In this document: piece by piece, positions 1 to 64,000 of the stretch
Position numbering within the stretch: the stretch's first letter is position 1
Layout of the letters: each line of letters opens with the position of its first letter
From: Lama glama
Lineage: Eukaryota
Assembly (NCBI GenBank): GCA_028534125.1
Contig: CM052817.1
Location: 97,464,001-97,528,000 of the forward strand
Length of the DNA stretch: 64,000 nucleotides
Direction: 5' to 3'
Program-made: the position numbers and the translations under genes
Notes under the pieces: model-generated
What the model was told of the DNA's origin: nothing
Seen by the model: the letters and a program-made list of their open reading frames with translations, nothing else
The model's database searches: none

Positions 1-54
1 GAGAGAGTGAGTGTGTGTGTGTGTGCGTGCGTGCGTGCGCCTGTCTGTCTGTCT
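1..54. repeat. Compound microsatellite (GA)/(GT)/(GCGT)/(CTGT)
   Basis: Read directly. Confidence 0.9.
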
Positions 55-3000
55 GGAGGAGGCTGAGGAGTTTGGAGTGTGTTTGGGGAAGGTCTTTTAC
101 CAGGGGGTGGGTTGAGCCAGTCTGAGAAGACGTGAAGCAGCTGCAGGAAAAGACAGGGGAAGAGCGTTCTAGGAAGAGAGAACAAGCATGTGTGAGGATG
201 GCACAGATAAACCATCTCCTCTTATCTCTCCACGGTTATTCTCAACACGCTGCCCAGCTCAAACCCCACGCTGCAGTCTTCCATCCAGGACCACTTCCAG
301 TTCCTTAAAACAGCCTGCCCACTCTCCCCACTGAGCTGTGTGTAACTGTCTTGGGATGACTATTTATACTCAGCATACATGCAAGATTATTCTGCTGTTG
401 GTTGTAGTGAACACTGACCGTACTTGTATGAGCTTTATCATTATGTTAAAATGGCAACAAACTATTCCACTGAATGCCATGCCATAATTTACTATGTTAT
501 TATTCACTTACTTTTTAATACCAAACCTTGTATTTTTCAGGTATGGAACTATTCAAAATGGGGCTCGGTGTCAGGCCATAAGCAACTGTTTAATCTTCGC
601 CCAGAGGAGTGGTCGGTGTTCCACGTATAGTACCAAGCCTTATGAACAGCAGACCACAATTACCTTCTGGGCTTTGAATACTTGATAAACTGCCAAACTA
701 CATGATGTTTCAGTAATTATTCTGAGCTAGGAATAACTGGAGATGGAAAAGGAGGAGCTAATCAAGGTAAAGCCGTTAATAGCAAAGCCATCTATTTAAT
801 AAGAGAAACATCACCAGTAATCTACATCACAGCAGATGATAAGTGAATATGAACTATTTGGCCGGGACACTGTTATCTTCAAATCAATAAGCTGATATTT
901 ACCGGGTTTCCGTTTTGTGGTAGACATAAAATTCACATGAAGTGTCTGGGAGGGAAGCACCTCAGAGACTAAAGTAGAGATCCTAAGTCACTGGACTCGT
1001 CTTGAGTAAGATTTCCTAAATTTGCAATTAGAAAGTATCTTCAACAGTTATACTAGTTTTGTGTATGGACACACACAAAATCACTATATAAATCTTTGAG
1101 GTCACAGAGCTATATCTTTATTTCAATGTCCATAGTACCCATTTGGCAAATGATAAGCATTCAATAAATATTTATTTTACGAAGGAATACATGCCTCAAA
1201 TCTATTTCTTTTGAAGTTTTGAAGATTGAAATACATATACAATGGAAAACAAAACAGGTTTAACAGGCTTTCCTGACATGGAAATAAGTCCAAAATTTAC
1301 AGTAACTTAAAAATGGTAGTTGCAGACAAACAAGTAACTGGTAAAAAAACGCTGAGAAATCTCTGAAAGGTTATATACCAAATAGTGGCTCTTTTAATTT
1401 TGAGGGGGATTTTTCGTTAGTGGGGAGCAATAGGGAACTTTCTACTCTATATAATTTTTCAGTATTTCATGTATATATTTGTATGTATGTTTATACATAT
1501 ATACAGATTTTAAAAATATAATCTATAATAAAGCACTTAAAATAATTTTTAATCACTTGAGGAGGCTAAAAGAAAAAATGAGTATCACGCAAAGAGTTTA
1601 ATCACAAAATTGAAATCACAAAAATAATCTATAGTACGAAATCCTTAGACTTCCTCTCTCATTTTACTATAAAGCTTCAACTGCATACATAGTTCAGTAA
1701 ATTACTATTTTAGATCCAAGTAAGATAGTGGATGCAGAAAAGCAAAGCCAAAGAGGTCTCTCTATTCCACCAGCTCTTAATTCTTTATACTCTTTTATGG
1801 TCTGCTTTCCATTTACTGGGTTATAATATCGTTATGGATTAAAACCCTCCTGGCTCTAAAAGGGAAATCTTCCGTTAGAAAGTAGTCAGGTGCTGAAAGG
1901 AAGGTGATCAGGGCCAAAGGAAAATAGAAATTTAGGGAGATGTTCTATTTTTTACTGACTGGGGAAAAAAAATATCTCCTTCTGGTGGATTTCAACGTCT
2001 GCCCTCTCTATATGATGTCACTCAATTTTATTTCAGAATATTCTTTAGAAATCACTCTCATTCTTCAAGAAACACAGTTTTATGAAGAGCCAGATACTGG
2101 CTGCAAACTGAGGCCATGAAATTAAGACAAACTTTTTACTGCACTAGGTTTGATCACAGTAGTTTGCAAATGTAAATGTTCTAAATAATATGGAGTAGAA
2201 AGCAAGCAGCAGTGTAGAAGTTCAAGACTAAAAATATGAGCACTTTTAATACCTCCTCTGATAACTAGTTTCCTTATGGTTTAAGTGAAGGTATATTTTC
2301 TGAAGTCTGTTCAAACGCCAAAACATTGCAAGTTCTCTTTCATATACCTTCTATGTTAAATGTACCAGGGGAACTGTTTATCAAAAGGAGGCCAGTGATA
2401 CTTTGTTAAGCTTACATAGTTTCACATTCTACAACACACTTTACATCTTTATTTGTCTGCTCTTTTTGGTATAAGTATCACCCTCATTTCTTGGGTGGAC
2501 ATCCAAGAGTCAAAGTACTTACATATTTTGCTCAGGCTCAGAGAGCTGGGTCAGATTTTAAATTCAAATATATCTGATTTCAAAAATGTGTAATTTAATG
2601 CTTTCGACTTGCAACTATTTTTTCAGACATAAATTCATGTCTAATTTGTCTTCATTTTATAGCTCAGGCTTAAAACCTGGTATGCCTGCATAAAGTAACT
2701 GAAAATGCGAGTTTGTATTTCAAAACAGAAATTATTCACTGATTGTTGACATTAGATGATATTTTTCTCTAGGATTCCAAAGAATTTAAAATTAAATTCT
2801 TCTGAATAAACTTAAAATATGACATATGGAACTTAAGTTCACAAAAGAGGACTAAGAACACATTTATTAAATGAGGTAGACTAATATTAAACAGTCCAAA
2901 TTTTGCTATTGCCCAAAGATCATCTCAAGGCTCCCAGAGCCTTTGTTTTGTTTTTTGTTTGGTGGGAGGGCATGTGGAAGGGAAGCATCTGTGGACAAAA

Positions 3001-3984
3001 ATGCATAGAGAAAATATTTCAGATCTCCAGCCACGCATAAGTATGACACTAGCATAATGCTGTTAATTTTAAGAAATCATTTTCTAACACTTATGATTTA
3101 CCATCTTACCTAGAAATTCAAATTCAAACTAATATACATGGATCTTGATGAATTTTTGAAAGGAAAATGATAACATGATTCTAAAACATAATACCAAAGC
3201 ATAAAAATAATGAAAAAGGAGAGAATGTACTTAGGGGCATATTTTCAGTAAATGATGAAAGTCTATGTAATGTTTTTCACTCACATTCACAATTATTTGC
3301 AATATTTCCTTCTCGGAATGTTACCTGAAGGAAAAAATTCTAATCAAATTGAACTGACTGAAAATAACCAGAAATAAAAGCATATATTTAGCAGAATCTT
3401 CTAAGCTTATCAACTAAAATGCATATGAGGAATTAAATGGTTCCAAATACATGTATTGGATTTTTTTTTTTTAGCAAATTGTTTCTGGATACAAAGTCAA
3501 TGGACTGTTAAGTTTCAAATCTTTTATATTGTTGGAGATTAATTTCTAATAAGTTAGTAATGTTTTAGAAATTGTCTTCTGCACATATAATATCCAAAAC
3601 CCAAAACAGACAATTTTTGCTTAAAGAAAACTCAGCACATGGAAATAACAACTCATATCAATGACAATTTGACACGCAATATGCCTTTGATAGAGAGATA
3701 CACTACTGTCACCACAAGGCTACATGAGGACCATGACCTACCGCCGACACCCTTCTCTCCTCACACTCCCAACAGTGAAAGTATCCTACAAATCTTTCAC
3801 CAACTACACACACGCGCAGCACACATACACACACAAACTGGAGCCAGGCAAGGAAGAGTCGACTCAAGACAGATCTGTCCACCACTAGCAGCCACGGCAC
3901 CCCACCAGCTCTTCCTACGGACACATTCACAACAGAGGCACAAAGCAAAGGCTTCAATTATTTCTTCCCCAGAGAGGGACTTCA

Positions 3985-4470
3985 TTTTTTTTCAATCAAA
4001 GTATAATGACTTAAAATATTATATTAGTTTCAGGTGTACAACATAGTGATAGATATTTGCATACATTACAAAATGATCACAATAAGTCGAATTATCATCT
4101 GTCACTATACAAAGTTATTACAGTATCAGCGACTCTGTTCCCTATGCTGTGCTTTGCATCCGTACTTTACCTCTTAACTCGCTTCACCATTTCATCCATA
4201 ACCCCGCCCCTCTCCCCTCTGATGACCACTAGTTTGTTCTCTGGATCTACAATTCTGTTTCTGTTTAATTGTTCGTTGATTTATTTTTTTAGATTTCACA
4301 TGTAAGTGAAAGCGTAAATATTTGTTTTTCTCTGACTTATTTCACTTAGCATAATACCTTCTAGGTGCATCCACGTTGCCACAAATGGCAAGATTTTACT
4401 ATTTTTATGGCCAAGTAATATTCCATCATGTGTATGTGTGGGTTTGTGTATACACACATACATTTCTTTA
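3985..4470 (-). mobile_element. LINE-1 3' UTR fragment
   Basis: Poly-T followed by ATATTAGTTTCAGGTGTACAACATAGTGAT...TTCACTTAGCATAATACC...AATGGCAAGATTT, typical of reverse L1 3' ends. Confidence 0.85.
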
Positions 4471-5067
4471 GCGGGATTTCACTTCTGGCATTACCAAGTT
4501 TAAGAAAATTCCCACTGCAATGAAATACTGACTAGTTCTTGAACTAGTTACAACTGGACTTTACCTACACTAAGAAGACTCTGCCTCTTTCCAGCAAAGT
4601 TTGAATGCTCTGTATTAATAAAAATTTGAGAGACCTTTGAAATTCCAAAGTATCTTACAAATGCAAGGTCTCTCATGGGAAGTTAGAGACGGTCTTTAAA
4701 TGGAAGCTCCTGCTTCATACAAGGGCAGGCCGTGAGGCACCTGTGTGCACATCTGCCAGTATAACAGCTGCCCAACAGGTGCCAAGTCCCCCAGCCCCTG
4801 GCAGCCCTTGTCGCTATTCTCCAGCTCTGAGGTTTCTGACTTCCAAATGCTAAAAATCACAGTAAGAGAAGAATGTGCAAGAGAGACAAAGTGCTGTCCT
4901 CATGTGGCATGTGTCCTAGAAGGGAGGACAGTGAAACAAGTAATACAAAATGACCAAACAGTGGTAGGACTGAGAATCATAGTACTGATAACATATATGC
5001 TTGATAGAGAAGCAATAAGAAGATACAGAAGGAGAACTGAAGGTCACAGAGTCTGGAACACCTTCTT

Positions 5068-5165
5068 TTCTTTTCTTTTTTTTTTAATGGAGGTACTGGG
5101 GATGGAACCCAGGACCTCATGCATGCTAAGCATGTACTCTACCACTGAGCTATACCACCCCCTCC
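5068..5165 (-). mobile_element. tRNA-derived SINE (camelid Vic-1-like)
   Basis: Minus strand GGTATAGCTCAGTGGTAGAG (A box)...CCTGGGTTCCATCCCCAGTACC (B box), A-rich tail, imperfect TSD GAACACCTTCTT/GAATGCCTTCTT. Confidence 0.85.
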
Positions 5166-5734
5166 AGAATGCCTTCTTAATGGAGAAGAGGGTAAGCTGA
5201 GCCCTGAAGTCCTAACAGGTCAGGTGCACATGAGGAGCAAGGAGGTTGTGTGGCTGGCAGAGATGCAGGGAAGACTGGCCAAAGATGAGAGCACAGACTG
5301 ATGGAAAACTTGGAAGAAATTCAGCAGAAAGAGTGCTGTGAGAGAGAAGGTTAAAGAGTTCGGACTTTTTCTCCTAAGGGCAATGGGAAGTCACCAAAAG
5401 ACTGAACTAGGGATCTTGACTGAGAGGATCCTAAGTACTGACAGTCAGGATTTTTCAAATATTAAACTCTAAGACTGTGAGAGTAAGACAAGTCATTATT
5501 ATACAAAATAATCATTAAGAAAAAAACTTTCGATTTCTTGACCATCGGGATGTGCGATCTGGAAAACACCAGATACATATCTCAGTGTTGAAACTGACAG
5601 TTGACAGTCTCAGGGAGATGTGAAGTTAAGCTGCATAATGATTGGACTTCCATGTTTTAGTCTAAGAAAACGTAGTACCAAGGAATTAAAAAAAAATACA
5701 TACCTTAATTAAATAACGGCAACCATCTGCATAG

Positions 5735-5945
5735 TCCACATTTACAGATGTGCCAAGGATGTGCTAAGGACTCTGACTGCATTTTTCATTTCTTCCCTAC
5801 ATCCCCCCAAATGAACTAAGTCGATTCTCACAAACAAGGAAACTGAGGCTTGCAGAAATTAAAAACTTTCCCACGGTTACAGTACTTAGAGCCATCCAGA
5901 ACCAGAATGCAAATGTTAAGTCAGTGCAATTTCCTTCCCCGCCAC
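5735..5945 (-). mobile_element. MIR SINE
   Basis: Core AAGGAAACTGAGGCT...CCCACGGTTACA. Confidence 0.65.
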
Positions 5946-7679
5946 TACACGGTAATCTAAGTCAGAGCTGTCTGTCAGGAAGACGCTGTCTGTAACACAG
6001 GACAAATACAGCCTACGGGCAACAACAGCAAAAACACAGCGTTCACGTGACTATATTTTATTCAACTAAAGAAGGTTCAAATCAGAGTCTACGGCCATAA
6101 ACGGCACATGGGGCCCAATATGTACCTCTTTTCACCTAGTTTCCCATATTAAAATGATTTTTGTCATGCCTCCCAAACATATAATTAGTTTTGATTGAAT
6201 GGTTTACTTTTGTGAAATTGTATTGATCCATTCATTAAAGAGCTTATTCTTCAAAGAAAACAGTGTTAAAGTCTGCATAAATTACCACTGACAGACAGGA
6301 TCTCACCAGACTTCCAAGCATGCCAAATATCTTTTTTCATAGTTCTAGAATATGATTTGCAAGCATATGCACATAATGAATCTAAATGAATGTAAATCAC
6401 TCAAATCTATCAGAGGTCCCACTTCATTGGGAATACATCCTTCTAAAGAAATTAGTTCACCATCCCAGTTTTATATTAGACAGCAGCCCTCTTCACTATT
6501 TTAGTATTACTATAGTGTTATCAAATGCCACACTTAACTTCTACAGCAGATCAACATCCTTGCTCCATCACTGCTTACCTACTACATAAGTGTTCAATCT
6601 AGAATATTAACACGAATATTAGAATATTTTCTTCTAAACAATTTATATTAGCAAATTGACATAAAGGGAAGTCCAACAACTTGGGGACAGGCCCTCAGTA
6701 ATGACTTCCTGAAAATTAAAAAGCCACCACTTTTAGGTTTAAAAAAAAATTTAAGAGAATCCTCCCTCCTTCTGCTATTGTGCTGAGCAGGAGACAAGCT
6801 TACATGTGGCCAAATTCATATTCCTAGCTAAAAAATGAGAAGATTCCTTTATTAGCTGTCTCATACAAACTAGCAGGGACTCACACCTGTAAGAAAAAAA
6901 TTTTTTTAAGTTTTAATCTAAACATGCAAAGAGGAGAGGGGCAGGGTATAGCATGTCATCACAGATGGGTCAGACCAGGCCTCAATGAATTAGAGCAAGG
7001 GATCAAAATTAGTCCTTCTATTAATCACTGGGCACTGGGTGGTTATAAGAACACAAACTAGATTTCTCGCTTCTATTTTAATATAACTATAGAGGTAGGT
7101 TTTGGACACTCAGAGAACTTACTTGCAGGGTTTTCAGCAGAGTTTACTCTCGTCTCTCCCACCAGGTTTTATAATCCTGGAAGCAGGACAGCATACCATA
7201 TTCTTTATACTCCAGAGCATCAAACTCAGTCATTTTTACTCAGCTGAAATAATCGAATCATCCATAAAAAGTTTGCAATGCAAAGAATACCTTTTTTTAA
7301 ATGCCAGCTAGTATCTTTGTTTATGAAACGGCAGCTGTTTTAACTATTTAATTTTCTGATTGTAAAAACAGTAGACTAATTGTAGATAATAGAGAATAAA
7401 AAGGTGTTAAGAAAAATGAAATCACATAATAGCTCCACCCTGAGAAATAGTATATTTCATCTATAAATCTATTTCATCTGTGAATACATCTAAAAATATA
7501 TATTTTATAGATATGGATATATGAAAAGATCATGCTGTATTGATTATTTTACACTCTGCTTCTCCACTCCATACTTTCCTATTTCTTGAGAGTTATTAGA
7601 AAATATTTTAAATATTTATAACTATAAAGTCCTAAATAATAGGAATGTACCAAACTTTGTTACTAATTCCCCAATTAGC

Positions 7680-8040
7680 TGTTGTCTTCTTGGTCTTGCT
7701 AACACTGCAGTGAATCTTTACGAATGTTTGTCCACATTTTTCATTATTCCCTTAAGATAGTTTCCTAGAAGTGGAGATATGGAGTCAAGGAGTAAGCCAA
7801 TGAGGCTCTTAATACATTGCCAAACTGCTTTCCAGAAAAGACATCCAGGTTTGTACCTCATTAGAAGCGTAAGTGCATCTGTCATTTCAAAAAAAAAAAA
7901 CAAAAAGGAACTTATTTTAAAATTGTTATCAATATGGAAAGCAAGCAACAGATTCTTACAGTCTTTATATTTATTTGACAGTGAGATAAAACATCTTTTC
8001 ATATGTTTATTAGCCATTTATATTTTCTCTTTTTTCTCGA
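7680..8040 (-). mobile_element. Old LINE-1 (L1M) fragment
   Basis: TTGCCAAACTGCTTTCCAGAA and CATCTTTTCATATGTTTATTAGCCATTT; the minus-strand ORF MANKHMKRC resembles the L1 ORF2 C-terminus. Confidence 0.75.
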
Positions 8041-8469
8041 TGAGAGTGTTTTTCCTTATCATGGGCCATAAGCTGTTCAGGACCATGAACTATTTGGAAC
8101 CTAATTTCAATAACCCAGGGGTTGCTGGGTTGCTGCCTTCAGGGGTAGCTGTACATTCCCAAGGATTTATCCACTAGCCTCCACCCTTATTTTGACTGCC
8201 ACAATGTTGTTTTTCTCAAAACTTGTAAACCTACACTCCAGTATTTCAGATGGAACATTTCTCTAGTTACAGTAAGTACATTTTAACTGTTATTTCCATT
8301 TTCCAAAGAATTACCTAAAAAATTATCTCTGATTATTAAATCAAGAAGTCTATCTCTAGGTTCGTATTTTATAAATTGAGATTATAAAGTGCCAACTGAA
8401 AATATATCATTAAAATTGAAATACACTTCCCATTTATATTTAAACTTCATGTAAAATATATGATTATCA

Positions 8470-8697
8470 AAATTTGTAGATACTGACAGGCATATGTAGA
8501 ACAGATAAACAAGATTATACTGTATAGCACAGGGAAATATATACAAGATCTTGTGGTAGCTCACAGCGGAAAAAATGTGACAATGAGCATATGCATGTTC
8601 ATGTGTAACTGAAAAATTGTGCTCTACACTGGAATTTGACACAACATTGCAAAATGACTATAACTCAATAAAAAATGTTAAAAAAAATTTTTAAAAA
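8470..8697 (+). mobile_element. Young lineage-specific LINE-1 3' end
   Basis: TACTGTATAGCACAGGGAAATATATACAA...ACAACATTGCAAAATGACTATAACTCAATAAAAAA plus A tail. Confidence 0.85.
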
Positions 8698-8841
8698 GCA
8701 TCTCTGAGCACATACCCTAAAAAAAAAATATATATATATATATATAATCATCTAGGTGTTCTTTTTAACTACCATAGCTTAAATTAGTTCATGGTAAAAT
8801 GTCCCAAGGAAAGTAACTTACTTACTTAATCCTAAATTCTG

Positions 8842-9153
8842 TTTTTTTTTATTTAAATAGAGGTATAATTGACATATAACATTATATTAGTTTCAGGTAT
8901 ATAACATGATACCTGTATATATTATGAAATGATCACCACATTATTATAAGTCTAGTTAACATCCACTACCTTACATAGTTAACAGTTTTTTTTGCTTTTG
9001 ATAACTTTTAAGATCTACTCTCTTAGCAACTTTCAAATGTACACTACAGTAGTATTAACTCTAATTACCATGCTGTACATTCTATCCCCAGGACTTACTT
9101 ATTTTATAACTGGAAGTTTGTACCTTCTGACCCCATTTCTCCTACTCCTACCC
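8842..9153 (-). mobile_element. LINE-1 3' end with TSD
   Basis: Reverse L1 3' UTR; 12-bp TSD TCCTAAATTCTG at 8830-8841 and 9154-9165. Confidence 0.88.
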
Positions 9154-9329
9154 TCCTAAATTCTGCTTTTACCACTGATTTTCCTTAGGACATTAAGGAA
9201 AACATACTTTCTCTTTACCAAAATTCCCCTTTACATAATAGAGGGTTTAAGACTATTCCTATCATCAATCACATGAGAAAGATGTTGTGAGCCTAAATGA
9301 CATAATGTATAAAGTCCTTTAAACCATCT

Positions 9330-9670
9330 ATATCACTTCTATGTGGAATCTAAAAAAAAGACACAAATGAACTTATTTACAAAACAGAGACAGACACAGA
9401 CATAGAAAACAAACTTAGTTACCAAAGGGGAAATGTGGGTGGTGATAAATCGGGAGTTTGGGATTAGCAGATACAAACTACTGTATACAGAATAGACAAC
9501 AAGGACCTACTGTACAGCACAGAGAACTATATTCAATACCTTGTAATAGCCTACAATGAAAAAGAACATAAAAAGGAATATGTATGTGTACAACTGAATC
9601 ACAATACATCAGAAATTAACACAACATGGTAAATCAACTATACTTCAATTTTTTAAAAAAGTTTTAAAAA
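9330..9670 (+). mobile_element. Cetartiodactyl-type LINE-1 3' end
   Basis: ATGTGGAATCTAAAAAAAAGACACAAATGAACTTATTTACAAAACAGA...GGAGTTTGGGATTAGCAGATACAAACTA...AATCAACTATACTTCAA. Confidence 0.88.
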
Positions 9671-12600
9671 TCTTATATTAAAAAACTTTCCTAACTTATG
9701 TAAAAAATTTTACATAAATTCCAAAAATCTGCACTTCACATATTTTCCATAAAAACCACTAAGTAAAAGTCACAACAAAATTTAGGTACTTTTATAGGGC
9801 TACCTCATTTTTAACATAAAGGAAAAGAAACTGTTTAAAGAACAACCTATGTTTATTCATTTCTCAATTTATGGACTGTCCAATTCAAAAATCCTATCAG
9901 AAGTTTCAGAAAATCTGCTAATAATCTCAGATGTGGAAATGTCCTGTTATTATGAAATAGAAGCAGTAACCAAATTGCTTCCTGAACTAAGCTCATCTCA
10001 AACCAGCTGGCTGCTTCTCACCCACGCTATTCCAAATCAGGTGACCTGTGCTTCCAATAAATGAGACGGTGCTGAAATTATCTATTAATAGAGTTTACAA
10101 CAAGAGTCCATTCTTAAAATGAGGCTATGAATAGAGAAGGCACCAAGACACCAGACCATCGTCTACGAGATAACAAATCAGATATTCACCAATCCTCAGT
10201 TCACAGCATCTCCTCCTTTAATTGAGCAATAACGGGGGTTCATAGGCTTCAAATTTAGAGAGACTTAATTCAGGGAACAGTTAACACCACACTTTAGTTT
10301 AACTTGCAGAAGCTTAAATCAAAGTTTAAGATACACAAATAAATTTAAAACACAGTGTCTTGTGACCTACCTATATAGGTGAGGGGCCTTTCGCCATCTC
10401 TCCAAGAAATGATTTTTCATGCCTACCTGTGAGTTAACTTGACCATCAGACTAAGAGTGAAAAAAAGGGTCACTCCAAGCTGTGAGTACTTGCAGAATGG
10501 CCATCTAGATTTCTTTCTCACCTATCATAATGGAGGTTTTACTTCTATCACTTACGTGCCCACAGAGTACAATAGTGTCACACACTATTTGGCCAGGAGT
10601 AGTGACACGGTGTGCTTTACAGATCGCTGCCAGAGCTCACAGAGTTACAGAACACAGACAGCCACCAAAGCCACAAACCAACTCATACAAGGAAGTCTCA
10701 GATAATCTTCGGTATTCCAGCTCTCAATTCAACGTCACCTTACCCAGTTTGGGGGTCCTAAACTGTAGTTTCTTGCTATGTCCCAACTATGTATTTTTAA
10801 TTTGGGCCAGAAAAGCTGAATGTCTCTCCTTTTGGCTGGACACACAGGTTTCTTCTCTTTTCAATGGCCCAAACAAAGAATCAAAAGAACTATCTAGTCC
10901 TAGGTCAAAAATAGTTTTGTTTGGAGGCAGTTATCAGTAGCAAATCCTCCTGGTTTATGATCACGTTTTGTTGTGCTGGTTACTGGGGACAGAAAATTCA
11001 AATACAGAAAAGTAGAAGCAAGAATATAAACAAATAGCAAAACATTCATATCCACCGCCTAGATTTCTAAGATGCCAACAATTATAAAATCCGTTTTTTT
11101 CAAATATAAAATGAAAATATTACAGACAAGGGTGATGTCTCTGTCTGCCCCTCCTTCCCCAGGGGCAAGCGTTAATTAAAGAATGGTTGGTATCTTTGTT
11201 GCTGATCATGTTTATACTTCATTATACACACAAACACAAATAAATGGACACATCCGACGCACTTTAAAATTTACATGCAAATGGCATCATCATGATATAT
11301 ATTGCTCACTGCTCTACAACCTGCTTTCGCTTTTTCCTCTTTTTAAAAAAAAAACTCAGCACAATGCTATTGAGACCCATCTTCCAACCTTCTGGACAGT
11401 GTAGCCTTACTTATGTTGTCTTCAGACAATGTCACATCACAAGACACTTATGTAGGGTACCACCTGCATCCATAAGCTTAACTACTAGACAAGCAAACAT
11501 TAGTCTTCAGGGATGCGGTAATAAATATCCTCTTCTCCTTCACCCTGCCTCTCCTGCAGGCACACAGCAAGACGGAGGAGCCCCATTGGCTTTTCCTTTC
11601 GACTCCACCTCTTCCCAAGTAGGCATCTGAGAAGCCACTCATGCATAAAGTCATACAATTATAAAACCACTGCTCATTTTAATTAGGAAAACAGTATCGA
11701 GAAGAAAAGGGTTTTCAGAATCCATCAGAGCTAGGCTGTGAGGCCAGTTCTATATTTACTGTGTGATCTGGACCAGGCTACTCAGCCTGGTAAAAGCATC
11801 CGTCTCTCATCAGCAAAGCAGGGACAGCACACCTGTCTCCTAGCCCTAACTCTTTTTTTTCCTACAGAGACTCATGCTCAGAAAGCACATGGCAGAGGAG
11901 ATGGGTCCCTGGGCAACACTGAAGGCAGGCTTGACCGCTGCTGTGTGTCCACCAACAGGACAGTTTCCTCTCTGCAGGGAAGGGTGGGTGCAGTGATGCC
12001 GCTTTCACTGTCAAGAAAGCAACGAATCCTTACATTTAATTGCTTATTTTCTTAGGACTGACTTACTCCTAAAAGTGTTGTGCAAATTAGTTAAATTTCA
12101 GAAGACTGAAATTGTGTTAGAATACATAAGTGAAATAAAAAAAGATCAAGCTGGAATTCTAACTAGTTTCTTGGCTAAGTAGTCACAGTTTGGGGATTCA
12201 GATTTAGCCCTTCGATGATAAAATGCAGGCAGTGTCTATTGGTAATTTAAATTGAAGAGAGAGGCAGAATCAAGAGAAGTGGAGAAAGACGGTTAAAAAA
12301 AAAAAAGTTCTTTCCCTTCTTAGGAAGGAAAAATAGGTTCGTCTGAAAGCCTTATAATGGCAACACCAACTGCAGCCTCGAAAACTCAATTTCCAGCACT
12401 TTCCAGTCTTATGAGCATTCTTTTACTTATAGTTTCTAAAAAGATGTGATTTATGTCTTTCAATCAGTGACAGAGATCCCCTCTGGGACCCAGACCACAG
12501 CACTGTGAATATAAGTGTCTTATTTAGGGATCGCGCCCGAAGGGCGACCAACATACGTCAGGTGACAAACTACACTGAAAGAAGAGAGCCCAAATTTATA

Positions 12601-12999
12601 CCGTCTGAGCTTTTCCAGTCTGTGTCGTTTTACATTTATTTCCAAAGAAGTTTACGATGATAATCTAAAACTGCAGAGCAACTGTGATGATCAGAAGTTT
12701 CCTGTTTCGTCTTCCCACACCAGCATATTATTTTCACAAATATTAGAACCTCCAAACCAAATCAGAAATAGACACAACCCTGACTTCTGTGTTTTATCCG
12801 GTGTTTATTGGAAAACACTTCTAAATAGCTGTGTGGCAGTCGCTCTTGGTTAAGTCAGTGTGTGACTGTTTTATGTTCTTAGCTCCTTAAATATCGTAGG
12901 AAATGATCCCTCTTGCTGTGAAGAGCATTTGAGGATGGTAGCAGCAACAGATCCTTTCCTAGAGTAACTGCATTTCTGAAAAATAAATTCCTTTATCAG

Positions 13000-13870
13000 C
13001 TACTGCAAGAAACTTTGAGACTTAAAACAAATCCTACAGAAAGCATGTATCAGAAAATATCTTTACATGAATGTTAAGGTAAGGGAGGATTTCTTGGGCA
13101 AGGCATATATATAAAGCACATGCCTTAAGAAAAAAATGAAATTTTGCATCAAAACTTTAAGCATCTATATGAAGAATACCATAACAAAGTTAACAAACAG
13201 GCCAGAGACTGGGAGATCATATTTTCGACTCACATAACCAAAAGTTTAATGCATGGTTTAATCGCTGTCATAAATTAATAAACAGAAGACAAGCCAAAAT
13301 AAATCTGGGGAAACAGGATATGAACAGCAATTTACAGAAGAGGAAACCCAGTCTGATAAACCTGGGAAAACACGCCAGCCTCACTGGTAACAAGGAGATT
13401 CACACGTAAATTACAAATGAGACAGTATTTCCTACTCACAGAGCAAAGCATCAACACGGAAGTGAGGAAACCCAGTACCTTACATGTGCTGTTGACGATG
13501 TAAACCAGCACAAACACCCAGCCGTCCCATCATGTAAAATTTGTAAAATTCAAGATACATACATTCTCCATTACCCACAAATTCTACTTCTGATTATACA
13601 GCCTACAGAAAAACCTGCTCCTGGGTATAAGGAGACATTTACAAAACTGGCCTTTGTAGCACTATTTTTGTCAGCAGTAACATTGCAAACAACCTCAATG
13701 CCCAGTAAGAGAGAGCCAGGTAAGCCACAGGACTATATAAAATAATGAAAGTGGAATGAACGAGATCTAAATGCATCATCACGCATAGATCACAAAAGTT
13801 GTTAGATATTTTGCAGGGGTAAGATTCCATTTCTGTAAAATTGTTAAATAAGTGCACATATATGTGTGGA
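13000..13870 (+). mobile_element. Old LINE-1 (L1M) ORF2 3'/UTR remnant
   Basis: Degenerate L1 motifs such as GATATGAACAGCAATTTACAGAAGAGGAAA, CAAATTCTACTTCTG and AAACAACCTCAATGCCCA. Confidence 0.7.
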
Positions 13871-13896
13871 GGATAAAAATATAGGCTACATCTGAC

Positions 13897-14030
13897 TTTT
13901 TCTTTTTAGCTTTTTTGGGGGGTAATTAGTTTTATTTACTTTATTTATTTTTAGAGGAGATACTAGGGATTGAACCCAGAACCTCCTGCATGGTAACCAT
14001 GCTCTCTACCACTTGAGCTATACCCTCCCC
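13897..14030 (-). mobile_element. tRNA-derived SINE (camelid Vic-1-like)
   Basis: GGGGAGGGTATAGCTCAAGTGGTAGAG...GGGTTCAATCCC; TSD CTACATCTGAC (13886-13896) / CTACACCTGAC (14031-14041). Confidence 0.9.
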
Positions 14031-15743
14031 CTACACCTGACACTCCTGATTTAGACTGTCTCTGCAAGGACAAGAAGGGGAAGGGGAGGAAGGGAGCCAT
14101 TAGGACTTGAACTTCAACCGTGTGTGATATTTTGCCTCTGATTTAAAAAAAGATCTGAAACAAATGACAAATTAACATGTTAACTCCAGGTGGCAAAAAA
14201 TGGATATTATTATTATCCTTGGTAGTTTTTTTAAATATAGAAAAGCATCACGTGAAAATTCCTAACCCCCGTCTAGATCAGTTGGCCTCTGTTAGCTTCA
14301 ATTAATTCAGCTTCCTGGGAGACAGCTGTCATCTACCTTGATTGTGGCCTACCTTACATAATTCTATTCTGAACTTTATGCCACTTTGGAAAAATATATC
14401 CCAAAGTTATTACCAGTAGGTTAAACTTAAAATACATTAAGGTCTCTCAGAAGATAACTTGTCATATGTTAACAGATGTTAAACATGAAAGATTCCAAAA
14501 GAAAATGTATGTATGAATTAATTTTCTTGTAATTTGTCTCATGAAAAATTTAGTTTTTATCACAAATACTACTTATCAATAACAGTTGAATGATTATAAA
14601 TACAAATCTAGACAAGTCACTACATCCATGGTCATCAGAGCCTCAACAAATACAGCATCTTACCATCAGCAGACTAATTCCAAACCATGACATTAATGAC
14701 ACTATTAGGGGGTTTTAAAACAATAAGTTTCTTACTTACACAGAAAAGTCAATCTTTAAAATATTTTGCAACTGAGCAGCCTACCAAAAACAAAAAAAAG
14801 AAATCTATGAGGCTTACAAAGTTTCCAATGATCACCTAATCCCAACTAATAAATAAAACTGTTTATTCACATTTAACTATTTTTCATATCATTAAGCTAA
14901 AGGGTCATTATGTGAGAATGGCACAACACACACAAAAACAAACACACACACACACGAAAGGAAAAGAAAAATCAAAGGACTGTCCATCTAAGTACCTGAA
15001 AGAAGCATTCTGATAGTCAAAGGAACAGAAGGGTCAGATGTCAGGTCTGATAAAACTGGGATCCCACGGTGGAATAAGAATAAAGATCATCAAGGTAGAA
15101 GGGAAATAAATGCGAGGATAATGGATGTTTTTATGCAATATTTTTAATTCTGCTGTAATAGCTCTTGGGCTTCTTTATTAGCTTAGGAAATAAACCATAT
15201 TATGAAACATTTGCTTTATCCATCATGCTTGCTTATTCAGATAATTATAAACATAACAATTTAATTTACTCTCAAGTAGTTTTAATGGACGTTACAACAA
15301 ATGGTCCTACAACCTGAGAGAATCTGGAAGCAGGGAAAACCTGCAAGAAACAGCATGACATTCTGATGGGCATGTGCAGGGCTGCCCACCTCTCTTCCTC
15401 CCACAAACACCTGGTCTTTGAGGGCTGGTCTGGAAACAAGCAAACACACCCATCAAGCATGGATCAGAATACAACAAAATGCCCATCAGCCCAGAATTCC
15501 TCACTTCTCTGTGAAAATGGCAGTGCCACCTGGAGGCAGAGGAGCTCTTGCTCTGATAGGTGAGAGATACATTATACTCTCACAATCATTACTGGTGCAC
15601 TTTTATTTTATTTATTTATTTTTTTTGCTGTGGAAATAATACATCTTCATCATAGAAAATTTGGTAAACACAAAAAAGGAAAACTAACAAAGCAGAAATC
15701 CTATTATTCAGTGATAACCACTTCTAATGTTGAGACTTTTCCT

Positions 15744-15803
15744 TCCATTGAGAATGAAATGCACACATTTATGTCCACTGAGAATGAAATGCCCACGTAT
15801 ATA
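15744..15803. repeat. Imperfect 30-bp tandem duplication
   Basis: TCCATTGAGAATGAAATGCACACATTTATG / TCCACTGAGAATGAAATGCCCACGTATATA. Confidence 0.85.
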
Positions 15804-16129
15804 AGTACACATACAAATGCTGTAAACACAGCTGCATATATGTTAAGTGAAAAAAATTAGATTTTAATGATTTCCCATGTTATTAAATTTTCTCCATAGA
15901 ATTGACTGCATATATTACACAATAATTTTAAAAATAAATAAGTTTACCATGATATGGCTAACCCCCAATTCATTAGGAAAAAAGGCTATTTAAATTTTTA
16001 TAAGTTATGCTAAAATGAACGCCACTGTACGCTAACCTCTGTCCACATGTATCATAATTTCTGGATGATACAGTCCTAGAAATTGGACCTTCTGAGGTAC
16101 ATAAGAGCAATGATGATGAATAGTAACAA

Positions 16130-16365
16130 TCATAAAGCAAACATACTTATGTAGGGCTTACCACGGGCCAAGTACTTTTCTAAGCACTTTACAAATACTA
16201 ACTCAATGAGCCCTTATAGCAATTCTATTTGATAAATTCTACGATTATCTCCATTTTACAGATGTGAACACTGAGGTGAAGTAACTTGCCCAAGATCACA
16301 CATCCAGTAAGTGGTAAAGCTGAGATAAACACAAGGCCGTCTGGTTGGAGGGTCCATGCTCTGGA
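16130..16365 (-). mobile_element. MIR SINE
   Basis: CCATTTTACAGATGTGAACACTGAGG...GTAACTTGCCCAAGATCACACA. Confidence 0.85.
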
Positions 16366-19300
16366 ATTACATCACAGGACTTCGGATGGTACCTGCTGCC
16401 AAATTACTTGTCTCTCCTTATGCTCCCGGTTAACAGGCTTCACAGTGGCATCCGTCTCCCCATCAATTGTTCTCCTCCCAGGGAATCTGATAGATGAAAA
16501 ATGCTACCTACTTGTTGGCTTTCACGTCCATCTCTCTACTTACTAGCATGACTCAACAGTTTAGAAGTTCACACACTCTGTCTTTATTGGTTTCTTTCTG
16601 AGCTGTCTGGTTCATGTCCTTTTGTTTTTCCCTCCCCCACCCCTACTAGAAGTCTCCATGATTTTCTTACTGATTTGTATTAGCTCTTAATATAGAGATA
16701 ATTAACCTAATCACCCATTCCCCATCTTTTGTCTTAATTTTATTTGATGCATAGGCATTCTGCATCTTTATGTAATCACAATGCTCAGTTTATGTGTGTG
16801 AGCCTTCTCCCATCACTTTGGTCTTATAAAGTGCTTCCCTCTCCAGGAGTCGGATATGTGATCAACTAAATGTTGTTTCTCGATTGAGGTTCTATTCCAG
16901 AGAACCTGGAAACCACCCTGCGAATGGTGCTGGCATTAAGTCTTCAGCACAGTGGAACTGCAGAGACTTGATACTATCGATGGTTTTTACATAATGTGTT
17001 TTCATCCTCATGTAGATTTCAGACTAGACAGTGACATATGCTGACTTATTACAACAGAATGACTCCATCTGAGGAAAAGTCATAATCTAAGACACTTCCA
17101 TCCTGGTTACAGTCACATCAAAAGCCACAACTCAAACATGAAAATTACTCTTACCTTCAAAAACTCAGAGTAAAAGCTGTCATGGGCCTTTGCTGAACAA
17201 TAATTCTAGCCCAGTGTTTAAAAATAATATAAAGGCAGCAGATTTTTCATAGCTGATCTAAATCCCTAACAGGATTTCTTCTTGTTTTATTCTGTTGTCC
17301 AAAGAAGACAGCAACTGTATATTTGGTATCATCAGCTTAACAGCTCTCATACTTGAATTGCATTATTATAGTTAGTGATTTTAACTGTGTGGAGGACAGA
17401 GGGATTGTGACTTTTTACTGACTTCTCAGGATCTCCCTTAGACCTGAGTACTACACCACAGGGCGTGATCTGTGCGCCGTGTAGTTTGTTAATGATAATG
17501 ACATTGATGTTTGTGAATTATTTACTGTTAAAATAGAAACACAGAACAAACAGGTCCATGATTCTTCCTACAATGAAGCCACTCGTTTGCATTCTAATGT
17601 TTTCAAGGTGGGAAAAGAGATGGAAGTTAAAACCCTCACAGTCTATCACTATGCAGCCTGTCTGATCTATGCTGCAGCCCATAATAAGCAACTGTTAGTG
17701 AATAATGTGTTTATGCCGAGCATTGATTTTTATGAATACCACAAAAACAAAAAGCTCATGGTGCTATTTGCTTTGCTGCCCACACACACATACCCACACA
17801 ACGCATTTAAATCAAATCTGCCACGGAGTATGAGATATATGCGAATATTAATCTTCATTTGTATTGCTTTTAAAAAAGAGTTGAGAATCACTAGTCTAAA
17901 CTATCTTCATAATAATCTCTATTTTTGGAATTCGGAGAAGAATAGAGCTCTCAATTAAGGATCTCAGGAGGGCACAAAGAACTGGAAGGATTTCCTCGCT
18001 CTGAAATAATGTTAGTTTTGTGGTTGAATTTATTAACATCTACATTGCTAATTCTTTTTGCGATGGAATCTCTTAGGTCATACTTTCACATGAGCAATTA
18101 TTCATGCATGGAGTTCCTATTTGTTCCTATTCCTCTATTTCTAATTGAAACGATTAATAAAAGTCAACAAGAACGGTAAGCAGTAGGATTTCCATTGAGC
18201 ACACACGGTATGCTAGCACTTAATATGGACCGGGTCAGATCCATGTCCCACAGCCATTGGAGGTAAGGACTATTATTGCCACACTCCTAAAGATGTGGAA
18301 ACTCACCGACAGAGAGGTCAGGAAACTTGTCGAGGGTCAGGCAACAAGAGGAAGTATGATCTCAAAGTTGGCCTTCCTAGCCACCACCATTCTCCCATAT
18401 ATTCATTTCTGGCATTATCTGCCATTTACCAAGATTACTCTGGCTTCTGATTATATCCTTTGTAAACAATGCTATCTCTCCCTGTCAGTATCTGTGAACT
18501 TACTGATCCTCATCTTTTTCCACTTTTTGGATATCAACTAATCAGATCAACTGATATCTCTGGCCTGCTTATACAGACCACTTCCCTCCTTCATGGAATT
18601 TTTTGGCCCATAGAGCCATCTTGCATAAATATTTACCACATAAGACAATGTGACCGAATGGACAATCTGGCATTACTGTCAAACACACAATTCAAGTTGC
18701 ATTTTCAATGATAAATGACCTACTGGTAGTTGATCACTGTAGTTCCCTTTTATTAGTGATGTATATTTTAACAATGACCAGGAGGAGTGGTTCTCAACCT
18801 GCAGTCCAAGGGTTCATGAAATGATCCATGAATCTTCTGAAGCCATATGCAAAATTCAATGCGTAAGTACTCACTATACTGGTGAACAGGTAGAGGTTCA
18901 TTCTATTAGTAATCCTTCCACACTGAGAAAATAAATATATGTACCAAGAATGGCAGAGGCTCCCAATGAACAGGCCAAAGAAAACACAATATAAGACACT
19001 TCTTAGGTGCTCCTAGACAGGCAATGATAACTAGTTCTGGACGGTCTAGGGACATACTAACGGGGTCAATTTACTGAACCTTTTAGTTATATTAATGCTC
19101 ATTATCCCCATGTATCAGAGAGTGGGACTGAATCTGCATATATTGTTTTGGGAACACACTCTTGTTACTGCTAAATTTTTCTCATCATTGAAGCATCTAT
19201 AAATGTACTCCATGAAAAAAAACCGTCAGATCTTCTCTCCCTCTAAAACATATTGCATTGACCCTTCCCATTCATCATTTTTCTATCCTTCACAAGTTCT

Positions 19301-19442
19301 CAGTATTACTAGATAGTTTACTTTAATACTAGAAGACTCTTATTAATGATAATGCTTGGAGACTCAAGTATCGTGGTTAACATTTCTACTTAAATAAAAG
19401 ATAATTAATAACTGACTGTATGATCAGCTTTTGGAACGATGG

Positions 19443-19910
19443 GTAGTAGTTTTTGTCTGCCCAGAACACTCTGGAGATCCATCTTGCTGTGTTCCTAGTC
19501 CACAGGGTTGGGTGAGGCCAAGCACCCACCCCAACAGGCACACATGTACACACAGGCACCATCTAACTCAAGGTTGGACATGAGAACCAAGGCTGGCCAA
19601 TCAGAATCTATTAAGAAAGGAGCAGTTCCTTTCACCAGGATCAATAACTAATGAAAACTCAAGCCCAGAGTGGTGCTGGCCATAGCCCCCCCCCCCAGCA
19701 CAGAGTTGAAATAAAAAGAAAAACGCTCCCAACAGATGAAGAGACAAAGAAATTTATAATATCACCATTTAAAACCTGGAATCTAGCCAAGCTGAGGCTT
19801 ACCCCCTTGAACTTCTTCCATTTTTGCGAGCCAAGAGATTCTGTTTTGTTTAAACTAGCATGAGATGGTTTCCTGTGCTGTTTACAAATCAAGAGTTCTG
19901 ACGAATCATA
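19443..19910 (+). mobile_element. ERVL/MaLR-class solo LTR (LTR16/LTR33-like)
   Basis: GGCCAATCAGAATC core and 3' end GAGCCAAGAGATTCTGTTTTGTTTAAACTAG...AAGAGTTCTGAC; subfamily uncertain. Confidence 0.6.
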
Positions 19911-21421
19911 CTAAATTCACTTACAGCCATCATGTAATTTTATTAATAAAATGAATATTTATTTTCTAAGTGGTTCTTTCCCATGTTCTTAAAACATTAC
20001 ATGGGGCCTCCAGAAGAGCTCTCACCACAGCTGAATATGCAGTGGGATCGTGGCTATGCCTGTGTCTAGCCTGGGTATTCCGAAGGATGAGAAGTTCCCA
20101 TTCTTGCTCTGACCATACACCCAAGACTCTGCCCTGACAGATTGAAGCGCTTAAAAAATGGTTGGTGAGTGGCAATCAGTCCTGAACACAGCTCGTACAT
20201 GACCTTGTCTATATTAGTACAGAAGAGTCCACGTCCAGTATGACCAGTCCCTGCCTCCTCTCTGTTTGGAGGGGCTCACACACTGGACCTGCAGTGCACC
20301 TTAATCTTACTTCATCAATGCAAGGCAACCCCATTTTTATTAGGATTAAGTGCTATTTCTATTGTGATAAAAGAGCCATGACATTGAATTTACTTTTAGC
20401 CATTTTTAAGTGTAAATTAGTACATTCACATTGTTGCACAACCATCACCACCATCCACCTCCAGAACTTTCGAGGAGTAACATGCATTGCTGTTTCAGAT
20501 TCCAGGGAGTTTAGTAAACAGAACTGGTACTTCATTTAGTTACTTCTGGGGAGCAGTGCATGCCTGTTTTAAAAATCTCCATGTTTTCTGTGTTGTACAG
20601 TCTCTCTTGGGCCAAGGACCAGGGAAGGGCACCCCCTTTTAAAGTCAAGCAACTGAAATAAACACTGTCTAAAAATAGTATGACAGGCAAACTTTTATCA
20701 TTCCTCATTGATGAAAAGCCTTATGTAACTCGGGCTTAGCATGCTCTCCATCAGTTACGTGCCTGGAAGAGGCTGACTGTGTAGGGACTCTGAGACAGTC
20801 ATTTCCCCCATTAGATAAAACATCGATTTCTTAAAAATTGTATCTACTTTCCTTAAAACCCTCATCGTACTAAATTTGATTATTTCTGCTACAGTAGAAT
20901 TGGCAAGAATCAAATTTCTTAAAAAAAGCATATTTCATCAGTGTTATGAAATCACAGAGGCTAGACCATGTTTGACACTTAAGATTTCTATTCTTTACTT
21001 CTTCCATTCTTGGGTACTGGCAACAAATTCATCCCTCAAAAAATGCACAGTTCATGCAATTATACCCTCTTACAAAAATCCTTGCCTTTTTAAATGAACA
21101 CTGGCTCAAAAATAGGGGGTCCCTGCTGATAGACATCGAAGAACCACCCATGGAGCTCATGTTTCAGAAGTCATGCACATGTAAGAGCTATCAGCTTTAG
21201 ATTTTCACCACGAAAGGTTGCTATGTTTGTATTTCTCCAGTTCTCAAAAAAAAAAAAAAAACAGTACTTAGGAGGGGAAAAGACTGCTGTTTTCACCTGA
21301 ATCATAGCAACCAAGTCCAAAATACAGGGTATATGTCAACAAAATTATCATATTTCTGCCACATACAGAAACTCAAAATGCTTCCAGAAGTCTCAAAGGA
21401 ATACTTCACAGGTACACTTAC

Positions 21422-21432
21422 CTCAACGGGGT
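21422..21432 (-). other. Candidate 11-nt stop-containing microexon in intron 2
   Basis: TTTTTTTTCCCTTCCTTTCTCTGTCATTTTCAG|ACCCCGTTGAG|GTAAGT; motif evidence only. Confidence 0.4.
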
Positions 21433-22934
21433 CTGAAAATGACAGAGAAAGGAAGGGAAAAAAAATACTTCGTATTGTAGGACCATAAATTCTTCAGTCA
21501 TACCTTAAAGCTTCCAAGAACAAAAGCCTCTCCGAACACAATTTCCATTTCAAAAACATAGTGACCATCCGAAGGGGAGGAAATAAAAGAACATCTGCTC
21601 CTCACCTCTCTACCCTCTCAAACGCTGCACTCAGAATCTCTTCTCGAACTTATCAGAAAAATATTTTTTAAGTAAATACAAACTCTACCACGGGACAGAG
21701 GAAAATAAGCATGTTTCCACTTCTGAAAAAGGCACTGTGAATTCAAACACCATTGACCTGAGGACATAATAAATGGACTATCAGACGAGCTGAGACTCCT
21801 CTGCTCCTCCACATCCTTGTATGTACGTCAGAATTCCATATGTCACCATTTCTAATTCATTTACATAATCTTTCACCGGTTTGCTTTCCAACTTAGTCAA
21901 ACCAGGAGCTGGCTCTTCTTGTTTCCATTTCCTGGGGATATTTTCCCCCTAGTCTAATAAAATGCATTCTCTTTTGGTATCAAAATGACCAGGTTGACCT
22001 TCATAACAAAACTCTTTTGCTCCTTTTAAAAGTCATGATGATGCTTCAATTTCCTCCTCGTTACTATAAAGCTGTGTCTTTTTTCCCTATACTCTTTGCA
22101 ACTCTTTTTGTAGGGCTGTTAATACACGTGGTTTGGTGGCACAGGGGGAAGAAACAGGCTTGAGGGCAGATAATCTGGCCTGCAATGACCTCTTCCCGTA
22201 AACCATCCAATACTTATCCCTTGTCTTCCGTTCCAGCCACTCAGCCTGAATTCCCAACATCATAGCCTCCCAACTGCTTTTTAAAGTTTCTGTCCCTGTT
22301 TCCTATCTCTCTTACCAGATTGACTTTTCTACCCTTTTATATTCTTTCCAGGTTTAAAAGAAAAATGTTTGCTAGTACTATGGTAAAAATGCCAAAGACT
22401 TCTTTTTAGTACTCAGATTCCTACAGTCTGGTGTTCCCCAGTTACCATTAACCCCATCCAAGCAGGCCTTGTTTGTCCTGTGCCCACACACGTGACCTGC
22501 GCCATTACTTCCTTCTGTAACACCTCTGCACTCCTCACCATACACCAGCAATCTACAAACATCAGCTGAAATCTCACCTCCTGTGTTCTAGCCCACATGA
22601 AACTTTTCCTTTTCTAATCTTTGGTAACTCTTCTTACTGCCTCACACAACCAAACATGTAATTAGGGAAAAACAACAACAACAGCAAAAAGGCTGTATAG
22701 ACTCATGTGAGTCCTCTCCCCCAGTGAGATGCGAATACCGGGGAGACGTCTGGTTTGCTTCCCATTCATTTGGTTTGTTCGCCCACGTTAAGAACACAGT
22801 AGGTGCTAAATAATTTGAGAGTTGCCTATTATTTTCCCCTCTGCCAACACAGAATTTACAAAGCTGTTTTGCTCTTAGGTCTAGGCCTTCCATCAAAAAG
22901 CTTATATTAAAATACACTGATAATGGAACTCAGA

Positions 22935-23785
22935 AAGAAGAAAGCAACCCAATCAAAATGGGAAAAAGAGTTAACAGGCATGAAAAAACAAATGGATGGT
23001 AGTTAAGTACATGGAAGGATGTTCAGTATCATGTAGGCACTAGAGAAATGCCAATTTAAACCACAATGGGTTATCAGTACTGTTATAATGTCTAAACTTA
23101 AAAAGACTGACTCTCTCAAACGTTGGCACGGATGGAATGCAACCAGAACTCTCGTACACTGCCAATGGGAATGTAAAATGGTACAACCACTTTGGAAACC
23201 AATTTGATTCTCTCTTCGAAATTAAACCAACACCAACACCTAACGTATAATCTAGCCATTTTAGTTGCAGGTATTTCCTGGAATAAAAATACAGCACAGG
23301 TCCATAGAAAGATTTGCATGTGAATGTTTAGAGCAGCTTTATTTGAAATAGCCCGAACTGGAATCAACTCAAACGTCCACCAACAGGTGAAGGAACGAAC
23401 AAACTACGGTACGGCCATGAACGGAAGACCACTCAGCACTAAACTGAAACGAACTGCTGGTGCTTGCAGTGACACGGATGGATCTCCAGTGTATTATGCT
23501 AAATGAAGGAACCCAGAAACAAAAGGCTGTATAAAGTATGGTTCCATTTTTATGACAATTTAGAAAAAAACAAAACTATGGGACGGGGAGCGTATAAATG
23601 GAGGGTTTGGGAGAGAGGAGAGGGGCTGAACTATGAAGGGGCAACACAAAGGAATTGTGGTGGGTGACAGAACTATTCTGCATCTTGGATGGGTAGTGGT
23701 TTGATGACTCTGCACTTGTCAAAACTCACGGAACTGTACACCCAAGAGAGAAAATGTTACTGTTTATAAACTGAAATTAAATGAA
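22935..23785 (+). mobile_element. Old LINE-1 (L1MC/ME-like) 3' region
   Basis: GGGAATGTAAAATGGTACAACCACTTTGGAAA, AAAGTATGGTTCCATTTTTATGAC, TTGTCAAAACTCACGGAACTGTACAC. Confidence 0.85.
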
Positions 23786-24049
23786 TGACCTCATAATGAA
23801 GACTAAGAGTGTCACCATACAGCTTGGAATACACCCTTACCAACTACTCTATTATGCTGAGATTAGAAAAAACAAGAACAGCATCTGTTGATTATTTTAT
23901 GAAAATCCCTAAAAATATGCTGAGAGGTCACAACAATTTTTGCTAAACCCAGCAGAACTCTCGGCATTACTTAACGATAATTTTATTAGTTTCACACAGT
24001 CACCAACACTTATCTCGTCACCCCTGATATACACTTGTTCCCCAAGCCC

Positions 24050-24545
24050 CTCTGCCAACCAATGCATTCAGTCCATCAGGATTTACTGAACATCCACAGG
24101 GTACCTGGTACTGTATTAGGTATGGCAAACGTACTGGTGAAACAGAACAGCTGAGGACCTGCTCCCAGGAAATTCACATTCTAATTAGGGCAGTGAAGTA
24201 AACAAGGATCACTTCTGATAGGTGTGCACTATGAAGACAACAAAGGAGGGTGATGTGTTAGGAGATGGGGGGGGTGTCACCACTTTAAATAAAGTGGCCA
24301 GGGAAGGCCTCCTCGAGAGGGTGACACCAGAGCTCATCCGGAGTGACAAGAAGGGGCAAGAAACCCAAATGTGAAGGCAGAGCCTTCTTGGCAGAGGGGC
24401 CAGTAACCACAGAGGCCCCCAGAAAGAAGGAGGCTTGGTTCGTCTGAGCCCCAGAAAGGTCAGCGTGAGGAATGAGCAGGAAAAAACAAGATATTCAGTA
24501 AGGTAGTTGAGAGTCCAATAACTTAGTGCTTTTTAGACCCTAAGT
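24050..24545 (-). mobile_element. LINE-2 3' fragment
   Basis: CATTCAGTCCATCAGGATTTACTGAACATCCAC...GGCCAGGGAAGGCCTC...GAGGGTGACA. Confidence 0.7.
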
Positions 24546-26014
24546 TATTTCACTTGAGGCTGCTTGCACCGAGACACAGTCACCGGGCTTTAGATCCGCC
24601 ACCCAATCTGAGTTATGTTTGTAAAAGAGCCGCCTGCCTATTATTCCAGGGCATTCAGCGTTCATCTTCTGTAGCTTAAGTACGTGTTTTTTCACCCACC
24701 TCTGCTCTGTGGCCTCACGCAAATCACGTACACCGAATGAGTCGCAGTTTCCATGTCTGTCAAACGGTGACACGAGCTACCAGCAACTGCTCATGCACAC
24801 CGGTGGCGACTGGTGGGGAAATACCTGACTCTAAGGCTAACCGCTGTCTCCCTTCTGTCCCCACCTTCCCAGGACATGGCCCCCATCCAGTACCTCCCCT
24901 CTAATGTTTTCAACCTCAGTCTCAGCATGGGTCTACCGCCCTCTGACTCCCATCCCGCTGTTTCTTTGTGCCAACATCCCTTCCCTGGACCCCTTGCTCT
25001 CCACCACCAGCCAGACACCGCCAGAGGGTAAGCACTGCCCCCATACCCCCAGAGTTTCTCCTCTTCACTGCTAATTTACTCCTGTGCCAATCACAGCCCG
25101 AGCCCCATGCCCACTGCTCTGCAGAATTCCTTCTGGAAAAATCACCAGCCCCCACTATTCCACCTAATTCCTGGACTTCCCAGCCCCCTGACTAGGTTTG
25201 GAACCACCATCTCCTAGCAGAAGGGAAGACTAATGTACTAGACCAAAGGGCAGGGTTCTACTCCCAGCTCTGTCACCAGCTGCTTTGAATGGAACTGGAA
25301 AAGCCTTATTACCTCCCTGGGCCACAGCTTCAGTATGGGCGCCCTTAGAAGGCTGGGTTTACACACAGCCTTAGAACCCTTCTGACCTGGAAATTCTAAG
25401 ACTCCATGGTTCTTTCCTTGGGCCTCTGTGACTCGGCGCTGTCTTGATTGTCCAGACAACTTCCAGCCTCCTTTATTAGTGTGTGCCGCTTATCTCCTAA
25501 ACGGGTTCTGTTCTTCCCAATTTCGAGCAAATGTACTTTCAACTGTCCTTGAGTCGTATGTACACCCTCTCCATAGGGAGCATCCATGCTGGCCCCTCCA
25601 TAGGTGGTTCTATGAGGAGGCCTCCCACACCTCCAGACCAACACTTGCGCCTGTATGGAGAACTCGTCCAATCAGAGGGAGTCTGCAACGTAAAACTCAC
25701 GGAGCCAAGATACATCACCATTTCTTCTCGACCTCCTCATTTCTCTTCATGGCTCACCATCCTCCATGACTGTCAAGCTCATGACCTGTGAGTGTTCATG
25801 GATTTTCCACTTACTTCCCTCTCCACTTCCACTCAGACAGCAACTCCTCTCCTGCCTCTTCCTCAACAAAGCCAAGAGGCAAGACAGAGCGAAGGAGAGA
25901 ACCACAGAAGGGAGCAGGGTGTGGATGGCTATGGTGGCCCAGAGTGGGGCAGCAAGCCCACGGGTGGCTCTGACACCCCACGGAGAGTCACAGTCCCGAT
26001 GGAGTCGGGGCAAT

Positions 26015-26353
26015 TGGGATAAATTACTGGGATAAATTTAGTTTATCCCTTTATTTCGAGATTTGCAGATACTAATATATATAAAATAGATAAACAACAA
26101 GTTTACACTGTGTAGTAGAGGGAACCATATTCAATATCGTGTAGTAACCTACGGTGAAGAATATGAGAACGGATGTATGTATGTTCCTATGTGACTGAAG
26201 CATTGTTCTGTACACCAGAAACTGACACAACACTGTAAACTGGCTGTACTTTGAACACTGGAATCTGACATAACATTGTAAAATGATTATAAATCAATAA
26301 AAAATGTTAAAAAAAATGGCTGTACTTCAGTAAGAATATATTAAAAAAATAAA
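26015..26353 (+). mobile_element. LINE-1 3' end containing a nested 65-bp younger L1 3' tip (26252-26316)
   Basis: Host L1 3' UTR interrupted between duplicated TGGCTGTACTT (26241-26251, 26317-26327); the insert resembles 8626-8690. Confidence 0.85.
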
Positions 26354-26744
26354 GGCAGCAACAGGCTATAACTCACTGCATTAAAATAAGAAACAATGAT
26401 GCCACGAAGATAAAGATAAAGAAAATTAAATGAATAAACAAAAGGTGATGCAGATTGGGATGTAGACACTTCAAAGCACCACGCCCCCAATCATCTCCCA
26501 ACTGCAAAGGGAAAAGAGTAACTTGACCTTGGAGACGCCTAGCAGAGGACACCTGGATCACGTGCTGCAAAGGGACAGGAAGGGCACCGAGGGAAGTGGC
26601 CTGGTCTAGGGTGGGCAGCTATAGGAGGAATGCGGCACCCCTTCTGCAGTATTCCTGCCATGGGCCACCCCCGAGTCAGGGTGTGAGGAAACAGGATAAA
26701 CCCAAATGGAGGGGCTTTCTGCTAGAGGGCTGGGCTTTAATCTT

Positions 26745-27040
26745 TCAAAGTCAAGTCATGAAATCCAGGAAAGACTAAGGAACTATCCCAGACTGGAGGT
26801 GACTAGAGAGTCATGACAGCTAAAAGGACAAGACAACTCTGAACGGGGGTCCTTGCCCCACAGAAGATGTTACTGGGACAATTGGCAAAACCAAGAATAA
26901 AGAAGTCGGTGACTTTAATGTTAGTTTCTGGATTTTGATGGTTGTGTTGTCCTTACATGAGAGAATGTCCTTGTTTATTGTTCTTCGCAAGGGACTCCCA
27001 ATTTTTTCCTAAGTCTGGGGTTATTTCAAAATAAAATTTT
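26745..27040 (+). mobile_element. L1MC-like 3' fragment
   Basis: GTCAAGTCATGAAA...AAGACTAAGGAACTATCCCAGACTGGAGG...GGGACAATTGGCAAAA...GAGAATGTCCTTG. Confidence 0.7.
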
Positions 27041-27226
27041 TATACAAACATCAGTAACGACAAAGTCATCTTCTGTAATATGTCACATCTGTCCCCTTTT
27101 CCTTTACCCCGGCATCATCGCTCCAGAGAATCAAGTTCTGATTCTTCTGCACTGTTACAGTAACTTTAAAAAAATTTTTTTCCCTTCCAGTTTATCGGGA
27201 TATAATTGACATACAGCACTGTATAT

Positions 27227-27337
27227 GGGGGGTGGGGAGTTAGGTTCTATTTATTTATTTAATTGAGGTCCTGGGGATTGAACCCAGGACCTCTGCATGC
27301 TAGGCACACACTCTACCATTGAGCTATACCCTCCCCC
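27227..27337 (-). mobile_element. tRNA-derived SINE (camelid Vic-1-like) abutting a short L1 3' fragment (~27172-27226)
   Basis: A and B boxes and AAAT-type tail on the minus strand. Confidence 0.85.
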
Positions 27338-29365
27338 TACAATAATTTTTACTTATTGTAACAAGTTAAAAAGTTTAACATCTTTACAGTCCAATCCACC
27401 CTACAACCACTGCCTCTTGAATGTTTTTCCAAAGTGCACGTGGGCTCAGGCTATCTCCCTGCTCCAACATTTCAGTAACTCCTGCTTATCCACCAAATTA
27501 GGCACCAACTTCTTAGTGCGACTTTCAAGTTCTACTGGAATCCCATTCCAACGCACCTCCTCCAGGCTTTCTTCCCCACTAGTTCCCTCTATCACAGCCC
27601 AACCACACTCTGTTTCCTGCCCACCAGGGTTGTGCTCACATAACTCCCTCCACCAGCAAGCGCCCACCCCACCCCCTGCAAATCTTTCAAGACGAAGGAT
27701 ACATTCCAACTCTGATCATCCCCTCCCCATGTCCCCATTTTCCAAGACTCGCCCAGAAAATCCTTTCCTGTCACAACACCCCAAGTCAATGTTGCCCATT
27801 ACAAACCTGATTTCATCCCGTTTTGCGTGCAATCTTTGTATATTTGTTTCAACAGCCCTTCATGTGTATGGCGAGGACACATGAAGGGATCATCATTGAA
27901 AAAATGAAGTCATGGCCACAGTTAGGAATTCAGACGGCCAGTTACCATCTTACATGCTCTCCCTAGGGTATTAACTTTGTAAGTATTCAAATTACTTTTT
28001 GTTTGTCCTCTCCTCCTTCCTTGGACAAGAGTGTTCTATTTCTTGCATAAAATAAAGGCGATTTCTATCTCTTTCTACATAGAAATTTTGGCCTTGGCCA
28101 TACCACTAACAATCATAAATCCAGAGGTTTCCAGAGCGTCAATTAAGTAACATGTGCTTATACATAATTACATTTTAACTTCATCATTACCTTACTATAT
28201 AAAGAACAAAATAAAACTCTTAAAACCGAAAATAAAGTCTCCATTTGACAAGTTAAAAACTAGAAATTCTAAAATTTAAGATGAAGACATTATCCATTTA
28301 ATGCATTTATATCCCATGAATTCTCACTAATAAATTTTGGAATGCAGTCCACAAAACTATACAATTTAATGGCTCTATTTAAAGTGGAATCAAGAGACAA
28401 ATATTTTTCTCTCAATTTGAATTTGGTGAACGAAAGAAAACAACAAATTATTTAGCAGCAGAGCTGAAATTTTATCAATAGATGAGTAGTGTGAAACTAC
28501 AGCAACAGTTGAAAGCCTGGAGCTGGGGGAGTATTACTTTGGAGGAAAAAAATTAATGGCATCAAAGCATTAGGGGGAGTGAAGTGTTACCCCTAAATTA
28601 CTGGTGATCAATACAACACGTACTGTTACTCTAAAACATTACAAGGGTAGAAAAGGTCAGTCAGTCAGGCACACCCAGAATTTCAATATTGCAAGAGGCA
28701 TCAACTCTATAAATGACAAATCTCCAAGTCCTATTTTCAGCACGTTCACGTCACTGGTACATAAGTGAACTGCCTTAAGTTGAAAAATTTGAGTTTATTT
28801 AATTGAAACCAGGGCTTTTAACCTCAACTTTACGGTTTAAGTACGAAGTAATCAGTTCAAATTTACTAATACTTTAGATAATAAAAGGCAGACATACCGA
28901 CAGATAAACCCAGGCTACTTGTGATGGTAAAAGCAAAATGTATGAAAGGATGCTGTACAGGTTGATTTGTTTATTAAAAAGCAGTAAGTTTTTTTTTTCA
29001 ATAAAATGATCACCACTCTTACCGGAAATATCATCAATGAATGAAAGTGAATGAAACATCAGAAGAAGCAAGTCTCATTTTAAAGTCATTTAAAATCTAA
29101 CATCTAGAACTGCTATCTAGAGTACTAACCTGGAGAAATTCTATTTACACTAGCAATTTCAAAATCAAAATATTAGGAGACAAATAAGAAAAGAAAGTTT
29201 CATGTTTTCATTTCCAAATGACCTAAGTAGTTCTGTAATGAATTTGTTTATTATAGTAAATGTCAATAATCAATCTCTCCCCAGCAAAACCCATCACTCT
29301 TTCATACTCTGTATTACATAAAGATATTTTTATCTCAATGGCTGATATAGGAAATTTACTAAGAA

Positions 29366-29486
29366 GAGGTGGGCATAGCTCAGTGGTAGGGCACGTGCTT
29401 GGCATGCATGAGGGAACCTGGGACAGGTTCCATCCCCATACTTCCATTAAAAAAAATAAAAAGATCCTAATTAAACTTACCAAAAG
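29366..29486 (+). mobile_element. tRNA-derived SINE (camelid Vic-1-like)
   Basis: GGGCATAGCTCAGTGGTAGGG...GGTTCCATCCCC, A-rich tail, imperfect GAAA(G)TTTACTAA flanks. Confidence 0.8.
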
Positions 29487-30599
29487 AAAGTTTACTAAAA
29501 GACATGGCAAACTTCGTAACAAACTCCTTGACTTCTGAAGCTTTTGGTTTATTATAGAAGATAAATTTCGAAAATCTCCAGGGACAATTGAAAGATTAAA
29601 AAAATAACTGCAGCTTATCACTAAATTGTTTCATTCTATGATAGGAAAAAGTGAAGCATATATTAAGATAAATTCCTGATTACGTGTCTTGAAATCTACC
29701 AGAATGTGCCCTTTGAAACAGTGAACTTTATATCTGAAAGTCTCAGTCAATGTTAGCACTGTGTTACGATGCTATCGAAGTGACTCTATGGCCATAAACA
29801 CCCAATGTTATGTCAACAGAAAAACCCTGTTTCCAAAAGCAATCACATAAATGCAAAAGAACAAGCAACTCATAGTGTAAGTGTCAAATTTTATGAAAGG
29901 AAAGATCTGATTAAAAAAACCACTACTTTTCAAAGTAAAACAACAGGTCACCCCTACTCACCCTTACCTTTAAATGGTAAATGGTAATGACATTTTTCTA
30001 TCCTGACTACCCTGGAAATGCCAGAGCTCAGACTTGTGAATAAGATATACTTGAAACCAGTCTAGCAAATATGTTAAGGGCTACTTCTATTCTTATTCTT
30101 AACATACGTGACTCCAAGGAGACTATACAGCCATTTAGTAGCAATGCTGGAAGACCTTAGAGAGCATTTAGGTCAACTCCTCTTTAAAATGAAGAAACTG
30201 AGGCTGCAACTCAGGGTCACAGCTTTGTGTCCCGGGGAACAGGGAATCTCCAATCTACATGACCCAACTGGGTCCGATGTCCATCACAGAGCTTTCTATC
30301 CAGCTTTTGTCACAATTTATTTTACAGTTTGGTAATCAGACAGTCCACTAACTGGAAATTACTAACGGACACAACATTGGTCACCGATCTCGCAGAATGC
30401 CCACAGGCTGAAACAGACACTCACTCCACCACCATTACCCATTTCTATCAGCTTGAAAAATTCACCTGGGTGAGAATCATTTTTCTTATCCAGATGAGGC
30501 ACCCCTCCCCTCAGCATAACATTCAGCAAAGCTAACACAAACAAATCAATAGCCCCTTCTTTCGTTAACCTCCAAAGCGCAGAAACGATGCATTCCAAA

Positions 30600-31258
30600 G
30601 GTGCAATGCTCAATTTCTGGATCTCAGGATGCCTCTCCACGCTTAAAAACATGAGTTGAGGACACCAAGGAGCTTTTGTGTTTTATGCACTCTATCTGTT
30701 GGTATGTACCATATTAGAAATTAAAACTTGTATTTCTTTTAAATCACTTAGAATAATAAGATATTACATGTTAACACACACATGTTTATGAAGAAAAAAA
30801 AAACCTATTTCCCAGAATGAAAAAACTGTAGTGACAAGAGAGGCACTGTTTTACATTTTTGCGAGTCTACAGTCTCCCTTAATAGAAGACAGCTGAATTC
30901 TCATATCTACTTCTGTGGTCAGTGTGGGGTGATGTGTTTTGCTTCAAGGATATGAAGAAAATCTGGCTTCACACTGATACGTTGCGGGAAAGAGGAGGAG
31001 TGTTTTAATGGTCTTTTCAGCTGATTGCAGACATGGTTCTTTCACACCACACCGAAAACATCACAGTGAGTGGTTTCTTAAAGCTTAGTTGCCACACGGA
31101 ATCTAAAACCATATCTGTGAACTTTTCAAACACTATTACATTAAAACCATTGGCCTGTCTTCCATTTTAAACAGCTCTTTTACCAAGGCATGGTTTTTGA
31201 CTCCTCAAACTTCCTTGAAAAGGTCTCAGGAACCCTAAACCATATTCTGAGATTGACT
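30600..31258. mobile_element. hAT-Charlie DNA transposon relic (Charlie1-like, internally deleted)
   Basis: TTGAGGACACCAAGGAGCTTTTG...CCATATTAGAAATTAAAACT...CTTAATAGAAGACAGCTGAATTCTCATATCT match the recalled Charlie1 consensus. Confidence 0.75.
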
Positions 31259-32214
31259 AGCGAACAGTTTGGAGTCCAACCTGAAGACAAAGGATGTTAT
31301 GAAATCCAGAGGCAGTTCTGCGATGCCTTGGTCCTTTACAATCTTTAAGTCATTAGCTCAGCACTCGCTGGAATGGCCTAGCATCATTATAAATCATGAA
31401 ATAGGCAAAAAGGTTGGATCTGGGTCCAAAAGATGCAAAATAAGAGGCCGATAATGAAGCTTAGATGAGACTAAATTAAATATTATAATGTGAAGACTAA
31501 AATCTAGAAAAAGATCTAAATCTCCTCTGACCCTTGAGCCTTTATTCTGACAATGATCAAAATAAATATATTTGAATAATATTCCCCAGGAAAAGCTGTA
31601 CAGAATTAGTAACCTATAAGAGACTTTAAATAACATTAAAGCTGTGATATTAAAGTTTTTGGAAAACTTCCAATGACTAGCACACTACCAGAATGTACGT
31701 AAACAAAATGAATTCCCTGACTGTATTATCAAGCATAGTAAGAATTTTGGAAATCTCAAGAAGACACACAAGGCAACACCCCCAGTGCCCACAAATGCAG
31801 GGTAGGTTCAAGGTCATTGATTCATATGAATATTTAAGTCGATGGGTCATACTAGATCATCAGCAGGGGCTTCATGACTTGAGTGTGAAAACCACAATTG
31901 AAACAGTAGAAATAAGGATACAGAACCAACAGAAGAGAGTTAATGATTTTAGCCAGCATACCTCTAATACTTCTACCAGAAATAGATCCACCCCGAGCAA
32001 TAGCCTTCAAAATGAAAAGAGCATAAATGGAAATGCTGTAGCAAATGCATGGTGCCTGAGCGTTAAAAAACCGTAGAATTTAATCATAAGAATTATCAAT
32101 ACGTATTTCCTTAAACTTTGTATATATTTCTTTATTTTGTGGAGTTTCATATAATGCAGAAAAGAGAACACTAAAAGAAATGGAAACTAAAGATTATGAA
32201 GACACTTATCTTAA

Positions 32215-32490
32215 ATGTTAATAGTCATAGCTAAAATGTATGTAGTACTATATAATGTATGCTATATATCAGATGATATTCAAAGTGCTTTTCATAAAAT
32301 AACTCACTTAATTGTCCTGATAGCCCTTGAGATGAGTACTACTGGATCCCGTTTTTACAGATGAGAAGACTTACAGCCCAGAGAGGTGACACAGGAATGT
32401 GCACAGGGACACAGAGCAAGTAGGTGGCAGGGCTGGGATTTCAACCAGGGCAGCCATGCTCTTAACGACCAGGCTATCCTTCTGCCTACT
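32215..32490 (-). mobile_element. MIR SINE
   Basis: TTTTACAGATGAGAAGACT...CCAGAGAGGTGA...GCTGGGATTTCAACC...CATGCTCTTAAC. Confidence 0.8.
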
Positions 32491-33860
32491 AACCCACTAA
32501 AAGCATCACTTACAAAAACATCTCCATCATGTGCAAAATCTCCTTCTCTGAAAGTAAAACAAAGCGCCAGCAGCAGAACACATGCTGGGTTTGGTTCTGA
32601 TGAAAGCGATGCTATCTCCTGACTTGCTTTAAAAGAGTTTAGGATTTAAGAGCAGCAGTATTAGAATTGGATTGAATAGTTCACGCAATCGAGAACTGTA
32701 AGAACAAGTAAGTATCCTTTACGAAATGTGTGCTTTCAGAGTAAGGTTTGAATCAAAGGTGAGGAAAAGAAGGCACAAATGAGAGTTTTTACTTTTTGGT
32801 TCAGTAAAAAACAGGAGAAAGAATAAGGATTACACGTAAGCCTTACATCTTGCTACTGGGATGGACATTTTTCCCCTAAAATAAGTTTTCAAGGACAATA
32901 TCCACATATTCCTAGATGCACAAGTGAACTATATCTAGAAAATCTATTCTTTACATGTCCTATAAAGGGATCATTTATCATAACCATGTAATAAAAACAG
33001 TACTGAAGCAAAGTCCAATGCAAGTGTTCACTGTATAACTTGGAACCACCCTTTGTAGTCGTATCTACAACCTCTCCCTTGTTTTTTCTAAATACAGACA
33101 ATATGCTATCTGCAAGAAGGAAAAGCCAAGAGATATTTTAGAGGGAGTAAAGTATGTCTTCTTGCAGATCCTAAAAGTTACAAACAAATTAAAAACTGCA
33201 GTGATATACTTCACTTCCAATGAGTAAGAAAGTCAGATTGTCCACTTAGTAACTTCAGATGTGCTCAGTCTTTAAAAGCCCTTAAGAGTTAAGGAAATGA
33301 TTTATTTGTATTGAAAACCACAACTTACATACAATTAACCTACCTAGAAAAAGATGGAAAGGCTAGGGAGCTTCCGGGCAACAGACTCAGGGTTTAATTT
33401 CATTTTTCACAACCAATGAAGTGATTAATAGAGAAAACTAAGGAAAAAGAAGACTATGACCACAAAGAAAGCAATTTAAAGCAATTTTAGTGAACTAGTA
33501 TGCAGATAAAGAAAAAAAATCTAGCATTAGTCTGCTAAAGTAAACATAGTAACAGGCTGTAGAAAACAAACTTTTTCTAAACACCTACAACAGACAGTGT
33601 AGAGAGAGAAGTATATATTGATGCTCCTTCAAAATCAACACAAATATTTTGAGATTGTCAGGATTTTTTGTTTGTTTCTCTATTCCAAAAAAGCAGCAAC
33701 ATTTCAACAAGTAAAGGGCGAAGCACTAAACGACCATCGTGAAAGCAAAAATAAAACAGGAAACTGAAATGTATTCAAATTTATCAACTACAAAGATAAT
33801 TCGAAACTTCAGTGCTTTATAAAGCCATAGTTTTCAAGACAGGAGAAAAAGGCCAACTTA

Positions 33861-35621
<1,761 letters not shown>

Positions 35622-36719
35622 AGCTGACAAACAAATTGATATGAAAAAATTGAATTAGAGTCATTTATGGCAAGATTACTCTAACAGACATTCTAAAATT
35701 ACATTTACTGAGCTATAAATACATATTCTACTCATTATAAGCAATACTTCCAGTTTTATTAAAATTATTACCTTTTTAGGTGCTGACATAACAAGGCTAT
35801 TGACTATAACTGGTCCAGAAGCCAGAATGTAAGAAGCCATCATATAAAATTATCTTGCATCTAGATGACAGTAACATATTTGCTAAAATACAGCCTTTAG
35901 AATTTGCAAAGAATACTTACAAATGTTAACTTATGTAATATTTAGGGTAGTCTTGGGGGATAAATGAGGCAGGAAGGGAGGACACTGAGGACTTAGGTGG
36001 GCGACTTGCCCAAGGTCAAAAGCATAACAAATGACAGAGTCAGGTTTAAAACTAAATCTTCTAACTCACTCCAAGCCATCGGAATCTTTCAAGCATATGG
36101 AAGCTGCTTTCCATATCTAATACATGATTTTATTAAAAACAACAGGGAAATGCAATTAATGTTAGTTACCATTTCCCAAAATAAAGTTATCAAGTGAATT
36201 ATCACGAGAAAAATAACTTGGGAGTTATTTCTAAAACAACATGGTTTTCTTAAACTGGGTTAGTGATGGAAATAATTTAATGTCAATTCTGCAAAGTGAA
36301 GATTCATATAGCCTGATTAATTAAGGCGGTTCATAGCTCAGAGAGGCTATAGGACAACCGGACAATGTCAAGATTCTAGTCTGTATTTCAGTACTGGGAA
36401 GGACTCTGCCATGCAGCCTCAGCTCAGTTGTACCTCTGCTAAAAAGACTCCCAACAGTATCATACACAACAGTTAACGGAGGAAGTTTGACATGGGTCCT
36501 AACAATTTATGTGTTCACTCATTCAACAAATATTTACCAAGTGTGTGCTACATCCTGGGCCTAAGACGAGTCACCAAATCTATGATGATAAACAAAACAG
36601 GCACTGTCTCCAACCTCAGGTCGCCTGCACGGTTGTTTTAGATATACAATCATATCCATTGGCTCTCTATATAAATTTATTTCATAGATAGAATAATTAT
36701 AATCGGCTATATTTATAAT

Positions 36720-36880
36720 AATTCTTATGTATTACATCATTTGATGCACTGTTACAAGCCTTTCACACATATTAACTTATTTGCCCTTATAAACAACCCT
36801 ACAAGATTGGCAAAGTATTATCCAAATGATACAACTGGGGAAACTGAGGCACGAGCCACACAGCAGAGCTGGAACTGGAC
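36720..36880 (-). mobile_element. MIR SINE fragment
   Basis: AACAACCCTACAAG...GGAAACTGAGGCAC. Confidence 0.65.
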
Positions 36881-36882
36881 CC

Positions 36883-37086
36883 CAGGTCTTTATCTCCACC
36901 TTGGCATTACTTTGGGGCCTGACAGTTCTTTGTTGAGGATGTGTGTCCTGTGCATTATAAGATGTTTGGCAGCAGCCCTGACCTCTTCCCACTAGACGCC
37001 AGCAGCATTCCTCCTCCTGCACTGAGACAGCCAAAACTGTCTCCAGACCCTGCCCAACACCCCAGCACCCTGGCTGAAAACCACCG
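36883..37086. mobile_element. MER20 (hAT-Charlie MITE)
   Basis: TGTCCTGTGCATTATAAGATGTTTGGCAGCA...CCCACTAGACGCCAGCAGCA...TGTCTCCAGAC. Confidence 0.82.
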
Positions 37087-40000
37087 GCCACTCTAAAGAA
37101 ACACACCTCAAAGAAAAGTCACTCATTCTCAATAATAGTCCATTTGTACGTTTTCATATATAAAACTCTAAAAATCTTTATGCATGCATTTTTCAAACCC
37201 TTTCAGGCGTGTAAACAATCTCTTGACTCAAACGAAGGTCCTGATCTAAAAGATGCAGTTTCTGCAGTTCTTAACACAAGTATTACTTTAGACCTCTCAT
37301 CCTACCCCTCCTTGCCCCTCCTTTTGCCATTTACAACCTCCATCCGCCCTACCTACCCCTCATTAAAAAGAGACTAGGAAGACTTTCTGCTCCAGAACTT
37401 TAATTAACATGGAGAAATAACATAATGACTCTACCAAATAAATTGGCATTAGATATTACAAAGCTCTACAACAAAATTTAATGCCCAAATTGTCCAAGTA
37501 GCATAATTACCTCTCTTTTCTGTATTCTACATGAGATTTTAAGTTCTCGGAAGGCAGAAACTTTATCAATTTTACCACTGCATCCCAAGAAGACAGCATA
37601 TTGCAAATAAAAAAAATTTAAACTATTATAAGCATCAATACTCTATAGTTTGTGAACATTAAAAAGCTTCCAATTATGTAACGTGCTTTTAATTCAAGAA
37701 CATTATTCTGTAAAGTTCTAATCACAAATTAATCACAAAACAGAGGAAAATAAATCAAGTTACGATGTTTGAGGAGATAACCCGGTAATTCCAGCCAAAA
37801 AAAGTTAGTGTGGGTGAAAGCCAAGTAAAAGTTGAAAAAAATATACAGTGAAATGGGACCAAAACAGCCTACTGGCATTTCCTACCTTACGGGAAAACTA
37901 GTTAGTTGCAGCAATAGGTTGAAAAGTATCAGGAAGTAACAGTGCTGCGTCTACTTTTACCTAAGAATATTCTGTCCTCCCCATACCAAACCTGAACAGA
38001 TTTACATCTAAGGTATAGGTGTTTCAGGTTCAAATTCATTAAACTCCACAAGAAACATGTCTATTCCTTTTCAAAACTGAACACCTTCTGTGTTCACCAA
38101 GCCACCCCCAAACCCTGTCCCTAAGCCCACATTCCCTGTCTTGGTGAACTGCACTACCCTCTACCCAAATGCCAGAAGTCACCCTTGCCTTGGCACCCTT
38201 AACCAAAGGTCTCCATAGGCTCACCCCTCCCCACTCCCACGCCTAGAGCCCCCCCGCCCCCCCACCAACCCCCCTCCCAGGCAACAGGACTATCTGCGCT
38301 GAGTCTGAAGGGCGATCCCCAAGTAGCCTCTCTCCAAAAAATCATCCTCCAAATTGTCTTTCGGGGAAAGGATGATCACTGACTACCTTTTTTTTGAAGT
38401 TTCACAGTGGAAACTGGCATGCTAGAACTCCTGGGAGGTTCTACAGAACAGAAACCTGTTTCCTTTTTAATCCAGCGTTCCCTAAATAATTTGACCACTG
38501 TACCGTTGTTTCACAGAACATCTACTACTATTCCAAGGGACAGTCTTCATCACTCTGCCTCAAAGCAGGAGCCATATCTCAGATACGTGAGACTCTACGA
38601 AGACTTGATAAGAATCCAACCGGAAAATGATGGGCAAAAACCCTCTTAAAGCCCTCAACAAGGAAGCACCTTATCAGCCAACATCACACAGCTGATCACA
38701 ACTTTCCAAGCCCTGTTGACTAGCCTTGAACTCTCTTGACAATAACATAAACCTGCCTGTATTTCACCACATTATTGACAGGGCTATCATTAGAGAATTT
38801 GCAACAGGCTCTGCTGAAATCTACAATGGCTTTGTTTAAGGTATTCTCATCTACCAACTTAATGCACTTCTCAACAAAGAAAACAGAGTAAAGGCTGGCA
38901 ATAAACACGGAAGAATGGAGGACATCTAGTATCTGCATGGTTTCCACCGCAAGCATTTTTAAAAAACAGATTTTTTAAAAAAATATATGATTACTGAAAT
39001 ATTTTATGCTAAATTTCCCTATTAGTTTAGTTGGTCTGTTCTGTAAACAAATGGATGACGTTAGGAATTTATTTCTTACGTTGTCCAGGAAATCCAGGTT
39101 ATCTTTTTGGAATTGTCCTAAGGACCATGGCTTGAACAGAATTTCAGTCAATCTGAACTTACTACTGAGTACTGAAAATACCAGTTGATGAATATAATCC
39201 TCATAGAACTTAAAATATCCAGAGGGTAATGGGAAAGTTTTTGTTACTAATGTAAAACGTGAAGCAGACACTAGTACACAAATCTAGCTTATACAAAATC
39301 AGACTTGTCTCCCTTACAATGGGAAGTATAACAAAGACTATCTTGGGACGAGGACAAAAATCATTATGACCCCTAAATTTTCATGCAAATAGCCTCCCTG
39401 TCCAAAAATAAAGGAACTTTCACATAAGGAAAGTAAGGAAAAAGCACTGATAGTTCTACATTAAGCCCTATATGTGCTCTTAAACACTCTTTTGCAAAGG
39501 AAAAATCTGACTTTAAAATTTTACATTTTACAGACTGTGTTAAATTGCTGTTTTCCATAAGAAAGTAGTTTTTATTCAGGAATATTAACAAGGAGATTCT
39601 TGCAAATTTATATTTTATCTGAAAACACTTTCACTTTTACTATCCTCAAAATATAGTCCCATTTCAAATGCATTATTTTCTATACTTATTTGACTATAAT
39701 ATGCCGTCTTAAAGGCAGAACCTTAAGAATTTCACAATTTTCATTGGTTGCATAGTTGTAAAAGTTCACTGTAACTTATTTTCTGTCATCCCCACTACAG
39801 AACTATTATTATGTTCCCCTTTTTTATAGACAAGGTAAATGATATAAATCAGCTCAAGGTCACCTAAGAGAGCAGGAGAACCAGTCAGAACCGAACACAC
39901 CTGATTTCTATTCACTCACCTAATTCACTGAGCCACCTGATCTTTCCAAAATCCCCAAACTAAGCTATTTCTCCCTTAAAGGAAAAAGTTCCCCTTTATT

Positions 40001-40660
40001 TTTTAAAACTTCTCTCCTCAAGCATTTCCATGATAGCGTGCCATGAAGTCAAATATAAAATTAAAACTGCCCAGAACTTCACAAATAGGGAACGCAGTTA
40101 TCATTACTATGTAAATATCATCAAAACAGCACCTAGAGAAATGGCAACTCAAATGTTAAAAAGCAATTTAGTGCATTTGAAATTCAGTGGTTTCAAAACC
40201 TCGTCAGCTATCAAACAGAAGTTTTCCCAACTTCTACGTTACAATAAATATTTAAAATTGTTGGTGCCATAAATCATTACGACTTAAACCTGGTCTTTTA
40301 AAATTTATTAGGAAAAGCCATGCACCTAAATTCAGTAGTAGGGTACGGATGCCACCAAAGGAAGCTTCATCCCTCTCCTCTGCCTTTAGAATCCCAACTG
40401 ATGCCACAGAAAGCATAATCTCTTTCAAGAGTTTCGTGAATACTAAGGAACGGGAAATGCACGAATTTCTGGAGCCCCTTTCACACAGTTTCTATCAGGA
40501 TCTGTATCTCCTTCAACTGCCCTTTTCCCGCTACACCTCCAGCTGAGATTTGGGTGCTTCCGTAACTGATAGAGAAAAGAAATATTATTCAAACGTCCTT
40601 TAAAATCTGTACAAGGAAAACGACCCCGAAATTCATCTTTGGAGAAAGGAAAGGGTGGTA

Positions 40661-40856
40661 NNNNNNNNNNNNNNNNNNNNNNNNNNNNNNNNNNNNNNNN
40701 NNNNNNNNNNNNNNNNNNNNNNNNNNNNNNNNNNNNNNNNNNNNNNNNNNNNNNNNNNNNNNNNNNNNNNNNNNNNNNNNNNNNNNNNNNNNNNNNNNNN
40801 NNNNNNNNNNNNNNNNNNNNNNNNNNNNNNNNNNNNNNNNNNNNNNNNNNNNNNNN
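40661..40856. other. Assembly gap (196 N) at the start of intron 1
   Basis: Run of N. Confidence 0.99.
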
Positions 40857-40880
40857 GCCCAGCCGCGCACCCCTACACAC

Positions 40881-40978
40881 CTGCCCCGGCCGGGGTCCGT
40901 CTCTCGGCGTCTACCTGTTGCAGCGCTCGCCAACGCCACGACACCCCTGCTGCGGAACCCCCCTAAATCCAACCACAT
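40881..40978 (-). other. Upstream ORF in exon 1alpha (MWLDLGGFRSRGVVALASAATGRRRETDPGRG...), overlapping the main ATG out of frame after splicing
   Basis: ATG 40978-40976, no stop before the donor, 100 nt to the main ATG in the spliced mRNA. Confidence 0.6.
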
Positions 40979-41225
40979 CCAGGCCAGCGAGTGCCGCTCT
41001 CCCTGCAGCGGGAGAGCCCGAGGCAGCAACGCTCTTGCACCCAGGTGACTGCACGGGTTTCCTCCGAGCAGCCCGAAGTTGGCTTGCGTCTCCCCGGTCC
41101 AATGACACCCCGGGCGCGGAGGGGCGGAGAGGAGGAGGAGGGGGCAGGGGCAGGGGCAGGGCCGGGGCGGGCGAAGTAGGGAGGGAGAGAGAGCGCGACA
41201 GGGCGGCCGAAAGCCCGGAGGGGGA
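40881..41225 (-). other. NR3C2: NR3C2 untranslated first exon 1alpha (5' boundary approximate)
   Basis: Minus-strand GGCACTCGCTGGCCTGGATGTGGTTGGATTTAGGGGGG...GAGAGACGGACCCCGGCCGGGGCAG matches my recollection of the human MR mRNA 5'UTR. Donor CAG|GTGTGT at 40881/40880. 5' end estimated from a TATA-like element at 41250-41257. Confidence 0.85.
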
Positions 41226-41400
41226 GTGGGCCAGCTGGAGGGCCGGCCCTTTTAAAAGCGGGTCACATGTCCAGATAAAAAGTTCAGGTTCTGTCCCGCC
41301 CCTGTGAACCCCTCCCATTGGTCCAGAAGGAAGCAAGGCTCCGCCAGGCTGGCTTCTCATTGGATAATCCTGGCTGTCAGTCACCAGGAGGGCGACATGA
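41226..41400 (-). promoter_or_regulatory. P1 core/proximal promoter upstream of exon 1alpha
   Basis: TATA-like TTTTAAAA 41250-41257, E-box CACATG 41264-41269, GC box 41295-41302, two minus-strand CCAAT boxes at 41317-41321 and 41359-41363. Confidence 0.6.
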
Positions 41401-41762
41401 CTGATACAAAGTTGCTGCGACACAGCCTGGACTCGGCAGCTCCCTTAAAGCTGCAGAAGCGGCGGCCGTTTGGTATGCAGGGCAGCGGCTACGACACTAG
41501 GTACCCTCCACACTCTGCCCCCCGCCCCCTCCTCCCTCCACTGTCCCAAACTTGCTCACGCCCACCTGGCTCTCCTCCTAGCTAACCCCAGGATGTCTGG
41601 AAAGACGTGAAAAGTCTGACGACGCGGAAGAAGCCGGTTTTTCCAAAAGCCAGTCAAGGTGTTGTCCCCTGACACTCTCCACCTGCAGCGCCAGGTGAAC
41701 GGCGGCCCTGGCCCAGGCGCCGCCTACGGCGTCCGCGCGCAGAGAAAGAATTGGTGGGCTTC

Positions 41763-41808
41763 TCCCGACCCCCGAGGTTCGGTTCCCGACCCCCGAGGTT
41801 CGGTTCCC
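41763..41808. repeat. Perfect 21-bp tandem duplication TCCCGACCCCCGAGGTTCGGT x2 plus partial third
   Basis: Units at 41763-41783 and 41784-41804. Confidence 0.95.
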
Positions 41809-43239
41809 CGCCCCTTTCCTCGGTCTGCGGAGTTACCTCTGGGCAGAGCAGGCGCAGCCTCCGCTGCCATCGAGCAAGAGGATCACGTTCCCACTCGATT
41901 TGAATTTCCTTGTTTTAACTGTGCCGGAAAAGCGGGTGGTATCAGTGCAGCCAAAGCCCTTTAAACACAGCGTCTCTCCATCGCCCCCCCTCCCCCCGCA
42001 AAAGTGCCAGGGTCAAGAGCTGATGTACTCCTTCCTTATAATTTTGTTGCTGTTATTTATTACTTTCCTATTGGATTTTTCCACTAGTTCTGCTTGAAAG
42101 AAAGCTTACCATCGAGGGTAGTCACTTCTTTAAAATGGGTGGGAGAGGGTGCACATAATTGGGAAAAACAAACAGTAGTGGGTAAGGAAACAACTGTTTT
42201 CTAAGGATCAGGAGTCTGCAAGAAGAAATTTCGGTTTCCCTCCAACTGCGCCCACCTGGACTCTCCTCCCGCCCACCCAAACGCGGTAGTTACTGAGCAA
42301 AAGTATGGGGCTTCTTAACTTTGATTTCTGAGGAATCTGAGGCTCCGCGTATAAGGCTCCGTTTTAGATTCCCGTCTGGCCCAGAGTCAGCCCAGTGACG
42401 TACACGCCTAAATCTGGTCCCCCGGCCCTCGGCGACCCGCAGCCCGGCAGCGGCAGCTGTACAGCCTCCCGCCTCACCCTTGCCCCGTCCCAGCCAAATT
42501 CGGAAGGGCGGGGGTTCGCCCTGTGCCCAAAGGCCCCTCCTCTCCTTACAGTTAATTAAGCTTCAGAATTCCAGACCCCGAATCCAGAAAGACTCGAACT
42601 CTCGGAGGCTCCAGGTAGGGAACTCCCAGGCGGCGGGAGCGACGGCGGAGGCGCAGGAGAGCTGGTCCCGACCCCTGACTCTGGTACTCAGCAGTCCCCC
42701 GCGCCGAGCGGTCCCCAGCGCCCCAGCAGCCAGGAGTCTCCGCGAGTGTCCCAACTTTCCCGCGGGGCCCGCGGTCATGCGCGCTCTCCGGGCCAAGCGA
42801 GCAGCCGGGCATCGATCGCACTCGAGGCCGAGCGCGGGCGGCTGGCAGGAGCGAGGGGAGTTCTGGACCTAATGCCCTGGCACGCGAGAAGACGGCGGCT
42901 CAGCCTGCGCTACCGAATTATTCATTATTAAAGGAATGGACGTGTCTCTTTTACTAAGTTTTTGCCTCCTTTACCGAGGGCCAGTCTTGCGCTGGATCCT
43001 CGGCTTCTTGCAAAATCTAGGTTAGAATCTTGCAGGTACAGCTGCCGCGATTGCTCGCCCGCCGCCCAGCACCCCTGCCCGAAGGCGGCCCGGCGGGCAC
43101 CTTGTCTCCAGCCCACAGCCCACCTCGTCTTGCCAACCCGCGCCCTCTGCGCGGACCATGCCTTTCCCCCGGGCCCCCTGCGCTCCCTGGGCCCTCTCCC
43201 GCCGCTGTCAGCGCAAAGTGACTGTCGCTGCACACTCAC

Positions 43240-43440
43240 CTTTTCTAGGACATGGTGGGGAAGCTGGGGCGCGGGGCGGGGGGTGAGTGGGGGCAGCCAG
43301 ACTCCAGCCGCCGCGGCTGCTACTGCCACCAGCAAGTCCAACACTAGCAGATCGGCGGTAAGGATGGAGAGGAAGATAATCCCGGCAGTCGCCCTACTGA
43401 TGGTGGGTAGAGCAATAGAGCAGTAGTGTTGTTACCCCGC
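43240..43440 (-). other. NR3C2: NR3C2 alternative untranslated first exon 1beta (5' boundary approximate)
   Basis: Consensus donor AAG|GTGAGT at 43240/43239 inside the CpG island, ~2.4 kb upstream of the 1alpha donor. This fits the known 1beta-1alpha-exon 2 order. Confidence 0.7.
43245..43253 (-). other. Minimal uORF (Met-Ser-stop) in exon 1beta
   Basis: CCCCACC-ATG-TCC-TAG-AAAAG|GTGAGT read directly. Confidence 0.65.
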
Positions 43441-43708
43441 AGGAGGAGGCGAGGCGGCGGCGCCAAATCTCGCAGAGGGGGACGCGGGCGCCCGCCCGCC
43501 CCCAGCAGCGGCGGCTGGGCCTCAGGCGGGCCCCTCTCTCGGGGCTGCTGGCCTCCCGGGCCGTGACGGCGGCGGCCCTGGGAGCCGGGAAGTCCGGCGG
43601 GATGACCCCGCGCCGGCCGCCCCGCAGCGGGCTCTCCGCGCGCCCCCTCCTTGGGCCTGGGGTGGCTGGTGACAGCTCGGGCGGCGGAGCGTGTGTGTTT
43701 GTGTCTGT

Positions 43709-43756
<48 letters not shown>

Positions 43757-44720
43757 AGGCGGCGGCCGCAGGGGGAGCCCGCGGCGCCGCGGCCCCCTCC
43801 ACGGGTCACACCCTCACTAGCGGGAGGAGGCGGCAGAGCGTCCAGCCATCAGCTGGTGGGAAACGGGGCTGGGGGCGCCCGTGGCTGCCCTCCCACCCTG
43901 GCCACTGGCTGCGAGAAGGCCGAGGGCGAACGGAACCCCAATACACGTCACCCCCACCCCTCCCCACGGCTCCCCAAAGTCCGACCCTGACCTCGCGGCC
44001 CGGCCTCAGGTGCAGTGCCCGGCCGCGGGGGGAGACGCGGGCTAGGGACCACGCGCGGGGGGCGGGAGGGAAAAGTTTCTTTTCCTGCTTCCCTGCTGCC
44101 CACCCGGCGAGGCGGCTCCTCTCCCCCTTCTCTCGGGCTCGCCGCGCCTGTGCCCCACCCCCACCGTGGGGGGGCGCCGAGGAAGGACAGGGTGCCTGCG
44201 CACGGGGGCGTGTGGGGAGAGTGGCGAGGAGCGGCGGCCGCCACCGGTCCCCTCGCTCTGACAGCGGCTCAGACGCCGCCGCCGCCGCCCGCTCGGCGGA
44301 GCGAGCCGCGAAAGGGGCCGAGCGCTAGGACCCCTCCCCCCCTCCGCTCGCCCGGCGCCGCACGCCCCCGCGCCGCCCCGCGCGCCCCCGAGCCCTCCCG
44401 CCGCCGGGGCAGACACCTACGCAGATGCGAAAGTGAAAGGGGGCGACCCAGGCTGCAGGGCGGCCGGCGGCGCACGGGCGCGCGGCGGGGGGCGGAGGGC
44501 GGAGGATGGAGCTGTGACCCGCGATCCTGGGATTCTCCGGCTCCGGCTGCCCTGCGGAGCCGCCTGCGCTTCCTGGCTCCCCAGCTCTGGAGTCCCACGT
44601 CCTCCCCCCAGCAGCCCCACAGATCACCCCCATCAGGGCATATGTGTGCGTGTTCACGAGCACTCACGTGTGTGAGAGAGACGCTCCAGCCCCAGACTTC
44701 TACCTTCCCGTTACACTTAC
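43441..44720 (-). promoter_or_regulatory. P2 GC-rich promoter region upstream of exon 1beta
   Basis: GC-box-rich CpG island immediately upstream of putative 1beta, no TATA box noticed. E-box CACGTG at 44665-44670. Confidence 0.6.
43691..43755. repeat. (TG)n microsatellite, pure (TG)21 at 43714-43755
   Basis: Read directly. Confidence 0.97.
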
Positions 44721-45299
44721 CCTTAGTGGAGGATTTTGGTGGGGGGATGCATCACTACCACTTAAAGGTTCCCCGGCTTGTTGTCCTTTAGGACTCAGTT
44801 AAACACCACGAAATGACCACACGCGCCCCTTTCCCGGTTTAACGCTCCTTTTCCTACAGACTCTAATGACCCCACCCCGCCCCCCGGCCCCCGGCCCCCT
44901 GCTCTTTGCTGAGTTCCTTCCCGTTTTCTTCCTAAATAACTGTGAAAGTTGTTAATCCCTTCCCATACAAGACCGTGTTAAACACGGAGCTGCCCTGTTG
45001 AAACAATCACTGCCTCTCTTTAACCGCATTCCCACTGTCCGAGTCTCCGGCTTCCCTTTACGCCTGTCCCCCACGCAGTGTTGGCACGACCCTGTTACTG
45101 CATGGCTCAAGGTGGCATCTGGCCTCCAGCAAAACAACCTTGTGCCTGTTTCCTTATTTGCAGGGAATGTGAAGTTCTTAAGGTATTATGTTTTCGGTGA
45201 AATCAAGAAAATAATAATTAAATAATAAATGTTCACAGTTAATAATTATTCGATGAACTTTGAAAAGAACCACCATTTAGAAGTGTGCTGACTGCAAAA

Positions 45300-45510
45300 A
45301 CTGAATTTCGAAATGCATCAAAAATGGGATGGATTGACATTAATGAGTTGATAAAATGGACAAAAGGATGGACAGTTATGTGATTAAAGCAATGTAAGTG
45401 GTACAATATTAGTGGTAGAATCTAGGTGGTGGGCATACAGTTGTTCACTGTAAAATTTCTTAAACTGTTTCATATGTTTCACATTTTTCGTTATGAAATG
45501 TTACAGAAAA
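45300..45510 (+). mobile_element. L1M 3' end fragment
   Basis: GTAGAATCTAGGTGGTGGGCATACAGTTGTTCACTGTAAAATTTCTT. Confidence 0.7.
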
Positions 45511-47451
45511 AGTGTTCTCATTTAAGGTAACATATAATGTAAATTCAGTTTACAAAATTGATAAATTAGGCATTGATTATTCCTTTCCCCTTTACAAAAC
45601 AATTTTCTTTACCCAGTCATTACCCAGATACTTTACCACTAATCAGTAATTTCCATTACAGACAACTTGTCAGGAATCAGACAAGTGGGGTTATTATAAC
45701 TGCAATATTTTAGACATCTAGATTCCTTCCTGTGTCTTCTCTTGCCCAATCTCAAATTTTAATTTTCCATGCTTTAAAAGAGTTTGGTATTATAAAACTA
45801 AGATTGAGTTTTAAGCATTTATAGATACTCTTTTGACAGTTTTCCACACCAAAATCGCTTGAGGGGGGAGGTCCACATGCCTGTATATATCTGCTTCCTC
45901 TCATCCTTCGACAGAAATGTTAGAGATCTTGCCATTACTAATAGGCAAACCTTTATTTTTGGATATTTGTGTATTTGGGTATTTGCCCAAACGTTTGAAC
46001 AATTAAGTTTCCCTCTTCTCTTTATTTTCTTTTGCTGGCTGTAAGAGGTGGTCTGGTGCCACCCTAGAAGGAAAACAGCTCCAGGATAAGATCTATGATT
46101 CCCTTATCCGAAGAGAAAGTGGCACTGATTTTGCTGGGAATCACCCCACAAGTGATGTCTCTGAAAGACTCCATCAAAGATGGAGATGCAGGTTTTTCTG
46201 GTTGTTCAGAATACTCTTCATTCCAATGCCCATTAATAAAGAGCCCTATCAACCTTAAAAATATATGCCTCTAAATGTCGTTACTTGTTTACTTTTTAAG
46301 CTGTCTCTTAACAAACTTTGTTCTTTTCATCCTTTTGGATATTTTTTTTCTTTGCAAAAGGATGGAAATGTATTTTTAAGAAAAACAAAAATTAAGAAAG
46401 GCAAAGTACAGAATGGGACCTCAACTTCATCTCCAAATAGTTGGAGACTATTTACAGCTGCCAAATAGTCTTAAACCTTGTAGCCGCATCCGATACCTCC
46501 CTTTTGACAATTGTTCACCCTCCTTTCACAGTCGCTGTACCTCAGGACACCTCCTCCCCTCATCCTATTAGTGTCAAACTCCCTGAGGTTTGCTACTGTA
46601 AAGTGCACGTCTCAGCGTTTGCAATTTACATGTGTGACATCACATCCTCTATTATATAACTTCAGATACAAAGCCTAATACCATCTAAGTTTGTGTTGGA
46701 AAAAATCCTCCCTTGCTCTTTATTTCAGTTTTAGCAGAGCTACCCCTTAGTTCTCTGATCCTAATCCCAGTTCTTCAAACAGCTGACAGTGAGGGAGAGA
46801 AAAAAAAACATGGAGTTATTTAAACCATGAAATTATAAGCAACTCCTCCCCACCAATTGAATATATTTTGAAATGTATTAAATACCTCTCCTTTATATCT
46901 TTAATTACTGACCGCAAAGTAAAGCCCATTAGGTATCAAATAATTTAATTGTATTCAATCATTTTAAAAAGTTAAAGGCTAAGCATTTGGTCATAGTTAA
47001 CTTCATTAATAAGCCTAGCCATGCTGGCACTTTTTTTTTTCTTTCTAAAAAGCTGGGCTTTTTTTTTTTCCCCGTCTCTTACCAGCTGTTGGAAAGAGTT
47101 GAGAAAGACAGAGAGAATCAGAGAGAGAAAGGAGGGGGTTGTTAGAGAGAGAAGATGAATAGGAGAAAAGTAGAAGATAGAACTTCTTTGTTTACTGCAA
47201 AACACACATGTTATAGTTTATAAACATTGCAAGCAAATAAGAAATTGTGGACCAGAAGAGAAATACAAAATATATCAGAGTTTTCGTTTATATCCCAAAT
47301 AGACCAAATTCAATTTTCTGGACTACATGGCATATTTTCATTAGCTTTGGTTATTCATTAATTTCCATGTTTGTTTACCTAACTATTTATTCATCTGTCT
47401 ACCTTAATTTCATTTGTAGTCATTTTAAATAGAAAACACACCAACCTAATA

Positions 47452-47599
47452 NNNNNNNNNNNNNNNNNNNNNNNNNNNNNNNNNNNNNNNNNNNNNNNNN
47501 NNNNNNNNNNNNNNNNNNNNNNNNNNNNNNNNNNNNNNNNNNNNNNNNNNNNNNNNNNNNNNNNNNNNNNNNNNNNNNNNNNNNNNNNNNNNNNNNNNN
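47452..47599. other. Assembly gap (148 N)
   Basis: Run of N. Confidence 0.99.
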
Positions 47600-49999
47600 G
47601 AGGGGGAGGAACTTAGAGCAGGATATTTTAATAAAAAATAAAGATATTTGCAATTTCTTCTCTTCTCTCCTCTTTCTCTTAGTTTAGTGCAGGAAATCCA
47701 TCACCTCTAAATAACTGTGCTAACCTTACATAAATAACTGCATGGTTTGTGTGCTCATTAGAATTATGCATCTAGGCTGTTTCTCTGATATTATGTGCAA
47801 TAACAACCACAGAAAAGTGAAACAATCCAGTGGGTCAGATGTGGGAAATGAGTCTCTGTTGAACTTGATGAAAAACTCATTTAGAATTTCTCATTAGGAC
47901 TTCACAGGAGCAGTTAGCTTTTCAGTAGTTGGCGCTATATTTTTAGCAGCATTTTAACAGCTGTCAGTAACAACTAAGACAACATTTTGATCAACACTGT
48001 TTTTTTTTTATTCTAACAAAGATGACTGCAAAGAAACAAAATGCTTGAGGGTTTAAATGTTTAGCTCTGAAAACAAAAACAAAAAAAAGATACTTTCTTG
48101 TGGACATAGAATGTTAAGAATGCATCAAGGGCGGGTGAAAAGGTATCCGCATAAACTGAGGCCAAATGAACTTTTAAGTTTGAATTTTCTGATGCCTAAG
48201 TACACATAATAAAGACGATTTTATTCTTAAAAGGTGTGTTCAGTGTCAGAAACAGACACGTCAGAATAAGAGAATGCTCAGTGTATCTTGTCATATATTT
48301 GCAAGTAGGTCAAGAATAGCCATGTGGGCACCGAAATGAAGAAAATCTTTTCCCTAACATTAGCTTTTATAAAGGGAGGTTATCACATGTCAGATATACG
48401 ACACTGGAAATAGCAGACAGAAAAAAATGTAAGAAGCTTCATGACAGATGTCATCTTTATTCCTAAAGATAGAGGTAAATTTGCTGTGGGTTAAGGCATT
48501 ACAAAGCAAACTAAAACTAATCTCTGCAGGTGTCATATTTCCCTTTCACCTGCAGTCTCCCCCAATTGAGTGATTTTTGTTCTAAGGGAGGTAATGGTGT
48601 ATTATTAAAGCAGCCTACTGAGTCATCCTATTCAGAGGTCATCAACTCATTTCGAGGACCTAATCCAAGTTTTGAGTTTGTCCCAGCTAAGGCAGCTGAG
48701 TATTTCCCACCTCATCTAGCTGGCACAGTGGGGGAATTAATGCATTCTTTTTATCAAATGATATTTTTATTACACTGCATTTATTATTTTTTTTCTAATC
48801 CTTTTGGAGGCACTGATTTATTAGCTCTTTCAATATGAAGCATTTTTTGTTGCTTGGTATGACTTTCTTCAACAGACATGTGCAAGTTTTGTAAAAACTG
48901 AGGGAGATAACCTTTCTTCTTTTCCAGCACAGACCCCTGCCAGATGCAAATCTTTTGGAGTTGATAGTTTTTCACAGGGCATTACATGGTTTTCTTAGTG
49001 CAGAAATTTTGGCCATTAAACATCTCTGTATAAAAATGAAACATGTAAACACCTTCTATATGGAAGGTATATGCCACATCAATTATTAATATTTAAGCCA
49101 CAATCTATTTTAAAGTCTTAGTGCTAATTATAGTTAGATTTTAATATTTTATCAAAACAAGTAGACATTTAAACTAGTTCATTGTTTTTAAAAAAAAAAG
49201 CATTTTAATGACTTTCACCATGAATGTACTGGAACCACATGCTCTAAGTAGAAGCTGGGTAGACTTAACAATGCCACTGTATGACAGTACAGATGGCTTG
49301 CTTGTATAAAGGACCAAATAATCACCTAAGTCATGTCTTTGGATTCTTTTAATACATTTATAGGTGTAACTTTTGCTTTGTTGTTTTGATTTAATACAAA
49401 AGCACCTATTTTCACAATAATTATATATCTCAAAAGAAAAAAATTCCAGGAAAATTATTTTTGTAACTACATCAACTCAATATATACTATTACCCCATTC
49501 ATTTATAAATTACATTGCATTTATTTCCAATTTGAATACCACATGAATTGCAGTTTTGCTTGAAAATGTATTTTTTAAATTACCTTAATTTGTAAATGCA
49601 TTTTCTTACTGTTATAATTGTTATATTGTTTATAGTTGTTATTGTTATAATTCAAAAAAACTGCCAAAGAACAAAATACAACATCATATACACCTATTTT
49701 TTTATCCAGTCTGTGTTACTTCCATGGCACCAAATGGTTATAACACTAGACCACAACTACTAGTATGTTAATAAGCAAGCTATGGATCCAATAGCTAAAT
49801 CAAGATTATTAATCACAGCAAATACAGTCACTGAGAAATTCAAGCAAACACTAACTTCTACAGATAATTCATAAAGCCCAAGGTTAAAGGAGCCCCAAGT
49901 CTCAATCTCCTTGAATGAAAAGTCTGAGCAGTAACTTTCAGCCTATAGCTGTATCTCACTACCCCTTTTCATAAAACCAAATCAAACAGTACAGTAGAA

Positions 50000-50180
50000 T
50001 TAGCTTGCATGGCTTTGAACCCTGACTCCATCACCTACTAACCATATGACCCAGGGCAAATTACTTAATCTTTCTAAATTTAGGCCTTGACATTTGTAAA
50101 ATGAGACAATTGATAGCACAACAGGGTAGGTACTTAGCACAGTACCAGGCTCTAGTTAAGTGCTCTCCAAAAATGTTAGA
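50000..50180 (+). mobile_element. MIR SINE
   Basis: CTCCATCACCTACTAACCATATGACCCAGGGCAAATTACTTAATCT...TGTAAAATGAG...CTTAGCACAGT. Confidence 0.75.
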
Positions 50181-50340
50181 TATCTACCTCCAGAGACTTG
50201 TCATAGAAAATCAGGATTGACTCATTTGAGGTTTTAAGACCTTGCCTCCAACTCAAAGGGTTTTTGAAATCTGTCCACAATCAGAGCCTCACTGGAGGTC
50301 TTCAAGCACTTCAGACTACTAAGAATTCTCTTCCCTAGAA

Positions 50341-50519
50341 CAGTGATTCTCAAATTTTACCCTGCATCACCTGGAGAGCCTGTTAAACAATTACTAGCCC
50401 CACTCTTAGAGTTTTCCATTCAGTAGGTAGCGGGTGGGGCCTAGGAATCTGCATTTCTAACAAGCTCCCAGGTGGATGCTGATACTGGTGCTCTGGGGAC
50501 CACTCTTTGAGAACAACTG
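50341..50519. mobile_element. MER5A (hAT-Charlie MITE)
   Basis: TIRs CAGTGATTCTCAAA / TTTGAGAACAACTG, core ATCTGCATTTCTAACAAGCTCCCAGGTG, 8-bp TSD-like CCCTAGAA/CCCTGGAG. Confidence 0.9.
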
Positions 50520-52439
50520 CCCTGGAGTCTAGTACAAGAAGCAATTGCCCGCAGGCTGCTCACTCTGCAAGGTTTAAGTTATTGCTGACAGCTGCTGATG
50601 AGGGTAGGCAAGAGGAAGGGGTGAGAAGCACAAAGTAGGAGACTGAAGAAAGGAAGTGTCAGGTAGTGACCCAAAGGGAGGTGGGCCTTCACAATCGCAT
50701 AGTTGTTGGAATAATGAGGCTGGCTAGCCGCTGTCGAGTGAGGACTCTCTTTCACTGCGCAGCCCTCAGATTATATGCTGATTTTTCATGACCTCTTGAT
50801 TCTTACCCTGAATCAGTATTTGGGAAGTACTTTACCACTTTCAGGCTCCTATTTGTTTGCTATCGTATTATTTTAAGGCACTAACTTTGGTTTATTTGGG
50901 GGAGGGGGAAGACTGAGAATTAGAAAACCACATTCCTTCAGTTACCTTTGCATGTAGTTCACTGTGGTCAAGTCCAGAGCACTTTTCTCCCTCTGTCCTG
51001 AGTGTGTCATGAAGAAGACCGCATTAGTCTCAAGTTAGGTTTTAATCGATGCTATTTTTCCCCCCAGGTTTTATCTAATTAGAAGGGAATATTAGATCAG
51101 TTGGACATGATGAGCCTCTGACAAAGCCATAGTGGTCATTCCTAGTTCTTAACCAATTATCTTGTGAGGATATCTCCAATACTTTTGTCAGAAATCCAGG
51201 CCTATTTACTTCCATAACAGTTTCATCCCTTCATTAAGAAATGATGTTGACATTGTAAGATTTTACTTCCTTAAGAAGGAAGAAATTCAACCAAGATGGA
51301 TGTTATCTCTGTATTTAGAGAGATGGACCTGGAGAATTATCAAGGAAAGCTGACAGAATAACATAAAGCTGCATTTCTAGTGTTACATAACCTTGACCTG
51401 GAGTGAGATTAGAAAGGGGAAAGAATATCCTACTTGGAGGAAACTTGGTGTTACACTTGGCAGTAGACCCTGACTGGAGCATTTTGTCTTCCACAGGTCA
51501 TGGGAACAGTTCAGAAGGAAAGACAAACATCATTAACAATTTTTGAAAGTAGGAGATACAGGAAAAAATCAAAGTAAGTAGATTTTCTTAACCTGGTAAA
51601 CAGTGACATCATACAAAATTAATCACAAAAAGTCAGGTAGCCCATTGAGTTCATTTTATTTTTTGCTAGTGTGAAAATCACTTAGAGGTTTTGACTGCTT
51701 TTTTTTTAATATAGTTACATTAATATTTAATTATCATATTATAAGGCATAATATATTTTCTAAGTTTGTAAATGTTTCATTAAATATTTCAAGCGTACCA
51801 AAAAATAATCTCAGTCTTCAGTATAGTCATCACCCTCATATTATGAGGTGGGAACATTTTGTCATATTTGCTGCGGAAATATAAAAACGTTCATGGGAGT
51901 GAGCAATTCCTATTTCTTCATAGGGGTTACTGTTGGAGAGGGAGGAAGACAAAAAGTATAGGAGGTAATCGTTCATCACCTGGGGTCTTCACTTCCATTG
52001 TTATAAGCCCTGAGTATTGTATTCTCTGTCCCAGGTTTTAGGAGGAGGGAATTAGCTCTTAACATATCCAAACTACACTCAAAGAGGGGCTGGTGGATAA
52101 TCCCAGCTCATGGTTTCAGTTGAGGACAGGGATTTAAAAGTCAAACTGTTCTCTCTGAGATCCTCAAGAATGAAGATGATGACCGCTTACCTAGGAGACT
52201 ACAGATCCTTGGAAAGGAACAATTCACATTCAGTTCATTTCAACAGTATTGTGTTTTGGGTCACTTTCCAACCGTCTTCCTTCCTAGCCCAATCAATTCT
52301 AATAGGCTTTTACTCAGTGAAGATCGCATGCTGATCTTCAGTCATTACCAAAACTATTCTGATTGGTCGGCCCATGTTTGAATGGCTAAGTATTTTGACT
52401 CTAATCCTAGAGAAAAGTGTTCAGTCCAATTTGAACAGG

Positions 52440-52726
52440 TGTCCTTGTCTATTGGGACTCCTATAACAAAATGCCACAGGCTGGGTAGTTTATAAACAGC
52501 AGAAATTTCTGTCTCATAGTTCTAGAAGCTGGATGGCCAAGGTCATGGTGGAAAGGGCCCGGGAGCTCTGTGGAGACATTTTTTTTATAAGGGTATTAAT
52601 CCATTCATGAGGACTCTGCCCTCATGACTTAATCACCTTCCAAAGGCCCCCTTCCTAATGCCATCACCTTGGAGTGGGAGCTTCAACATATGAATTTAGG
52701 GGGAAAGAAACATTCAGACTATGGCA
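52440..52726 (-). mobile_element. MaLR solo LTR (MLT1A-like)
   Basis: TATAACAAAATGCCACAGGCTGGG...CCCTCATGACTTAATCACCTTCCAAAGGCCCC...TTCAACATATGAATTT; TG...CA ends. Confidence 0.88.
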
Positions 52727-52829
52727 CGGGGCTTAGAAATTCAGCGTTTAACCACTATTCGGCTCAGTTTATTTGCTGATACATTGACCTTTAACCTAGA
52801 AATAATGTTCAGATATTTCATATACTCTG

Positions 52830-53220
52830 ATGTATTAGTCAGGTACAGAGGAAGCTCCTCTACAAAGACACTCCCAAAACACAGTGGCTCAAATAAGAAA
52901 GGAGTTTAATTCGATTTCACATGAAATCTAGAAAAAATGAGTGTAATCCAGGGTAGAGACGTGGTTCTGCTGTGTGAGCCCTTCAGGAACCCATGACTCT
53001 CGTTGCTCCCCAATTCTACAGAGTGCTGTCCTCATCTGTAAGGTGGAGGCTGTGTCACCAGTAGCACATCCATGGTTTTCTATTCAAAAGCAAAAAACTT
53101 TGACAGAATAATTTGCACATATCACTTTTGTTTGTGTCTCATTAGCCAGAGCAATTTTCAAGAAAGACTGACTGGCCATGTGCCCTGGATTTCTACTACT
53201 ACAAGGAAGGAGGGGCAAAG
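52830..53220 (-). mobile_element. Old MaLR LTR (MLT1J/K-like)
   Basis: TGTATTAGTCAGG...CCCAAAACACAGTGGCTCAAATAAG...CTCATTAGCCAGAGC. Confidence 0.6.
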
Positions 53221-54614
53221 ACTGTTAACTGTCCCCTGTGTTTATTTGCTCCTCCTTCCTTCCTCAGAGATGACCAGCTCCACTGAACAGAGTAGAAAAT
53301 GAGGGTAAAATAGTGACACAAAGATCTAAGGTTATGGCTAAGGAGGGGTGTGAGAAATGATGAGTAAGGTCAGGGGCTGGGATGTAGATGCTGGGATGAG
53401 CTTCTACACTCTCAAAAACAAGAGGACCATGTTTGCAATCAATCAAAATAGTAGAATTGGGTAACTGAAAATTCTAGTAAAGATGGGCTAATCTTTCACT
53501 CAGCCACATGGTAAGTTTGCAGAACAAGTTAGATTCAATTAATGATTTTTAAAGTGAAAAGGAACATATCCAATACAAGCCAATCTCCTCCCCCCAAATC
53601 ACTGAAATTTAACAAGAATTTCAGGTATCTGAGATATATCAGTGGAGTTTGAAATGCAAGTAATACTATTCCACGAAAAGTCAAAAATGCTCAGAGTTTA
53701 ACCTGTGCCTGACACAGCGAGTGAGCGAGTGAGTGAGAGATAGTACGTGGTCTTCAGTGTGTACATTAGCACAGGGGAGCGTGCGGGAGATCTTGGTCTC
53801 CTTTAGCGCTATGGGCAGGACTGATGTTCAGTTGGTCAGCACCAGGACAGCTGGATTCAGCTCTCAGCCCTACCTCCTTCTGATTGACTGATACCCAGGC
53901 CCAAATGGTCAGTAAACATGATCAACGTTGTCCCTGTTTTCAGGGGCTATTCAAAATTCCTTTGAGAGATGTTCAGACCACAAAGGGTGAAGGAAGAAGG
54001 ATTTGGGAGAAAAAAGTATTAGTTTCTTCTCTCCAGTCTGCAACATCTCTGCCTATGGAATAGATAAAATGGAGAAAGAAAAAGACAGCACCCAGACTGA
54101 TGTGTTAACTTCTCTTTAAGTGTGGGGGTGGTCTGCAGAGAGCATACATTTTGCCATTTTGGTTCATATAGTATTCAGAATTTACTGGCCTGCCTGGAAT
54201 TTTGATGAAGAATTTCAGATTTGCCATACATTCCAGCTGCCATATATCTCCTCTATTTACAGATTACGGAATGTTGAGACAGATTACAAAGGACGTTGTG
54301 AACTTCCTACTCTGGAGGGATTTAGAAGTAGGATTTCCTCTGACCTGGAATGGCAAAGGCGGGGCTCCCATAAGCTGGGTGATGGAGTAAGGTATCCATC
54401 GGTTTGTGTAGCCTTTCAAATAATTACTTTGCAAAGAGGAAATGAGATCAGGAAGAAAGTCCAATCTAGCCTGATGAATCAGTGGGTGATAAAGTACACT
54501 GGAACTTTGACATCCAGCCTTTTACATTTTCTTTTGAAAAGTTGCCTCTAAGTCATAAACCAGGTATCACATAAAAGAGGAAACCCAGCAGTGTTTGTCT
54601 TTCAGAGTGGTAAT

Positions 54615-54830
54615 AAAGTATAAAGGTTAAAAGCATACTCTGGAGCCAGACTCAGCCTGGGTTTGGATCCCAGCACTGCCTCACAGTAGCCGTGGGACTA
54701 TGCGTAAATTACGTAAACTCTCAGCCTCAGTTTCATAACCTATGAAATGAGAAAATACAATTGATCCCATATGGTTGTTGCAGAAATTAATAACCTGTAC
54801 AATGACTGGTGTATAGTAAACAATGAATAA
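54615..54830 (+). mobile_element. MIR SINE
   Basis: CTCTGGAGCCAGAC...CCTGGGTTTGGATCCCAGC...GCCTCAGTTTC. Confidence 0.8.
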
Positions 54831-55389
54831 TATGATATTTTTTCATGCCCTTAGTCCTAAGCCATTTACTCCTACTCATTCTTCTGTCCATACTCTTTCC
54901 TGCTTTCCATGCTTGGCTTCTGACCTTATTGGATCACTTCCTTTTTGGTATTTTTCCTTCCTGGACTATTTGCAATTCAGAACTATCTGCCCAACTTCCT
55001 GCCACTAACATTCAGGAACAATTTCTTCTGATTTTTCTAGCCTCCCATCGCAAAACATGCTCCTCTTGTGGCACAATTCCATTCCTCCTGTTGTAACCTG
55101 GTGTTCCATGTCATAAACCTGACTTTGAGCTGTACATAAGATTCACGGGGTCTTTTTGCTACTTGAAGAAATAAATTCCCTTAAATGGCGTGGGAGAGAC
55201 AACGGGTTTGCCAAATTTAATTTCATTTGTCTCTTTGTGTGTGGACAGAAAGGCTACATATCTCAGCCTGCCTGGCACTGAGTTTGGGTCTGTATGACTG
55301 AGTCTGCATCCTGGTGTCTTCATGAATGTGATGTGCTCCACTGGTCGTAAAATCGTTTGAATGGTTGTGCAAGTGCTCACTTCCTCGAC

Positions 55390-55575
55390 CATGAATGCCT
55401 AGGAGGCCTCAGGTTTGGGATGTTAGCATCATACAATGAAAGGAGACTGGATCCCTGAGTCACCTTGTGGAGCAAAGCTCCCAAGGAGAGTTGCCTGGAT
55501 GGCACTGGACTATGACGTGAGTGATAAATAAATCTTTTTTGTGTGCACTCCATGAGATCTGGGTACTTTGCCATG
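55390..55575 (+). mobile_element. MaLR LTR 3' part (MLT1-like)
   Basis: CTGGATCCCTGAGTCACCTTGTGGAGCA...GGACTATGACGTGAGTGATAAATAAATCTTT. Confidence 0.6.
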
Positions 55576-57762
55576 ATTAATTCAGATGATAAAGAATAGG
55601 AATATTTGTACAGAATATAAGCCTATAGTGAATAGTATTATAATAAAGTGTGCATGTGTTTGTACTAGAATGTTTCCTATATTCAGGATTACCAAATTCA
55701 TTATGGAGTTTAGCTAGCTGAGCAGAATGTTGTAGAGAAAAGAATATGGATTGTAGAATCCCACTGAACCAGATTCAAATTGTCTCAAATACATATTAAT
55801 ATGACTTTAATATACTCTTTCTCTGAAATCCAAATAATACTTTCTTTTTGGTAGCACCATTGGGTAAGTCAACTAAAACTTATTAGGTAACTTTCTTCTA
55901 TCCCTGTACCCTTTTCCATACTCTAATATTTTCAATCTGGTGTTTAATTTCTGTAATTCTCCATTCTAAACTGATTTTCATTAATGTGACTTTATAAGAG
56001 CACCAGACTAAAGTCTTGACAACATAAAGGTAATATTTGGGTCTGGAGAAAGCATCCATATCCTTCATTTGTGCCCAAATGAAAAAAAAAACACCACAAA
56101 ATTTTCTGTATTGAAGATGGCACTTAGTAGAGAACAAATTTCCCTTTATTCAGTACATTATTCAGTAAGTTCCCAAGTTAGAAAGTCTATGCTGTGCACC
56201 ACAGCACAATTTAGAAAATATTGTGTTTAATTAAAATGGAAATTTCTGAAATGACTACCATAGAATTTATCTTTCCAAACCTCAAATAAAATTTTTGACT
56301 CATGCAGTATGAATGAGTTAATTTTCTTTTTCCCCATCTCATCTTAACAATCGGGAGAATAGTCTCCATTTCTAATTACTGAGGGTGGACCACTGGCAGA
56401 ATGTGCATCAGTGCAGACAGAGGTAACTAGTCACCACCTATTTTCCAACTTGTTTACACACACACAAAGCTACTTGCACCCGCAATATAAACACAGACTT
56501 CAAAGGTACCCTGGCAAGAGCTGCCATTGTTACTTGCTGTTTAATATTTAAACAAATTGTTTAGAATTTATGGGATATTCTTGGTGGCTTCTTAAATTAA
56601 AAAAAAAAAAACAAGCTAACACACAACTTATGAAGTTAAAAGCAGTGTGGCAAAATTTTACATTAAGTACCCCAGAAAAGAGAGTTAACAATTCAATAGA
56701 CATGACATCATAAGTTTCCAGAATTTGATCCTACATTTTGCAGTAATGTCTTTAAAAGATCAATACTGCAACAAAGTAAGCCCTCTGTGGCACAGCTTCC
56801 CTTTTATAAAATGAGTAAGCTTTTCCTCTCAGTGATCAAATAGGTGTCTCTGAAAGTGATAAGAGTAACCAGGTGCTCTCTTGGTCTTGCCTTTCTGATC
56901 TGAGCTCACCATTTCTTCTTTTCTTTCCTCTTCTCACCATCCAAACCTCTAATTTCCCTTACAGCTCTATCCCAAGGCCTCTTCTCCCTCCCCACCTCTG
57001 CCCTAAAGTGGAGTTGCATTTTACATAGTTTGGTTCTAAAGTCTGCGAGCAAGATGAAAAACCATACCAACTCAGAAATACCCTAGAGAAAGAAAAATCT
57101 CTTAATTCACCCTGAAAGTACAATATACGTGGCCCTTTTTATGCACACTTGAGGCTGGTATCGCATCCAACTCAGCCACTTTTTCCTCCAGCCTTGGAAC
57201 AGATTGCTGTTTTCTCAGCTAAACACCTGATGAAGTAGTTGGCTTGCATTTATAGGGGCCATGTTGTACAAAAAAAAAAAAAAAAAAAAAACCCTGTATC
57301 TTTAAACACTTGAATCACACTCAGTATGGTGAGCTGCTCATACTATGAGAGCGATTCAGCAACTGAGACCAACCGAAGGAACATCGGATTCACATCTCCC
57401 CTCCTGCATTCCTCTGGGGCATATGCTCTAGTGGAACGTGGGACAGAATCACCCACACTATTTACATTCTTCTCTTTCTCTCTTTCTCTTTCTGGCAGGG
57501 TAAGTGGAGTTGAGTATGGATGAGAACTTTCTTTTATATATGTTTTAGGAAAAAATTCTATTCAAAAGCACAAGTTTTTCTGAGAAGGGCAGCTCATGTG
57601 AAAGGAGATGTCGGGGTCTCTGTGGCTTTTGAGTGTCATGACACGAATGGGCGCCCCCTTCAGTTTAACAGCGAGAACTGTCTCATAGCTGTGAACATAC
57701 AAAGATGCGGGAGATGTGGTGTCTGGGACATGGAGGCTGGAGAGAGCCGACTTGCTCTGTAT

Positions 57763-57968
57763 CACGGCTTCTCAACCTTGGCACTGTTGACATTTTGGAT
57801 TGGATAGTTCTTTACTGTGGGGGGCTTCCCTAGGCAATGTGGGGTGTTTAGAAGCATCCCCAGCCTCAACTCACCAGGTGCCACCCCCCATTGTGGAAAC
57901 CAAAAATATCTCCAGACATTGCCAAATCGTCCCTGGGGAGCACAATCACCCTTGACTGAGAAACTCTG
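57763..57968. mobile_element. MER20 (hAT-Charlie MITE)
   Basis: TTCTCAACCTTGGCACTGTTGACATTTTGG...TCTCCAGACATTGCCAAA...TGAGAAACTCTG; 8-bp flanks CTCTGTAT/CTCTATAC. Confidence 0.88.
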
Positions 57969-59121
57969 CTCTATACAAGAGAGTGGAAAGGGTTTGAAAC
58001 CCTGGGGCGGGGGGACGGAATTCGGAATGGAAGAAGTGAAAAGGAAACATGGGTTGGGGGTGGGAGCAGCTTTCTAGATAGTGCAAGGCTGGGCACTAGA
58101 TGATGTGAAATGGCCTCTGAAAAATTCTTAGTCCTGGGACGGTTGAAGGCTTTAAGAAAACAGATATGTCTAAAATCCTACTTAAAGCTGTCTCCTGTTA
58201 TACGAACACCATCCCATTTCCCCAAACCTTCAGTGACGTCTACTGAGAACACCAACGCCCTGTGAGAGCGGTTAGGCTGTAGTCCTCAAGGAAGGGGATG
58301 AGGTCCCCAGCTGAGCAGACACGGTGTGGAACAGGGACAGCCCACGTGGGGAGGTTACTGAATTCAGAGCAAAAGGCGCCTTAGAACCAAGGTAAGCATT
58401 TTCAACGTGGATTCTACGAAAATCTTTGGATTTCCACCAGGGGTGGGTGGTAGGTTTGAACAACTCTCTTCTGGATCTTGAGGGGCTAGGGCCTCTCTGT
58501 GGTGCTATCCGTCGTCCTCTGAGGTTTTCTGACCCGTAGGTTCTGTAGGCCACACAGAGGCACCACCAGCTCTGGTAAGGGTGGTTGTGGGAGGTAAAGG
58601 TACTCTTCTCCCCTCCCACGTCTCTTAGGGGGTTAGGATTAGGATCCGGGGCCTCCAGAAATGGCAGGTGATCACTCCTTGTTGAGAGGATGGTCTTTAC
58701 TCTGCCATGGAAATCTGCCCCAGGACACCGCCAATTCTGCTTCTCCCCCATCCTCAAAATCTCTCCGTCTGTTTCTGCTTCTTCATCTTACTTAGCCCTC
58801 TATTACCCTGTCACGATGTCCCAGACATTTTTTCTATAAACAATTTGAGATGCAGCTTTTTGTCACCTCCTGAGGCTCCCTGACTGCTTGGGTACAGATT
58901 TGGAAGAGTTACACTTCTCTTGGTCCACTTCCCTTTTAGGGTCAGGTCCATCCTATCTGATTTAAACTGGGCCCCTTTACATATTCTGCTTTTTATTCCT
59001 TCTCTGTTACCGAGTCCCAAGTTGCTTCTCCCTACAGAAAGCCTTTCATTGCCATAATTTCAGGTCTTCATTTGATCCATTCCATTCTACTTCAAAATGT
59101 TGGTTCAACAATACTATTTCT

Positions 59122-59292
59122 GGGGAGGAGGAAGGTAGAGCTAGCTCAGTGGTAGAGCATATGCTTAGCATGCATGAGTGCCTGGGTTCAGTCCCCAGTA
59201 CTTCCATTGTAAAACAGATAAATACATAAATAAATAAACCTAATTACCTCACTCCCCCCAATAAAAAGCATAAACAAAAACAAGTTTGTGTT
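59122..59292 (+). mobile_element. tRNA-derived SINE (camelid Vic-1-like)
   Basis: TAGCTCAGTGGTAGAG...GGGTTCAGTCCCC; perfect 15-bp TSD AACAATACTATTTCT at 59107-59121 and 59293-59307. Confidence 0.92.
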
Positions 59293-59699
59293 AACAATAC
59301 TATTTCTTATAGTAAGAAACTCTAAACTCACAAAATTTTCTCTGTACCTCTTTAATGGCATTTATCATTTTCCATTCACAACTATCAGCACACATAGTAT
59401 CTTTACTCCTAGACTACGAGCTCCTTGGAAACAGAAACATAACCTAATAATTGGTTCAGAACCACTGTTAAGTAATTGATTAAATTTTTTTTCTATTCTT
59501 CCCAAAAAGAATTTAAAGCGGCTTAGAAGGACACAAAATAATGGCTAATGACTCAAATTAGAAAACAGTGAAGAAAAAAAAATTAGAGAGATATTATAGT
59601 AACTTGAGACTAGTAGGTTATCAATAAAGGCTTGCTAAAAAATAAATCAATTATCTTTATGTAAGATTTGCCAGTGGGTTCAACCTTAAAACAAGCTGT

Positions 59700-60130
59700 G
59701 TTTGCTTCCTCACGCACAAGTCTCTCCCAGTGGTGATGTCCATGCCTCACCTTCCTTCTTTACTCCCTATTTTCACCCCTCCCCAGATCTGGTCATGCTT
59801 TATTATGTGCTCCGTTAGAACTGCCCTCGTCTGCCACAAGCTGAGCTTCCTGACCACAGTGCCGGTTCTAGGCAGGGGTAATTATTTCAAGCCAACCCCA
59901 ACAGAATCCTTTGGATTTTTGGAGCTGGGGCAAGAGGTGAGTCCTTTCTCCATGGATGATCAACAAGAAATTGGCTGAATCACCACCATCCCTGGATAGA
60001 GAAAGCTGATTTCCAGGAGAGGAAATTGAAGCCACCCTCCAGAAAGAAGTAGAGATTGGAAACAGAGAGAGAATTCTGATAGTATTTGAACCCCTGGTTC
60101 TTGTTTCTGAGACCCCTCTCAAAGCTTCCC
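59700..60130 (+). mobile_element. Degenerate ERVL-class LTR fragment
   Basis: Architecture resembles 19443-19910 (GAAGCCACC...AGAGAGAGAATTCTGATAGTATTTGAACCCCTGG). Confidence 0.45.
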
Positions 60131-61099
60131 CCACCCCCTGCCTTCTAAAGCATATTCATTAGAGTCTCTTTTGATTTTTATTGGAATAAGTCCAAACCCT
60201 TGTGTCTAATGATCTAGCATTTCCAGCACCCAGTCAGCCTTATCTTGCTTCTAAATTCTCTGTTGAGAGCTGCCTTCTCCCAGATGCCAGGCTCTTTCTC
60301 TCCTCTGTGGTTTTCTTAACAGCTATTTCCTTACCTCAAATGACCTCCTGCCTCCTCTCTCTGCAATACTAATTCAGGCCTTTCTTTAGGGTCCAATTCA
60401 AGATCTATCTCTTCCATTAAAACCCTTCTTGCTTGATCTTTCCCTTCTCTGAACTACTGTAGCCCTTACTTCCCCAGCTTTTGCCATGCTGTCTGAAACA
60501 GATTTACTTTTCTGCCTTGGTTTGTTCTCTTTTGTGTTTTCTGTGTGAGAAAATCTGGGGGTTGGTTTATTACTTATAAATTTAACTGCCATTAAAAAAA
60601 TGGTATCTCCTCCTTTGTTTGTTAGCACCTTGATTTGTTTGGGAACAAGATTTTGGGGCAAGGACTGAGGGAGCACTGAACTGATCTGCATAAAAAAGAG
60701 CTGAATATGATGATCTTGTAAGAAATTCAGAAAAGGAGACAAGAGGAGCAGAGAGGGGAGACTGGGAGGGAGGGGGCCGTGGAGCAGTCAGTCAAGAGAA
60801 GGTTGTGCATCGCCCAGTGTGATCATTCTCCACAATCCTCAATTGCTCAGGAAATTAACATAAACTCAGAGAATGCTGGGAGAGCAGTAAATTTTGTGCA
60901 AAATGGTGAAGGGATAGATTTTGAGGTGTAGATTGTCAAGGCGGGGGAGACAGCAGCAGCACATGCGGATGTAGGTGCTGTAGACAGAGTGACCACCATG
61001 AAAGGTAGGACCCCCTGGGGATGTGCAGAAAGCTTGAGAAGAGTTTTGAAATTCAACCAGGTCTGGATTTGGGACTTCAAGCCGAAGGGTAGGAGATTC

Positions 61100-61625
61100 C
61101 AGCAAACACCTGGGTTATGAGTGTTTATTACTTTAGTGTTAGATATATAGTCTTCCTTTCCCATATTGACTGTAAGTCTCATGACATAGGGACCATGCTG
61201 CCTTCTGCCTCACCTAAAACACTCTCCCCACTCTTTCCTACCTTCCAGATCCTACTTATCCTCAAATTCCAGCACAAGACACTGTTCCTTGAGGAAACCT
61301 ATGATGACTCTCAATCTCCAATTATCTTTCTTCTCAAAACTTGAATTGCATTTATAGCTTGTACCATGCCACAGAGCACTGATTATTGCCCTAGTGATCT
61401 TATGATGGTTAATCTTCTCATAAGCACCTTCAGGACTGAAAGGTGATTATAATTTTTATAGAATGGGTGTTCAGTACTTATTAAGCATTTAAGAAGTCCC
61501 TCCCCTAAGTGGATTCACAAAGGGCAGCAGTTTTATTTGGTTTCCTATTCTTGCCCCAAGGTCAGAACATTGTCTGGAAAATATTAGGTACTAATGAATG
61601 TTTGTTGAATGACTGAATGATGAAT
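61100..61625 (+). mobile_element. LINE-2 3' fragments
   Basis: GACTGTAAGTCTCATGA; terminal ATGTTTGTTGAATGACTGAATGA. Confidence 0.6.
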
Positions 61626-61805
61626 ATCAGTCTGCCAAACTTTATGACTCTCAATAGGGAAGACTAGTCTTTTTCTTTCCCACCTAATGTTTAAGTGCTT
61701 TTCATAACTCTTTTGAATCTCATAACTGTACTACTTTTGTTGGATTTCTTAGCCTTTTAGATAATTTCAAATCCTAGCTCCTTTATTAAGGCATCTGTCA
61801 CTCAG

Positions 61806-61915
61806 TTTTTGGGGTGGGGGAGGTAATTAGGTTTACTTATTTAGTAGAGGTACTGGATATTGAACCCAGGACCTCATGCATGCTAAACATGCACTCTAAG
61901 CTATACCCTACCCCG
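61806..61915 (-). mobile_element. tRNA-derived SINE (camelid Vic-1-like, A box partly deleted)
   Basis: B box GGGTTCAATATCC; TSD AGGCATCTGTCACTCAG / AGGCATCTGTCATTCTG. Confidence 0.88.
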
Positions 61916-62129
61916 AGGCATCTGTCATTCTGAAGGCACTGCACTTATATCCAACCACGTTTTTGCCAAATGTAACCTGTTTAGACTGAAAGAGAAAACA
62001 GGGCAGCAATGCATATGCATAGCCTCTCCTTGACTTTCATGATCCCTTGGGTGGACCACACTATTGAAAAAGCGGGACTTGGGCATGTATATGGTCAAAA
62101 AGAATGTCTCTAAAGACACAGCATTTTGA

Positions 62130-63330
62130 TAAATGGAAATATTCAATATCATAAAGATATCAATTATCCTGAAATTAATAGATAAAAATGTGATACAATT
62201 TCAACCAAAATTCCAACAGAGAATTTTATTTGTTGGAAGTTAACAGGTTGAGTCTAAAATTCACTTGATATAAAAGGTTGAGAATAGCCAAGGTAATTTT
62301 AAAGAAGAACAAAGGGAAGGGACTTGACTTCTCAGATATCAAGATTTCTTGTAAGATCCTAGTAATTAAATCAGAATACTGTCAGTGTAGAGATAGACAA
62401 ACAGGCTAAACAGAACAGAGGGCTCAGCACATGCACACACACACACACACAGAAGTGGCATTACAAATTAGTGTGAATATCGGTTTGGGGAAAATGCTGT
62501 TGGGATGGCTGATGGACCATATTAAAAAGAAAACATCCACTGTGTCATACACAAAATTAAAATAAACTCCAGGTGGATGAACAGGTCAAAGTGAAAAGCA
62601 AAACCCATAATACCTTCAAGAAAAATACAGTGAACGTTTAAGATTTGGGGTAGAGAAAATTTTTCTAAATAACATAGAAAATTCAGAGGCCCTAAAGGAA
62701 AGAAGATGAATATATTCGACTGTATTAAAATTTGGGGCTTATTTATGAAAAAGACATCAAGGTAAAAGGCAAGTCACAGACCAGGAGAAGATATTTCAAA
62801 CCGTGTATCTGACAAAGAGTGGCATCAGGATTGTACATTTTCTAAGCTCAGTTAGAAAAAGATCAAGAATTCCATGGGAAAAAATGGGCAAAGAAAAGAA
62901 TAGGCAATTACAGAAAAAGAAAAAGAAATGGCTGTTTGAGTTCAGCTCTTCTCATATTCCAGAGATACACAACATCTAATAAAATTGGGAATGTACGTGC
63001 TCTGTTTTCTTGGGATTCTTGTTTTAGGCGTATGTATATTAGAGAAACTCTTGCATATGTGAACAAGTGGGTATGTACAAAGAATCTCAGCAAGATTATA
63101 ATTATTAAAAATTGGAAAATACCCAAATTCTCATTAATAGGGGGATAAATCAGTACATTGTGGTGTTTTCCCAAAATCAGTTAAAGTAAACAATTAGGGC
63201 TACGTGAGTCAACACGAATAAACCTCAAAAACATAATTCAAAGAGGAAAAAAGCAAATTGTGGAATGTGTATAACAGAATACTATTTACATTAAGTTTAA
63301 AAACACACAAAACAATATCATATTATTCGA
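62130..63330 (+). mobile_element. Old LINE-1 (L1M) ORF2 3' remnant
   Basis: TCAATATCATAAAGATATCAATT, AGAATAGCCAAGGTAATTTTAAAGAAGAACAAAG, AAAATGGGCAAAGA; decayed, no intact ORF. Confidence 0.82.
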
Positions 63331-63344
63331 AGACCTGTGTTGTA

Positions 63345-63665
63345 CAGTATAGCAGACTGGGTTCCCCATAAAGCAGATTCTGAGACAGAGATTAGCAGGC
63401 TGGAGGTTCCCTAGGGAGCGCCTTTGGGAACATCTTTTGGGAAGGACATGAAGAAGCAGGACTGGGGAGAGGGAAGGTTTGGGTCATGATGGGGTCTTAA
63501 CAAAGGCCTCAGTCAACCCCTTTGAAAGCCTGTGAAACTGGGATAGTTACTCAGAATCCTCCTAAGCTGGACGGAGGGCCCTGGCCTTCAGACACCTACA
63601 GTGATGAGTCATAGGATGCAGGGAAAGGTGCATGACCTTGGGGGAGGCAGCTGACCTCAGCCTCT
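63345..63665. mobile_element. ERVL-class LTR fragment
   Basis: GGGTTCCCCATAAAGCAGATTCTGAGACAGAGATT...GAAGCAGGACTGGGGAGAGGGA. Confidence 0.6.
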
Positions 63666-63679
63666 GGCTAGTCATTAGG

Positions 63680-64000
63680 AACATATGCACGAATATTCTG
63701 ATTTTCTTCTTGGGGACATGTGATGACATTATACTTCCCCATGTCCTATGAGTTAGGGAGGTAATGTGCTTTGGCCAATAAGATGTGACCAGAAGTTGTA
63801 TGGGTCACTTTGGGGTAGAAACTTTTAATAATCCACGTGTGATTCTCTAAATTCCCTTCCCCTTGTGAATGTCACTGTCCTCTGTGACATTCCAGATCAA
63901 TGGAAGCCCTTCCACCTGCATGGCTGGTTGAAGACCATGTGGAGCAGTGCACTCAGCCATCTCTGACTGGCATTAGGCATGAAGGAAAAATAAACACTAT
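63680..64000 (+). mobile_element. MaLR LTR (MLT1H/I/J-like), truncated by window end
   Basis: TGCTTTGGCCAATAAGATGTGACCAGAAG...CATGTGGAGCAG...GAAAAATAAAC. Confidence 0.7.

Follow-up and report, generated by a model that had tools for sequence, protein, structure and literature searches.

An 11-nt microexon look-alike in intron 2 of NR3C2 is probably a silent pseudo-microexon

We describe an 11-nt element in intron 2 of NR3C2 that is probably a silent pseudo-microexon: an acceptor-like and a donor-like site paired by chance and ignored by the spliceosome. A canonical acceptor and a canonical donor are present on the sense strand of the intron. This sense-strand intronic position and the great strength of the signals make a real exon more likely; the non-triplet length, the absent branch motif, class counts at the level of controls and a silent mouse table make it less so. 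The weights attached here to this reading and to its rivals are judgements.

Position and sequence of the element

The window analyzed, a stretch of 64,000 nt from Lama glama, includes the first part of NR3C2 (minus strand), with the N-terminal domain (NTD) of MR contained in a 598-codon open stretch (35654-33861). Exon 2, which encodes this domain (33862-35623, minus strand; 1762 nt), comprises 1760 nt from the ATG to its end, that is, 586 codons plus 2 nt, and ends in phase 2. It is 3 nt longer than the 1759-nt exon-2 circles of human and mouse (PMC8355340), equivalent to one extra NTD codon. A search of 200 kb of adjoining DNA of the same genome identified exons 3 (140 nt) and 4 (117 nt). 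The location of exon 3 confirms phase 2 and gives intron 2 a length of 153,233 nt. The candidate follows the end of exon 2 at a distance of 12,429 nt, so that it lies 12.4 kb into the intron and its flanking introns would measure 12.4 kb and 141 kb.

Read on the minus strand, a polypyrimidine tract that starts with a T run (21436-21465; 28 of 30 positions C or T) leads into a CAG acceptor-like site (21433-21435), the 11-nt candidate itself (21422-21432; not a multiple of 3) and a GTAAGT donor-like site (GAG/GTAAGT; 21416-21421), the first intron base of which is 21421. All of these are as the first-pass annotation had described them. The acceptor-like site scores 11.8 bits, compared with 5.6, 11.0 and 14.5 bits for the real acceptors of exons 2, 3 and 4, and the donor-like site, at 11.9 bits, is the fourth strongest donor in intron 2. 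Both thus score similarly to real NR3C2 sites, on approximate PWMs based on human splice-site frequencies rather than on MaxEntScan or SpliceAI. The phase and the frame upon inclusion were likewise as claimed: AGA CCC CGT TGA encodes R-P-R-stop, the TGA (21423-21425, minus strand) overlapping the exonic part of the donor. The predicted product of 589 aa (586 + 3) rests on exon length because 212 positions within exon 2 are N.

SRRM4-dependent neural microexons are 3-27 nt in length, typically preserve the reading frame and combine an upstream UGC with weak splice sites. The candidate shares their size, but its length is not a multiple of 3, its sites are strong and, in agreement with the first-pass annotation, no UGC occurs within 40 nt upstream of the acceptor.

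A 261-nt query with common words skipped gave a single match in the same genome, that is, no second copy, and there was neither a self-match of the element in 464 kb nor a tandem repeat in 21341-22400. The proposal that this is apparently non-repeat DNA holds as far as second copies and tandem repeats are concerned; the element may still derive from an old repeat. Folding of 161 nt around the element revealed no special RNA structure (z = +1.0), and no Rfam family matched at the element. Elsewhere in the window there are four tRNA-like Rfam matches of 31-63 bits (5088-5159, 13955-14027, 27264-27333 and 59135-59202), three of them inside intron 2, which are probably heads of tRNA-derived SINEs.

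Frequency of comparable site pairs

In the 464 kb made up of the window and neighboring DNA of the same genome (G000:C2:97064001-97528000), the candidate ranks first among 131 acceptor-donor pairs spaced 3-30 nt apart on the gene strand, and in no other pair do both sites reach 11.8 bits. The opposite strand of the same region holds a pair of higher summed score (24.8, compared with 23.7 for the candidate). Pairs of equal summed score are expected at 0.09 per intron 2 under a Markov model of order 2, at 0.40 under order 5 and at 0.27 under a rotation null. About 0.03 pairs with both sites as strong are expected per intron 2, and 0.002 for the most tailored description, which was set post hoc after the site had been seen. 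The apparent rarity of the candidate thus varies (0.002-0.40 per intron 2) because the statistic chosen differs. Locally, the pair is unusual.

Genome-wide, the pattern YYYYCAG, 11 nt, GTAAGT with an RAG exon end matched 78 times, compared with 67 matches of the reversed control (binomial p = 0.41). Sixty of the other 77 matches, the first ones listed, were retrieved for comparison. Among the resulting 61 sites, the candidate ranks third in acceptor strength, two of the 60 look-alikes having a stronger acceptor, and its tract is the most pyrimidine-rich, with no equal among the 60. A stricter class, of which the candidate is a member (12 Y, 4 N, 4 Y, CAG, 3-27 nt, RAG/GTAAGT), yielded seven matches in the genome and seven in the reversed control. 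Exchanging donor and acceptor, which defines an impossibly short intron, gave nine matches and four in its own reversed control. Match lengths show that three of the seven strict-class sites are multiples of 3; the other six sites, of 18-27 nt, are G000:C12:56336231, C14:18075439, C23:40651980, C28:20978072, C34:16288543 and C294378:7342. Chance yields roughly 4-12 strict-class sites per genome.

The positive control was weak, the strict pattern at 103-127 nt giving 14 matches compared with 12 in the control, and the pattern test therefore fixes the chance level with little power against a real share. With this weak positive control, consensus-like sites are as frequent as chance supplies, as expected of pseudoexons. 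A 12-nt version of the pattern gave 101 matches compared with 46; many of these rows are duplicates on small contigs, and the excess was set aside as evidence.

Transcript evidence and catalogues

Positions 21350-21620 (271 nt), compared with the RNA contigs of four runs, matched one contig, unspliced and present in one of the four. It derives from a close relative (95-99% alike; depth 3.2) and leaves the splice sites unchanged. Away from the contig ends it has no listed substitutions, and its two small indels (21457 and 21471), which could be errors, fall in the tract/branch zone. Contig matching of this kind cannot show inclusion because the 11-nt exon shares no 31-letter word with the spliced form, and the contig is no gauge of constraint because the relative is so close. 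A degenerate 23-nt pattern had no matches in metagenome contigs, a search that had no positive control and is uninformative for mammals.

A mouse MicroExonator table (PMC7821500; 2,988 rows, 289 datasets) has no row for four of five Nr3c2 transcript ids, and none at the Nr3c2 exon-2 end coordinate given in PMC8355340, the same assembly being assumed. Look-ups in mouse or human tables presuppose a site orthologous to the candidate. In published work we found nothing relevant on an NR3C2 microexon, on a poison, cryptic or novel intron-2 exon, or on unproductive splicing of the gene. The MR variant tables of PMC7616738, as far as available, list no intron-2 variant, and guessed coordinate prefixes had no match in the novel-exon file of PMC8355340.

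The two sites might also be used singly. The donor could pair with an upstream acceptor to form a 301- or 336-nt cryptic exon, back-splice to exon 2 or mark a transient intermediate in removal of the long intron. Upstream of the donor there are indeed acceptors of 8.1 bits (301 nt away) and 9.9 bits (336 nt away), and circles of exon 2 occur in the brain of both human and mouse (PMC8355340, supplement file 13). However, the exon-2 circles among the matches listed in that file end exactly at exon 2, the sole matching RNA contig is unspliced, and a zero-length recursive splice site is ruled out since the acceptor AG is followed by AC and not by GT (AG/AC). We regard single-site use in any of these forms as very improbable.

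Nine strong AG/GT junctions occur in intron 2. One of them (window position 33343, minus strand), approximately 520 nt into the intron, resembles a recursive site (acceptor 12.3 bits, donor 8.8 bits); it also reads as 11- and 15-nt pseudo-microexons. Another, at G000:C2:97384294, outside the window and near three quarters along the 153-kb intron, has the strongest donor of intron 2 (CAG/GTAAGT, 12.9 bits; acceptor 9.5 bits). Judged by sequence, it would be a better candidate for recursive splicing than the 11-nt element.

Branch point and regulatory motifs

No TnA branch motif is present at -45 to -15 of the candidate acceptor. Exons 2, 3 and 4 have four to six each in this interval, and 55 of 61 intronic AGs with strong tracts have at least one; a long, pure pyrimidine tract holds few adenines by construction, which bears on this count. 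The sole branch-like yTnAy motif within 80 nt (21485-21489, minus strand) places its A at -54, and the nearest upstream AG (21468-21469, minus strand; -37) lies between this motif and the acceptor. Consensus thus identifies no branch point 18-40 nt upstream, where a non-consensus branch point is possible.

Downstream of the candidate there are two copies of the RBFOX-type motif TGCATG on the minus strand, at +245 (21172-21177) and +364 (21053-21058). TGCATG was one of four motifs tried, neither copy is within 100 nt of the candidate, and two copies occur in 0.8% of the 400-nt windows of intron 2. In the surroundings of the element they are the sole feature that speaks for its use. These motifs bring to mind an undescribed, regulated poison microexon, the inclusion of which would be promoted by downstream-bound RBFOX in brain, heart or muscle, leading to NMD and a fall in MR dose. 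Such an exon would fit the two TGCATG copies and the very strong signals on the sense strand, as well as the splice sites unchanged in the contig of the close relative. In addition, RBFOX-regulated micro-exons have longer flanking introns and as many as 22% of alternative micro-exons may introduce stops (PMC4317164), and MR is dose-sensitive (PMC2779785). According to the same survey, however, RBFOX-regulated micro-exons have weaker splice sites, unlike the candidate (PMC4317164). The distance of the motifs, the class count equal to controls, the lack of any entry in the mouse microexon table or the literature on NR3C2, and the location of both listed indels of the relative's contig, possible errors as they are, in the tract/branch zone further argue against it. 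We thus consider an RBFOX-dependent poison exon distinctly unlikely. If it were true, blocking the exon with an antisense oligonucleotide would raise MR, and forcing its inclusion would lower MR.

Consequence of inclusion

The first-pass annotation had singled out the element's own in-frame stop. This feature proved ordinary: 16 of 60 same-pattern sites carry a phase-2 stop, which is commonplace because the stop overlaps the exonic bases of the donor. The stop adds no evidence either, because a frameshifting insert without it would in any case stop 66 or 95 nt into exon 3.

Upon inclusion, translation would end at codon 590, with approximately 141 nt left before the exon 3/4 junction. The distance from the premature stop to a later junction thus exceeds 50-55 nt, as is the case for frameshifting inserts at this location generally. 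No mutant mRNA was detectable from a human MR allele with a nonsense mutation at codon 590 (PMC2779785, citing Geller et al.); the same source also describes another MR PTC transcript, lacking exon 7, that persisted and partly escaped NMD. An NTD-only protein, as had been suggested earlier, is unlikely because of the position of the stop and the undetectable mRNA of the codon-590 allele (PMC2779785). Decay of the mRNA is expected instead if the 11-nt exon is included.

It is conceivable, though rather unlikely, that such decay takes place at a low level, and that the element is a lineage-restricted cryptic exon with low, unregulated inclusion, degraded by NMD and amounting to splicing noise without effect on MR dose. 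Both sites match those of real NR3C2 exons in strength, and, given strong intronic signals, even a constitutive, non-triplet exon of 4 nt can be defined (PMC9929638). In PMC7821500, the clusters of mouse microexons termed 'excluded' contain fewer in-frame events, as would fit a frameshifting exon of this kind, but they are an imperfect model because their splice sites are the weakest. The absence of a TnA motif at -45 to -15 also speaks against a noisy exon, and the RNA contigs gave no sign of inclusion, with the qualification that contigs cannot show an 11-nt junction.

Discussion

Under the silent pseudo-microexon that we favor, the spliceosome would ignore a chance acceptor/donor pair in a 153-kb intron. 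Skipping is inferred from several features: at 11 nt the element is too small to be defined as an exon without help, the introns on either side would be long (12.4 kb and 141 kb), and there is neither a TnA branch motif at -45 to -15 nor a UGC. Any rare inclusion would be cleared by NMD, leaving the usual splice of exon 2 to exon 3. For every real exon there may be ten pseudoexons (PMC1935003), and exons of 51 nt or less tend toward skipping, constitutive micro-exons having short flanking introns and short exons meeting a steric limit (PMC4317164).

Intronic pseudoexons, or decoy pairs, are 50-200 nt in length by the definition given in PMC1935003, whereas the candidate has 11 nt and unusually strong signals. 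It is similar to the 17-nt NFKB1 micro-exon (PMC4317164) in that it is short, non-triplet, located early in the gene and predicted to trigger NMD. The NFKB1 micro-exon, however, is backed by junction reads, and its splice sites are conserved across mammals (PMC4317164); for the candidate, the evidence is its sequence. Known MR variants (In12/MR+4, delta5, delta5,6, delta6 and del10; PMC7616738, Tables 1-4) resemble the candidate in that splicing alters or truncates MR. Unlike the candidate, all variants in these tables retain the DBD and map to exon 3 or further downstream, and none has an intron-2 exon.

If real and regulated, the element would provide a so far undescribed post-transcriptional control over the dose of a dose-sensitive salt and stress hormone receptor. 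As a real exon it would be a possible site of deep-intronic variants, and still a new member of the well-known class of poison exons. If silent, it belongs to the ordinary background of introns, and striking microexon look-alikes will need a genome-wide control for chance.

A short pattern identified seven copies of a recurring repeat in the 464-kb region, for example at C2:97356838, 97205786 and 97105244, each consisting of a T-rich tract ending in AG, 9 nt, and GTAAGTG or ATAAGTG. Four of the seven have the GT form. The repeat resembles the antisense 3' end of LINE-1. It readily supplies 9-nt, in-frame pseudo-microexons and can mislead scans.
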